Source: an archaeon (GTDB lineage: Archaea; Aenigmatarchaeota; Aenigmatarchaeia; CG10238-14; SCSR01). Taken from it: DNA of 30,416 nucleotides. The DNA lies in NCBI GenBank assembly GCA_035289185.1, contig DATDXT010000033.1:1-30416 (forward strand). The letters run 5' to 3'. The position numbers and the translations under genes are program-made. Below, one piece after another: positions 1 through 30,416 of the stretch; positions within the stretch are counted from its first letter, which is position 1; each line of letters opens with the position of its first letter. Under the pieces are notes generated by a model. It saw only the letters and a list, made by a program, of their open reading frames with translations. It made no database searches and was not told where the DNA came from.

Positions 1-321
1 AGTATCCATTTTCTTGAAATGCATGTCAGATACGTAATCACTTTTATTCGCAATGTTAGCAAAAAAACTCCAAAGATAGTGTCCAAGTTCATGTATTTCT
101 GTATTTAGGAGGATGCCTGTCATATAAATGCCGTAACTAAAGGATTGTATCAGCATCGAAGAACCCAGTTTTGTCTTGTTTATAACATTTCTTGATTTCA
201 GCATTTTAGTAGGCTTGCCTTTCTTTTTAAATCCCTTGCTTTCTATCCTGTCTTTGTCCAAATTTGCATAGAATAAGTCATGTAGCAGAAAATCTAAATC
301 ATCTTTATTAACATTTTCCAT
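1..321 (-). CDS. Putative HExxH zinc metallopeptidase, 5' partial (N-terminal 107 aa; gene continues beyond the window start)
   Basis: Hand-translated minus-strand ORF with ATG at 321..319 and no stop codon to position 1. It contains the IHELGHYLW (HExxH) motif. It lies directly downstream of the SPFH gene on the same strand. Confidence 0.4.
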   Translation of the reverse strand, partial: MENVNKDDLDFLLHDLFYANLDKDRIESKGFKKKGKPTKMLKSRNVINKTKLGSSMLIQSFSYGIYMTGILLNTEIHELGHYLWSFFANIANKSDYVSDMHFKKMDT

Positions 322-392
322 AATTTTCACTTTAATTAACTAATGATTAACAATCTGATAAATAGTTCTGATTTTAGAACAATGTACAAAAC

Positions 393-1379
393 TCACTTCT
401 TTGCAGTTATCTTCTGGGCTATCTGTTCAATCGTTTTTTGCTGGTCATTTGCTTCCATACCCATCCCAAAACCTACCCCTGCAGACAATCCGCCCATAAT
501 GCTTGGGAATGACATAGGCAGTACGACTTTTGAATTTTCCGAGCTGCTGATCTTTTCCAAAGCTTTCATATACAAGTAGGTGAGCGCATTCGGATTCAAT
601 CTTTGTGCGGCATCTCCCAGGACTTCTGTCGTTACTCTGGTTGCTTCGGCCTGGAATCTTGCAGCCAGTGTTTTCTGTTCTTCGGTTATAGGTTCAGATA
701 AAGCATTCAATAAAGTCTCAGGCAAAGTTATCTTCAAAATCTCCACGGCATTTAGTATTATTCCCCACTGTTCAAGCATAGTCAAAGATTTAGTCTTCAT
801 GTTCAAGGTTATCTCTTCCATGTTACTGAAAACTTCTCTCATACCAAATGCACCTACACTGTTCCTTACCAATCCTTGGAAGAAAGTTTTTACCGCGTGA
901 TCTACAGCAGTTACTTGAAGTATGGCTTTCTTAGGATCTGCTATCGCGTAGAAAAATGTAAGATCAAAGCTCAATGGTATATCGTCTCTTGTGATAGCTG
1001 TCGCTCCGTTTATAACTTCTGTCTTAGTCCTCACATCAACTTTCTTGAATTCGTTCTCGAAAAATGGTATGATTACAGACCATCCAGGTCCTGCCACTCT
1101 GTTGAACTTGCCAAACCTGTAAACTATTCCCCTTTCAGTCTGGCCATACATCCTCACGAATATCTTCATGAAAGCATACAGGACTATCGAAACCAGTACT
1201 ATGTAGGGTATATTTGTAACTATAGTCGCTGCAAAAGTAGGATTGAATATGTTTATAAGTACAAGCAATGCGATGAAGCCGAAAATACCAATTGCGAACT
1301 CTTTGGCTGTAACCCTGCTATCCCCCGGGTTGAAGTCTTCTCTGGGAGCACTGACTTCGACCGATATCTCCTCTGCCAT
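393..1379 (-). CDS. SPFH/band-7 (stomatin/prohibitin/HflK-C-like) membrane protein
   Basis: N-terminal TM helix followed by an SPFH core (VDVRTKTEVINGATAITRDDIPLSFDLTFFYAIADPKKA...), then a coiled-coil region and a Gly/Met-rich tail. Confidence 0.85.
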   Translation of the reverse strand: MAEEISVEVSAPREDFNPGDSRVTAKEFAIGIFGFIALLVLINIFNPTFAATIVTNIPYIVLVSIVLYAFMKIFVRMYGQTERGIVYRFGKFNRVAGPGWSVIIPFFENEFKKVDVRTKTEVINGATAITRDDIPLSFDLTFFYAIADPKKAILQVTAVDHAVKTFFQGLVRNSVGAFGMREVFSNMEEITLNMKTKSLTMLEQWGIILNAVEILKITLPETLLNALSEPITEEQKTLAARFQAEATRVTTEVLGDAAQRLNPNALTYLYMKALEKISSSENSKVVLPMSFPSIMGGLSAGVGFGMGMEANDQQKTIEQIAQKITAKK

Positions 1380-1414
1380 AAATAAAAGACTGTTTTAAAA
1401 CTTTTTAAATTAAA

Positions 1415-2572
1415 CTATCTGGCTGCTACTATCTTGATTACATCACCATTCTTCAGAATATGGTCCTTTCCTACCCTCTTCTTTGTCCTTGCATCTATGG
1501 CTGAAATGAACTTTTCGCCTATACTGGTATGTACTTTGTAGGCCATATCCAAAGCAGTCGAACCGTTCGGCATCAGTAATGCATCCGGTAGCACATTTTT
1601 GTCCTTGTCACAGAGCTTGTTTTCATCTTCCACAGGATAGACCACTATATGGTCAAGCAACTGGAATACAGTCTTGTTCAAACATTCCTGTACTCCTGTA
1701 GAACCGTACATGTCAACCACTTTTTGGATGTGATTTAAGACCGTTTTCTGTCTTTCATCGACGCCATCCTTCAACTGAAAGTGTTTTCCATCATAATCCA
1801 CTAGATTTTTCTCTGCCGCTTTCCTCAATGCAATCTCAGCCTCGGCACTTGTGGGCAATATCAACATTTCTTTAAAAATTCCCATTAGTTTCTCAAAATT
1901 CTTCTGTGCGTTTTCCATATCCATCTTGTTCGCAGCTACGAGCATAGGTTTGGACATCTTCCTTATGATAGTCGCAAATTTCCTCACATCAGAAATACCA
2001 GAATCAGAAAAAGCCCTGTCTATCTGGTCTTTGCTTACATTCAATCCAGTTAATTGTTCATGTAGCATGTTGACGACATTGTCTTTACTTTCCATCTTAG
2101 ATTTAGCACCAATTTTCTTCAGAGCTCTGTCTATTATATCTGAAAACCAAAGATCTATCTCATCCTGCAAAAATCTTATCTCTTCTGAGGGGTCGTGATT
2201 GGTCGTCGGTTTGCCTTCATTGTCAGTCATCCCAGAAGTGTCTATGACTTGAATCAAAACAGATGCTTGCCTTACATCATCCAAAAACTTCGAACCAAGT
2301 CCTTTACCTTCATGCGCTCCTGGCACCAGTCCGGCAATGTCCCACAGTTTTACAGGTATGTAGCGCTTCCCATTCTTACAATAACCATGCTTTGGTTTAC
2401 AGTTTGTATTGAATTCTTTTTCTACACAATCGATTACTACATGTGCCATACCGGTATTTGGTTCTATGGTGGTGAATGGAACCGGCGATACCTTTACATC
2501 TATCATCGTAGCCGCTTTGAAGAAGCTGGACTTTCCACTGTTTGGTTTTCCAACAAGACCTATTTCTATCAT
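1415..2572 (-). CDS. Obg-like GTPase (YchF/Ygr210-type) with C-terminal TGS domain
   Basis: G1 motif GLVGKPNSGKSS. A DxxG switch region is present. The C-terminal TGS-like fold ends ...GDVIKIVAAR. Length 385 aa is typical of the archaeal Ygr210 subfamily. Confidence 0.75.
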   Translation of the reverse strand: MIEIGLVGKPNSGKSSFFKAATMIDVKVSPVPFTTIEPNTGMAHVVIDCVEKEFNTNCKPKHGYCKNGKRYIPVKLWDIAGLVPGAHEGKGLGSKFLDDVRQASVLIQVIDTSGMTDNEGKPTTNHDPSEEIRFLQDEIDLWFSDIIDRALKKIGAKSKMESKDNVVNMLHEQLTGLNVSKDQIDRAFSDSGISDVRKFATIIRKMSKPMLVAANKMDMENAQKNFEKLMGIFKEMLILPTSAEAEIALRKAAEKNLVDYDGKHFQLKDGVDERQKTVLNHIQKVVDMYGSTGVQECLNKTVFQLLDHIVVYPVEDENKLCDKDKNVLPDALLMPNGSTALDMAYKVHTSIGEKFISAIDARTKKRVGKDHILKNGDVIKIVAAR

Positions 2573-2604
2573 ACTTATAAAACTCTTTAAACTAGCATAA
2601 ATTA

Positions 2605-3369
2605 TTGTTAATTAAGGCGAATTGCCTAATGACAAATCCCATACAACTTAACATTAAAAAAGCATTGGCAGATAGGCTGGCAGAGTATCTTTTTGAAGAG
2701 GTGACGACAAATCCAAATTTCGAAGCATTTAAAATGTATTTTTTGGAAGATATCGATAATTTTTACAAGACTAAATCAAACAAATCTTCAGGTTTGTCAA
2801 TATCGTACCAATTTTTGGACGGCTACGATCAAAATACAGACGACATAAAAAAAGCAGTCGATGTTTTTAAAAACGTCACTTCTTATTTGTCAAGAATGCA
2901 GTATTTTTCCCACGATTCTATAAGAAAATCATACAGAAAACAATTGGAAACTTTCAAGGAGTTCAATATAGGCAAAACTCATATTGATAATTACATAAAA
3001 ATTTACGAACAGATTTTTGATGTTGCTAAGACTAAAGACAGAATCATCGAATTTTTAGTAAAAGAGGCAAATGCCTATGGAAATTGGGAAAAAGTAATAT
3101 TGAAAGAAAATAGATACAGAATAATAAGAAATTTTTTCCCAACAGAAAAAAACTATGTTAAATTCGTCAAAAAAGAAATTGTTGCAAAAGAACAATTGTC
3201 AAAGTGCATAAGAAGTATAATGATGTTCCATGAAAACAACAAGCCATCCGAAAGAACTATCTACAGTTTAATAATTGAAGAAGATATGGCATCCTTGTCC
3301 AAAAAACTTAGGACAGTCCAATTGCAGAGAGAAGTCGCAGAAATTTATGGAAATCTGGTGTCACCATAA
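2605..3369 (+). CDS. Hypothetical protein (alternative start ATG at 2629)
   Basis: Long ORF with normal codon usage and no recognisable motif. It is convergent with rpoD across a 4-bp gap. Confidence 0.5.
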   Translation: MLIKANCLMTNPIQLNIKKALADRLAEYLFEEVTTNPNFEAFKMYFLEDIDNFYKTKSNKSSGLSISYQFLDGYDQNTDDIKKAVDVFKNVTSYLSRMQYFSHDSIRKSYRKQLETFKEFNIGKTHIDNYIKIYEQIFDVAKTKDRIIEFLVKEANAYGNWEKVILKENRYRIIRNFFPTEKNYVKFVKKEIVAKEQLSKCIRSIMMFHENNKPSERTIYSLIIEEDMASLSKKLRTVQLQREVAEIYGNLVSP

Positions 3370-3373
3370 CAAT

Positions 3374-4159
3374 TCAAACCTTATTCAAAGATTTAGAGAA
3401 ACCATCTAGCTTCCCATCTATCACATCAAGCGCATCTTTAACAATCTCATGAGATTCAAGACTAGAAGCACTTTCAACATTGAAAATAAAACTCTCATGT
3501 ACAGGCTTCACCTGTATCTTTCCGTCGCTTACATCGACACATTTCATGCAAAGTATACAGTTCAAAGGTCTGTTCACAGCAACCTTGTCGCCTTTCAGAT
3601 CAAATACATTAACAGGACAGCTATCTACATGTTCCTTCTTCCCATGCAGATCCTTATCCACAGTTATTTCGGCTTTATTCCTATATCCAACAACAGCTCC
3701 CTGCCATTTGGCATGCTTCTTTCCTATACCAAGTTTTGCAACTGCAGTAAATTCTATCTCTTCACCTGTGTTGAACATCTCTGTTATCGGTATGTTGTCA
3801 AAAACAGGCTTTACGTCCTTGTCAGTCGTCTTTATGTCTCCAGAATAGACTATGCCAGGACCTTTCTTCTTCAAAATCAATTCCACTTGACAATTGCTGC
3901 ATCCTTTTCCATCACATTTGCATTCCTCAGGAAGATTGTAACTCTTCTCATCGAAAGTAAGAGGTATCTGTCCAAGTCGGTTTGCTATTATGTCATCGTT
4001 CAATGAAGAGCCGTTCTTTTTGAATTCGACTATATCTATTGCCATGGTCTTGACTTCAGAAATCATGATCCTTCTCAAAGCAGAGACCAGCGAGACTGGA
4101 GCATCTTCCACCAAAAAGCTCATGTCTTCCTTGTTTTTATGCAATATTTTCAATTCCAT
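3374..4159 (-). CDS. rpoD: DNA-directed RNA polymerase subunit D (Rpo3) with ferredoxin-like Cys clusters
   Basis: N-terminus MELKILHKNKEDMSFLVEDAPVSLVSALRRIM... and the RLGQIPL motif. Cys clusters CKCDGKGCSNC and CP...CILCMKC are typical of the archaeal Rpo3 4Fe-4S domain. Length 261 aa. Confidence 0.85.
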   Translation of the reverse strand: MELKILHKNKEDMSFLVEDAPVSLVSALRRIMISEVKTMAIDIVEFKKNGSSLNDDIIANRLGQIPLTFDEKSYNLPEECKCDGKGCSNCQVELILKKKGPGIVYSGDIKTTDKDVKPVFDNIPITEMFNTGEEIEFTAVAKLGIGKKHAKWQGAVVGYRNKAEITVDKDLHGKKEHVDSCPVNVFDLKGDKVAVNRPLNCILCMKCVDVSDGKIQVKPVHESFIFNVESASSLESHEIVKDALDVIDGKLDGFSKSLNKV

Positions 4160-4162
4160 TTA

Positions 4163-5323
4163 TCATTCACCTTTCTTTTTCTTTTCTTTTTTCCTTATCA
4201 AAAGTTCGAACATTCCTGTACCTGCTGGTATGACTTGTCCTATCATTACATTTTCAAATATACCTTTAAGTTCATCCTTCTCATTCCTTACACTTGCCTT
4301 GACCAAATGTTTTATTGTCTCTTCGAAAGCGGCTCTAGCAAGGATAGAACTCTTGCCTCCTGCTACACCATACCTTCCAATAGCTTCCACCTTCCCTGAG
4401 AATGTCATGATGTCTCCCACCAAATTTATATGTCTGACATCTACATCCAATCCCTGTTCGTTCAATGTGTTTGTAGCTTCGTTCAAAACAGAATTCCTCG
4501 CAGCTTCCACACCCAAGACACTTTCAACTTCAAAAATATTGTTAGTAATGGTCCTTGTATCATCCACCTCTTCCAACTTCAGTATCTCTTCAAAGTTAGA
4601 ACCTACAGTATTTATCGTCCATTCTTCACCTTCACGTCTTACTATCGCACTGGTTATGCCTTTTATGCCTTCTACACTTGCGCTCAATATCTTTTCCCTG
4701 ACCTTCTTGATGTCGGTCTCTTCTTCAACTCCAAGCTTGTTCTTTGCAAGATTAGGCTTTATTATAATGTTACCGCTTTTCTCTTTGACATCGAATGCCT
4801 TCAAAATCTCTTTCAACTTCTTTGCAACAGTATCCAACTTCCTTTTTTCAGAAAGTTCCAGTTCAAGATTGTTCTCAGACAAGTTTATCGATATGTTGCT
4901 TATCACGTCTCTGACCCTCTTCTCGACAATCTCTTCAGCTAATCTTGTGGCATCTTCTTTGTTTTCGAATTTCTTTTTCAAGTAAATTGTAGTGAATGGA
5001 GTCTCCGGCTCCCTTTTTGCATCAAAAATTTCTATGAGTCTAGGCAAACCTTGTGTAACTTTTACACCGGCGGATCCTGCAAAGTGGTAAGCACGCATCG
5101 TCATCTGTGTAGAAGGTTCAGATATGCTCTGTGCAGAAATGATACCTATAGCTTCACCTGGTTCGAACCTTCTGATTATATATTCTCTCTTTACATCTTC
5201 AAGCAACTTCCTGCTCTGTTCAGCATCGAGTTTTCTATTCTTGACCACTTTATCAAAATCTTCCATCAGCTTCGGAGGAAGATCCACTTCAATCCAAAAG
5301 TTTTCTTGCGATTCTTTCGACAT
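4163..5323 (-). CDS. rpoA2: DNA-directed RNA polymerase subunit A'' (Rpo1C)
   Basis: [31 protein letters not shown]... Lys-rich C-terminus. Immediately downstream of rpoA'. Confidence 0.95.
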
Positions 5324-7829
5324 CTACTCCACCTCTTTCTACTTTGGACGGATCTATCCCATCTCCGCCTGGGAAAAATTGCACTATGTTGTTTGAACTA
5401 TCCCTTACTGTACCATCGTATTCTACTTTCAAATCCTGCAATGCGCCTACAAGCCTTCTTTCCATGTAACCGGAATGTCTTGTCTTGAGAGACTTGTCCA
5501 TCAAGGATTCTCTTGAGTTGATTGCATCAAAAAAGAACTCGAAAGGCATAAGCCCATTCACGAAACCTCTTCCTACAAAACCACCTGTCTCCAAAGTCAC
5601 ATCTCCTTTTCTGAAATGAGGAAATACTCTTTGATAGTATCCTTTTTCTATCCTTTCGCCCATTATCATTTCCTGTCCGACCATTGCTGCAGTCTGTACT
5701 ATGTTGACTACATCTCCTCTTGCACCGCTTACAGCCATCTGCAACGTAGGATTGTCTTTCATATGTTTGGTGATGACGTCTCCAACCTCATTCAATGCTT
5801 TGTTGGCTCTTCTCTTGATCAATGTCTCTACACTTTCTTTCGGTGTCCTTCCCACCAAAATTTTCAATTCATTCTTCTTGTATTGCCTTAGCAAATCATC
5901 AGTCTCTGATTTAACCTGTACCAAGATATCTCTTACTTTTCTTTCTCCGCTCTCATCCAATGACTGATCTGATATGCTTATTGAAAATCCATGTTTCATC
6001 AAGAAGCTGAGAGAAAGCTTTGAAAGCTTGTTCAAAAATTCTATGACATATGCACTGCCGAACTGGTCGCCCATCTTGCTCAATATCTTTCCACTCTCTG
6101 CACCAACTGCGGCTTTATCAATATATCCTTCCTTTAACATACCATCTTCTATTACAACTTTTTCACCGGACTTGGCTCTGAATTCTATGAACAGTCCTTT
6201 AGGCAGGAAAAGACTCAATATCTCCTTTCCATTCATTTTGTTCTTGTCAGGTATCTCTATGTTCTGGTCAGCCGATCTTATCAGCTGTATGAAATCCTTC
6301 CTTTCCAATTCAGGATTGTACTTGGTCAAAAGATAAAGACCAGTTACATAATCTTGTCTCAATCCAATAATAGGACCGGAAAATCTGGGACTTCTCAAAT
6401 TCTTTTCTACAGACATCAAGTTCTCAGCTTCGACAATCGCTTCCTCTAATTGTGGTATATGCAAGTTCATCTCATCCCCGTCGAAATCTGCGTTATAAGG
6501 AACAGTGACTATAGGGTTCAATCTCAATGTCCTGTGGTCCAAAACCTTTACTCTGTGTGCCATTATACTCATCCTGTGCAATGATGGTTGGCGATTGAAG
6601 AAAGATATATCTCCATTGATCAAATGCCTTTCAACAATATATCCGGGAGATAATTCTTTTGTCAATTCCTTACCATTTTCAGCAGTTACCTTTTTCTTCC
6701 TAGCATCAGGTCTTATGATGTAGTTTGCACCAGGCCATACTTCAGGTCCACGCTCTACAAACTTCTTCACAGTTTCCAGATTTTCTGATGTTATCCTGAT
6801 AGGAACAGTCAATTCTTTTGCTATGACCATAGGCACTCCTACTTCATCTATGTCTATGAATGGGTCTGGACTGATTACACTTCTTGCACAAAAATTCACG
6901 CGCTTGCCAGCAAGGTTTCCCCTGAACCTGCCTTCCTTCGTCTTCAATCTCTGCGATAATGTTTTCAATATTCTTCTTGATCTGTGTCTTGCAGGAGGCA
7001 CGCCTGTAAGTTCATTGTCGAAATAAGTAGAAACGTGATATTGTACAAGCTCCCATAGGTCAACAAGTATGAAATCCGGCGCTCCCAATTCTATGTTCTC
7101 CCTCAACCTCTCATTTATTCTTACAATGTCTACAAGCTTGTGAGTCAAATCATCTTCAGACCTTTCTCCTGTCTCCAAAGTAATCGACGGTCTGACAGAA
7201 ACTGGAGGCACAGGGAACAATGTCAGGACAAGCCATTCTGGCCTGAAGTTCCTGAATCCCATTAATTTGAAATCTGCATCTGTGACCTTCTCCAACTTTT
7301 CCCTTATCTGCACAGCGCTCAATATCTCGCTGCCGTCTGCTATGCTGTAAGGCTTTATGAACTTCAACTTCCCTTGTTCGGCCTTGCAGTAGGGGCATTT
7401 CTTTTTGACAGCTTTTATCAGATCCTTCAAGCTGGTCTTCTTTTCTTTTGCCTTGTCCAATTCTTTTTCATCTATCATTATCCTGCTGCACTTTTTGCAT
7501 GTGACTTTCAAGATAGAGAAAATAATCTTTGCATAAAGAACATGTATGATAGGTTTTGTCAATTCTATATATCCAAAGTGTCCGTTGCAGTCACCGATAG
7601 TTCCACCACAAGTCCTGCATCTTATTCCAGGATCGACGACTCCCATTCTTGGATCCATTATGCCACCTTCTATAGGATAGCCTTCCTCATCATAAAGATC
7701 AGTCTTAGTAATCTTTGCCGCAGCCATCTTCTTTACCATTTCTGGATTTACTATTGTGAATTCTATCGAGTTAACTAGCATAATCATCAAGTCTCCTTCA
7801 GATTTATCTTTGGATAGATAAGCATGCAT
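5289..7829 (-). CDS. rpoA1: DNA-directed RNA polymerase subunit A' (Rpo1N); a likely true start lies a few codons inside the ORF (MLVNSIEF...)
   Basis: Zn-binding Cys motifs and the catalytic [12 protein letters not shown] motif. 846 aa. Confidence 0.95.
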
Positions 7830-9583
7830 TTCAATTCATCCAACATAAGTTTGAATGCATAGCTCATTTCCACCTCGACAACATTAGATTCATTGCACAC
7901 AACACAATACTTCTTGTTCTTGATCTTGTCTTCTATAGCTACAAGGCCACATGTCATGCAGACAGGAATCACTGCCTTGTCAGAATCAAATCTTTCCTTT
8001 AAAGCAAGAGCTGCACCGTGCGCTATCAAACAGTCCTTTTCCATTTCACCCAATCTCAATCCACCTTCCTTGCTCCTTCCTTCTGTAGGCTGTTTAGTGA
8101 GAAGTGTGACTGGTCCTCTTGATCTTGCATGTATCTTGTTTGAAACAAGGTGGTCCAATTTCTGGTAGAAGCAGTTTCCTATAAACATCAAAACGTTGAA
8201 ACCTTCTCCAGTCCTTCCGTTGTACATCATCTCCATTCCATCGCTTCTGTATCCATAGCTTGTTAGCATACTCTCAAGTTGCTTCTTGTCTGGTGAATTG
8301 AATGCTGGTGCATAAACATAATTTCCACTCAATGCCGCAACTTTTCCGGCAATTATCTCTAGCATCTTACCCATGGTCATTCTTGAAGGAATTCCGTGCG
8401 GGTTGAAGATTATGTCGGGTACAATTCCGTCTGAAGTAAACGGCATATCTTCCTGTGGTACAATCGCTGCTACCACACCTTTCTGTCCGTGGCGTGAAGC
8501 AAACTTGTCTCCGACTTCAGGCCTTTTGCTGTCTCTTACAACCGTTTTTATCAACATCGTCCCGTTTGAAGTCTCTGTTATAAAGACTCTATCTACAGTT
8601 CCTAAATCTCCATGCCTCAAAGTTACTGAAGTTTCTCTTATATTTTCAATTCCTGCGACGAACTGGTCTGCTGTCCCCAAGAATCTCAAAGGAGAAGTCC
8701 TTCCAATAATTACATCATCTCCTTGCACAACAGTTTCTGGATTCACAATACCGTCTTCTGGCAGATGTTTATAGGCATCCTCGCCAAGATACCCTTTCAC
8801 CCCAGCCTGAGGTATTCCTATCACATCTTCCTGTCCGCCCATGTATCTTTTCTTCTCAGATTCATAAGTCCTGTACATGAAAGACCATAGCAATCCACGC
8901 TCGACAGAACTCTTGTTGATTATTATTGCATCATCCATGTTGTACCCGTCAAAGCACGCTATTGCAATGACTATGTTGGTTCCGTTTGGATGGCTGGAAT
9001 AGTTGATAGGTTTGTGTATGAACGTCTGCACAAGAGGTGTCTGAGGATAAACCATAAGATTGGATTTAGTATCCACCCTGTTCAGGAAATTCGTTGAAAA
9101 AAGACCTATGCTCTGCTCTACCATTTTAGCGCCGAAGTTGACTCTGTCACCACGGTTGAATTCTGGAAAAGGTATAGTAGAAGCTGATAGACCTAAAATA
9201 ACTGATGGGTCAAGCTCAAGATGAGTATGATCCTTGTTAAGGTCGGCTTCTCTCAATGCGATATAAGTTCCTTCCTCCTCTTCAGAATCCAAATATTCTA
9301 TTACGCCATGCTTGACAAGTCCGTTCCAGTCGAGCTCTCCTTTCTTGACTTTTTCCAAAATCTCTTTGGTCAAAGTAGACTTACCATCATGTATAACAAT
9401 CAGTGGCCTTCTTACTCTTCCTCCTTCTGTCAAAATCTTGACTTCTTTCATATGTTCTAGATAAACGACATTTACTTGTTCAGACAATTTTCCATGTCTT
9501 CTAGCTTCCAATACATTGGCTACCAATTTCTTCGGATCGTTGGTCATCCCGACATATTTTCCATCTAAGAATATTTCTGCCAT
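7787..9583 (-). CDS. rpoB1: DNA-directed RNA polymerase subunit B' (Rpo2C, C-terminal half of split RpoB)
   Basis: Conserved Rpb2 C-terminal regions (GQKGVV..., the GEMEKDCLIAHGA switch region, and the C-terminal Cys4 Zn ribbon CMTCG...CVVC). Confidence 0.95.
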   Translation of the reverse strand: MAEIFLDGKYVGMTNDPKKLVANVLEARRHGKLSEQVNVVYLEHMKEVKILTEGGRVRRPLIVIHDGKSTLTKEILEKVKKGELDWNGLVKHGVIEYLDSEEEEGTYIALREADLNKDHTHLELDPSVILGLSASTIPFPEFNRGDRVNFGAKMVEQSIGLFSTNFLNRVDTKSNLMVYPQTPLVQTFIHKPINYSSHPNGTNIVIAIACFDGYNMDDAIIINKSSVERGLLWSFMYRTYESEKKRYMGGQEDVIGIPQAGVKGYLGEDAYKHLPEDGIVNPETVVQGDDVIIGRTSPLRFLGTADQFVAGIENIRETSVTLRHGDLGTVDRVFITETSNGTMLIKTVVRDSKRPEVGDKFASRHGQKGVVAAIVPQEDMPFTSDGIVPDIIFNPHGIPSRMTMGKMLEIIAGKVAALSGNYVYAPAFNSPDKKQLESMLTSYGYRSDGMEMMYNGRTGEGFNVLMFIGNCFYQKLDHLVSNKIHARSRGPVTLLTKQPTEGRSKEGGLRLGEMEKDCLIAHGAALALKERFDSDKAVIPVCMTCGLVAIEDKIKNKKYCVVCNESNVVEVEMSYAFKLMLDELKCMLIYPKINLKET

Positions 9584-11070
9584 TCTACTCCCTCCGTTTT
9601 CTTTATAACATTCTCCAAGTTAACAGTCACATCTTCACTTGTCCCTTTTGTGACCTCTGCTAAAATTGCCAAATATTTCCTCAGACCGATTGTCGCCCCT
9701 TCTGGTGTCTGGCTTGTACAGACTTTTCCCCAATGTGTAGGATGCAATTCTCTAGCCTCAAAATGTTCCTGTGTAGATGTAAGAGGAGAAAGTATGTTCC
9801 TCATGTGCGACAGTGTCTTTATGTAGCTTCCCCTATCCACACGCTGGCACACTCCTGTCCTTCCACCCACCCAGCTTCCTATAGCCATGGATGATACTAT
9901 CTGGTTTGTCAAAACGTTAGACTCAACAATAGCCTGCAGTGGTGGCATCCTTCCTCTCTTGGTAAGCTTCCTGTAGTTGTAGGAAACACGTGTCACGAGA
10001 CCCCACTTACCCAAGATTATAGACCTTAGCAAAATCTCCATCAAGTCCCCGGCCAATCTCAATCTCTTGTTTGAATAGTGGTCCAAGTCATCTTCTTCCA
10101 CTTTATCCAGATGCAGTTTTATCAGTTTCCCTATGGCTTTTGATAAGAACAATGCCTTCTTCAACCTGTCTTCTGGATTCTGGCCTAAATGTGGCAATAG
10201 ATATTTGTCCACAAGCTTTGTAGCCCTTTCTATCCTGTACTGCGGCTGTGGTATCTTCAAGTATTTTCCAATCTCTTCCAATCCTTCAGCTACATTTGCA
10301 GCCGTTGTTTCAAGAAGGTTTACATAGAACTCTTCTTGTACTTCAGGATCGTCTGAGACAGCTGTTACAATTTCCTTGTCGTTAGTCAAACCTAAAGCTT
10401 TCAACAAATAGACAACTGGCAATCTTGTTATGTTGGCGAAACTTATTGTCACCATACCGTCTATCTTCCTTTCCATCAAATGCCTTTGGACATACCCCTC
10501 TTTCTCAGAGTGTATCCTTGCTAGTTCTTCAATACTGCCACTAGAAACTTTTGCAGTTATTATCCTGTTGGGTGCTATCTCTTCCACAAGTACCAGCAAT
10601 CTTTCTGTTCCGTTTATGATGAAGTAGCCTCCTGGATCGTCTGGGTCTTCACCGACTTGTATAAGTTCATTCCTGTTCATTGGAGCAAGCGGACATAATT
10701 TGGACTTCAACATTATAGGTAGGTCACCGAAATTTATGTTCTTCGGTTCGCTTTGGATATTGTTCAAGACAGAAGTCATCTCCACGTACATCGGAGAAGC
10801 GTAAGTTATGTCTCTTATCCTTGTTTCAAGTGGAAGCACTGGTCTCAGAGAACCGTCTGCCTCTTTTGCCATCGGTCTTTCTATAGAAAACTTCCCAAGT
10901 TTTATCTTCAGATTTCCAAGTTCTGGTACGTCAGGTTTTATCGTCCCTATCTCTTCCAGAATCTTTGGTATCTTCCTGTCCAGAAAATCGTTGAAAGAAT
11001 CAACTTGGAATTTTACAAGGCCTCTCTCTTTGATGAAAGCATTCAACAATGAAACATAGGCCTCGTTCAT
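9565..11070 (-). CDS. rpoB2: DNA-directed RNA polymerase subunit B'' (Rpo2N, N-terminal half of split RpoB)
   Basis: Rpb2 N-terminal protrusion/lobe homology. It overlaps rpoB' by 19 nt and follows rpoH after a 4-nt gap. Confidence 0.95.
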   Translation of the reverse strand: MNEAYVSLLNAFIKERGLVKFQVDSFNDFLDRKIPKILEEIGTIKPDVPELGNLKIKLGKFSIERPMAKEADGSLRPVLPLETRIRDITYASPMYVEMTSVLNNIQSEPKNINFGDLPIMLKSKLCPLAPMNRNELIQVGEDPDDPGGYFIINGTERLLVLVEEIAPNRIITAKVSSGSIEELARIHSEKEGYVQRHLMERKIDGMVTISFANITRLPVVYLLKALGLTNDKEIVTAVSDDPEVQEEFYVNLLETTAANVAEGLEEIGKYLKIPQPQYRIERATKLVDKYLLPHLGQNPEDRLKKALFLSKAIGKLIKLHLDKVEEDDLDHYSNKRLRLAGDLMEILLRSIILGKWGLVTRVSYNYRKLTKRGRMPPLQAIVESNVLTNQIVSSMAIGSWVGGRTGVCQRVDRGSYIKTLSHMRNILSPLTSTQEHFEARELHPTHWGKVCTSQTPEGATIGLRKYLAILAEVTKGTSEDVTVNLENVIKKTEGVEWQKYS

Positions 11071-11074
11071 TGTC

Positions 11075-11329
11075 TCACCCCTTAATGACGACTCTGTAAT
11101 AAATAATCTTGCCTATATGTTCCTCTTCTCTTGTTATTCTTACGACATCTCCGATCTTAGCACCTATAGTTTTTATTATAGGATCAGTCGAGAATATCCT
11201 AGGCAATTGTCTTACAGCAATCCCAAATTTGGCTAAAAGTTCTTCCTTTTCTCTCTCGCTAAGTATTTCGTGTTTCGGTACAAGTATGTGTTTCAATATG
11301 TCTATATTTTCCAGTATACCACCGATCAA
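11075..11329 (-). CDS. rpoH: DNA-directed RNA polymerase subunit H (Rpo5)
   Basis: 84 aa. HILVPKHEILSEREKEELL...GDVVRITR matches the RpoH family. It sits at the head of the rpo operon. Confidence 0.9.
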   Translation of the reverse strand: MIGGILENIDILKHILVPKHEILSEREKEELLAKFGIAVRQLPRIFSTDPIIKTIGAKIGDVVRITREEEHIGKIIYYRVVIKG

Positions 11330-11345
11330 GAGCGTTCAATGAAAA

Positions 11346-11358
11346 TGTTTATGTAAAA
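11346..11358 (-). promoter_or_regulatory. Candidate TATA box (minus-strand TTTTTACATAAAC) about 20-30 nt upstream of the rpoH ATG; possible leaderless operon promoter
   Basis: AT-rich TATA-like element in the 209-bp gap upstream of the rpoH-B-A-D operon. Confidence 0.3.
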
Positions 11359-11538
11359 ATTCATCAATGACTTAACCAAACTGTTCAAAAGTGCGTAGCT
11401 TTTTCTATCCATATATTAACCACCCGAAATTGTCACAGAGGCCAGTTGTATATCATTTATTTTAGTACACTAAGGTTTTTAAAGCTTTCGAAAACCGTAA
11501 TTTTGACCTGTATAATGTCCTGTTTATCGGAACAATGT

Positions 11539-12342
11539 TCAATGTCGCAAATCCAGGACACGTCTGCTCATGTAAAGTACAAAGATTGCAAGCAGAGGAA
11601 ATCCTAAAAACACCACGATGTTCAATGTAAGACCTGAGTATGTATTTGGAAAATCTGCTATATAGAAAAGAGTACCTAATGCAACAAAGTAAATCAATGT
11701 GCTGTAGATCAATTTGCTGAATTTTCTTATGTCTTTGAACTGGTAGTAGAGTATGCTGTATGCAACTGAAAGCAAAAGTATCATCTGGAACAGCATGTAT
11801 ATTCCAAAAGTGCTGTAAAAAGGTTCTGCCATGAAAATTAACTGCCATAATCCAAGATCTGTGCCTCCTCTTACGTCTTGGGTATATCCAGAAGTCACTG
11901 TGTAGCACCAAAAGAAGTCATGCAGGTTGTTTGCAGCGAATCCTATGAAAAAGAAAGCAGCAAAAGTAAGTAAGAAATTCCTCATTGGAAATCTTTTTAT
12001 TTTAAGCAGGAACAGTGACCAGAAGTCGGCGAATGCAAAAGGCAGTAACATGAACAAAGAACCTCCATAGAGCCAGAAACCAAAATTCCAAAGCTGTGGC
12101 AGTCCAAGTGCTTTGGCATGGAAGTTAGCTGCCACGAAAATTATAAAAATGAAAAGCGAAACAGAGAAACAGACTTTCAGATTATAGAAATTTTTAAGTT
12201 TCTTTCCAGAAAGGAACAATTTTGGTTTTTTCTGCACGAATCTTTTTAATTTTCCTGTCAGAAGAACATATGCAAACCCCGCGTAAAGAAGCGCGAAAAT
12301 TATTGCCACATGTAAAGTTTTTGCAAGTTCAGGAGTCATCAA
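11539..12342 (-). CDS. Polytopic membrane protein (about 7-8 predicted TM helices), function unknown
   Basis: Aromatic-rich hydrophobic segments throughout. Its start ATG overlaps the stop of the upstream nucleotidyltransferase gene (ATGA). Confidence 0.6.
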   Translation of the reverse strand: MMTPELAKTLHVAIIFALLYAGFAYVLLTGKLKRFVQKKPKLFLSGKKLKNFYNLKVCFSVSLFIFIIFVAANFHAKALGLPQLWNFGFWLYGGSLFMLLPFAFADFWSLFLLKIKRFPMRNFLLTFAAFFFIGFAANNLHDFFWCYTVTSGYTQDVRGGTDLGLWQLIFMAEPFYSTFGIYMLFQMILLLSVAYSILYYQFKDIRKFSKLIYSTLIYFVALGTLFYIADFPNTYSGLTLNIVVFLGFPLLAIFVLYMSRRVLDLRH

Positions 12343-13208
12343 GCATCATCCAATTCAGGCAGATCTTCTCCAAGCAATTCCTCTGGTAAAAGCTTCTTGA
12401 ACCTTTCTATCATGTCCTTTGTCAGAATCAATGCCTTTTCCAAATGATCTGTTGTTACGTCTTTCACAATCTTGTGGTCTATGTCTTTCCAAAGCTTGTC
12501 CAATTCGGCGAACTTGTCTATGAAGTCTCTTTCCAACTTACCTTCTTTTACCAACTTCTCTAAAAACTCAGGAGCTTTCTTGTAGTCAGGCTGCTCTTTG
12601 AAATGGTGCATCACGACAGCTTGCACTATGTCCAACATCGTGTATCTCAATTCAAAAATCATCGATTTGATATCCAATCTTATTCTCTTTAATCTTATTT
12701 CAGCCGACTTGGCTTTCAATGTTATCGTCTCATCACTCGGAGGAATCAACCCCATTTGAAGCATCTTCTGCACAGGTTTTATGAAACCATTGTCGAAAAT
12801 AGGCAGACCGTATCTCAAAAAGTTTACAAACTCAGGCGATCCTACTCTTATCGATTGCCAGAATGCAGTCAGAGTATGAACTTGCACGTGGAGGTCTTTT
12901 ATCTGTGATGCTATGTGATGAAGGTTGGCCTGCACTCTGTTCAAATCCTCGCTTGATTTTGTTGCAGTATCATCCAAAAGAACCCAAACATCCACATCGC
13001 TTGTCTTCTTTGCATCTCCTCTTACTACAGAACCGAAAATCAGAACTGATTTTATAATGTCACCATACATCTTCCTGGCTTCGGTAGCAAACTTCACTGC
13101 CCTGGAATAGATTTCCCTAGAAGTTTCATCCTTAAACACATCCTTATGCTGATCAATCTTCACAAGCTTCGTATCTTCAAGCTCTCTTTCCAGTTTGTCC
13201 AATGCCAT
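12339..13208 (-). CDS. Pol-beta superfamily nucleotidyltransferase (minimal NTase N-domain plus helical C-domain, KNTase/OAS-like architecture)
   Basis: The GSVVRGDAKKTSDVDVWV motif matches GS...[DE]x[DE]. It is followed by a helical domain of about 170 aa. Confidence 0.7.
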   Translation of the reverse strand: MALDKLERELEDTKLVKIDQHKDVFKDETSREIYSRAVKFATEARKMYGDIIKSVLIFGSVVRGDAKKTSDVDVWVLLDDTATKSSEDLNRVQANLHHIASQIKDLHVQVHTLTAFWQSIRVGSPEFVNFLRYGLPIFDNGFIKPVQKMLQMGLIPPSDETITLKAKSAEIRLKRIRLDIKSMIFELRYTMLDIVQAVVMHHFKEQPDYKKAPEFLEKLVKEGKLERDFIDKFAELDKLWKDIDHKIVKDVTTDHLEKALILTKDMIERFKKLLPEELLGEDLPELDDA

Positions 13209-13239
13209 AATAATTCATTGAAGATGTAGTTTTATAAAT

Positions 13240-13911
13240 CTATTTCATCTGCATTACAACGAATAAATGATGTTTCTCATAAGGATCCAATTTGACTTGA
13301 TCCAAGATCTTGAAATGCTTTTTAAACTGTTCCAATGATTCTTCATAGATTTTTTCCGGTCTTTTTGTCACGTCTATTGACTGGCTTTTGATTGCTATCA
13401 TCGCGAACCCGCCAGGTTTTAGGAATTTCTCACAGTTTCTTATCAATATCGGTATCTGGTCATCGCTTGCAACATCCTCGTAAACCAAATCCATCTTTTC
13501 CATTACCATCTTCTCATACATCTCTGGCATCCTGCCATCTCCTAGTATAGGAATCATGTTGCCTCTTTTCTCGCATATCCTTATGGATTCTCTAAGGCTC
13601 CTCTCGGAAATCTCCACTCCATAAATTATACCATTCTTTCCTACGATGTCGCTGAAGAACGATGCAGTCTTCCCTTCAGCCAGTCCAAGATACAAAACTT
13701 TCATGTCTTTCTTCAATGGAAAAGTCTTTAATTTCTGTCTCATTGCAGCGCTAGGTTTTGACGTGTAAGAATCCCATGTCCTGTATTCTATTCCATCAAC
13801 TGTGACCAGTTCTTCGTTTGAGCTTTTGAACCCTGGAACAAGATTTATGGTAGCAAATCTTCCGTCAACATTAAAAATACCTTCAAACTTTGTTTTTTCT
13901 ACTCTCATCAC
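13240..13911 (-). CDS. flpA: Fibrillarin-like rRNA/tRNA 2'-O-methyltransferase
   Basis: SAM-MTase core (VLYLGLAEGKTASFFSDIVG...GIIYGVEISERS...) typical of archaeal fibrillarin. It sits directly downstream of nop5. Confidence 0.9.
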   Translation of the reverse strand: MMRVEKTKFEGIFNVDGRFATINLVPGFKSSNEELVTVDGIEYRTWDSYTSKPSAAMRQKLKTFPLKKDMKVLYLGLAEGKTASFFSDIVGKNGIIYGVEISERSLRESIRICEKRGNMIPILGDGRMPEMYEKMVMEKMDLVYEDVASDDQIPILIRNCEKFLKPGGFAMIAIKSQSIDVTKRPEKIYEESLEQFKKHFKILDQVKLDPYEKHHLFVVMQMK

Positions 13912-14992
13912 TATCTTTGCTCTCTAACACTTCTTTGACTTTTGCATCAAGTTCTTTTTTCATCTCTTTCGACCTGTCATCTTTTGAGAAAAAGTCTATC
14001 TTAGCAGCCATCGATATCTTCGATGCAAGAACCCTTGCTAACTTCCCTCTTTTCTCGTCAGGCGAGCCTTGTATCAGAGGATGGAAGAATATTATTCCGT
14101 ATTTTGGTGATCTATTATTGCCCCTTGAATGTAAAAATCTGAACAGAGCCTTTTCGCTTCCTAACAGTTGTATCGTGTTGGACGTCATCTTTGCAAGCCT
14201 GTCTATGCCGCCTGCCTTTGAAATAAGTTTTGATGCTATGCTTGTGCCTGCTATCTCTGAAAGGTTTGGAGCCATCTCCTTCAATACACTCTCCAGATAT
14301 TTTGAAAGCCTTTCCCTAATCTCATTCAGGCTTCTTATCTGAGCAGCAAATGCCTGTATCTCTGCAACATCCAAATGAGACAGTTCAATCCCTATGCTTT
14401 TTTCTGCAAGCTTCTTCAGATGCTCCTCGTCTATCTTGTCTCTGCTTCCGAACTTTTCCACCAGCTTGACGAACCTTTCGTGGCTTTCCACATTTCTGTT
14501 TATCTCAGGGAAATGCAATCCGTACCATTCTCTCAACCTTTCCACAAAAATGTTAACAGACTTGTCTATCTCTTCCATGGCCCTGTTGACCTGCATGATT
14601 ATGACATCTCTCTTGACAGATTTTTTTATGTCGCTCTTTGTCATTTCTATGTTTGTCTTTGTAAGCAATTGATTAAATTCCAACCTGTCTTTCACGAAAT
14701 GGTGCTTCAAAGACAGCTCGAAAAGGTGTTCTTTCACGTAAGCTTCAGCAGAATTGTTTTCCTCGAATTCCTGCACTCCTGGTTTCCTCTTGCTGAAGAC
14801 TATATGCTTGTATCCTCTCTTTTCCAATTCTTCGTACAGTTCCTTTTCCTCTTTCAAAAGCCTGTTATCTGCTTCTGTGAACCTGCTTATCATTACTTGC
14901 ATGTCTTTAGGGAAAGGCCTGAAGCTAACGACCTTGTTTCCATCATCCACGGCAAAAGTCCCGATTAAGCTGTTCACTATGTAGACTTTCAT
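13883..14992 (-). CDS. nop5: C/D box snoRNP protein Nop5 (Nop56/58)
   Basis: NOP domain (GSEKALFRFLHSRGNNRSPKYGIIFFHPLIQ), a coiled-coil region and a KKE-like charged tail. Classic nop5-fibrillarin operon. Confidence 0.9.
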   Translation of the reverse strand: MKVYIVNSLIGTFAVDDGNKVVSFRPFPKDMQVMISRFTEADNRLLKEEKELYEELEKRGYKHIVFSKRKPGVQEFEENNSAEAYVKEHLFELSLKHHFVKDRLEFNQLLTKTNIEMTKSDIKKSVKRDVIIMQVNRAMEEIDKSVNIFVERLREWYGLHFPEINRNVESHERFVKLVEKFGSRDKIDEEHLKKLAEKSIGIELSHLDVAEIQAFAAQIRSLNEIRERLSKYLESVLKEMAPNLSEIAGTSIASKLISKAGGIDRLAKMTSNTIQLLGSEKALFRFLHSRGNNRSPKYGIIFFHPLIQGSPDEKRGKLARVLASKISMAAKIDFFSKDDRSKEMKKELDAKVKEVLESKDSDESRKNKV

Positions 14993-15028
14993 AGATTTTT
15001 ATTTGTTCCCCATAAGTTATTATACATT

Positions 15029-15898
15029 ATGGAATGGTACATTTTCGCCCTATTGTCGGCAGTTTTCAGTAGTTTCCTGCCTATAATCAACAAAAAGGTC
15101 TTGAAGAAAGTAAGCCTCATGGACTTCTCTGCCGTCTATTCCATATTGACTTTCCTCTTCAGCCTTAGTTTTCTATCGCTGGTCAAGATAACTTTCGATT
15201 TGAAGGTAATTTTTCTTATATTTTTGGGTTCAGTCTTCAGTACTCTTGGGTTTTATGCGATTAACAAAGCAATCAAACGAAGTGCTGTCTCTCTTGTATC
15301 TCCTTTGAGGAGTTTCAACCCAGTCGTATTGCTCATAATGTCCATGTTCTTGCTCGGAGACAAGATTAATGCTTCAAACATAGTGGGGATAGCTTTCATA
15401 GTGCTCGGTGCGTATGTGATAGAAGCAAGGGACATGCTGCACAAGCCGCTGGAACCATTAAAAAGGATGCTCAAGTCTAGCCTGCTATTTCTAATAATGT
15501 CTTCTGCCATCTTCTACGCAGTCTCTTCAATCATAGACAAGGTGGTGCTTTCATTCTATGACATATTCGGATTCTTCGTCTTGATACATCTTTTCATAGC
15601 CCTTAACTTTTTCGTTATAAATATCTTGGAGACCAGAAGACTTCCATGGAACGGCCATATAAAATCTTCCTTTTCTTTGATAATCTTGGCATCTGTAGTT
15701 ACCATATTTTCCAGAATATTTCTTTTGCAGTCAATATCTTTGGGCATAGTGTCTCTTGTAATTGCTATAAAGCATACAGACACACTGATTGCGACTACGA
15801 TAGGCGGCGAGATCTTCCACGAGAAGCATCTGAAGAAGAAGATAGCGGCCGCTTTTATAATGTTGGTGGGAGTGATGTTCGTTATTTTAAAACCTTAA
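15029..15898 (+). CDS. DMT/EamA-family transporter (10 TM)
   Basis: Two repeated 5-TM halves with EamA-like composition. Confidence 0.65.
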   Translation: MEWYIFALLSAVFSSFLPIINKKVLKKVSLMDFSAVYSILTFLFSLSFLSLVKITFDLKVIFLIFLGSVFSTLGFYAINKAIKRSAVSLVSPLRSFNPVVLLIMSMFLLGDKINASNIVGIAFIVLGAYVIEARDMLHKPLEPLKRMLKSSLLFLIMSSAIFYAVSSIIDKVVLSFYDIFGFFVLIHLFIALNFFVINILETRRLPWNGHIKSSFSLIILASVVTIFSRIFLLQSISLGIVSLVIAIKHTDTLIATTIGGEIFHEKHLKKKIAAAFIMLVGVMFVILKP

Positions 15899-15957
15899 TC
15901 AAACATTAATACAATCAAGTAAATGTTTATTTACTAAAAATCATCTAGGCGATAAAT

Positions 15958-16356
15958 ATGGCAGACAAGCAGCAGGAAATGGAAGAAATCATGAACAACT
16001 ACAAGATGCTAGAGACTAGGTTGGATACTTTGGCAAAGCAGAGAGAAGTTGTAGCTACAAATATTGCAGAGATTAGGGCTACTATAGACAGCATAACCGA
16101 GATAGAGAACAGCAATGAGATGCTTTTCGCCATAGGAAGAGGAGCTTTTGTAAAAGGAAGAACATTGGACAAGAAGAATGTTTTGGTGAATATTGGAGCT
16201 GAAGTATTCATCGAGAAGAGCGCCGAAGACGGTAAAAAGTCCATGGAAGCAAGGCAGCAGGAATTCGAGAAAGTATTTGGACAAATAGAAAAAGAGATGA
16301 TTAACATATCTTCCTTGTTGGAACAGCTTAATTTAAAAATGCAAACCCTTCTTTAA
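15958..16356 (+). CDS. pfdA: Prefoldin alpha subunit
   Basis: 132 aa. Two coiled coils flank two beta-hairpins (LFAIGRGAFVKGRT / VLVNIGAEVFIEKS). The pfdA-ftsY adjacency is conserved in archaea. Confidence 0.8.
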   Translation: MADKQQEMEEIMNNYKMLETRLDTLAKQREVVATNIAEIRATIDSITEIENSNEMLFAIGRGAFVKGRTLDKKNVLVNIGAEVFIEKSAEDGKKSMEARQQEFEKVFGQIEKEMINISSLLEQLNLKMQTLL

Positions 16357-16367
16357 GATGATGGAAT

Positions 16368-17636
16368 ATGTTTGATTCGCTGAAGAAGAAATTATCCAAG
16401 CTAGTAGACGTATTCTCAAAGAAAATAGAGAAAAAAGAGGAGAAGAAGGAAGAGCAGGTTCAAAAAGTAGAAGAAGTAGTCAAAAAAATAGAGCCGCAGA
16501 TTTTAGAGGGAAATCCAGAGCAGATCATAGAAGAGATAAAAGAAAAAGTAGAAGCCAAAGTACCTGAGATCAAGGAAAAGGTCGAGGAAGTTATAAAAGA
16601 AATAACTCCTGTCGCCCCGCCGGTTGAAGAGGAGGAGAAGGAAATCCTTGAAAAGATAGACGCCAAGCATGAGCCTGAGATAGAGAAAATAATCGAAGAG
16701 CCAAAACCTGAAATAAAGATAGAGACCAAGAAGGAGAAAAAATCCTGGATAAAGAAGATTTCTGAGAAGATAGTAAAGACGATAACTGAGAAGAATCTGG
16801 ATGAGAAAGATGTAGAGCCGTTCTTGGACGATCTGGAGAGAGAATTGCTCGAATCGGATGTTGCTTTGGAAGTGGTGGAAAAAATAAAGAAGGATTTAAA
16901 AATTTTCCTGACAGAAAGGACCATACAGAGAGGCCATGAGAAAGAATACATACTTGATTCTATAAGGAAGAGCCTCGAAGGAATTTTGTCGCTTTCTGAA
17001 ATTGATTTGAAGGCCATGGGTAAGACAAAGAAACCGTTTGTGATTTTATTCCTGGGCTTCAACGGCAATGGAAAGACTACTACTATAGCAAAAGTGGCGA
17101 AATGGATGTTGGACAACAAATTTTCCTGTGTGATTTCTGCTTCCGATTGCTTTAGGGCAGCTGCGATAGACCAGATAGAAGAACATTCTAACAAACTTGG
17201 TGTCAGATTGATAAAGCATACGTATGGTGCAGACCCGGCAGCTGTAGCTTTCGATGCTATATCTCATGCAAAAGCAAACGGTATAGATTTTGTTCTAATT
17301 GATACCGCAGGCAGGACACAGAACAACGTAAATCTGATGAGGGAGATGGAAAAGATAGTCCGTGTAAGCAAGCCCGACTTGAAAGTGCTGGTGATAGATT
17401 CATTGATAGGTAATGATGCTGTCGCCCAGGCAAAGACGTTCAACGAGATGATAGGCATAGACAGCGTGATCTTCACAAAGACAGACATAAACCCGAAAGG
17501 TGGGTCGATTTTGTCCATTTCCTACATGATAAAAAAGCCTATATTATTTGTGACGGTAGGACAGGAGCATGAAGACATAAGGTCTTTCAGCAAAAAGTGG
17601 TTTATAGACCAACTGTTGGGCAATAAAAACAGTTGA
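16368..17636 (+). CDS. ftsY: Signal recognition particle receptor FtsY
   Basis: K/E-rich acidic A-domain followed by an NG domain (GFNGNGKTTTIAK, DTAGR, TKTD). Confidence 0.9.
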   Translation: MFDSLKKKLSKLVDVFSKKIEKKEEKKEEQVQKVEEVVKKIEPQILEGNPEQIIEEIKEKVEAKVPEIKEKVEEVIKEITPVAPPVEEEEKEILEKIDAKHEPEIEKIIEEPKPEIKIETKKEKKSWIKKISEKIVKTITEKNLDEKDVEPFLDDLERELLESDVALEVVEKIKKDLKIFLTERTIQRGHEKEYILDSIRKSLEGILSLSEIDLKAMGKTKKPFVILFLGFNGNGKTTTIAKVAKWMLDNKFSCVISASDCFRAAAIDQIEEHSNKLGVRLIKHTYGADPAAVAFDAISHAKANGIDFVLIDTAGRTQNNVNLMREMEKIVRVSKPDLKVLVIDSLIGNDAVAQAKTFNEMIGIDSVIFTKTDINPKGGSILSISYMIKKPILFVTVGQEHEDIRSFSKKWFIDQLLGNKNS

Positions 17637-17664
17637 AGATTTATTGTTGCGAGGGTAAATTTAA

Positions 17665-18969
17665 TTGGAGATATGTATAGTCAATTACGTGGATAAATCT
17701 ACATTGGAAACACTTGAGACAAAACTTCTTCTAGACAACGAAACCCGTGATGTATATGCCGCTCATAAAAGTGCGATAGAACTTTACATAGAAAACGAGA
17801 ATGACTACAGCCTTAAAGATCGTGTAAAGACACTGAAAGAAATAAAACTTCCAAACGACAAGCTTGACAGGATATATGAGAAGTACGGTCATACAGAGGA
17901 ATCTGCAGATATAGACGGATTAATAAGATACACCATAGGCGATGTGTTCGATGAACTTATCCAGGATGCCAAGAAAGCGGCTTTTGAGGAAGTCGACAAA
18001 AAGATAGTTGATGAACTATTATCCGACATAAAGGAAAAAGCAAGCTGCAGAAGAAGCATGTCCATCAGGGAAATTTTCTACGGTTTTAGGCACAACTTTT
18101 ACAAGGCTGGATATCTGAAAGATGTATACGATGGCATGCTATGCAAGGTAAATTACAATCTGTTGGGCAAGCATGAATACAGGGACATGAGAGTTTTGAT
18201 CAGGAGAAAGACTCCTATGTCCAAAAAAGTAGATGTGATTGCAATGTATGATGTCAAAAGAGATGCTGGAGATATAGTTCAGGGAATGACTTTCCTTGAA
18301 GACGTCTATGAAAATGAGATAAAAAAAGTAGTCCCAAACCCATCCAAACATTACGGAAAACCAAGATGGCTTACTAAAGGAGACATTACATTCTTTGCAA
18401 CTGTGGCTGCTTCTTATGCTATAACATCTGTCTTTCCTGGTATAGAAGGGATGCTTCATGATGGAGGGCCAATAAGGTTCCTGGGATATACATTAAATGC
18501 TGTTGGAATAGCTCCTGTCGCATTGGAAAAAGTAGGTGCAATCTATGTCTTGAAGAAAATAATCGGCAGACGTACAAGAGGATACATGAATAAGAGAACT
18601 CTTAATACAATAGCCAGAGGTTATGATATAGACAATTTTGGCCTTCTGGCAAACAAAGTTACGAAACAGCAATCCATAAGAGCACATCTTTGTTATGCGA
18701 CTATATGGCTATACCACGATGTTGATAAAAATACACTGTATGAAAGATTGAAAAGATATAACATTGAGAAAGACGAGATAGACGATTTTTTGGACATATT
18801 CGAAAATCATATTAGGATAGTGGAGATCGAGAATGACAAGTATACTCCAAACAAGATGTTGATAGACATACCTATATCCAAGATCTCAAAAATTGGCGTG
18901 AGCGAAAAAGTTAAAGTAATCAGCAATAGAGTAGACAGTCTTGAAAACGATTATCCTTTAAGTATTTAA
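17665..18969 (+). CDS. Hypothetical protein, 434 aa, with two central hydrophobic segments
   Basis: Long ORF with a GGAG Shine-Dalgarno-like motif at its start and no recognisable motifs. It lies between ftsY and srp54. Confidence 0.5.
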   Translation: MEICIVNYVDKSTLETLETKLLLDNETRDVYAAHKSAIELYIENENDYSLKDRVKTLKEIKLPNDKLDRIYEKYGHTEESADIDGLIRYTIGDVFDELIQDAKKAAFEEVDKKIVDELLSDIKEKASCRRSMSIREIFYGFRHNFYKAGYLKDVYDGMLCKVNYNLLGKHEYRDMRVLIRRKTPMSKKVDVIAMYDVKRDAGDIVQGMTFLEDVYENEIKKVVPNPSKHYGKPRWLTKGDITFFATVAASYAITSVFPGIEGMLHDGGPIRFLGYTLNAVGIAPVALEKVGAIYVLKKIIGRRTRGYMNKRTLNTIARGYDIDNFGLLANKVTKQQSIRAHLCYATIWLYHDVDKNTLYERLKRYNIEKDEIDDFLDIFENHIRIVEIENDKYTPNKMLIDIPISKISKIGVSEKVKVISNRVDSLENDYPLSI

Positions 18970-19391
18970 GCCGAAACTGGTTGTTTGTAGTAGTAAACAT
19001 TAGGAGGAGATCCTTCTGCCACCCCTGCGTTTTTAAAAGCGTTCCTGCCTTCATTCATCTTTAGCATGTATTTGTCAACCAAAAAGCGAAAATGATATCC
19101 GTCCTTGTTATATTCGACCCAAGCATCACCCTTGTTTGGTCCTCTGACTTTCATCACATATGGTCTTTTGCCATCGTGGTGCAATTTTATGTATATGCCA
19201 TTTTGATAAAGCTTTGCTGCTTCGTCTCTGTAATGCTCAAAATTTATACCTTCAAATTCTTTGATCATCTCTGGTGTGAACTCTGTATATAGTTCAGTGG
19301 TTAATTCTTTCATTGCAAACATCCGTAGACGGTACCTCAAAGTAGTCCGTTTGTCACTTAGGATACCTATAATATAATTGGTTTTCCCCAT
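18966..19391 (-). CDS. Hypothetical protein, 141 aa
   Basis: ORF convergent with the upstream gene with a 4-nt overlap. No recognisable domain. Confidence 0.45.
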   Translation of the reverse strand: MGKTNYIIGILSDKRTTLRYRLRMFAMKELTTELYTEFTPEMIKEFEGINFEHYRDEAAKLYQNGIYIKLHHDGKRPYVMKVRGPNKGDAWVEYNKDGYHFRFLVDKYMLKMNEGRNAFKNAGVAEGSPPNVYYYKQPVSA

Positions 19392-19549
19392 ATTTAAACA
19401 TAACTATTGCAATATCTATGTTCTCCCTAATCCTAATCATTGTAATCTTCCGACATATTTCCTAATTGTTCGACACTTCATACAATTATAGGAAAGTTCA
19501 TAGAAAAATGTTGTGTTTTTATTTGTTTGCAGACCAACAGATATTAGTT

Positions 19550-20890
19550 ATGGTATTGGAAGACCTTGGAGGAGGATTGAAAGCAGCTTTCAACAGGCTG
19601 GTATCCTCAGTCACAGTGGACAAGTCATTGATAGAGCAGACAGTCTCAGACATAAGAAGGGCTTTAATTCAATCAGATGTAAATCTCCAGCTTGCAAATG
19701 ATATTGCAGACAAAATAAAGAAAAGATCGATGGAGGAAAAGACACCTTCTGGCATGAGCAAGCGTGAACAAGTAGTAAAGATAGTATACGAAGAGCTCGT
19801 GAACATGCTTGGAAAGAAGTTCCAGCCATTGAAGCTTGACAAGAAACCATCCATCATACTTATGGCAGGCTTGCTTGGAGCAGGAAAGACCACAAGCACG
19901 GCCAAACTGGCAAGATACATACAGAAGCAGGGAAGGAATGTCGGAATCATAGGAGCAGACGTCTACAGACCAGCGGCTTTAGCGCAATTGGAACAGTTAG
20001 CAAAGCAGATCAACGTCCCAGTGTACGGTGAAAAGGGAAATAAGAATGCTGTGAAGATTGTAGAGAACGGGATGAAAGAGTTTGCGAAGAAAGATGTCAT
20101 CATTATCGATACAGCAGGCAGGTACAAGCAGTCAGAAGAGTTGATGAAGGAGATAAGGCAGATAGGCGAAAAGGTCAAGCCGGACGAGACCATACTCGTC
20201 ATCGATGCCACTATAGGACAGCAGGCCAAACAACAGGCTGAAGCATTCCACAAGGCAGTTCCGATTGGCAGCGTGATGATAACAAAGATGGATGGTACTT
20301 CAAAAGGCGGAGGCGCGTTGAGCGCTTGCAGTGTCACTGGAGCTAATGTCAAGTTCATAGGAATGGGAGAGAAGATAGACAGCCTTGAATTGTACGATCC
20401 TGACAGGTTTGTTTCCAGGATGTTAGGTTTGGGTGATTTGCAGACATTGCTGGAGAAGGTGAAGGAGACAGGAGTCAGCAAAGAATCAATGGAAAAGATG
20501 ATGGAAGGAAAATTCACATTGCAGGACTTCATAGAACAGATAGAGAATGTAAGCAAGGTAGGATCTTTATCGCAGATAGCAGGAATGATACCTGGGTTTG
20601 GCAGCGTGAAACTGCCTAAGGAAGCATTGGAGAAGCAGGAAAGAAAGATGAAGATATGGAAGTTCATAATCCAGAGCATGACAAAGAAGGAGAGAGAGGA
20701 TCCAGCGCTTGTTGATGCAGCTAGAATCAAGAGGATAGCAAAAGGTTCTGGCAGGCAGGAGATGGAAGTAAGGGAATTATTGAACCAGTACAGTTCAATG
20801 AAGAAGATGATGAAGGGACTTGGCGGAGTAAGAGGAATGGATAGGGGTCAGATGAAGGAATTGGCCAAGCAAATGGGATTGAAGTTTTGA
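19550..20890 (+). CDS. srp54: Signal recognition particle protein SRP54
   Basis: Starts MVLEDLGGGLKAAFNRL (canonical SRP54 N-terminus). NG domain (GLLGAGKTTSTAKLA, DTAGR, TKMDG) and a Met-rich M-domain. The in-frame upstream extension from 19466 is not conserved. Confidence 0.95.
   Translation: MVLEDLGGGLKAAFNRLVSSVTVDKSLIEQTVSDIRRALIQSDVNLQLANDIADKIKKRSMEEKTPSGMSKREQVVKIVYEELVNMLGKKFQPLKLDKKPSIILMAGLLGAGKTTSTAKLARYIQKQGRNVGIIGADVYRPAALAQLEQLAKQINVPVYGEKGNKNAVKIVENGMKEFAKKDVIIIDTAGRYKQSEELMKEIRQIGEKVKPDETILVIDATIGQQAKQQAEAFHKAVPIGSVMITKMDGTSKGGGALSACSVTGANVKFIGMGEKIDSLELYDPDRFVSRMLGLGDLQTLLEKVKETGVSKESMEKMMEGKFTLQDFIEQIENVSKVGSLSQIAGMIPGFGSVKLPKEALEKQERKMKIWKFIIQSMTKKEREDPALVDAARIKRIAKGSGRQEMEVRELLNQYSSMKKMMKGLGGVRGMDRGQMKELAKQMGLKF
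20863..20890 (+). repeat. Direct repeat copy 1 (last 9 codons of srp54: LAKQMGLKF-stop)
   Basis: ggccaagcaaatgggattgaagttttga matches 21960..21987 at 23 of 28 positions. Confidence 0.85.
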
Positions 20891-20921
20891 GTTATCATGT
20901 AACACGTGTTACACAGCCAAA

Positions 20922-20934
20922 TTTTGTAGTCACC
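20922..20934 (+). promoter_or_regulatory. TTTTGTAGTCACC motif copy 1 upstream of fic
   Basis: Exact 11-13-mer repeated at 20954..20966 and 21943..21955, and inverted at 21924..21933. Confidence 0.5.
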
Positions 20935-20953
20935 TATATACAAAAAGTTTATA

Positions 20954-20966
20954 TATTGTAGTCACC
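20954..20966 (+). promoter_or_regulatory. TTGTAGTCACC motif copy 2, 12 nt upstream of the fic ATG
   Basis: Exact motif repeat. Confidence 0.5.
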
Positions 20967-20977
20967 TAATACTTATT

Positions 20978-21928
20978 ATGCACGTGGAAATAAGGAACGT
21001 TGGCAGAAAGAAAAAATATTACCTTGCACACTCATTCAGGCATGATGGGAAGGTCAAAAAGTTCAGATTTTATCTTGGAACTGATTTGACAAAAACAGAA
21101 TTAAACGACAAAATAAAACACGCAAAGGAAATTTTGGATGAGAGGATAAAAGCATATGGAAAAGTAGGAGACCCGTTCTATACAGTTATTACATCCAAAG
21201 AATTGGAATATGTAAAACATCTGGAAGATAAATACAGGATGGAAGAAATAAAAGTTTTGCACCTGTCTGAAAAAAACTGGGCCGAATTTACAAAAGCATT
21301 CACATACGATACCAATGCCATAGAGGGATCCACCGTGACTTTTACAGAAGTCTCTGACATATTGGAAAAAAAAGAATGGCCTAAAGAAAAGCAAAAATGG
21401 GAGATATCTGAAACATATGGAGTTGCGGAAGCCGTTGATTTCATAAGAAATTCTAGGGAAGACATCTCTTTAAAATTGATAAAAGAACTCCACAGGATTG
21501 TGTTCAAGAATTCCAAGGATTTTGCAGGCAAATTCAGGAAGAATGGAGAGGAGGTCGCTGTAGTGGACGCCTTTGGCAATATAAAACATAGAGGAGCCCC
21601 ATCATCGCAGATTGTCAGGCTTCTTAATGAATTGATACGTTGGTATGGCAAAAACAACCGGAAATATCCTGCATTGGTGTTGGCTGCTGTGGTACACAAT
21701 CATTTTGAAACTATACATCCATTCAAGGACGGAAATGGGAGAGTCGGAAGGCTTTTGTTGAACAACATATTGTTGAAGCACGGTTTGCCGCCCGTCAACA
21801 TAGAGCTGAAAAGCAGGCAGGAATACTACAGGGCACTGCAGGAATATCAAAAAATGAGGAATCTTCGACCAATGATAGAGCTTATATTGAGAGAATACAG
21901 GAGATTTATGAAAAGCCTGAACAGGTGA
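20978..21928 (+). CDS. fic: Fic/Doc-family protein (class II Fic AMPylase with N-terminal inhibitory helix)
   Basis: Canonical Fic motif HPFKDGNGRVGR and an upstream inhibitory motif TNAIEGS ((S/T)xxxE(G/N)). Confidence 0.9.
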   Translation: MHVEIRNVGRKKKYYLAHSFRHDGKVKKFRFYLGTDLTKTELNDKIKHAKEILDERIKAYGKVGDPFYTVITSKELEYVKHLEDKYRMEEIKVLHLSEKNWAEFTKAFTYDTNAIEGSTVTFTEVSDILEKKEWPKEKQKWEISETYGVAEAVDFIRNSREDISLKLIKELHRIVFKNSKDFAGKFRKNGEEVAVVDAFGNIKHRGAPSSQIVRLLNELIRWYGKNNRKYPALVLAAVVHNHFETIHPFKDGNGRVGRLLLNNILLKHGLPPVNIELKSRQEYYRALQEYQKMRNLRPMIELILREYRRFMKSLNR

Positions 21929-21954
21929 CTACATTTCTATGTTTTGTAGTCACC
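21924..21954 (+). terminator. Hairpin (10-bp stem GGTGACTACA / TGTAGTCACC, 11-nt loop) overlapping the fic stop codon; terminator-like or recombination site
   Basis: Perfect inverted repeat seen directly. Its 3' arm is the third copy of the TGTAGTCACC motif. Confidence 0.45.
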
Positions 21955-21959
21955 CAGTC

Positions 21960-21987
21960 GGCCAAGCAGATGGGATTGAAATTCTAG
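21960..21987 (+). repeat. Direct repeat copy 2: displaced duplicate of the srp54 3' end encoding AKQMGLKF-stop
   Basis: ggccaagcagatgggattgaaattctag. All 5 differences from copy 1 are synonymous or stop-for-stop. Confidence 0.85.
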
Positions 21988-21995
21988 AAATCCAT

Positions 21996-22958
21996 CTATT
22001 TTAGATAGTTGTAAATGGTTCTAGATACATTGCTGGCTGTTTCACTGAAATCTTTTTTTGTTGTCCCAGAACTCATTATACATAACATATAAGGTTTGTT
22101 TGGTGCATAGATTATTCCACAATCATGATAGCTTTTTGTAGGACCCCAATCGCCTATCTTATGAGCCACTTTTATATTGTCTGGCAAACCAGATACTATT
22201 CCGTAATCAAATTTTGTATCTGAAAGCAGAGAAAGTATAAAGTTAGAAAATGTTCTTCTAAGATAGGCAGAATAGTATAAAGCGCGTAAAATGTTCATAT
22301 AATTTTTTGGAGTGATTGCAGTCGAACTTATATCAGGCGAAAATGAGGGTGGAGGAAGTCCCATTGCAATATAAGCTTCTGCCAGATCGCCATATGTCAG
22401 TTGTCTGACAAGTACATTGTATGCTGTGTTATCAGATTCGTTTATAACAAAGTTCAGAGCAGATTTCACATCAATGTCATATCCATATCCCTTAGAAGCT
22501 AGACTGCCAAATGTAAGATTAGGTTCTATATCAGCCTCGGAAATTGTCAATTTTGTTTCCATAGACAGGTAGCCATCCTCTAATTTTTTTACTATAGCGA
22601 TCACTGCTGGAGTTTTAAGTAGGCTTGCTGGTACGAACATATCCCTTTCATTAATTCCAAACCATGCTCCTGTTATAAGGTCTTCAAAATAAATACCATA
22701 ATGGCCTTTTGACGAGTTTGTTATTTTCTCAACTTCTGTTTTTAATGGTGTATACGAAACTGTAAGGTATTGTTGTCCCCGAAGAAAATTATTCACTTCC
22801 ATACTTGCTGTCTGAGGATCAATGAGTGCATAATTATCAGAACGGTCTCTTTCCCAAGAGTTGCTTATGATGTAAACTATGAGCGAAATATTTATAACAA
22901 CCATTATAGAAAACCAAAACTTGAGAGATTTCAAATCTATTTCAATTTTAGACACCAT
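21996..22958 (-). CDS. Membrane-anchored class A beta-lactamase-like serine hydrolase
   Basis: N-terminal TM anchor. SxxK (PASLLKTP), SDN (INESDNTAYN) and KxG (HKIGDWG) motifs occur in class A order and spacing. The ATG at 22958 is preferred over the TTG at 22967. Confidence 0.6.
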   Translation of the reverse strand: MVSKIEIDLKSLKFWFSIMVVINISLIVYIISNSWERDRSDNYALIDPQTASMEVNNFLRGQQYLTVSYTPLKTEVEKITNSSKGHYGIYFEDLITGAWFGINERDMFVPASLLKTPAVIAIVKKLEDGYLSMETKLTISEADIEPNLTFGSLASKGYGYDIDVKSALNFVINESDNTAYNVLVRQLTYGDLAEAYIAMGLPPPSFSPDISSTAITPKNYMNILRALYYSAYLRRTFSNFILSLLSDTKFDYGIVSGLPDNIKVAHKIGDWGPTKSYHDCGIIYAPNKPYMLCIMSSGTTKKDFSETASNVSRTIYNYLK

Positions 22959-22967
22959 TTCTACCAA

Positions 22968-22995
22968 TTATACAATAAATAGATTTATTGTATAA
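22968..22995. promoter_or_regulatory. Perfect 28-bp palindrome TTATACAATAAAT-AG-ATTTATTGTATAA in the divergent bla-like/trmY promoter region
   Basis: 13-bp arms are exact reverse complements. It lies 10 nt from the bla-like ATG and 20 nt from the trmY ATG. Confidence 0.5.
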
Positions 22996-23014
22996 TAAAC
23001 CAAAGATAACTTTC

Positions 23015-23614
23015 ATGAGAGAATTCATCCTAAGGGCATCCAAGACAGTGACCAATCCTAACTACATCAATCTGAATGACTTGCCTGGTGCAGGAAGACT
23101 TGATCTTGTTTGCAGGTGTGTTACAAATGCTTTGTTCATCTCCAACGACATGCGCAGAGATACAATCATCCATGTCGTGCTGGAAGGCCCAAACTACCCG
23201 CCTAAGACTGTAAGTTTTGATGGAAACGAGTTGAGAAGTCTTGCTCCGGACGAAAGGAACTGCGCATCCCACATAAAGATAGCGTTGGAAAGAGGAGACA
23301 GTCTAAAGATAGGAGAAAGCAAGAAATCTGAGGACGGTATAACTGTAAGCAAGAAAAGCTTTGAGGCTTGGATAAAGGAGAAGAGCAAGACAAACCAGTT
23401 GATATATCTTCATCCTGAAGGTAAGGACATAAGGGAGTTCAAGTTCGAGAAAGATGTCTGTTTTGTGATGGGCGACCACGTGGGTTTGGAAAAAGTAACC
23501 GAGAAGCTTCTGAAGAGGTTCGGTGCTGTAAAAGTAAGTCTGGCTCCTGCATACTATCTGGCATCGCAATGCATAACCATCTGCCATAACGAGCTTGATT
23601 TAAGGCTAAAGTAG
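23015..23614 (+). CDS. trmY: tRNA pseudouridine-54 N1-methyltransferase TrmY (SPOUT, DUF358)
   Basis: MREFILRASK...NLNDLPGAGRLDLVCRCVTNALFISNDMRRD...VLEGP matches the archaeal TrmY family. Confidence 0.75.
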   Translation: MREFILRASKTVTNPNYINLNDLPGAGRLDLVCRCVTNALFISNDMRRDTIIHVVLEGPNYPPKTVSFDGNELRSLAPDERNCASHIKIALERGDSLKIGESKKSEDGITVSKKSFEAWIKEKSKTNQLIYLHPEGKDIREFKFEKDVCFVMGDHVGLEKVTEKLLKRFGAVKVSLAPAYYLASQCITICHNELDLRLK

Positions 23615-23664
23615 GGCTTTATATACTTTTACTACCTTATAGTGACATAAGAAAGGTGTCTAAA

Positions 23665-24306
23665 ATGTCAGAGTTAAAAGAACTGTTAGGTTCATTGGAA
23701 GACTTGTCTAGCAGAGCAGCTTATCATGCTGTTAATCAGGAGCCAAGATTAGCTTATAAGACATTATCAGATTTAGAAAACATGCTAAACGATGAGAATG
23801 TTAAAAAAGTCTTACCTCAGAATTCTTACAATGCTTTTCTTGAAAGAAAAACCCAGATAGAAAATTATATGAACAAAACAAGTAAAAAAAGGACAGAATT
23901 TGCAAAAAAATCAATGGCCGCATCACAAGTATATGGTTTTTTATACAGCGCAGAAAATGCTTTAGAATCTGCAATATTATTCTCGTCTCCAAAGGAAGAG
24001 ATGAAATATTATGTGTCCTCTTTAGACTTTGTAAAGAAAATGGAAGCTATGTCTTTTAACTATGGAATAGATGTTCCACAGAGAGCCGTGGATTTCAAAC
24101 AAAAATTGGAAAAAGCAGCCAAAGACAGATATCTAAAACACGCAGATGCACTTATAGAATCGAAAAGATTCCCAGAAGCTGAAGACATGTTGAATGATGC
24201 AGAACAGTTTATAATTACATTAACAGATAAAGTCGATACAGAAGATCTTGACATAGAACAGCGTAGAAAAGTGATAAGAGAATCTTTTACTAGAACAGGT
24301 GATTAA
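23665..24306 (+). CDS. Hypothetical alpha-helical protein, 214 aa
   Basis: The GGTG Shine-Dalgarno-like motif lies 7 nt upstream of the ATG. The ORF ends 1 nt before the next gene. Confidence 0.5.
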   Translation: MSELKELLGSLEDLSSRAAYHAVNQEPRLAYKTLSDLENMLNDENVKKVLPQNSYNAFLERKTQIENYMNKTSKKRTEFAKKSMAASQVYGFLYSAENALESAILFSSPKEEMKYYVSSLDFVKKMEAMSFNYGIDVPQRAVDFKQKLEKAAKDRYLKHADALIESKRFPEAEDMLNDAEQFIITLTDKVDTEDLDIEQRRKVIRESFTRTGD

Positions 24307-24307
24307 A

Positions 24308-24571
24308 ATGTCAGAACAAACAACTGTTAGAGAAGGTATTGCAAAACAGATTATGCTTAGTTATTTTCCAGAGCTTAGAAACGACCAGCCAAAAAATATG
24401 ATTAAAGTTTATGGAAGAGACCAGTCTGCCATAGGTTTCTACATTACAAAGATTGCTGGAGCTCCAAACAGAGCAGGAAGACCATTGTACAGAGTCAGAC
24501 AGGGAGAGATTGGTGGAACAACTGACATACCTATTACAGATCCTGAAAATTATAGAAGGGTATTAATGTAA
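24308..24571 (+). CDS. Hypothetical small protein, 87 aa
   Basis: Translationally coupled to the upstream gene. Its start context is nearly identical to that of the upstream gene. Confidence 0.45.
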   Translation: MSEQTTVREGIAKQIMLSYFPELRNDQPKNMIKVYGRDQSAIGFYITKIAGAPNRAGRPLYRVRQGEIGGTTDIPITDPENYRRVLM

Positions 24572-24609
24572 TAACTTTATTTTCCAGAGAAGGCGAGCGT
24601 CTTTTAGAA

Positions 24610-24747
24610 ATGGCTGAAAGAGCAGTAAGATCGAAAGAATATGCTGAAAAAGTTGAAGCTAAGGTTGATGCAGCAGAGGCAAGATATAGAGAGACGCGTC
24701 CTTTATGCAACCCTGTTATCATTGAGAAAAAGCCGTTGCCTGAATAG
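24610..24747 (+). CDS. Possible small ORF, 45 aa (MAERAVRSKEYAEKVEAKVDAAEARYRETRPLCNPVIIEKKPLPE)
   Basis: Hand-translated ORF. It is below the ORF-track length cut-off and has no strong ribosome-binding site. Confidence 0.2.
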   Translation: MAERAVRSKEYAEKVEAKVDAAEARYRETRPLCNPVIIEKKPLPE

Positions 24748-24780
24748 AATATAGATTATAGTTACAGATTAGTTTTGTGA

Positions 24781-24810
24781 AAAATAAAAAAAAGAAAAAA
24801 GAAAGGAAAA
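24781..24810 (-). terminator. Oligo-T tract (minus strand) downstream of ftsZ; archaeal-type intrinsic terminator
   Basis: A 30-nt A-rich run on the plus strand, which is T-rich on the ftsZ coding strand. Confidence 0.5.
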
Positions 24811-24937
24811 GTTTTCACTCATCTATTGTGTTCTCAGTAGAATCCTCTGAATCGAATTCATCCAGGGGGTCCCACATGTCTTCTTCCATTTCTTTTCCCT
24901 TCCTTTAAGCTTTTTGAAGAATTGGGCGAGGTTACCC

Positions 24938-26116
24938 TCACCTAATTATGTCAATACCGAGCGCTCTACTGATTTCCTTAACTACAGGCTTCTCGAAGCT
25001 TACAGGACCTACTATGTACGGCGACTTTACGCCAGTTATGATAGTGATTACCTGTAATCTTCCTTCGAAATCAGGAAGTACTCTTGCTCCCCAGTAGATT
25101 TGTGCTTGGGAATCCAGATGTTTGGACACTGATTCACCGATCATATTGACCTCATCTAATCTGAGATCAGTACCTCCGGTTATGTGTATCAAAGCACCGC
25201 TGGCTCCTGCGTAATCCACTTCAAGCAAGGGGTTTTCCAATGCCTTCGTTATGGCGTCTTTTGCTCTGTCGGAACTGTTTGACTCGCCAACACCGATAGC
25301 TGCCACTCCACCAGAATGCATCAACGCTTTCACGTCTGCATAGTCCAGGTTTACTAGACTTGGCAGGGTTATAGTCTCGGTTATTCCTTTGACCATGCTA
25401 GCGACTAGTTCGTCTGCTACTGCGAATGCCTGTTGGATCGTAAGGTTTCCTGCATACTTCAGCAATCTATCGTTCTCGATGACAATGGCTGTATCACAGA
25501 CTTGTCTGAGCATAGCCAAACCATCTTCGGCTTTTATTTGCCTAGATCCTTCCAACTTGAAAGGCATGGTAACTACTGCTATTACAATAGCTCCCATTGA
25601 TTTTGCCACTTCGCAAACGATTGGAATGCTTCCAGTACCGGTACCTTTTCCAAGGCCCGCAAGAGCGAACACTAGGTCTGCACCATCTATCGTGTCTTTG
25701 ATTTCGCTTCTAGACTCTTCAGCAGCTTTCTTACCCACTTCTGGGTAACCGCCTGCGCCTAGACCGCGAGTCAACTCTTTTCCTATGAGAATCTTTTTGT
25801 CTGCTTTTCCTACTGCTAAATGTTTAGCATCTGTGTTCAATGCTATGGTTGTTGCACCGTCAATGCCCATTTCTGTCAATCTTGTGATTGTGTTTTGTCC
25901 CGCACCACCGCAGCCGACTACTACGATCTTTGCTCTTTTCACAGCAAAGCCGAATTCCTGCTCGGCCAACTTGTAATAATCTACATTACTGTATGTAGCG
26001 CCAGATGTGTTCTCTAGTTTGAATCTGTTTCGAGGTGTTTCTTCTACCCAATTGCTCTTCCCTATCGCGTTTTTTATTATCGAATCCATTTTTTGTTCAC
26101 CTATGTTTTTTATCAT
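24938..26116 (-). CDS. ftsZ: Cell division GTPase FtsZ homolog (variant tubulin signature GLGKGTGTG)
   Basis: IVVVGCGGAGQN G-box, T7 loop NLDYADV, and a conserved C-terminal peptide. Confidence 0.85.
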   Translation of the reverse strand: MIKNIGEQKMDSIIKNAIGKSNWVEETPRNRFKLENTSGATYSNVDYYKLAEQEFGFAVKRAKIVVVGCGGAGQNTITRLTEMGIDGATTIALNTDAKHLAVGKADKKILIGKELTRGLGAGGYPEVGKKAAEESRSEIKDTIDGADLVFALAGLGKGTGTGSIPIVCEVAKSMGAIVIAVVTMPFKLEGSRQIKAEDGLAMLRQVCDTAIVIENDRLLKYAGNLTIQQAFAVADELVASMVKGITETITLPSLVNLDYADVKALMHSGGVAAIGVGESNSSDRAKDAITKALENPLLEVDYAGASGALIHITGGTDLRLDEVNMIGESVSKHLDSQAQIYWGARVLPDFEGRLQVITIITGVKSPYIVGPVSFEKPVVKEISRALGIDIIR

Positions 26117-26188
26117 ATATTTTCCAGTATCTAAAACCTTTTATATGGTCTTGGATAACTTATCTTTAGAAAGAAATAAACTATTTTA

Positions 26189-26233
26189 TTGGTACTCGTA
26201 CCAAAAAAGAAATAATCTCGACAATTATTTCTT
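26189..26233. promoter_or_regulatory. Two adjacent inverted repeats in the ftsZ / receiver-gene divergent intergenic region
   Basis: TTGGTAC-TC-GTACCAA (26189..26204) and AAGAAATAAT-ctcgaca-ATTATTTCTT (26207..26233), both seen directly. Confidence 0.3.
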
Positions 26234-26467
26234 CCAATTTACAAGTTAAAGCTATTACTATAAAACGATGTATATATTCAATCATACACTTTCGCTGAAT
26301 TTTCGGAAAAGAATCTGAATTTTCATACAAAATTTTGGACTGGAAGATGATTTTATAAAGATTTCTGTCCAATTGTTGTTTGGAGATGGTAATAGATGCA
26401 GGTTTTTGCAGATAGAACAGAGACGATAGAGAAACCACATGAAGTTAGCTATGGAAACAGAGAAAAG

Positions 26468-26833
26468 ATGGCTCTGCATGTGGATGATGAGGAAGAATGG
26501 AGAGACATTGTTGAAAGGTCGCTGACAAGTTTGGGCTATAAGGTAGTGCAGGCGGCCAATTTCCAAGACGCAGAGTTTTCTGCAAAGAACCAAAGGTTTG
26601 ATCTTTATGTGATTGATGGTACTTTTCCCATGAAACCCGAGGAAGCTGGTGACAGGGAAGCCGGATTGAAGCTTTACAAGCTATTGAATGACTTGCATGG
26701 CGATAGTTCGAAATATGTGCTCCTTTCTGGTGATGGCTATGTGGAAGCAATATGCAATAGGGACGGAATACCTTTCTTGTATAAAAGACATTTTGCTAAA
26801 AAATTCCAGGATTTTGTCAGAAAACTAGGTTAA
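26468..26833 (+). CDS. Stand-alone response-regulator receiver (CheY-like REC) domain protein
   Basis: MALHVDDEEEWRDIVERSL...FDLYVIDGTFP...YKRHFAKK pattern with a DD pair, a phospho-acceptor Asp and a conserved Lys. The ORF is open from 26396. Confidence 0.6.
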   Translation: MALHVDDEEEWRDIVERSLTSLGYKVVQAANFQDAEFSAKNQRFDLYVIDGTFPMKPEEAGDREAGLKLYKLLNDLHGDSSKYVLLSGDGYVEAICNRDGIPFLYKRHFAKKFQDFVRKLG

Positions 26834-26917
26834 AAGGTAAATAGTCATTACTTGAGGATAATGAAAGCTTTAAATAGTTTGCTGTCCTATAATAAGTTAA
26901 GAAAATGGTGAGGAAAA

Positions 26918-27313
26918 ATGAACGATATGTGGACTGAGAAAGACGGCTTATCGCATTTGAATATGCTACCAAATTTATTGGTGGCATTGGCCGAGGGTAA
27001 CGGTTCCTTGAGAAAATATTCTGAAACAAGATATGGTTTAGCTTCTGTAACCTACAAAATCAGAATAAGAGAATATTCTTTGCGTTTGGAGGACGGCACA
27101 GATGTTCTATATAAAGTAGAAGAAGATGGCATACAAAAATTACAAGAAACCATAAAGCTAAATGGAAAGGTTGCGTTTGAAAGACCAAATGTTATTAATT
27201 TCGAAAACACATTCTACGAATTTAATCCACGATCAAAGCTAGATAAGTTGCATGAAATAAATAAGCATGAAATAAATAAGCATGAAATAAAAAAGTTTGT
27301 AGACTTAGGCTAG
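26918..27313 (+). CDS. Hypothetical protein, 131 aa, with C-terminal HEINK tandem repeat
   Basis: A strong GGTGAGG Shine-Dalgarno-like motif lies 8 nt upstream. Confidence 0.5.
   Translation: MNDMWTEKDGLSHLNMLPNLLVALAEGNGSLRKYSETRYGLASVTYKIRIREYSLRLEDGTDVLYKVEEDGIQKLQETIKLNGKVAFERPNVINFENTFYEFNPRSKLDKLHEINKHEINKHEIKKFVDLG
27251..27295 (+). repeat. 3 x 15-bp tandem repeat (catgaaataaataag) encoding HEINK-HEINK-HEIKK
   Basis: Seen directly. The third unit has 1 mismatch. Confidence 0.7.
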
Positions 27314-28741
27314 ATTTTCCTTCTCAAAATAAGTCCTTAAAAATATACAAAAATCTTCATTCGCCATCAAAGCTTTGGAAATAGAATCTGCATCCGAATA
27401 AATCCTGAACCCTTTCATCATCTGCTCTGCTATGTAGTTCGGTATTCCCTTAGCCTTCAGTGTGTTTATGTCTTTTTTCAAGCTATCGACAAGCTTGTCC
27501 CTCGCGTTCAAGAACCTTCTTTCTATCTCCACAACCCATTTATCATTCTCTATAAAAGGACCGTTGATGATGTCTCCTTTCATGTATTTTTCAATGAACC
27601 TCTTTGCATCGTCTACGTCAAAAACGCTAGGTCCGATCCTCTTTTGAACATTGGGCAGATTCTCATAAAATTCCATCTCCAATAAAACTACAGCAATGTC
27701 CTTATCGTTCGTATAGACGTCCTTTCTCAAGACCTTGAACTCATTTTTAGTTTCTTCCAGTATGCTTTCTATCCTGTCTGCGAACTTCCTCAATTGTGGC
27801 CAAAGAATATCAGGAACAACCTTCGGAGGATCCATCTTTACCACCAGAAGCCCTGTGTTTCTTTTCTCTAGATAACTGGTCAGTTCTGCAGTAGTCAACG
27901 GCTTTACATTCTTTTTGATGAAAAATGATTTTGCAGGCTCTTTTAAGAAAGCTTTTACAACTTTTATAAGTTTGAAGAAATTCTCTGGCGAAACAGCGGA
28001 TGCAACGTTCCTGTTCTTGTCTGTAGGGTCTATCAAAACCAATGCCTCCCCCCTGAACTTGTGATTCAGGCTCTTGTAATCCTTCTTATCATAGTATTTT
28101 TCCGTGTCTATAATTTCCCCAGGCTTCCAGTCTGCAATGTTTTTCAAAACGTTCATGAATTTGCCATAGTTTATTACCAGTACTTCGCATGCATATCCAG
28201 ACAAACCTTGCGCTCTAGCATCAGCGCCATAGACTCCACCAGCTTTGCATAATTGCTTCAAAAGTCTGACCTCATCTGAAAGCGATTGTGGCAGGTTCTT
28301 GTCAAGATATCTTACATGGAAAGGTGTCCTATCAACTGCAGACTTTATCTCCTTCGTAGATTCTACAGCATAACAAGGCACTATGTCCACTTGCATTCCA
28401 TCGATTTCGCCTGTCACATAAGGATGCTGCGCATATTCCACCCAAGACGTTCCTTTCAACCTTTTGATCACCGCCCTACCTACAGATATCCCTATGTCTT
28501 CCAGTTCCTTCTCTGGCAGGCTTTTGGGAAAAACAAGGAAAACATCGCATTCTTTCTTGTCAGGCAGCCATGTATTCCTAGTAACGCTTCCAGCAGACAT
28601 CGCTTCTGCACCATACTTTTCTATCTCTATGTCCGCAAAAGCAACAATCTTCTTAGACAAAGTCTTTAGCTTTTCCTCGTCTTCCTTGCTCGGCTTTACT
28701 ATCTTCAATGCTTCGTTGATGACTTTCTGATAATTGTCCAT
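27305..28741 (-). CDS. cca: CCA-adding enzyme (archaeal class I tRNA nucleotidyltransferase)
   Basis: The GSVTRNTWLPDKKECDVFLVFP NTase motif and overall length match the archaeal enzyme. The start MDNYQKVINE is preferred over the upstream M at 28774. Confidence 0.85.
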   Translation of the reverse strand: MDNYQKVINEALKIVKPSKEDEEKLKTLSKKIVAFADIEIEKYGAEAMSAGSVTRNTWLPDKKECDVFLVFPKSLPEKELEDIGISVGRAVIKRLKGTSWVEYAQHPYVTGEIDGMQVDIVPCYAVESTKEIKSAVDRTPFHVRYLDKNLPQSLSDEVRLLKQLCKAGGVYGADARAQGLSGYACEVLVINYGKFMNVLKNIADWKPGEIIDTEKYYDKKDYKSLNHKFRGEALVLIDPTDKNRNVASAVSPENFFKLIKVVKAFLKEPAKSFFIKKNVKPLTTAELTSYLEKRNTGLLVVKMDPPKVVPDILWPQLRKFADRIESILEETKNEFKVLRKDVYTNDKDIAVVLLEMEFYENLPNVQKRIGPSVFDVDDAKRFIEKYMKGDIINGPFIENDKWVVEIERRFLNARDKLVDSLKKDINTLKAKGIPNYIAEQMMKGFRIYSDADSISKALMANEDFCIFLRTYFEKENLA

Positions 28742-28759
28742 AAATTTATTTTCTATCTG
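28721..28759. repeat. Direct repeat copy A spanning the cca start codon
   Basis: gactttctgataattgtccataaatttattttctatctg is about 33 of 40 identical to 29261..29300. Confidence 0.75.
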
Positions 28760-28802
28760 CAAGACTATAATCATTTATAAACTGTAGTAACAATAGGAAT
28801 TT

Positions 28803-28988
28803 ATGACAGAGCTTGAAACTTTGCATGCAGAAATAGATGAAATAAGGTCAAATGTGACAAAGATACTATTCATACTTGAAAACGAAGGCGAAGTAAATAA
28901 AAAAGTATTGAAAGAGCTGAAAGAAAGTAAAAGTGCTACAAAAGACAAATTCTTGCCCCACGAAACTCTTAAGAGATCTTTGAAATGA
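28803..28988 (+). CDS. Putative type II antitoxin, 61 aa, helical and charged
   Basis: Small ORF whose stop overlaps the relE start (ATGA). Confidence 0.5.
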   Translation: MTELETLHAEIDEIRSNVTKILFILENEGEVNKKVLKELKESKSATKDKFLPHETLKRSLK

Positions 28989-29242
28989 CATGGCATATAG
29001 AATGGTACAGAAAGGCCGCAAAAAATCTGGAATCTTTACCCAAAGAAATTCGTGATAGAGTTGTTAAATACATAGACAAAGTTCAACAAGCCCCATTTAA
29101 TTTTCTAGAACACTTTGAGCTGAAAGGCTATTATAAAATCAGAGTAGGTGATTATAGGGCAATTGCTTCTGTAGATTTTCAAAACAAAATCATTTCTATT
29201 ATTATATTTGATCATAGGAAAAGAATTTACAAAAGACTTTAA
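28985..29242 (+). CDS. relE: RelE/ParE-family type II toxin (mRNA interferase)
   Basis: ...ELKGYYKIRVGDYRAIASVDFQNKIISIIIFDHRKRIYKRL is the hallmark RelE/StbE C-terminus. 85 aa. Confidence 0.85.
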   Translation: MTWHIEWYRKAAKNLESLPKEIRDRVVKYIDKVQQAPFNFLEHFELKGYYKIRVGDYRAIASVDFQNKIISIIIFDHRKRIYKRL

Positions 29243-29251
29243 TAAGTTCCA

Positions 29252-29281
29252 TTATAAAAAGACTTTCTGATAAATGTCCAT
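29252..29281 (-). pseudogene. Duplicated 5' remnant of cca (ATG + MDIYQKVFL-stop)
   Basis: The reverse complement reads atg gac att tat cag aaa gtc ttt tta taa, compared with the authentic cca start MDNYQKVIN. Confidence 0.5.
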
Positions 29282-29300
29282 AAAATTACTTTCTGTTTAG
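29261..29300. repeat. Direct repeat copy B (flanks the TA cassette distal to cca)
   Basis: gactttctgataaatgtccataaaattactttctgtttag. Confidence 0.75.
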
Positions 29301-29416
29301 TTAAAGAAAAATTAGGAATGTTATACGTATAACAAATCATATAATTACTCAAAAATGGTGAAAAAGTTGGGTATTTAAAGTTTAATTTTCTATAGAAAGT
29401 TAAGAAAGTGATTAAA

Positions 29417-29899
29417 ATGGAAGAAGGTCTGACAGCAGGACAGCAAGAACTTGTAGACAAACTAGATAAAATTATTGATAAATTAGATAGCAGACATGGA
29501 TATGTTGACAGCGAAAGTCTAAGACATAATGTGGAAAGCATGTATAACTTAGGAATGTTGAATTATGATGGTGGTTTTAAAAGAACAGTTGCAGGAAGAG
29601 AATCTTCTATACCAAATGAAATGCTAGAAGTCGCAATTGCCCTGTACGTTGATAAGTCTCTTATTAAAAAATTGAGAGCCTTGGCAGCAGCGAATGACAT
29701 AGAACTCGATCCAAGCAAGGTCAGATATGTCGTAGCTTTATACGGATTGGATAAAGAAGAAAAGGGATATGTGGTGGAGCTTATTAAAAACCATGAGGAG
29801 AGATGGGGAAAGAGGATTGAAGATGGTGTTTTGTACAGACCAAATAAAGAAAATGTGGCAACGATAACAGATTTATTGTCAAGAGAAGATGCCAAATAA
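29417..29899 (+). CDS. Hypothetical protein, about 160 aa
   Basis: ORF with the start context taaaATGgaagaa. No recognisable motif. Confidence 0.45.
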   Translation: MEEGLTAGQQELVDKLDKIIDKLDSRHGYVDSESLRHNVESMYNLGMLNYDGGFKRTVAGRESSIPNEMLEVAIALYVDKSLIKKLRALAAANDIELDPSKVRYVVALYGLDKEEKGYVVELIKNHEERWGKRIEDGVLYRPNKENVATITDLLSREDAK

Positions 29900-29992
29900 A
29901 CTGCATATTTCTATAATTACTCTAAAGTAGTCAATAATTAAAGCTTTATATACTTAAGAAGCATAATAATTGTAACTAAAAAGTGGTTACAA

Positions 29993-30416
29993 ATGACAGG
30001 AACAAAAAGCAATTATGTGAGTGAATGGAAAACAGTTAGTGACAATAGTCTCTTGGAAATCATGCCAGAATTTTTAATCGATTGGATAATAAGAGGTTCT
30101 AATGAGCAAGGCAGAGGAATAGATGAATATACTATAGAGCCTAAACACAACCCATTAGCAGCTTATTTTCAAAAACTTGGTATTAAGACAGATAGACAAG
30201 TAGGATGTTCTGTTATAGAATATATAAGAGTGACAAATTCTGGTGCACGTTATGTTTACAGAAGCCTATCACCACGTGATCATTATGAAACAGATTCTGA
30301 AACGAAGCTTAACAGGGTAGAACAGATACTTGTCGGAGACTCTGTAAAATTGGAAAGAATTGTAAGAGAAGAGCTGGTTAAAGTAGAAGAAAAGTATAAT
30401 GATCCGACACGTTTCT
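29993..30416 (+). CDS. Hypothetical protein, 3' partial (open to the window end)
   Basis: Hand-translated open frame from the ATG at 29993 with no stop codon. Confidence 0.4.
   Translation, partial: MTGTKSNYVSEWKTVSDNSLLEIMPEFLIDWIIRGSNEQGRGIDEYTIEPKHNPLAAYFQKLGIKTDRQVGCSVIEYIRVTNSGARYVYRSLSPRDHYETDSETKLNRVEQILVGDSVKLERIVREELVKVEEKYNDPTRF

Follow-up and report, generated by a model that had tools for sequence, protein, structure and literature searches.

In a 30,416-nt stretch of DNA from an archaeon of the Aenigmatarchaeota (the window), the 3′ end of srp54 is repeated downstream, and a Fic gene lies between the two copies. How did this gene come to be there, and what could have moved it? 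A sequence-only reading had proposed that a 28-bp repeat (23/28 matches) brackets ∼1.07 kb of DNA containing Fic alone, and both the open reading frames (ORFs) and the Pfam assignments agree that Fic is the sole gene between the repeats. The locus has the following parts.

19550..20890, plus strand: srp54, the target gene; 446 amino acids (aa) from the ATG at 19550; Pfam SRP54_N, SRP54, SRP_SPB.
20863..20890, plus strand: proximal direct repeat (attL-like), GGCCAAGCAAATGGGATTGAAGTTTTGA; the current srp54 terminus, ..AKQMGLKF-TGA.
20891..20924, plus strand: spacer of 34 nt from the srp54 stop to motif a, with a perfect 16-bp palindrome, TGTAACACGTGTTACA, at 20898-20913.
20978..21928, plus strand: Fic gene, 316 aa; an N-terminal domain (residues 1-62) plus a class II FICD-like Fic domain (Pfam Fic, E = 1.7e-21).
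21960..21987, plus strand: distal direct repeat (attR-like), GGCCAAGCAGATGGGATTGAAATTCTAG; an orphan copy, AKQMGLKF-TAG.
21996..22967, minus strand: convergent Beta-lactamase2-family (bla-like) gene, the right chromosomal flank; Pfam PF13354.

The proximal repeat holds the final nine codons of srp54, stop included. Read in the frame of the stop codon, both copies translate as AKQMGLKF-stop, as had been noticed, and all five differences between them are transitions that are either synonymous or stop-for-stop. In simulations, AKQMGLKF-stop was kept after five random substitutions with P = 1.2e-4 (P = 3.4e-3 if only transitions were allowed). Because both copies keep this end despite five differences, each appears to have once ended a coding sequence, in lineages separate from one another. 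No third copy of the 28-mer was found in the 30-kb window with three mismatches allowed, and none of 100 shuffles produced a match. Of the two copies, the distal one seems native, because it makes a compact junction, its stop lying 8 bp from that of the convergent bla-like gene (at 21996-21998), and because its CAG and TAG are also found in the relative L008. The proximal copy has CAA and TGA, versus CAG and TAG or TAA in the relatives L003, L008, and L009. The distal repeat is thus presumably the host's original srp54 end, and the proximal repeat would be a surrogate end borne by the element. The 34-nt spacer is not conserved and varies among related cassettes. The GC content of the cassette is indistinct from that of its flanks.

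Four copies of a 10-bp motif and a TATA-like box lie around the Fic gene.

20925..20934, plus strand: motif a, TGTAGTCACC; −53 from the Fic ATG; left edge of family-wide conservation; putative operator.
20948..20955, plus strand: TATA-like box, TTTATATA, read from the sequence; between motifs a and b, ∼25 to 30 nt before the ATG.
20957..20966, plus strand: motif b, TGTAGTCACC; −21 from the ATG, between the TATA box and the transcription start; putative operator.
21924..21933, minus strand: motif c, GGTGACTACA; an inverted copy that includes the Fic stop codon TGA.
21945..21954, plus strand: motif d, TGTAGTCACC; 21 bp start-to-start past c; right edge of family-wide conservation.

The sequence TTGTAGTCACC occurs exactly three times, plus once inverted with one mismatch, all around Fic, where 0.34 matches would be expected by chance. 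It had been put forward as a signal for finding other cassettes and a recombinase across the genome, but it proved to be specific to this Fic family and fixed at the promoter and the stop codon. Across 80 Fic loci, motif a is found at about −52 and b at −21 from the start codon, and c at −5 and d at +16 from the stop. The upstream pair is direct in 59 of the 80 loci and the downstream pair is inverted in 67, in most of which c is at −5 from the stop. The spacings of the pairs, 31 bp and 21 bp, correspond to about three and two helical turns, and the ends of the cassette form an 11-bp inverted repeat (20925-35 and 21923-33). We rejected a hairpin or terminator made of c and d: across the family these motifs showed 52 one-sided versus 3 two-sided changes, and the spacer between them has no T-run. 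Since c and d change independently, they are better explained as protein-binding sites. The TATA-like box is presumably the Fic gene's own promoter; a box of the TTTAAATA/TTTATAAAT type occupies the equivalent position in ∼80 loci. Its distance from the ATG implies a leaderless mRNA.

Could there have been no insertion at all, with Fic an ordinary resident gene and the repeat arising by chance, by local tandem duplication, or as an assembly artefact? The unremarkable GC content would fit this, as would our failure to find an empty site; no empty srp54/bla-like junction was present among contigs with the exact SRP54, Fic, and bla-like proteins or among the five closest SRP54 relatives. The exact bla-like protein is on 10 contigs, and Fic adjoins it in 10 of 10; within this population, the comparison of related genomes that had been recommended returned only occupied sites. 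One candidate, L183, in which a gene lies 8 bp from bla, turned out to have an erroneously called ORF that runs through the distal repeat. However, the shuffles and the coding-preserving divergence (P ∼ 1e-4) argue against chance. The srp54-Fic arrangement is repeated in at least 10 independent assemblies from at least eight samples (L001, L002, L007, and L177-L184), which excludes an assembly artefact, a concern raised when the repeat was first noticed. Furthermore, SRP54 orthologues that are also 446 aa long and 78 to 81% identical (P0002-P0013) lack both Fic and the motif downstream of srp54, and their downstream genes differ; in L008 the convergent gene is unrelated to bla. With flanking repeats also recurring across the Fic family (below), we regard the absence of any insertion as highly improbable. 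With no empty srp54/bla-like site to compare, we infer an insertion in this genome and did not observe one. The idea of site-specific integration with a surrogate 3′ end is thus backed by coding constraint, Fic-less relatives, and repeats in the family, but it lacks its empty site.

We compared 94 related Fic loci from Aenigmatarchaeota, Woese-/Pacearchaeota, Micrarchaeota, and Nitrosopumilales. The conserved unit is ∼1.03 kb long, runs from motif a to motif d, and has one Fic gene; similarity stops at a and d. Because this minimal one-gene unit is repeated in ∼90 loci of several phyla, the suggestion that the srp54 cassette is a one-off remnant is unlikely. Literature searches on Fic with DPANN and mobile elements, on Fic with archaea and integrases, and on the motif returned nothing about this Fic cassette family, which is widespread in archaea and apparently undescribed.

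Flanking direct repeats exceeded the null (99th percentile, 17; maximum, 19.5) in 18 of 78 loci (∼23%), and in about three-quarters of the related loci the flanking repeat was not significant. This statistic rests on 300-bp flanks, which were used because the null of a 3-kb flank scan was contaminated by shared targets. The above-null repeats are 13 to 74 bp long, 80 to 100% identical, and located at the 3′ ends of protein or tRNA genes; duplicated gene ends of these kinds flank homologous cassettes far above chance. In L091 the repeat is the end of a protein gene with frame and stop preserved; in L029 and L020 the ends of minus-strand genes are duplicated and the second copy has decayed; and in L010, L163, L021, and L164 the repeats are at tRNA 3′ ends or tRNA-like ends. 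The repeat sequences differ from locus to locus, and their lengths and distances from the motifs vary widely; some involve a multicopy intergenic element and so may not be true target duplications.

Similar cassettes also occupy different sites. In two pairs of loci (L093/L097 and L100/L104) the cassettes are 88 to 91% identical and the flanks have no similarity. The two closest Fic relatives (70% identity) adjoin PIN or MNT genes instead of srp54, so we discarded a conserved specificity for srp54. The sole comparison of empty with occupied sites, a paralogous one, comes from another lineage, in which a ∼100-bp repeat element is intact in L100_a, L100_c, and L093_L and is split by a cassette, with a 10- to 13-bp duplication, in L092 and L104. 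A single sequence-specific integrase fits poorly with repeats this variable and with targets that differ between cassettes 70 to 90% identical.

Its motifs place the encoded enzyme among the FICD-like class II Fics, and its autoinhibitory Glu is intact; its role as a toxin is putative. The catalytic motif HxFx(D/E)GNGRxxR is present as HPFKDGNGRVGR (residues 247-258), and its H, F, D, G, N, G, and R are invariant across 35 aligned Fic sequences. In the same alignment the class II inhibitory motif (S/T)xxxE(G/N), here TNAIEG (residues 112-117), is also invariant. A structure model of the protein (pLDDT 78), searched with Foldseek against the PDB, matched the Fic fold, best in FICD chains (6i7l, E = 9e-12) and also in BT_2513 (3cuc, TM 0.57/0.66). 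The cassette Fic thus has in common with FICD/HYPE and Bacteroides BT_2513 the fold, the catalytic motif, and an N-terminal inhibitory helix with (S/T)xxxE(G/N). In contrast, where FICD begins with TPRs and a transmembrane segment, the cassette Fic has a domain of three strands plus a helix.

This N-terminal domain (residues 1-62) is novel: sequence searches of Pfam and the PDB gave no match, and it is rare, with ∼195 cluster representatives among 1.84 billion. Structure comparison gave a weak likeness to AP2 and to the arm-binding domains of integrases. Like the arm-type domains of tyrosine integrases (lambda, Tn916, and HPI Int) and AP2, it is a three-stranded sheet on a helix, at the N terminus. 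The TGTAGTCACC motif co-varies with the domain, and for these two reasons the motif is probably an operator for the Fic protein's own N-terminal domain, which would bind DNA. The domain also occurs as a fusion with a class II aaRS-like protein and thus may be a general nucleic acid-binding module. It is further found, with the same promoter layout and variant sites, on PEP-utiliser genes, where downstream sites and flanking repeats are absent.

These features raise the possibility that Fic is itself the mobility protein, its N-terminal domain uniting the four terminal sites and its Fic domain either catalyzing phosphoryl transfer on DNA or, at the ends, modifying a host topoisomerase or recombinase or bringing one in. 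Fic is the sole protein between the repeats and is alone conserved, together with the ends, across phyla; putative binding sites are at both extremities; the fold of the N-terminal domain is like that of AP2 and of integrase arm-binding domains; and targets differ between close relatives, which suggests a specificity not fixed by a classical integrase. Even so, no Fic enzyme is known to act on DNA, and in both its catalytic and its inhibitory motif this one matches ordinary FICD-like AMPylases and deAMPylases. In addition, the PEP-utiliser genes with the same domain have neither downstream sites nor flanking repeats, so autoregulation alone explains the domain. We therefore give this explanation little credence. 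Its fuller form is also very improbable: an autonomous one-gene element of a new kind, in which Fic would excise its own cassette and integrate it at the 3′ ends of genes, the target being set by a short piece of host-derived DNA in the element rather than by the protein. There, too, Fic would either transfer phosphoryl groups on DNA itself or act through a host topoisomerase or recombinase that it AMPylates or recruits at the ends of the element.

If Fic is not the recombinase, is there one nearby? It had been stated that no integrase lies between the repeats, and we can extend this: Pfam searches found no recombinase in the cassette or among the 26 ORFs of the 30-kb window, which beyond the cassette has only housekeeping genes. 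Nor did a recombinase recur beside related cassettes, either in an all-versus-all comparison of 598 flank ORFs or in Pfam searches of the 150 nearest neighbors. When the 598 ORFs were clustered, no flank gene recurred in more than five loci, and the commonest families among the 150 neighbors were Fic (6), MNT/HEPN, and housekeeping genes. A parent or helper element was not seen beside the ∼90 cassettes or in viral contigs; IMG/VR had no relatives of the N-terminal domain, and the 20-nt core had no match in viral contigs. Viral matches to the motif pair were set aside as carriers, being phage iterons or tandem coding repeats of 15 bp with no relation to the cassette. Short contigs (<2.7 kb) yielded neither an excised circle nor a d-core-a junction, and their ends did not overlap.

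The lack of a recombinase could mean that a larger, integrase-bearing element at srp54 decayed until only Fic was left, giving an immobile cis-mobilizable element (CIME) in the strict sense. CIMEs of streptococci are inserted in the 3′ ends of fda, rpsI, rpmG, and rplL, have sizes from 1.2 kb, and are heterogeneous deletion products of ICEs and IMEs, defined by the att sites of the parent and mobilized by accretion (PMC7563491). The Fic cassette resembles them in having att-type repeats at a housekeeping gene's 3′ end, cargo only, and a preserved gene end; it keeps the att sites without recombination or transfer genes, as the definition of a CIME has it (PMC7563491). The apparent fixation of the cassette (10 of 10 contigs of the population) and the absence of clear repeats at most related loci also suit a decayed remnant. 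Yet derivation from a parent sharing the att site, and accretion with it, were not found, and no Fic-plus-integrase parent appeared among the 150 neighbor ORFs or the viral contigs. In contrast to CIMEs, the cassette is one conserved single-gene unit with four putative protein-binding sites and many targets, in archaea. Conservation that ends exactly at motifs a and d in ∼90 loci of several phyla would not come from independent deletions, and cassettes 88 to 97% identical lie in different flanks. Decay from a larger element is thus unlikely.

Alternatively, circular or linear DNA bearing Fic and a captured srp54 fragment could have joined the chromosome in a Campbell-type event by host homologous or microhomology-mediated recombination, without the help of a dedicated site-specific recombinase. 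This would account for repeats that vary in length, identity, and position and match whichever gene is targeted, and for the absence of a recombinase. However, the longest unbroken identity between the repeat copies is 11 bp, which is very short for RadA-dependent recombination, and the conserved terminal motif pairs would be left unexplained. Moreover, the strong bias of the targets to gene and tRNA 3′ ends is a hallmark of integrase att sites (PMC6563490). We consider such an event unlikely as well.

Integration into the ends of genes has precedents. That the target is a protein-coding gene had been emphasized; the target is indeed srp54, but integration at such 3′ ends has been described before, in archaea as well as in bacteria (PMC6563490, PMC7563491). 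Integrated mobile genetic elements (iMGEs) of archaea are 5 to 100 kb long and encode a tyrosine integrase or a casposase; the att sites of crenarchaeal integrases are 29 to 69 bp, and 3′-distal protein-gene targets are known for iMGEs of Thaumarchaeota (PMC6563490). The Fic cassette is like these iMGEs in its types of target (tRNA and protein-gene 3′ ends, intergenic), in the lengths of its repeats, and in the restored gene end, but differs in being 1.07 kb long and in lacking an integrase. It has the flanking direct repeats of a site-specific integrative element, one of them completing the target gene, and encodes no integrase or recombinase.

The reading that we favor, and hold to be reasonably probable, is that of a trans-mobilized, self-regulated Fic cassette integrated at srp54. 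Positions 20863-21959 would be the integrated copy of a small mobile cassette of many DPANN and some other archaea. It may have entered srp54 by conservative site-specific recombination between the host 3′ end (now the distal copy) and a segment of the element (now the proximal copy plus the 34-nt tail). Because the element's homologous segment replaces the srp54 end, srp54 would stay intact. The N-terminal domain would bind the four TGTAGTCACC sites, giving tight autoregulation, possibly by looping the ends together, and these sites would also mark the ends of the element. Since the cassette does not encode a recombinase, one must come in trans; this enzyme, whose identity and type we infer, could be a tyrosine recombinase of the host, Xer-type or otherwise, or belong to a helper element. 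In attP DNA, arm sites are repeated, direct and inverted, around the crossover, and the 10-bp sites here likewise flank the presumed crossover region.

The genomes of DPANN archaea are tiny, and few mobile elements have been recognised in them. A recombinase-less, one-gene cassette that is widespread and sits in the ends of essential genes and tRNA genes, with the genes left unbroken, would add a new class of small archaeal mobile DNA; it would also give a tractable means of tracing gene flow among DPANN, Thaumarchaeota, and other groups. The previously unannotated small domain and the conserved 10-bp site make a testable protein-DNA pair, and its presence, with variant sites, before PEP-utiliser genes points to a new family of archaeal transcription factors or operators. 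Whatever moves the cassettes could reveal hijacking of an archaeal host recombinase, like the exploitation of Xer in bacteria, or a new Fic-associated activity.

The cassette also invites comparison with known elements of similar design. Phage 21 and e14 in E. coli icd are prophages with a cognate integrase that carry a substitute 3′ end of ∼165 bp. They share with the Fic cassette a diverged, coding-equivalent 3′ end in two copies with mostly synonymous differences; the surrogate segment of the cassette is much shorter, and it has no cognate integrase. The IMEX elements and the pdif modules of Acinetobacter depend on a host recombinase for their movement and hold one or two genes, in many cases for toxin-antitoxin systems or resistance. 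Such Xer-dependent modules and the Fic cassette are alike in being small, without a recombinase, and bounded by short inverted-arm sites. However, dif-like sites are ∼28 bp with an 11-6-11 layout, and pdif modules do not duplicate host gene ends. We rejected a Xer/dif module since the 10-bp arms of the cassette are 11 or 21 nt apart (21 or 31 bp start-to-start) and the upstream pair is mostly direct (59/80). A DNA transposon or insertion sequence was also rejected: despite the 11-bp inverted repeat there is no transposase, and the flanking duplications are imperfect and 13 to 74 bp long. Integron cassettes, including those of archaeal integrons, similarly have one ORF of ∼1 kb, a structured 3′ site, and tandem cassettes. 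The integron attC consensus is RYYYAAC...GTTRRRY; the 3′ site here, GGTGACTACA-N11-TGTAGTCACC, has no GTTRRRY core, and no intI or attI is nearby, so an integron cassette was rejected as well. Unlike integron cassettes, the Fic cassettes have their own TATA promoter and are scattered singly among housekeeping genes; where cassettes do occur in tandem, their partners are fellow Fic cassettes only.

Two copies of a 28-bp repeat bracket the Fic gene at the 3' end of srp54. The features concerned, in window positions, are as follows.

19550-20890, srp54 (Pfam SRP54_N, SRP54, SRP_SPB)
20863-20890, proximal repeat, GGCCAAGCAAATGGGATTGAAGTTTTGA, which terminates srp54
20978-21928, Fic gene (Pfam Fic), the sole gene between the repeats
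21960-21987, distal repeat, GGCCAAGCAGATGGGATTGAAATTCTAG, the second AKQMGLKF-stop copy

With 3 mismatches permitted, the 28-mer had just two matches in the window and none in 100 dinucleotide-preserving shuffles. Both copies encode AKQMGLKF-stop, and their 5 differences are all transitions and all synonymous or stop-for-stop. The probability that the peptide and stop would survive 5 random substitutions is 1.2e-4 (3.4e-3 if only transitions are allowed). Thus, two claims of the sequence-only reading, that the repeat brackets only Fic and that its changes preserve coding, held. The end of a convergent Beta-lactamase2-family (bla-like) gene lies 8 bp beyond the stop of the distal repeat. The other genes in the window are housekeeping genes (RNA polymerase subunits, fibrillarin/Nop5, FtsY, FtsZ, and CCA-adding enzyme), and no tRNA was found in the window. 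By the source names attached to its SRP54 and Fic homologs, the host is a DPANN archaeon of the Aenigmatarchaeota type. Because the srp54-Fic-bla arrangement was seen in contigs of at least 8 independent samples, it is not an assembly artifact, which that reading had named as a possible refutation. Samples with this population include SRR2090153, SRR3989342/44, and the ERZ2725xxxx runs.

Two minor features lie nearby. A perfect 16-bp palindrome, TGTAACACGTGTTACA (20898-20913), begins 8 nt past the srp54 stop in a presumably cassette-borne 34-nt segment; it is single in the window, is not conserved among other cassettes, and might act in termination or as a binding site. Between ftsY and srp54 are two ORFs without a Pfam match (17665-18969 and 18966-19391). 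In relatives with 78% SRP54 identity, the synteny of the 434-aa ORF is kept and an 87-aa Fe-S_biosyn protein takes the place of the 141-aa minus-strand ORF, so this position is also variable.

The proposed check for an empty site in related contigs was negative. Among 10 contigs with the exact bla-like protein, none had an empty srp54-bla junction (predicted to read ...GAATTGGCCAAGCAGATGGGATTGAAATTCTAGAAATCCATC...), and Fic adjoined the bla-like gene in all 10. In SRP54 relatives of 78 to 81% identity, upstream synteny is intact (prefoldin, FtsY, and the 434-aa protein), Fic and its motif are absent after srp54, and unrelated genes stand there instead. One contig that resembled an empty junction in the gene table (L183) was rejected: the contig is occupied, and a mis-called ORF spans the distal repeat. 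The frame of the distal repeat, which differs from that of Fic, extends backward for 67 codons without a stop, reaching into the Fic 3' end (21784-21987 in the window, 1465-1668 in L183), probably by chance. One gene caller reports the 67-aa protein, ending in ..SAKQMGLKF, and this can mislead automated empty-site searches.

The srp54 genes of relatives end in ..AKQMGMNF or ..ARQLGFNL. Because both window copies encode ..GLKF, the source of the surrogate end was a close relative of the host. At the distal copy the codons are CAG, as in all three relatives, and TAG, as in L003 and L008 but not L009 (TAA); those of the proximal copy are CAA and TGA. These codons weakly suggest that the distal copy is the native host end.

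Fic homologs at 60 to 70% identity number in the thousands in DPANN metagenomes. We compared 14 loci from species-representative genomes and 80 metagenomic loci gathered with a profile built on the N-terminal region that is particular to this family. The layout is nearly invariant among Aenigmatarchaeota, Woesearchaeota, Pacearchaeota, one Nitrosopumilales metagenome-assembled genome (MAG), and others. Upstream of the gene, two TGTAGTCACC sites (a and b) lie at −52 and −21 relative to the start codon, on either side of a TTTAAATA/TTTATAAAT box; they form a direct pair in 59/80 loci and an inverted pair in 9/80. In 67/80 loci a further pair, inverted (c and d), lies at −5 and +16 from the Fic stop, and its first arm contains the stop codon TGA. 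Start-to-start spacing is 31 bp (30 to 33) in the upstream pair and 21 bp (20 to 23) in the downstream one, close to three and two turns of the helix. Because sequence similarity between loci breaks off sharply at the outer motif copies, the conserved unit is ∼1.03 kb. In the window, TGTAGTCACC is confined to the Fic cassette. The cassette in the Nitrosopumilales MAG (L014, CAZMON010000002.1, 3949-4968) is canonical, with 55% protein identity and all four motif copies; it points either to transfer of the cassette outside DPANN or to erroneous binning in this thaumarchaeal MAG.

The comparison indicates that the cassette unit is mobile. In the pairs L093/L097 and L100/L104, cassette DNA is 88 to 91% identical and flank similarity is undetectable; L094 and L116 are 97% identical, have a common repeat, and diverge beyond it. 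The closest relatives of the window Fic (70% identity) have toxin-antitoxin genes of the PIN or MNT type as neighbors rather than srp54. For each locus we took the highest-scoring ungapped direct repeat shared by the 300-bp segments left and right of Fic; mismatched locus pairs gave a null distribution with a mean of 10.9, a 99th percentile of 17, and a maximum of 19.5. The score was at least 17.5 in 18 of 78 loci, and was 19 for the window locus. The repeats are 23 to 74 bp long, 80 to 100% identical, and lineage specific in sequence. In L091 the repeat is the terminal part of a protein gene on the plus strand, and both copies keep frame and stop with three amino-acid changes; in L029 and L020 the repeats are minus-strand gene ends, with the functional copy adjoining motif d and the other decayed. 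The L163 repeat overlaps a tRNA 3' end, that of L010 is immediately 3' of an intron-containing tRNA, and those of L021 and L164 are tRNA-like T-arm sequences.

The longest flanking repeat (L157, 790-863 and 1954-2027; CTCAGGCAGACGATCCGAAAGTCGAAGACTTTTGGAGC...GAGCCTGACG) measures 74 bp, and its copies agree at 73/74 positions; it resembles a structured noncoding RNA, and no Rfam family matched it at gathering score. Cassettes often adjoin small toxin-antitoxin-type genes (PIN/VapC, MNT-HEPN, and DUF5615/PIN-like), as at L175 2491-2907, L176 36-976, and L092 2217-2573 and among the nearest-neighbor ORFs scanned with Pfam. The pattern suggests that selfish or defense modules form small islands in DPANN regions that otherwise hold housekeeping genes.

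One lake-sediment lineage has a ∼100-bp intergenic repeat element (..ACTTATACATGAGGCATACATTATATTCTCAGAAGAAATCAGTTCCCGACTTTTCCATAACGGCCTAGTATCTGCCTTAGCTTTAGAAAAAGAAAAATCC..) in several copies per genome, located as follows.

L100, ∼455-600, ∼3993, and 5895-6040
L093, 2818-2948
L090, L092, and L104, in the flanks

Copies L100_a, L100_c, and L093_L are intact, whereas the Fic cassette interrupts those of L092 and L104 at one position, accompanied by a 10- to 13-bp duplication (GAAAGAAGAAATC). The intact and split copies are a paralogous empty/occupied comparison. Some apparent target duplications in this lineage (L090 and L100) may be adjacent copies of the multicopy element. The element is a preferred landing site of Fic cassettes and divides unrelated gene groups (TctA+PLD, Fic, and TBP+CxxCxxCC); in L090, the one locus scanned, it matched no Rfam family at gathering score.

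Residues 1 to 62 of the Fic protein were modeled as a three-stranded sheet plus a long helix (pLDDT ∼90 when modeled alone), followed in the model by a FICD-like Fic domain with invariant TNAIEG and HPFxDGNGRxGR motifs. The N-terminal domain profile matched 195 cluster representatives out of 1.84 billion. The domain is also fused to 530- to 580-aa PEP-utilizer (phosphohistidine swivel) proteins or to a class II aaRS-like domain, tRNA-synt_2b (P0343, P0325, and P0372 in L170-L173; P0352, P0351, and P0384); L170 has four PEP-utilizer paralogs in tandem. The PEP-utilizer genes have the same promoter layout as Fic, with two operator-like sites that flank the TATA box at about −52 and −21, but with a different motif (ATGTCCACA / TGTGCCCAT), and no downstream pair was found at them. 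Across subtypes the motif covaries with the N-terminal domain, not with the C-terminal enzyme; the Fic of L021 has a PEP-utilizer-like N-terminal domain and the motif GTGTGCCCAT. The downstream arms vary independently (52 one-sided changes versus 3 two-sided), which favors sites bound by protein over a hairpin in RNA or DNA. From the co-variation, the similar PEP-utilizer promoters, and the independent arms, we infer that the N-terminal domain binds specific DNA sequences and that an operator for autoregulation is made up of a and b. The c-d pair, restricted to Fic cassettes, may help repression by closing a loop, may insulate the gene, or may mark the right end of the element. In the tandem cassettes of L107, one c-d pair also serves as the operator of the next gene.

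No recombinase acts in cis. Fic is alone between the repeats, as first read, and the 30-kb window has no recombinase domain. When 598 flank ORFs were clustered, no flank gene recurred in more than 5 loci; among the 150 nearest neighbors the commonest Pfam families were Fic (6, owing to tandem cassettes), MNT/HEPN, and housekeeping enzymes. IMG/VR viral contigs held no Fic-family relatives, and their TGTAGTCACC matches (L174, L185-L202) were 15-bp tandem coding repeats and iteron-like arrays in high-GC phages, both unrelated to the Fic cassettes.

Site-specific integration, as first proposed, stands in part. Archaeal integrase att sites span 29 to 69 bp and occupy tRNA genes or the 3'-distal parts of protein-coding genes (PMC6563490), and the cassettes resemble them in repeat length and target type. 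Bacterial CIMEs, att-flanked elements without a recombinase in fda, rpsI, and rpmG (PMC7563491), parallel the recombinase-less state. Surrogate-end integration into protein-gene 3' ends and recombinase-less att-flanked elements are thus already known. However, varied targets among close relatives, variable repeat-motif distances, and the lack of flanking repeats in about three quarters of related loci do not fit a simple integrase model. We lean toward a self-regulated cassette mobilized in trans. The anatomy matches a conservative site-specific event, in which a circular form (d - 5 nt - core - 34 nt - a; junction TGTAGTCACCCAGTCGGCCAAGCA...TGAGTTATCATG...TTTGTAGTCACC) would recombine through its core with the host srp54 end; the element-borne copy would then complete srp54 and the host copy would be pushed to the far side. 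We give smaller weight to a decayed remnant, to Campbell integration by short homology, and to a self-mobilizing Fic element. There is a small chance that the Fic protein itself drives mobility, which would be categorically new. In the literature, we found no description of a conserved cassette that combines a single Fic gene with four cognate sites, of its spread across archaeal phyla, or of the new N-terminal domain with its operator pair.

Immediately 3' of the main cassette in L110 (3355-4287), L132, and L153 is a member of a second, divergent Fic subfamily (HPFEDGNKR), with a related N-terminal domain and two copies of its own upstream motif, AATGTAAGATAAG. These loci have in common a conserved upstream hairpin, GTAGTGCCTAAAAA..TTTTTAGGCACTAC, and a ..AGCGGACGGTCTGAT.. 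element in both flanks, which may be a structured RNA, as yet unannotated, that is used as a target.

Follow-up and report, generated by a model that had tools for sequence, protein, structure and literature searches.

Very small inserts bracketed by duplicated gene ends at srp54 and cca of an aenigmatarchaeon resemble attachment-site scars of integrating mobile elements

The analyzed stretch of DNA (30,416 nt, hereafter the window) belongs to the lineage Candidatus Aenigmatarchaeota (DPANN) and carries two very small inserts. At each, one end of a host gene is duplicated and the two copies flank the insert, much like the attachment-site scars that mobile elements leave on integration (Table 1). 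The payloads are a Fic unit of 1.07 kb at srp54 and an antitoxin–RelE/ParE unit of 0.5 kb at cca, and both host genes are intact. The repeat pairs were found where the initial annotation had placed them, with the host reading frames restored as it described, but they are 28 and 34 nt long rather than up to 40 bp.

Table 1. Features of the two insert loci (positions in the window).
Feature	Position	Strand	Evidence or remark
srp54 (signal recognition particle GTPase), target of the Fic cassette	19550..20890	+	Pfam SRP54_N, SRP54, SRP_SPB
Direct repeat copy 1 (attL-like), GGCCAAGCAAATGGGATTGAAGTTTTGA; functional last 8 codons and TGA of srp54	20863..20890	+	23/28 identical to copy 2
Left spacer of Fic cassette; perfect 16-nt palindrome TGTAACACGTGTTACA at 20898-20913	20891..20925	+	Read from sequence
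Predicted Fic promoter/operator: GTAGTCACCT at 20926-35, TATA box TTTATATAT at 20948-56, GTAGTCACC at 20958-66	20926..20966	+	Recurrence in metagenomes
Fic gene, 316 aa; N-terminal three-stranded sheet and helix, then FICD/HYPE-like class II Fic domain	20978..21928	+	Pfam Fic 1.7e-21
3' inverted repeat: GGTGACTACA over the Fic stop codon, 11 nt, then TGTAGTCACC	21924..21954	+	Kept in Fic homologs of at least 57% identity
Direct repeat copy 2 (attR-like), GGCCAAGCAGATGGGATTGAAATTCTAG; displaced srp54 3' relic, TAG stop	21960..21987	+	Sequence comparison
Class-A beta-lactamase-like gene, native convergent neighbor of srp54, outside the cassette	21996..22967	-	Pfam Beta-lactamase2 6.6e-39; NCBIfam below cut-off
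cca (archaeal CCA-adding enzyme), target of the TA cassette	27305..28741	-	Pfam tRNA_NucTransf2, CAA_C, NTP_transf_2
Strain-variable tract over cca 5' end, R1 and cassette edge	28592..28782		About 30 SNPs in 190 nt, L003-L010 vs window
Direct repeat R1: functional cca start (7 codons, MDNYQKV) and 13 nt upstream	28721..28754	-	Two alleles among strains
Left end of TA cassette, with TTTATAAA at 28774-28781	28755..28802		Read from sequence
61-aa ORF, candidate antitoxin	28803..28988	+	4-nt overlap with toxin gene
RelE/ParE-family toxin, 85 aa	28985..29242	+	Pfam ParE_toxin 6.8e-11, 43 bits vs cut-off 23
Direct repeat R2: cca-start relic, MDIYQKV, stop after 9 codons	29261..29294	-	Identical in all contigs long enough to include R2

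Both copies of the srp54 repeat encode AKQMGLKF followed by a stop codon. The functional gene, whose protein product is identical on contigs L242 and L243, terminates within copy 1, whereas copy 2 lies 8 nt from the stop codon of the convergent beta-lactamase-like gene, and the copies enclose nothing but the Fic gene, its promoter and its 3' hairpin. The palindrome in the left spacer may serve as the srp54 terminator. All five nucleotide differences between the copies, whose longest identical run is 11 nt, are synonymous or stop-to-stop, affecting 3 of 8 third positions versus none of 16 first and second positions (p = 0.028); thus, both copies evolved as coding ends before coming together. 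In the nearest relative identified, whose SRP54 is 78% identical, the srp54 end matches copy 2 at 21 and copy 1 at 18 of 28 positions, and no Fic gene adjoins srp54, so that the Fic insert is not a conserved feature of this locus.

The two cca repeats are identical at 31 of 34 positions, each comprising the first 7 codons of the gene and 13 nt upstream. From the repeat and the typical N-terminus of CCA enzymes we infer that translation of cca starts at the ATG at 28741, within the repeat, and not at the upstream ATG at 28774 chosen in the initial annotation. Lying 22 nt ahead of the antitoxin start codon and 33 nt ahead of that of cca, TTTATAAA is probably a divergent promoter shared by both genes. 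The 61-aa candidate antitoxin has no match in Pfam, NCBIfam or PADLOC; its homologs (43–59% identity) precede RelE homologs in three other loci (L248, L251 and L012). An identical 85-aa toxin occurs on 19 contigs, with the same context in all 10 shown, and the DNA around the strain-variable tract is otherwise near-identical among strains.

Direct repeats of this kind are rare by chance. Shuffling 1.07 Mb of related DNA produced no pair scoring 20 or more at a spacing of 250–4000 nt, and the 99th percentile for unrelated pairs of upstream and downstream flanks is 15.4; the cca and srp54 pairs score 25 and 18, respectively.

The Fic protein, with the invariant motifs TNAIEGS and HPFxDGNGRxGR, falls under the cut-off of every NCBIfam family. 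It matches the PADLOC profiles SoFic (E = 2.7e-35) and PDC-S04 (E = 1.9e-36), and its AlphaFold model (pLDDT 90.8) has a fold closest to FICD/HYPE, the top Foldseek matches being FICD. TNAIEG represents the N-terminal inhibitory motif, and no partner antitoxin was found. These features point to a FICD/SoFic-like self-inhibited enzyme and not to a classical toxin, at variance with the toxin-type payload initially proposed. With the class II AMPylases SoFic and FICD, known from single-gene anti-phage defense (PMC12249575; bioRxiv 10.1101/2022.05.11.491447), the protein shares the catalytic HPFxDGNGRxxR and inhibitory (S/T)xxxE(G/N) motifs as well as the single-gene organization, and by analogy it may be a defense-type enzyme; it differs from them in the extra N-terminal three-stranded-sheet domain and in a pair of strictly conserved GTAGTCACC operators on either side of the TATA box.

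The promoter/operator arrangement, which stops 11 nt short of the Fic start codon, recurs in at least 118 metagenome stretches. A Fic homolog follows it in all 74 listed loci with enough sequence and an open frame, and the motif-pattern scan never found it followed by any other gene; GTAGTCACC is a predicted, strictly conserved promoter/operator of Fic's own. The right end of the module is marked by the 3' inverted repeat, 5 nt ahead of repeat copy 2. In a Fic subfamily of approximately 50–55% identity, the left end has an inverted motif copy, and a direct copy overlaps the stop codon. In locus L130, recombination between two direct copies of the motif has removed precisely the Fic ORF, although slippage between 12-nt repeats explains the loss equally well.

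Flanking direct repeats (score of at least 16) accompany 8 of 47 distinct related Fic modules from metagenomes (17%), versus 6 of 392 random 1-kb segments (1.5%), which is an 11-fold enrichment (p = 1.8e-5). The targets include the 5' end of hsdR (L133, repeat 43/45 nt), the 3' end of an unknown gene (L158, 49/59 nt, where each of the two copies is in frame and has a stop), tRNA-Ser 3' ends (L129 and the L190 group, the latter with a tandem array of at least three relic tRNA-Ser ends), and intergenic DNA (L141, L192, L167 and L180), with nested repeats in L192 and a repeat of only 13 nt in L180. Overall, the repeats are imperfect and 12–59 nt long. Modules with 88–89% DNA identity occupy unrelated contexts, demonstrating that the Fic module is mobile between contexts. 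The right junction has the same order, last motif, 4–7 nt and repeat, in the window and in the other independent loci read (L158, L127, L141, L133, L180 and L167), whereas the distance at the left junction varies, between 5 and 38 nt in the window, L158, L127, L141 and L180.

An unbiased scan for repeat-bracketed inserts in the 1.07 Mb of related DNA revealed a second ParE/RelE and antitoxin-like cassette (L033), flanked by two perfect 54-nt repeats of the mscL 3' region. Of these, the functional one has acquired the new tail VMKEEKVTKK, and the relic retains the old tail SERGEGFK, each followed by a stop codon. The junction between the mscL end and the start of the next gene occurs here twice: a short version to the left of the cassette, composed of the new tail, a promoter of about 62 nt and 10 codons of the downstream gene, and the long native version to the right. 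The same scan found single small ORFs bracketed by tRNA-end repeats (L027 and L039), and tRNA-Glu was among the targets. Further examples of the architecture thus exist, as the initial annotation anticipated. Its assignment of the targets to translation-machinery genes is not supported, since hsdR, mscL, the unknown gene, tRNA and intergenic sites indicate that gene and tRNA ends are targeted in general.

No integrase or other recombinase is encoded in the cassettes or elsewhere in the 30-kb window, where we looked for the trans-acting enzyme that had been suggested to reside in the genome. Related loci totaling 1.9 Mb (approximately 3,300 ORFs) were searched by phmmer with XerD as seed; just two candidate tyrosine recombinases emerged, neither of which could be shown to be linked to a cassette, and no helper element sharing an att sequence was detected in the viral collection. 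The contigs available from this population showed no presence/absence polymorphism of the cassettes, no circular form and no clean empty site: the inserts are present in 3 of 3 Fic contigs and in all 10 inspected of the 19 RelE contigs on record.

The architecture as such is known: attL/attR repeats are a hallmark of elements integrated in archaeal genomes, some of which enter protein genes in their 3'-distal part and provide a new stop codon (PMC6563490). The suggestion that the system may be undescribed is in this respect not supported. The att repeats of crenarchaeal elements measure 29–69 bp (PMC6563490), and the examples of integration at archaeal tRNA genes cited in PMC9897764 span approximately 9–23 kb. 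Archaeal iMGEs with tyrosine integrases (Krupovic et al., 2019, PMC6563490; She et al., “gene capture”) resemble the present inserts in having direct repeats of tens of nucleotides, a replacement end or stop supplied by the element, tRNA 3' and protein-gene ends as targets, and tandem integration. They differ in carrying their own integrase and many genes, whereas the inserts described here are 0.3–1.3 kb long, contain one gene unit without an integrase or its fragment, and also use 5' gene ends (cca, hsdR). This small size, the single gene unit and the lack of any recombinase in the cassettes and the 30-kb window are the unusual part of the finding. CIMEs of Firmicutes (PMC5704250) likewise combine attL/attR without a recombinase, tandem accretion at one att site and possible movement by the integrase of another element, but they are bacterial, several kb long and recognizable as decayed ICE/IME, whereas here no parental element is known and one conserved single-gene Fic module occupies many different att sequences. 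Integron cassettes, including the TA cassettes of chromosomal superintegrons, are also single-gene mobile units without a recombinase, typically with TA cargo, and form arrays, as in L250 and the L190 group; the imperfect inverted repeat ending the Fic module is a further likeness. However, the initial comparison to integrons is not supported, because the present cassettes have their own promoters and no IntI/attI/Pc platform was found, and because the bracketing repeats are target-derived and locus-specific instead of a common attC-type site, the GTAGTCACC repeat being found only with Fic. In organelles, certain mobile ORFs (e.g., in Allomyces atp6) substitute a new 3' end for that of the host gene, whose former end stays behind downstream, and they encode the homing endonucleases driving the event. 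Here too an ORF would bring a foreign terminus, the native one would persist as a downstream relic, and the duplications are variable and imperfect, but the payloads have no known DNA-cleaving activity.

Both inserts are very probably integration scars around minimal cassettes, and the initial description of single-unit cassettes lacking a recombinase, with att-like gene-end duplications and intact host genes, is borne out. The most likely of the explanations considered, though held with slightly less than even confidence, is that these cassettes are mobile as such and use a site-specific recombinase in trans. Each would be a minimal non-autonomous cassette, a single self-contained gene unit including a promoter, that most likely enters in circular form, as a small molecule (or as an “ends-in” fragment equivalent to it), bringing a short mimic of a chromosomal gene end. 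A single Campbell-type crossover (attP x attB) with that gene end would place the insert between two copies, one completing the host gene and the other remaining as a displaced relic. That the element supplied the mimic is suggested by the synonymous and stop-to-stop nature of the srp54 differences and by the greater similarity of the relic to the srp54 end of the relative. The recombinase would be encoded outside the cassette, most likely as a tyrosine-type integrase of a co-resident element or the chromosome.

Alternatively, the inserts could be reductive remnants (“gene capture” or CIME-type decay) of integrase-bearing viruses or plasmids that had integrated at gene ends and were trimmed by the deletion bias of a streamlined DPANN genome, with the addictive TA unit, the defense-type Fic and attL/attR left. 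Full-size archaeal elements have the same att architecture (PMC6563490), CIMEs lost their integration genes and accumulated in tandem while keeping attL/attR (PMC5704250), and relic tRNA-Ser ends in tandem (L190 group) and nested repeats (L192) are seen here; TA pairs would be the expected last survivors, both inserts appear fixed in the population, and the left junction distance varies. Even so, we consider decay a serious but less likely rival, since the ends of independent Fic insertions are so exact on both sides that repeated independent deletions sparing a useless relic repeat are unlikely. Moreover, no partly decayed intermediate with an integrase fragment or other element genes lies between the repeats in any locus examined, and the Fic family is missing from the viral contig collection (best match 34% identity). 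Less probable still, though also a serious rival, is host homologous recombination without a dedicated recombinase, whereby a circle or ends-in fragment from a related lineage, carrying the cassette with a donor orthologous segment, recombines by a single crossover within the short shared gene end and duplicates it. The doubled junction of L033 is exactly what a circle carrying a donor copy of the junction would produce, the mosaic SNP tract abutting the cca junction indicates active recombination there, and the variable, imperfect repeats, the purely synonymous srp54 differences and the lack of an integrase fit as well. Yet identical runs of at most 11 nt at srp54 and a repeat of only 13 nt at L180 are very short by the standards of RadA-type recombination, tRNA 3' ends and tandem relic arrays are classical integrase signatures, and this model offers no route by which a cassette would gain a new target segment in the first place.

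The remaining explanations have little standing. Self-mobility of a transposon-like Fic module, with GTAGTCACC copies as terminal repeats read by the Fic N-terminal domain or a transposase in trans and the flank repeats as target-site duplications, would account for motif copies at both module ends (TIR-like in the subfamily of approximately 50–55% identity), the fixed right spacing and the exact loss of the ORF in L130. It is very unlikely, given that the duplications are imperfect, of 12–59 nt and under coding constraint in both copies, unlike target-site duplications, that TA cassettes lack the motif, which flanks the TATA box in operator fashion, and that slippage serves L130 equally well; in addition, Fic chemistry targets protein hydroxyls. 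Equally improbable is a dedicated system aiming toxin cassettes at translation-machinery genes, or addiction markers guarding housekeeping loci: srp54 (protein targeting) and cca (tRNA maturation) are both targets in the window and tRNA ends are often hit elsewhere, but so are non-translation genes and intergenic DNA, Fic does not qualify as a classical toxin, there is no sign of a protective role, and tRNA-end targeting is generic for integrases (PMC6563490). Chance similarity or local duplication unrelated to insertion, conceivable for short repeats in A+T-rich DNA, is effectively refuted by the shuffling control, by repeats lying exactly at gene ends around complete gene units, and by the enriched recurrence of the layout at many loci.

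Against the full reading of mobile minimal cassettes served in trans counts the fact that only about one-sixth of Fic modules have flanking repeats, and the length range and imperfection of the repeats fit homologous as well as site-specific recombination. The duplication of gene ends itself may follow from the extreme compactness of this genome, in which only 8 nt ancestrally separated srp54 from its convergent neighbor, so that only insertions bringing a replacement gene end would survive.

Each of the two small inserts in the window, one carrying a Fic gene at the 3' end of srp54 and the other an antitoxin-RelE/ParE toxin pair at the 5' end of cca, lies between two copies of the adjoining gene end, one of which is functional (copy 1 of srp54 and R1 of cca) and the other a displaced relic (copy 2 and R2). 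No repeats of comparable score were obtained from shuffled DNA, and such scores were seldom attained by unrelated flank pairs or random 1-kb segments; thus, the bracketing gene-end duplications described in the initial annotation are confirmed, with lengths of 28 and 34 nt and not the up to 40 claimed there. A gapped alignment of the cca repeat past 34 nt revealed no convincing further similarity. The predicted empty sites (attB) would be either srp54 copy joined directly to AAATCCATCTATTTTAG and the cca repeat joined to GTTTAGTTAAAG. A single crossover that inserts a circular element at a chromosomal site has such a layout as its standard attL/attR result, and the general reading of the repeats as integration scars is very probable. 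Features of the window and of the related metagenome and genome loci compared with it (L-numbers) are summarized in the table.

Coordinates of the features in the window and in the compared loci
Feature	Locus	Position	Description
srp54 repeat pair	window	20863-20890 and 21960-21987	last 8 codons and stop, 23/28 identical
Interior of the srp54 pair	window	Fic ORF, 20978-21928	in order: 35-nt spacer with 16-nt palindrome, Fic promoter, Fic ORF, 3' inverted repeat
10-nt motif GTAGTCACC(T)	window	20926-20966 and 21924-21954	kept on both sides of the TATA box and at the 3' end, also in L092-L100 and L124-L203
cca repeat pair	window	28721-28754 and 29261-29294 (-)	13 upstream nt and first 7 codons, 34 nt, 31/34 identical
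Interior of the cca pair	window		TATA-like box, 61-aa ORF, overlapping 85-aa ParE/RelE toxin
SNP tract	window	28592-28782	~30 SNPs in 190 nt against strain contigs L003-L010, over the cca 5' end, R1, and the cassette edge
Beta-lactamase-like gene	window	21996-22967 (-)	class A, Pfam Beta-lactamase2 (6.6e-39), below NCBIfam cut-offs, hydrophobic N-terminal segment
HEINK repeats	window	27250-27294	three tandem 15-nt units (GCATGAAATAAATAA), C-terminus of a 131-aa hypothetical protein
3' end of the 131-aa protein gene	window	to 27313	overlaps the cca 3' end (from 27305)
Start context GTG(A/T)(T/C)TAAAATG	window	23656, 24299, 29408	common to three hypothetical genes
hsdR 5' end	L133		duplicated around Fic, 43/45 nt; type I restriction (Pfam)
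Zinc-ribbon ORF	L133	1865-2089	74 aa, also in L146 and L188
Gene of unknown function, 3' end	L158		duplicated around Fic, 49/59 nt, both copies in frame with stop
Counterpart of the L158 locus	L130	8600-9020 (reverse complement)	related lineage, 91% identity upstream
tRNA-Ser(GCT) 3' end	L129		duplicated around Fic (Rfam)
tRNA-Ser(GCT) 3' end	L190 group		at least 3 relic copies
tRNA-Ser(GCT) 3' end	L027	4456-4885	duplication site
tRNA-end-like sequence	L127		duplicated around Fic
Intergenic DNA	L141, L192, L167, L180		duplicated around Fic
tRNA-Glu 3' end	L039	7276-7821	duplication site, seen once
Intron-containing tRNA genes	L125, L189	~1510-1617, ~3280-3393 (module orientation)	by eye, 8-9 nt upstream of Fic
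Fluoride riboswitches	L092	827-888 (-), 1034-1098 (+)	divergent pair near Fic, DPANN contig (Rfam RF01734, E = 1e-8 to 3e-10)
Nested duplication	L033	7482-8640	around a ParE/RelE cassette
TA array	L250	1-1400	TA unit, 69-nt spacer, same TA unit, spacer, second inverted TA unit, diverged spacer

Archaeal core genes identified in the 30.4-kb window by Pfam encode RNA polymerase subunits, Nop5, fibrillarin, prefoldin, FtsY, SRP54, an RNA methyltransferase, FtsZ, and the CCA-adding enzyme, and no tRNA gene was called in it by ARAGORN. All relatives of its FtsZ at 70-90% identity belong to MAGs of Candidatus Aenigmatarchaeota (DPANN), and groundwater and sediment metagenome contigs carry genes identical to those of the window. 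Exact-protein look-ups returned no record for SRP54 (446 aa) or the CCA-adding enzyme (489 aa); a 460-aa variant of SRP54 is on record. The start context shared by three hypothetical genes probably stems from a ribosome-binding or 5' signal that they have in common, its ATG being the true start.

The pattern, already described as recurrent in the initial annotation, extends beyond the window, further examples being found at related Fic, RelE, and tRNA-end loci. Flanking repeats with scores of at least 16 accompany 8 of the 47 distinct Fic modules whose flanks sufficed for the comparison and 6 of the 392 random segments (p = 1.8e-5), and chance is an unlikely explanation. The supposed targeting of translation-machinery genes was abandoned, and a system aimed at such genes is unlikely, since the targets include hsdR, mscL, a gene of unknown function, and intergenic DNA. 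The repeat starts 4-7 nt past the last motif of the module in independent loci (L158, L127, L141, L133, L180, L167, and the Fic locus of the window, where srp54 copy 2 begins 5 nt past the 3' inverted repeat), and Fic modules with 88-89% DNA identity occupy unrelated contexts (L133, L141, L144). In L130, the counterpart of the L158 locus, exactly the Fic ORF is gone, while both gene-end copies and the promoter footprint are kept and the junction falls within a 12-nt motif repeat; this ORF appears to have been lost via recombination between two direct motif copies. The relic copy in both loci constitutes a 19-codon ATG-initiated ORF with its frame and stop kept, and the DNA downstream of it is unrelated between the two contigs.

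Several further features were observed beside Fic modules. The zinc-ribbon ORF, which has no Pfam match, accompanies Fic in one sublineage and sits within the bracketing repeats, forming a two-gene version of the cassette. The tRNA-Ser(GCT) 3' end is a recurrent duplication site (L027, L129, L190, L151, L159, L182), and the array of relics in the L190 group adjoins an ORF taken by eye for an IS1182-like transposase. The intron-containing tRNA genes of L125 and L189 received no call in a default ARAGORN run. Fic flanks in L096/L098 and L099/L100 contain arrays of CATTGA-type repeats with a period of ~10 nt, and a 37-nt block, CATCGTTGAGTATTGGCAGGGTATCGACGAGTATTGA, precedes Fic in L099 and follows it in L096. 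A conserved block beside Fic in L180, L167, and L092 matched no Rfam family.

The toxin of the cca insert matches PF05016 with 43 bits (cut-off 23) and overlaps the upstream 61-aa ORF by 4 nt; by its profile match and gene arrangement, it can be assigned as a bona fide RelE/ParE member of the type II TA family. No family match was obtained for the 61-aa partner in Pfam, NCBIfam, or PADLOC, and its homologs precede RelE homologs elsewhere. RelE homologs at 60-75% identity occur in other contexts, including L248 and L251, where repeats were not detectable, and L250, where the homolog belongs to a tandem array in which a 69-nt spacer is repeated. The latter locus was rejected as a gene-end duplication, being a tandem duplication of the whole TA unit with its spacer, the ends of which are 9-nt terminal inverted repeats (TTGAGAATT...AATTCTCAA).

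Repeats were scanned in 1.07 Mb of Aenigmatarchaeota DNA comprising 80 FtsZ-anchored loci that had been fetched for another purpose; no empty sites were found among these 80 loci, around whose FtsZ genes synteny is not conserved. A ParE/RelE and antitoxin-like pair in L033 is bracketed by two identical 54-nt stretches of the mscL 3' region (Pfam), the functional copy running into a new tail and stop and the relic into the old tail. To the left of this cassette, a copy of ~62 nt comprises the promoter of the next gene with its opening 10 codons, so that the whole junction exists in two versions, one short and one long. No mscL orthologs that could identify the native tail were found among the compared loci. 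The 3' ends of tRNA-Ser and tRNA-Glu are duplicated around inserts of 297 and 418 nt, each with one small ORF (L027 and L039, respectively), and single ORFs are located between 31-51-nt repeats in L075, L080, and L090. Candidate cassettes were rejected in L071 (tandem HIT-family paralogs), in L051, L059, and L060 (repeats 273 nt apart that look like duplications internal to one gene), and in L087, L090, and L044 (paralogous genes).

Every inspected Fic locus has the same upstream organization, in which GTAGTCACCT is followed after ~12 nt by a TATA box and, 3 nt further, by GTAGTCACC, which ends 10-12 nt before the ATG. A metagenome scan with this DNA pattern yielded at least 118 stretches. Among the 80 motif loci listed, 74 have a Fic homolog (42-68% identity) straight after the motif and two run off the contig end. 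Four motif loci are decayed (L178, L142, and L161, with Fic-like ORFs of 71-215 aa, and L201, with ~15 codons), and in L130 the ORF behind the motif is wholly lost. Closer Fic homologs end in an inverted pair, GGTGACTACA-N11-TGTAGTCACC, at the stop codon, and more distant ones carry the motif inverted upstream and in direct orientation across the stop codon. The motif scan never found a non-Fic gene behind the motif among the loci listed, so the GTAGTCACC pair was rejected as a general cassette end and is predicted to be a Fic-specific promoter/operator. The motif would probably serve as an operator for some binder, perhaps the N-terminal domain of Fic. A relaxed motif pattern retrieved only coding-repeat noise from the viral collection.

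The inhibitory motif TNAIEG and the active site HPFxDGNGRxGR are invariant and lie within one Fic polypeptide, whose AlphaFold model (pLDDT 90.8) has FICD/HYPE as its nearest structures and which PADLOC groups with the PDC-S04 and SoFic single-gene defence proteins. With the HxFx(D/E)GNGRxxR and intramolecular N-terminal (S/T)xxxE(G/N) motifs and SoFic profile similarity, it is by its sequence features a class II, SoFic-like Fic protein and a putative defence enzyme. The self-contained inhibitory motif, FICD/HYPE-like fold, and SoFic/PDC-S04 profiles speak against its original designation as toxin-type. A class I toxin with a separate antitoxin (FicT/FicA) was rejected because TNAIEG is inside the same protein and no separate small antitoxin gene was found among the ORFs at the window locus. 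The family of ~313-aa proteins is very large (3,193 matches at E < 1e-20); only a small number of its members have names, and these are assigned to Aenigmarchaeota or Micrarchaeota (DPANN).

The two srp54 copies differ by 5 nt, namely at three synonymous third positions and in the stop codon (TGA versus TAG), and at none of the 16 first and second positions (p = 0.028). A freely drifting relic would not be expected to keep both peptide and stop; the two ends most likely diverged as working ends in separate lineages and would have been united by the insertion. The nearest srp54 relative found, whose SRP54 is 78% identical, retains the upstream synteny, has no Fic beside srp54, and differs in its downstream gene as well. 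Its srp54 end matches the relic at 21 of 28 positions and the working copy at 18 of 28, a weak hint that the relic may be native and the working end brought by the cassette. Between the stop of the relic and that of the convergent beta-lactamase-like gene there are 8 nt, and an ancestral spacer of 8 nt would leave no room for insertion without a replacement gene end. The product of the convergent gene is odd in a peptidoglycan-free archaeon and may reflect a link to a bacterial partner or prey.

Across strains, none of the three Fic contigs lacks the insert, and neither does any of the ten RelE contigs inspected (19 are recorded). R2 is identical in every contig reaching across it, and R1 has two alleles. 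Near-identity across strains extends over the rest of the TA cassette, R2, and the following gene, and the dense SNP tract at R1 and the cca 5' end indicates recombination at that junction.

No recombinase domain was detected in the cassettes or the major ORFs of the 30-kb window, the inserts holding only Fic or an antitoxin with RelE. A strict tyrosine-recombinase regular expression gave no matches. A phmmer search with E. coli XerD against ~3,300 ORFs encoded in 1.9 Mb of DNA from related loci gave two candidates, neither demonstrably linked to a cassette within this DNA. The one candidate near a Fic module, in L163, lies at a contig edge, with cellular-looking genes between it and the module. 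The viral collection contained only distant homologs (≤34% identity, Fic profile) and no members of this Fic family, no att-like sequences of either insert, and no parental element for them.

To our knowledge, archaeal integrative elements are multi-gene units with their own integrase. The cassettes of the window and related loci share with archaeal iMGEs the attL/attR-type direct repeats but encode no tyrosine or serine recombinase in either intact or split form, and hence do not belong to the autonomous iMGEs. The likeness to integrons drawn initially did not hold up, since both cassettes bring a promoter (TATA box and operators for Fic, a TATA box 22 nt before the ATG for RelE), the bracketing repeats are target-derived and locus-specific instead of a common attC, and no IntI integrase with attI and Pc was found in the window. 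Transposons, IS elements, and casposons differ in that no transposase or casposase is present in the window and in their expected fixed-length target-site duplications, compared with the imperfect ones of 12-59 nt observed here; the cassettes thus fall outside this class, and self-transposition of Fic is unlikely. A similarity exists to CIMEs, bacterial att-flanked elements devoid of recombinases (PMC5704250), as the cassettes keep attL and attR and lack integration and transfer genes. Tandem relic arrays exist at L190-type loci. Archaeal elements integrate at tRNA genes and in 3'-distal parts of protein-coding genes, bringing a new stop codon, and the architecture once thought possibly undescribed is a known hallmark of archaeal integrated elements (PMC6563490). 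The payloads are also of known families (RelE/ParE and class II SoFic-like Fic), and what remains unusual is the recurrence of minimal, integrase-less, single-gene units across DPANN genomes.

As a mechanism, we propose that a tiny non-autonomous cassette would carry a gene-end mimic and integrate in Campbell fashion at the matching chromosomal gene end, with the recombination enzyme coming in trans. That the units are mobile as such and served by a trans-acting site-specific recombinase we consider slightly short of an even chance. The first of two main rivals is decay, in which ordinary integrase-bearing elements would have lost everything but the selected or addictive gene; such decay appears rather doubtful, and both the tightness of the junctions and the lack of intermediates speak against it. 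The second, integrase-free homologous recombination by a single crossover with DNA from related lineages, would fit the nested duplication of L033, but the very short identical runs and the tRNA-end arrays speak against it, and we consider it unlikely.

Returning to the mobile units, we tentatively suggest, as a possibility with the odds against it, that DPANN hold single-gene "defence/addiction cassettes" of 0.3-1.3 kb (Fic with its operator, RelE-type TA pairs, and small ORFs) that would use a gene-end or tRNA-end mimic as att and be moved in trans by a recombinase or by host recombination. They would be a functional archaeal analogue of integron cassettes or CIMEs, differing in their target-derived att sites, and a route of gene uptake that spares the neighbouring genes in ultra-compact genomes. 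If recombinase-less single-gene units really move, this would explain the gain of defence and addiction genes in genomes nearly without intergenic space and would point to a trans-acting integration activity new to DPANN, and a single gene unit enclosed by a duplicated gene end would be a signature of recent gene flow in uncultured symbionts. If they are only survivors of decayed elements, they would show that TA and defence genes outlast their vehicles. The predicted GTAGTCACC operator pair around the Fic TATA box offers a ready system in which to examine auto-regulation of an archaeal defence enzyme.

Follow-up and report, generated by a model that had tools for sequence, protein, structure and literature searches.

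The stretch of DNA analysed here (the window, 30,416 nucleotides) comes from an archaeon of the Aenigmatarchaeota and contains on its minus strand the cca gene (27305..28741), which codes for a 478-aa class I CCA-adding enzyme. The predicted protein matches the Pfam families PF01909, PF09249 and PF21133, which identifies it as the archaeal class I enzyme, and its true start is the minus-strand ATG at 28741-28739, as judged from homologues that are mostly 473-480 aa long and share the N-terminal consensus MxxYxKVL. Upstream of this start there is a pair of small plus-strand genes, one for a 61-aa putative antitoxin (28803..28988) and one for an 85-aa archaeal toxin of the RelE/ParE family (28985..29242), with the stop codon of the former and the start codon of the latter overlapping by 4 nt (ATGA, 28985-28988). 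The pair is preceded on the same strand by a left arm (28755..28802) that carries two TATA-like elements and is followed by an 18-nt tail (29243..29260) between the RelE stop codon and the DNA beyond the cassette. Farther to the right lie a spacer (29295..29416), a plus-strand gene for a 160-aa protein without family match (p160, 29417..29899) and a plus-strand p140-like gene (29993..30416), which is cut off by the window's end and is a highly divergent allele of a 140-aa gene present in two other contigs (L001 and L003).

The 85-aa product matches the ParE_toxin family PF05016 (E=6.8e-11, 43 bits at a cutoff of 23) and, over residues 1-83, the aRelE toxin of P. horikoshii (PDB 1WMI, E=2.8e-7); its score with the RelE_StbE model TIGR02385, 17.4 bits, is under the cutoff of 27.9. 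Homologues of this protein were found at 45-96% identity. The arrangement resembles the P. horikoshii aRelE-aRelB pair in that the toxin is matched over its full length and a small partner gene upstream shares 4 nt with the start of the toxin gene. The two differ in that the pair described here is known from sequence alone and that no antitoxin in Pfam, NCBIfam or the PDB is detectably similar to its 61-aa partner. This partner is nevertheless a conserved companion of the RelE clade: proteins of 61-62 aa with the motif LETLH...ILENEGEV occur also in L022, L109 and L110, and the pairing with RelE homologues is seen in L023 as well. We assign the cassette to the type II toxin-antitoxin (TA) modules of the RelE/ParE superfamily, archaeal RelBE type, with a putative toxin and a putative antitoxin. 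Its GC content is 30.4%, versus 40.8% in cca and 38.9% in the window, which places it below the 5th percentile of 500-nt windows.

The TA genes are bracketed by an imperfect direct repeat. Copy A (28721-28754) consists of cca codons 1-7 together with 13 nt upstream of the ATG, and copy B (29261-29294) is its partner on the other side of a 506-bp segment, so that the two copies are 540 bp apart from start to start. They are identical at 31 of 34 positions, and a comparison extended to 39 nt gives 33 matches. The edges of the repeat are sharp, with similarity ending abruptly on both sides. Local alignment of the two repeat regions scores 53, the highest score among 366 control windows being 31. 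A 24-nt degenerate pattern of the repeat core, with up to three mismatches allowed, has only two sites in the window, which are copies A and B, and the same pattern produced no match in 100 shuffles. On the minus strand copy B contains most of a dead duplicate of the cca start (29252..29281), an ATG and eight further codons followed by a stop codon, which reads ATG GAC ATT TAT CAG AAA GTC TTT TTA TAA (MDIYQKVFL*).

The original prediction, made before any database search, had described a repeat with a 31/34 core bracketing an insert of about 0.5 kb, with the authentic cca ATG in copy A and in copy B a dead duplicate pointing in the same direction as cca. The first of these points is borne out by the positions of the copies and by the control alignments, the second by the lengths and the N-terminal consensus of the cca homologues, and the third by the minus-strand reading MDIYQKVFL-stop. 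A search for further copies of the 34-mer found none elsewhere in the window or in scans of the JGI metagenome and IMG/VR, and in these data the repeat is not a common intergenic motif; its uniqueness refers to the window and to these two scans.

Several weaker similarities occur around the repeat. A longer, decayed repeat reaching into the promoter side was rejected, with a score of 19 that was equalled by 1116 of 8462 control windows. The 3' end of the RelE gene (from 29226) together with the 18-nt tail weakly resembles the repeat, with a score of 29 that was reached by 4 of 8482 control windows. The short sequence AAAAGACTTT occurs both at the 3' end of RelE and at the left border of copy B; as a simple microhomology junction it was rejected, since neither copy of it has been lost and the two stand 17 nt apart.

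The limits of the cassette can be drawn without reference to the repeat, by means of homologous TA pairs in other genomes. DNA homology of the L109 cassette extends over positions 28769-29236 of the window and that of the L022 cassette over 28812-29244; the union of the two, 28769-29244, fills the space between the repeat copies except for 14 nt on one side and 16 nt on the other. The flanks of both cassettes are unrelated to the flanks in the window and contain no motif like the 34-bp repeat. Since these independent homologues delimit the same span in unrelated surroundings, the bracketed DNA is a discrete cassette. The left end is delimited in a similar manner: L109 and L110 diverge from each other 47 nt upstream of the antitoxin ATG, and because the repeat in the window ends at -49 from that ATG, the unique left arm is 48 nt long. 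Homologous pairs are found in a glycosyltransferase/RHS cluster (L022/L023), next to HepT/MNT genes (L024-26) and in other contexts. The presence of such pairs in differing contexts of other Aenigmatarchaeota genomes would be best explained by mobility of the module over evolutionary time. Repeats flanking two of the homologous cassettes (16/20 in L022 and 24/30 in L025) were considered as insertion repeats and rejected, as they are too short to be told from chance.

Both TATA-like elements lie in the left arm. The sequence TTTATAAA at 28774-28781 is the TATA element of the cassette; it begins at -29 from the antitoxin ATG and is preceded by a conserved AATC (28769-28772). L022 and L109, whose cassettes are independent of this one, have the same architecture, so that in three independent contexts a promoter of the form TTTA(T/A)AA(A/G) stands 21-22 nt ahead of the antitoxin ATG. 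On the opposite strand, ATTATA (28766-28771) is located at -30 from the cca ATG, outside the repeat, and is conserved in both population alleles of the cca 5' end that are described below. A TATA-like element at -30/-29 from the ATG also occurs at the Band7, NTase, Fic, FtsZ and antitoxin genes. There is no convincing TATA box left in front of copy B, and for this reason an old cca promoter behind copy B is only presumed. By eye, the regions upstream of copies A and B resemble the promoter motif of the relatives, AATTTAGTTTATCA, about equally.

A single-protein scan of GTDB species genomes for close relatives of the host returned nothing, and the comparison was made with 80 Aenigmatarchaeota cca loci obtained by a profile scan of GTDB species genomes, none of which was closer than 63% identity and 69 of which could be tested for the repeat. 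In the four closest cca relatives (L011, L029, L030 and L092; 62-67% protein identity) cca faces a gene for a 45-aa protein (p45) over a spacer of 143-178 bp, and there is no TA pair between them. Larger gaps between cca and p45 in more distant relatives are filled with housekeeping genes, which we take from their sequences to be Sua5-, Kae1- and Elp3-like. No homologue of RelE, of the antitoxin or of p160 is found within 4 kb of cca in the 80 genomes. A duplicated cca start is likewise absent from the 69 testable relatives, the best matches within 3.5 kb upstream (17-25/34) being in the range of the controls. The pre-insertion target in its exact form was not seen among these genomes, the nearest of which, at 62-67% identity in cca and without p160 and p140, are too divergent for the target to be aligned.

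To the right of the cassette, both p160 and the p140-like gene are likewise absent from all relatives, and the TA insertion is therefore only the cca-proximal part of a non-ancestral island of about 2 kb. Searches with PADLOC, NCBIfam and Pfam returned no annotation for p160, p140, p45 or p51. To the right of p160 the DNA is hypervariable, with allelic forms that are about 40% identical. The distance from the pseudo-ATG of copy B to the p160 ATG is 135 nt, close to the 143-178 nt of the divergent spacers of the relatives, and the DNA between copy B and p160 presumably is the former cca upstream region.

At least 11 distinct contigs, which come from different samples and assemblers, hold both copies of the repeat, so the arrangement is not an assembly artefact; about 16 samples, groundwater and sediment among their sources, yielded contigs of this structure with several assemblers. 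All same-species contigs retrieved by exact look-ups of the RelE, p160 and cca proteins and by a degenerate-repeat scan of JGI metagenome contigs hold the cassette, and no empty site was found among them. The insertion is old and fixed in the sampled population and not recent. The 5' end of cca exists in two alleles, W and X, which are about 17% apart and recombine across copy A. The polymorphic block (28592..28781, 33 differences in 190 bp) covers copy A and both TATA elements and stops at the cassette promoter; in cca codons 1-50 the alleles differ by 17 synonymous and 4 non-synonymous codon changes. Copy A occurs in the population as W, as X and as a W/X mosaic, with X present in more than half of the contigs. 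The region from the TA genes to p160 is nearly invariant throughout, and the sequence of copy B is the same in all contigs that span it. Copy B matches copy A of the window at 31 of 34 positions and the X allele of copy A at 27 of 34, which corresponds to a divergence between the repeat copies of 9-21%. Because the block of divergent alleles extends 27 nt past copy A, the left arm must have evolved together with cca over a long period, and the age of the insertion and the order of events are therefore uncertain.

We propose that in a lineage of Aenigmatarchaeota, which belong to the DPANN archaea, a compact TA cassette measuring about 0.5 kb entered the chromosome exactly at the cca start and duplicated its target, and we put the probability of this reading at roughly 65%. 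The original prediction had a TA pair apparently inserted precisely at the 5' end of cca with duplication of the target; a discrete cassette, relatives that lack it at cca and a unique repeat support this claim, and none of the 69 relatives has a duplicated cca start without an insert. The duplication itself is deduced from the anatomy of the locus rather than observed, since no close relative or member of the same population supplied an empty site. The inserted cassette would have brought its own BRE/TATA promoter, a leaderless gene for the 61-aa antitoxin and the gene for the 85-aa aRelE. Its insertion would have duplicated a target of 34-38 bp, consisting of 13-17 nt of upstream sequence and cca codons 1-7. 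Copy A would have stayed on the body of cca as the working start, and copy B on the old upstream spacer, facing p160, as a dead 9-codon stub. We infer that the insertion gave rise to the repeat; the two copies may have differed at the three mismatched positions from the outset, as imperfect att sites do, instead of drifting apart later. As there is no recombinase in the window, the mechanism can only be deduced, and the most likely route is either a long target duplication produced by repair of staggered breaks, for which no dedicated recombinase is needed, or the integration of a circular intermediate by one crossover in a short stretch of homology.

Known mobile elements account less well for the locus. 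Target-site duplications made by classical transposases are short, 2-15 bp, and a transposon, IS or MITE was rejected for the cassette, as the duplication of 34 bp is too long and there are no terminal inverted repeats at the cassette ends. A different possibility is that the repeats are attL and attR of a larger element or plasmid that integrated by the Campbell route at an att site overlapping the cca start and subsequently suffered deletions that spared only the addictive TA pair. Att sites typically look like this, an imperfect direct repeat of 34-38 bp overlapping one end of a conserved gene; attP and attB might have differed from the beginning at the three mismatched positions; when an element decays, its TA module commonly survives; and the neighbouring p160 and p140, without family match, are non-ancestral as well. 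However, no transposase or integrase is encoded between the repeats, in the 30-kb window or in the longer same-species contigs (L001 and L002), nor was an integrase remnant found in them, and the deletions would have to be improbably exact because the TA cassette fills the bracketed DNA almost to the nucleotide. The absence of an att-like duplication at the cca start in all 69 relatives led us to reject a recurrent integration hot spot. A viral or plasmid origin was rejected too, as neither the cassette nor p160 nor the repeat is genuinely matched in IMG/VR, INPHARED phages or PLSDB plasmids, the lone IMG/VR match being a 13-residue word. We consider integration through an att site unlikely; repeat classes of this type are discussed in PMC2853133.

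Two events instead of one would be needed if copy B were a foreign or paralogous stub of a cca 5' end, which either arrived with the p160/p140 island or was left by deletion of a second cca gene, the TA pair being inserted independently. That p160 and p140 are missing from all relatives, that the region to the right of p160 is hypervariable and that the population recombines with divergent lineages would fit such a history, as would the natural length of the spacer between the stub and p160 (135 nt) and the 27 nt past copy A, which behave as native cca upstream sequence. Yet two independent junctions would then have to place the repeat copies at the cassette ends to within 14 and 16 nt; at four of the five sites that distinguish W from X, copy B has the letter of the resident W allele, as expected of a local duplication; and the cassette begins directly after copy A, since its TATA element, which is conserved in the L022 and L109 cassettes, is situated between copy A and the gene for the antitoxin. 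Such a double origin seems to us distinctly unlikely. The repeat might also be a functional sequence maintained by selection or gene conversion, for example an operator of the TA complex or a shared regulatory or terminator motif. Both copies stand upstream of plus-strand genes, copy B is invariant in all contigs, and the RelE 3' end with the tail resembles the repeat as well. But most of the repeat codes for conserved N-terminal residues of the cca product, which explains the conservation of copy A, and the invariance of copy B is nothing special because the whole TA-p160 region is nearly invariant. The X form of copy A, which is 27/34 identical to copy B, is present in more than half of the contigs and a mosaic exists, which argues against homogenisation and against a need for identity; moreover, the repeat is absent at the L022 and L109 cassettes, that is, in two other contexts. 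This makes a functional origin of the repeat very improbable.

If insertion with target duplication is correct, it has a consequence for the expression of cca. With only 13-17 nt of native upstream sequence left in front of the gene, the cca TATA element at -30 lies in the inserted left arm, where ATTATA would stand back to back with the cassette TATA (28774-28781), and we infer that transcription of cca is now driven from the arm of the cassette. One may go further and suppose that the cassette, having cut cca from its own promoter and given it a TATA element 2 nt from that of the cassette, acts as a transcriptional gatekeeper, with promoter capture as a second layer of addiction. This extension is speculative and, in our estimate, improbable. 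Were it true, any loss of the cassette other than by precise recombination between the repeats would silence cca, and the toxin-antitoxin complex, in repressing the TA promoter, would modulate cca too.

The nearest parallel to this locus comes from restriction-modification (R-M) gene units, for which insertion with long target duplication was described (Nobusato et al. 2000, as cited in PMC2853133). Furuta, Abe and Kobayashi 2010 (PMC2853133) reported H. influenzae cases in which repeats of 46 bp, identical at 43-45 of 46 positions, overlap gene ends; proof of the R-M cases came from a sister strain with the empty site, and the screen of that study yielded no archaeal example. The locus described here is similar to them in being a small addiction module without a mobility gene, flanked by a unique direct repeat of more than 30 bp of a single-copy target, and in having an insert whose composition differs from that of the host. 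At 506 bp the insert is under the 20-kb limit of this class, and it carries no other mobile-element genes. It differs from the R-M cases in that the module is a type II TA pair, that the host is a DPANN archaeon and that the empty site was not found. Also unlike in the R-M cases, the target is the 5' end and the start codon of an essential gene, and the insert would therefore have to supply the cca promoter. Two further comparisons can be made. As in islands and integrative elements that target gene ends, the repeats include the terminus of a housekeeping gene, with one functional copy and one orphan stub, but there is no integrase, the 0.5-kb insert is a TA cassette alone and the site is not used in 69 related genomes. 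As in the TA cassettes of (super)integrons, a single TA operon forms a discrete repeat-flanked cassette, but the repeats are a duplication of a host-gene start and not attC sites, and neither an integron integrase in the window nor an array in this genome was found. The locus, read as an insertion, is not a new type of system; it shows, in an archaeon, how a selfish addiction module can be inserted with long target duplication.

The movement of chromosomal TA modules is poorly documented because most of them are found without recognisable mobility scars. At the cca locus both insertion junctions appear to be preserved, and the limits of the cassette are set independently by homologues in other genomes. 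The case would add a TA pair, and as its host an archaeon of reduced genome, to the long target duplications seen with R-M modules in bacteria, and would indicate that an insertion can part an essential gene from its promoter and yet reach fixation. It is a single, anecdotal locus, and nothing in it is unexpected in principle. A further speculative and, in our estimate, improbable reading, hinted at by the discrete left end at -47/-48 in two species, is that cassettes of this family move in DPANN archaea by recombinase-free long target duplication. In one relative, L027, TA units form a tandem array with 148-nt repeats that are 99% identical.

The direct repeat that brackets the RelE toxin-antitoxin (TA) cassette beside the gene of the CCA-adding enzyme (cca) was recovered as originally predicted, with copy A at 28721-28754 and copy B at 29261-29294, 540 bp apart and identical at 31 of 34 positions. 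A degenerate 24-mer with 3 mismatches allowed matched these two sites alone in the window and 0 of 100 shuffled sequences, i.e., the repeat does not behave as a common motif, and the local alignment score of the repeat regions was 53 compared to a maximum of 31 in 366 control windows. The similarity has abrupt limits, codon 7 within cca and a point 13-17 nt before the ATG, past which the sequences share no significant similarity. The dead duplicate of the cca start that had been proposed for copy B holds in every detail: it reads MDIYQKVFL* (ATG GAC ATT TAT CAG AAA GTC TTT TTA TAA) at 29252-29281 of the minus strand. In 69 related genomes, equivalent 34-mers (-13 to +21 around the cca ATG) found best matches of 17-25/34 within 3.5 kb upstream, the range of control 34-mers; a second copy of the cca start, whether with or without an insert, was seen in 0 of the 69.

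Copy A contains the authentic start of cca, which encodes a class I (archaeal) enzyme (27305-28741, minus strand; PF01909, PF09249, PF21133). Gene callers place the start at ATG 28774 (489 aa; calls P0001 and L002, the latter from a contig of the same species), which adds 11 codons (28742-28774) and falls within the TATA box of the TA promoter. The 120 best homologues are mostly 473-480 aa long and their N-terminal consensus, MxxYxKVL, agrees with MDNYQKVI of the window, and therefore the true start is ATG 28741 (478 aa), as had been predicted. Judging by the names on the cca homologues, the organism belongs to the Aenigmatarchaeota, a DPANN lineage.

Both cassette genes are on the plus strand and overlap by 4 nt. 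The 85-aa ORF (28985-29242) matches ParE_toxin (PF05016, E=6.8e-11) and the archaeal RelE of P. horikoshii (PDB 1WMI, E=2.8e-7), which bears out its earlier assignment; the 61-aa ORF (28803-28988), the putative antitoxin, has no match in Pfam, NCBIfam, PADLOC or PDB. The module passes sequence-based tests for an archaeal RelBE-type pair with putative toxin and antitoxin activities. A homologous partner of 61-62 aa also accompanies RelE homologues of 45-75% identity at loci with unrelated surroundings. In L022/L023, from another Aenigmatarchaeota MAG, the two genes lie between the gene of an Alg14 glycosyltransferase and an RHS/Imm11 pair; others are on Hainich groundwater contigs (L109-L111). 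More distant homologues adjoin a HepT/MNT pair (L024-26) or lie in a tandem TA array (L027). In the latter (L027:1-1400; RelE identity 60%), a 148-nt segment is repeated with 99% identity at 655-nt spacing, a third copy (88%) follows 602 nt further, and the apparent array also holds a ParE pair in the opposite orientation.

Three independent cassettes share an antitoxin promoter architecture, in which TTTATAAA, TTTATAAG or TTTAAAAG, each preceded by AATC, is located 21-22 nt upstream of the antitoxin ATG. The -29/-30 TATA spacing of the cassette is also found at 5 other genes of the window and implies leaderless transcripts. At the DNA level, the window cassette is homologous to L109 from 28769 to 29236 (75% identity) and to L022 from 28812 to 29244 (72%). 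Thus delimited independently, the cassette accounts for all of the 506 bp between the copies except 14 nt next to copy A and 16 nt next to copy B. Its GC content is 30.4% (cca, 40.8%; window, 38.9%), below the 5th percentile of 500-nt windows. Copy A and the antitoxin ATG are separated by a unique arm of 48 nt. Two contigs from one groundwater site (L109:1-260 and L110:1-33) are identical in the cassette and right flank, starting 47 nt ahead of the antitoxin ATG, and unrelated further upstream, which could be a second insertion context or the chimeric end of a low-coverage (1-2x) contig.

The closest cca relatives are only 62-67% identical. In four of them (L011, L029, L030/L012 and L092) there is no TA pair at cca; the gene faces a conserved pair of tiny genes (p45 and p51, named by protein length) across a 143-178 bp spacer, with ornithine carbamoyltransferase (OTCase) next in two. 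Longer contigs of the window's species (L001, L002) have the order cca, 61-aa ORF, RelE, p160, p140, p45, p51, OTCase; therefore about 2 kb was added between cca and p45, the TA cassette being its cca-proximal quarter. In 80 Aenigmatarchaeota genomes, the 4 kb around cca on either side contained no homologues of RelE, of the antitoxin, of p160 or of p140. Larger cca-p45 gaps of more distant relatives contain housekeeping genes whose sequences suggest Sua5, Kae1 and Elp3. The distance from the pseudo-ATG of copy B to the ATG of p160 is 135 nt, as in an ordinary divergent spacer, which fits an arrangement where cca faced p160 before the cassette arrived.

The exact RelE of the window is present on 19 contigs and the exact p160 on 22, from about 16 samples. 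The cassette is present in all of them and both repeat copies in every contig that is long enough; no empty site was found among same-species contigs or by a pattern scan of JGI metagenome contigs. The TA-p160 region is near-invariant (0-3 differences per contig). Comparison of L002-L007, L009 and L015 revealed that in otherwise near-identical genomes the block 28592-28781 exists as two alleles, W (that of the window) and X, with 33 differences in 190 bp (~17%); codons 1-50 of cca differ at 17 synonymous and 4 non-synonymous codons. In L015 the alleles form a W/X/W mosaic, and a crossover falls within copy A. Copy A of X is identical to copy B at 27/34 positions, and therefore the repeats are neither being homogenised nor required to be identical; at the 5 repeat sites that distinguish the alleles, copy B has the W state at 4 and neither at 1. 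The divergent block continues for 27 nt past copy A and takes in both TATA elements, which brings it into the arm of the cassette. This junction was therefore already present in the donor lineage, and the insertion is older than the W/X split, apparently an old, fixed feature. Further short divergent tracts lie inside cca in L009 and L001 (28046-28379 and 28427-28520), the pattern of a population that takes up short tracts from a divergent, unsampled lineage. The gene after p160 also has two allelic forms at the same position with strongly different protein sequences (window 29961-30416 versus L001:1750-2203 and L003), one in the window, L004 and L005 and the other, of 140 aa, in L001, L003, L015 and L016; their alignment collapses at about 29961-30001, and this hypervariable locus has no match in Pfam, NCBIfam or PADLOC.

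In front of the cca ATG, only 13-17 nt of native sequence are left. The TATA-like element at the usual -30 spacing, ATTATA (28766-28771), lies inside the cassette arm, 2 nt from the palindromic TATA of the cassette (28774-28781), and is kept in both alleles. We infer that the inserted DNA supplies the promoter of cca, which would now be transcribed back to back with the TA pair. Copy B is no longer preceded by a convincing TATA box. A motif common to the three closest relatives, AATTTAGTT(T/A)ATC, is found 15-16 nt before their cca ATG (L011:7990-8016, L012:3240-3270, L013:40-75) and is presumably the promoter from which a leaderless cca transcript was ancestrally made; neither copy of the window clearly keeps it.

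There is no integrase or transposase in the window and no terminal inverted repeat in the cassette, and 34 bp far exceeds a transposase target duplication. From its anatomy, the cassette would have entered by a route like "insertion with long target duplication", described for bacterial restriction-modification (R-M) addiction modules that lack mobility genes and have unique repeats of >30 bp, with examples of 46 bp that overlap the ends of genes; the mechanism of this route is given as unknown, and no archaeal case remained in the screen of Furuta et al. (PMC2853133). The window locus shares the repeat length, the uniqueness and the lack of mobility genes and does not offer the empty-site comparison that defines the class; therefore it "works like" that class and is not a proven member. 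A circle integrating by a single crossover through short homology would yield the same product. We found no report of this insertion mode for TA modules, and TA reviews cite it for R-M systems only. The locus is well preserved and of modest interest, as a probable case, with a TA pair in an archaeon, of a mode described before for R-M modules.

Three other histories appear less attractive. It is unlikely that a decayed integrase-borne element left the cassette between the repeats, since this would demand improbably exact deletions, and neither a recombinase nor reuse of the site was seen. Slightly less probable still is a two-event history where copy B arrived with the p160 island: the junctions would have to coincide, and the W-like state of copy B speaks against it. 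That the repeat is a functional motif is very improbable: copy A has divergent X and mosaic alleles, and homologous cassettes are not flanked by the motif.

A weak likeness to the 34-bp repeat is seen at 29226-29260, which comprises the final codons of RelE plus the 18-nt tail (gapped score 29, reached by 4 of 8482 control windows), and the RelE end has AAAAGACTTT in common with the left edge of copy B. The resemblance may be a hint of homology-guided entry, a degenerate third copy or microhomology relevant to integration; as a junction, it yielded no consistent model. p160 is bracketed by a second direct repeat (29340-29365 and 29912-29937; 21/26 identical, spacing 572), just as the TA pair is by the 34-mer. 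The score of this second repeat falls in the range expected by chance, and its placement is suggestive of serial cassette-like insertions or duplicated promoters. Elsewhere, the window consists of core chromosome (RNA polymerase subunits, fibrillarin/Nop5, SRP54/FtsY, FtsZ, prefoldin). A Fic/DOC-domain protein (20978-21928) and a stand-alone MNT/Pol-beta-like nucleotidyltransferase (12339-13208), each with a TATA at -30, may be further toxin-like or addiction-type genes of this small genome.
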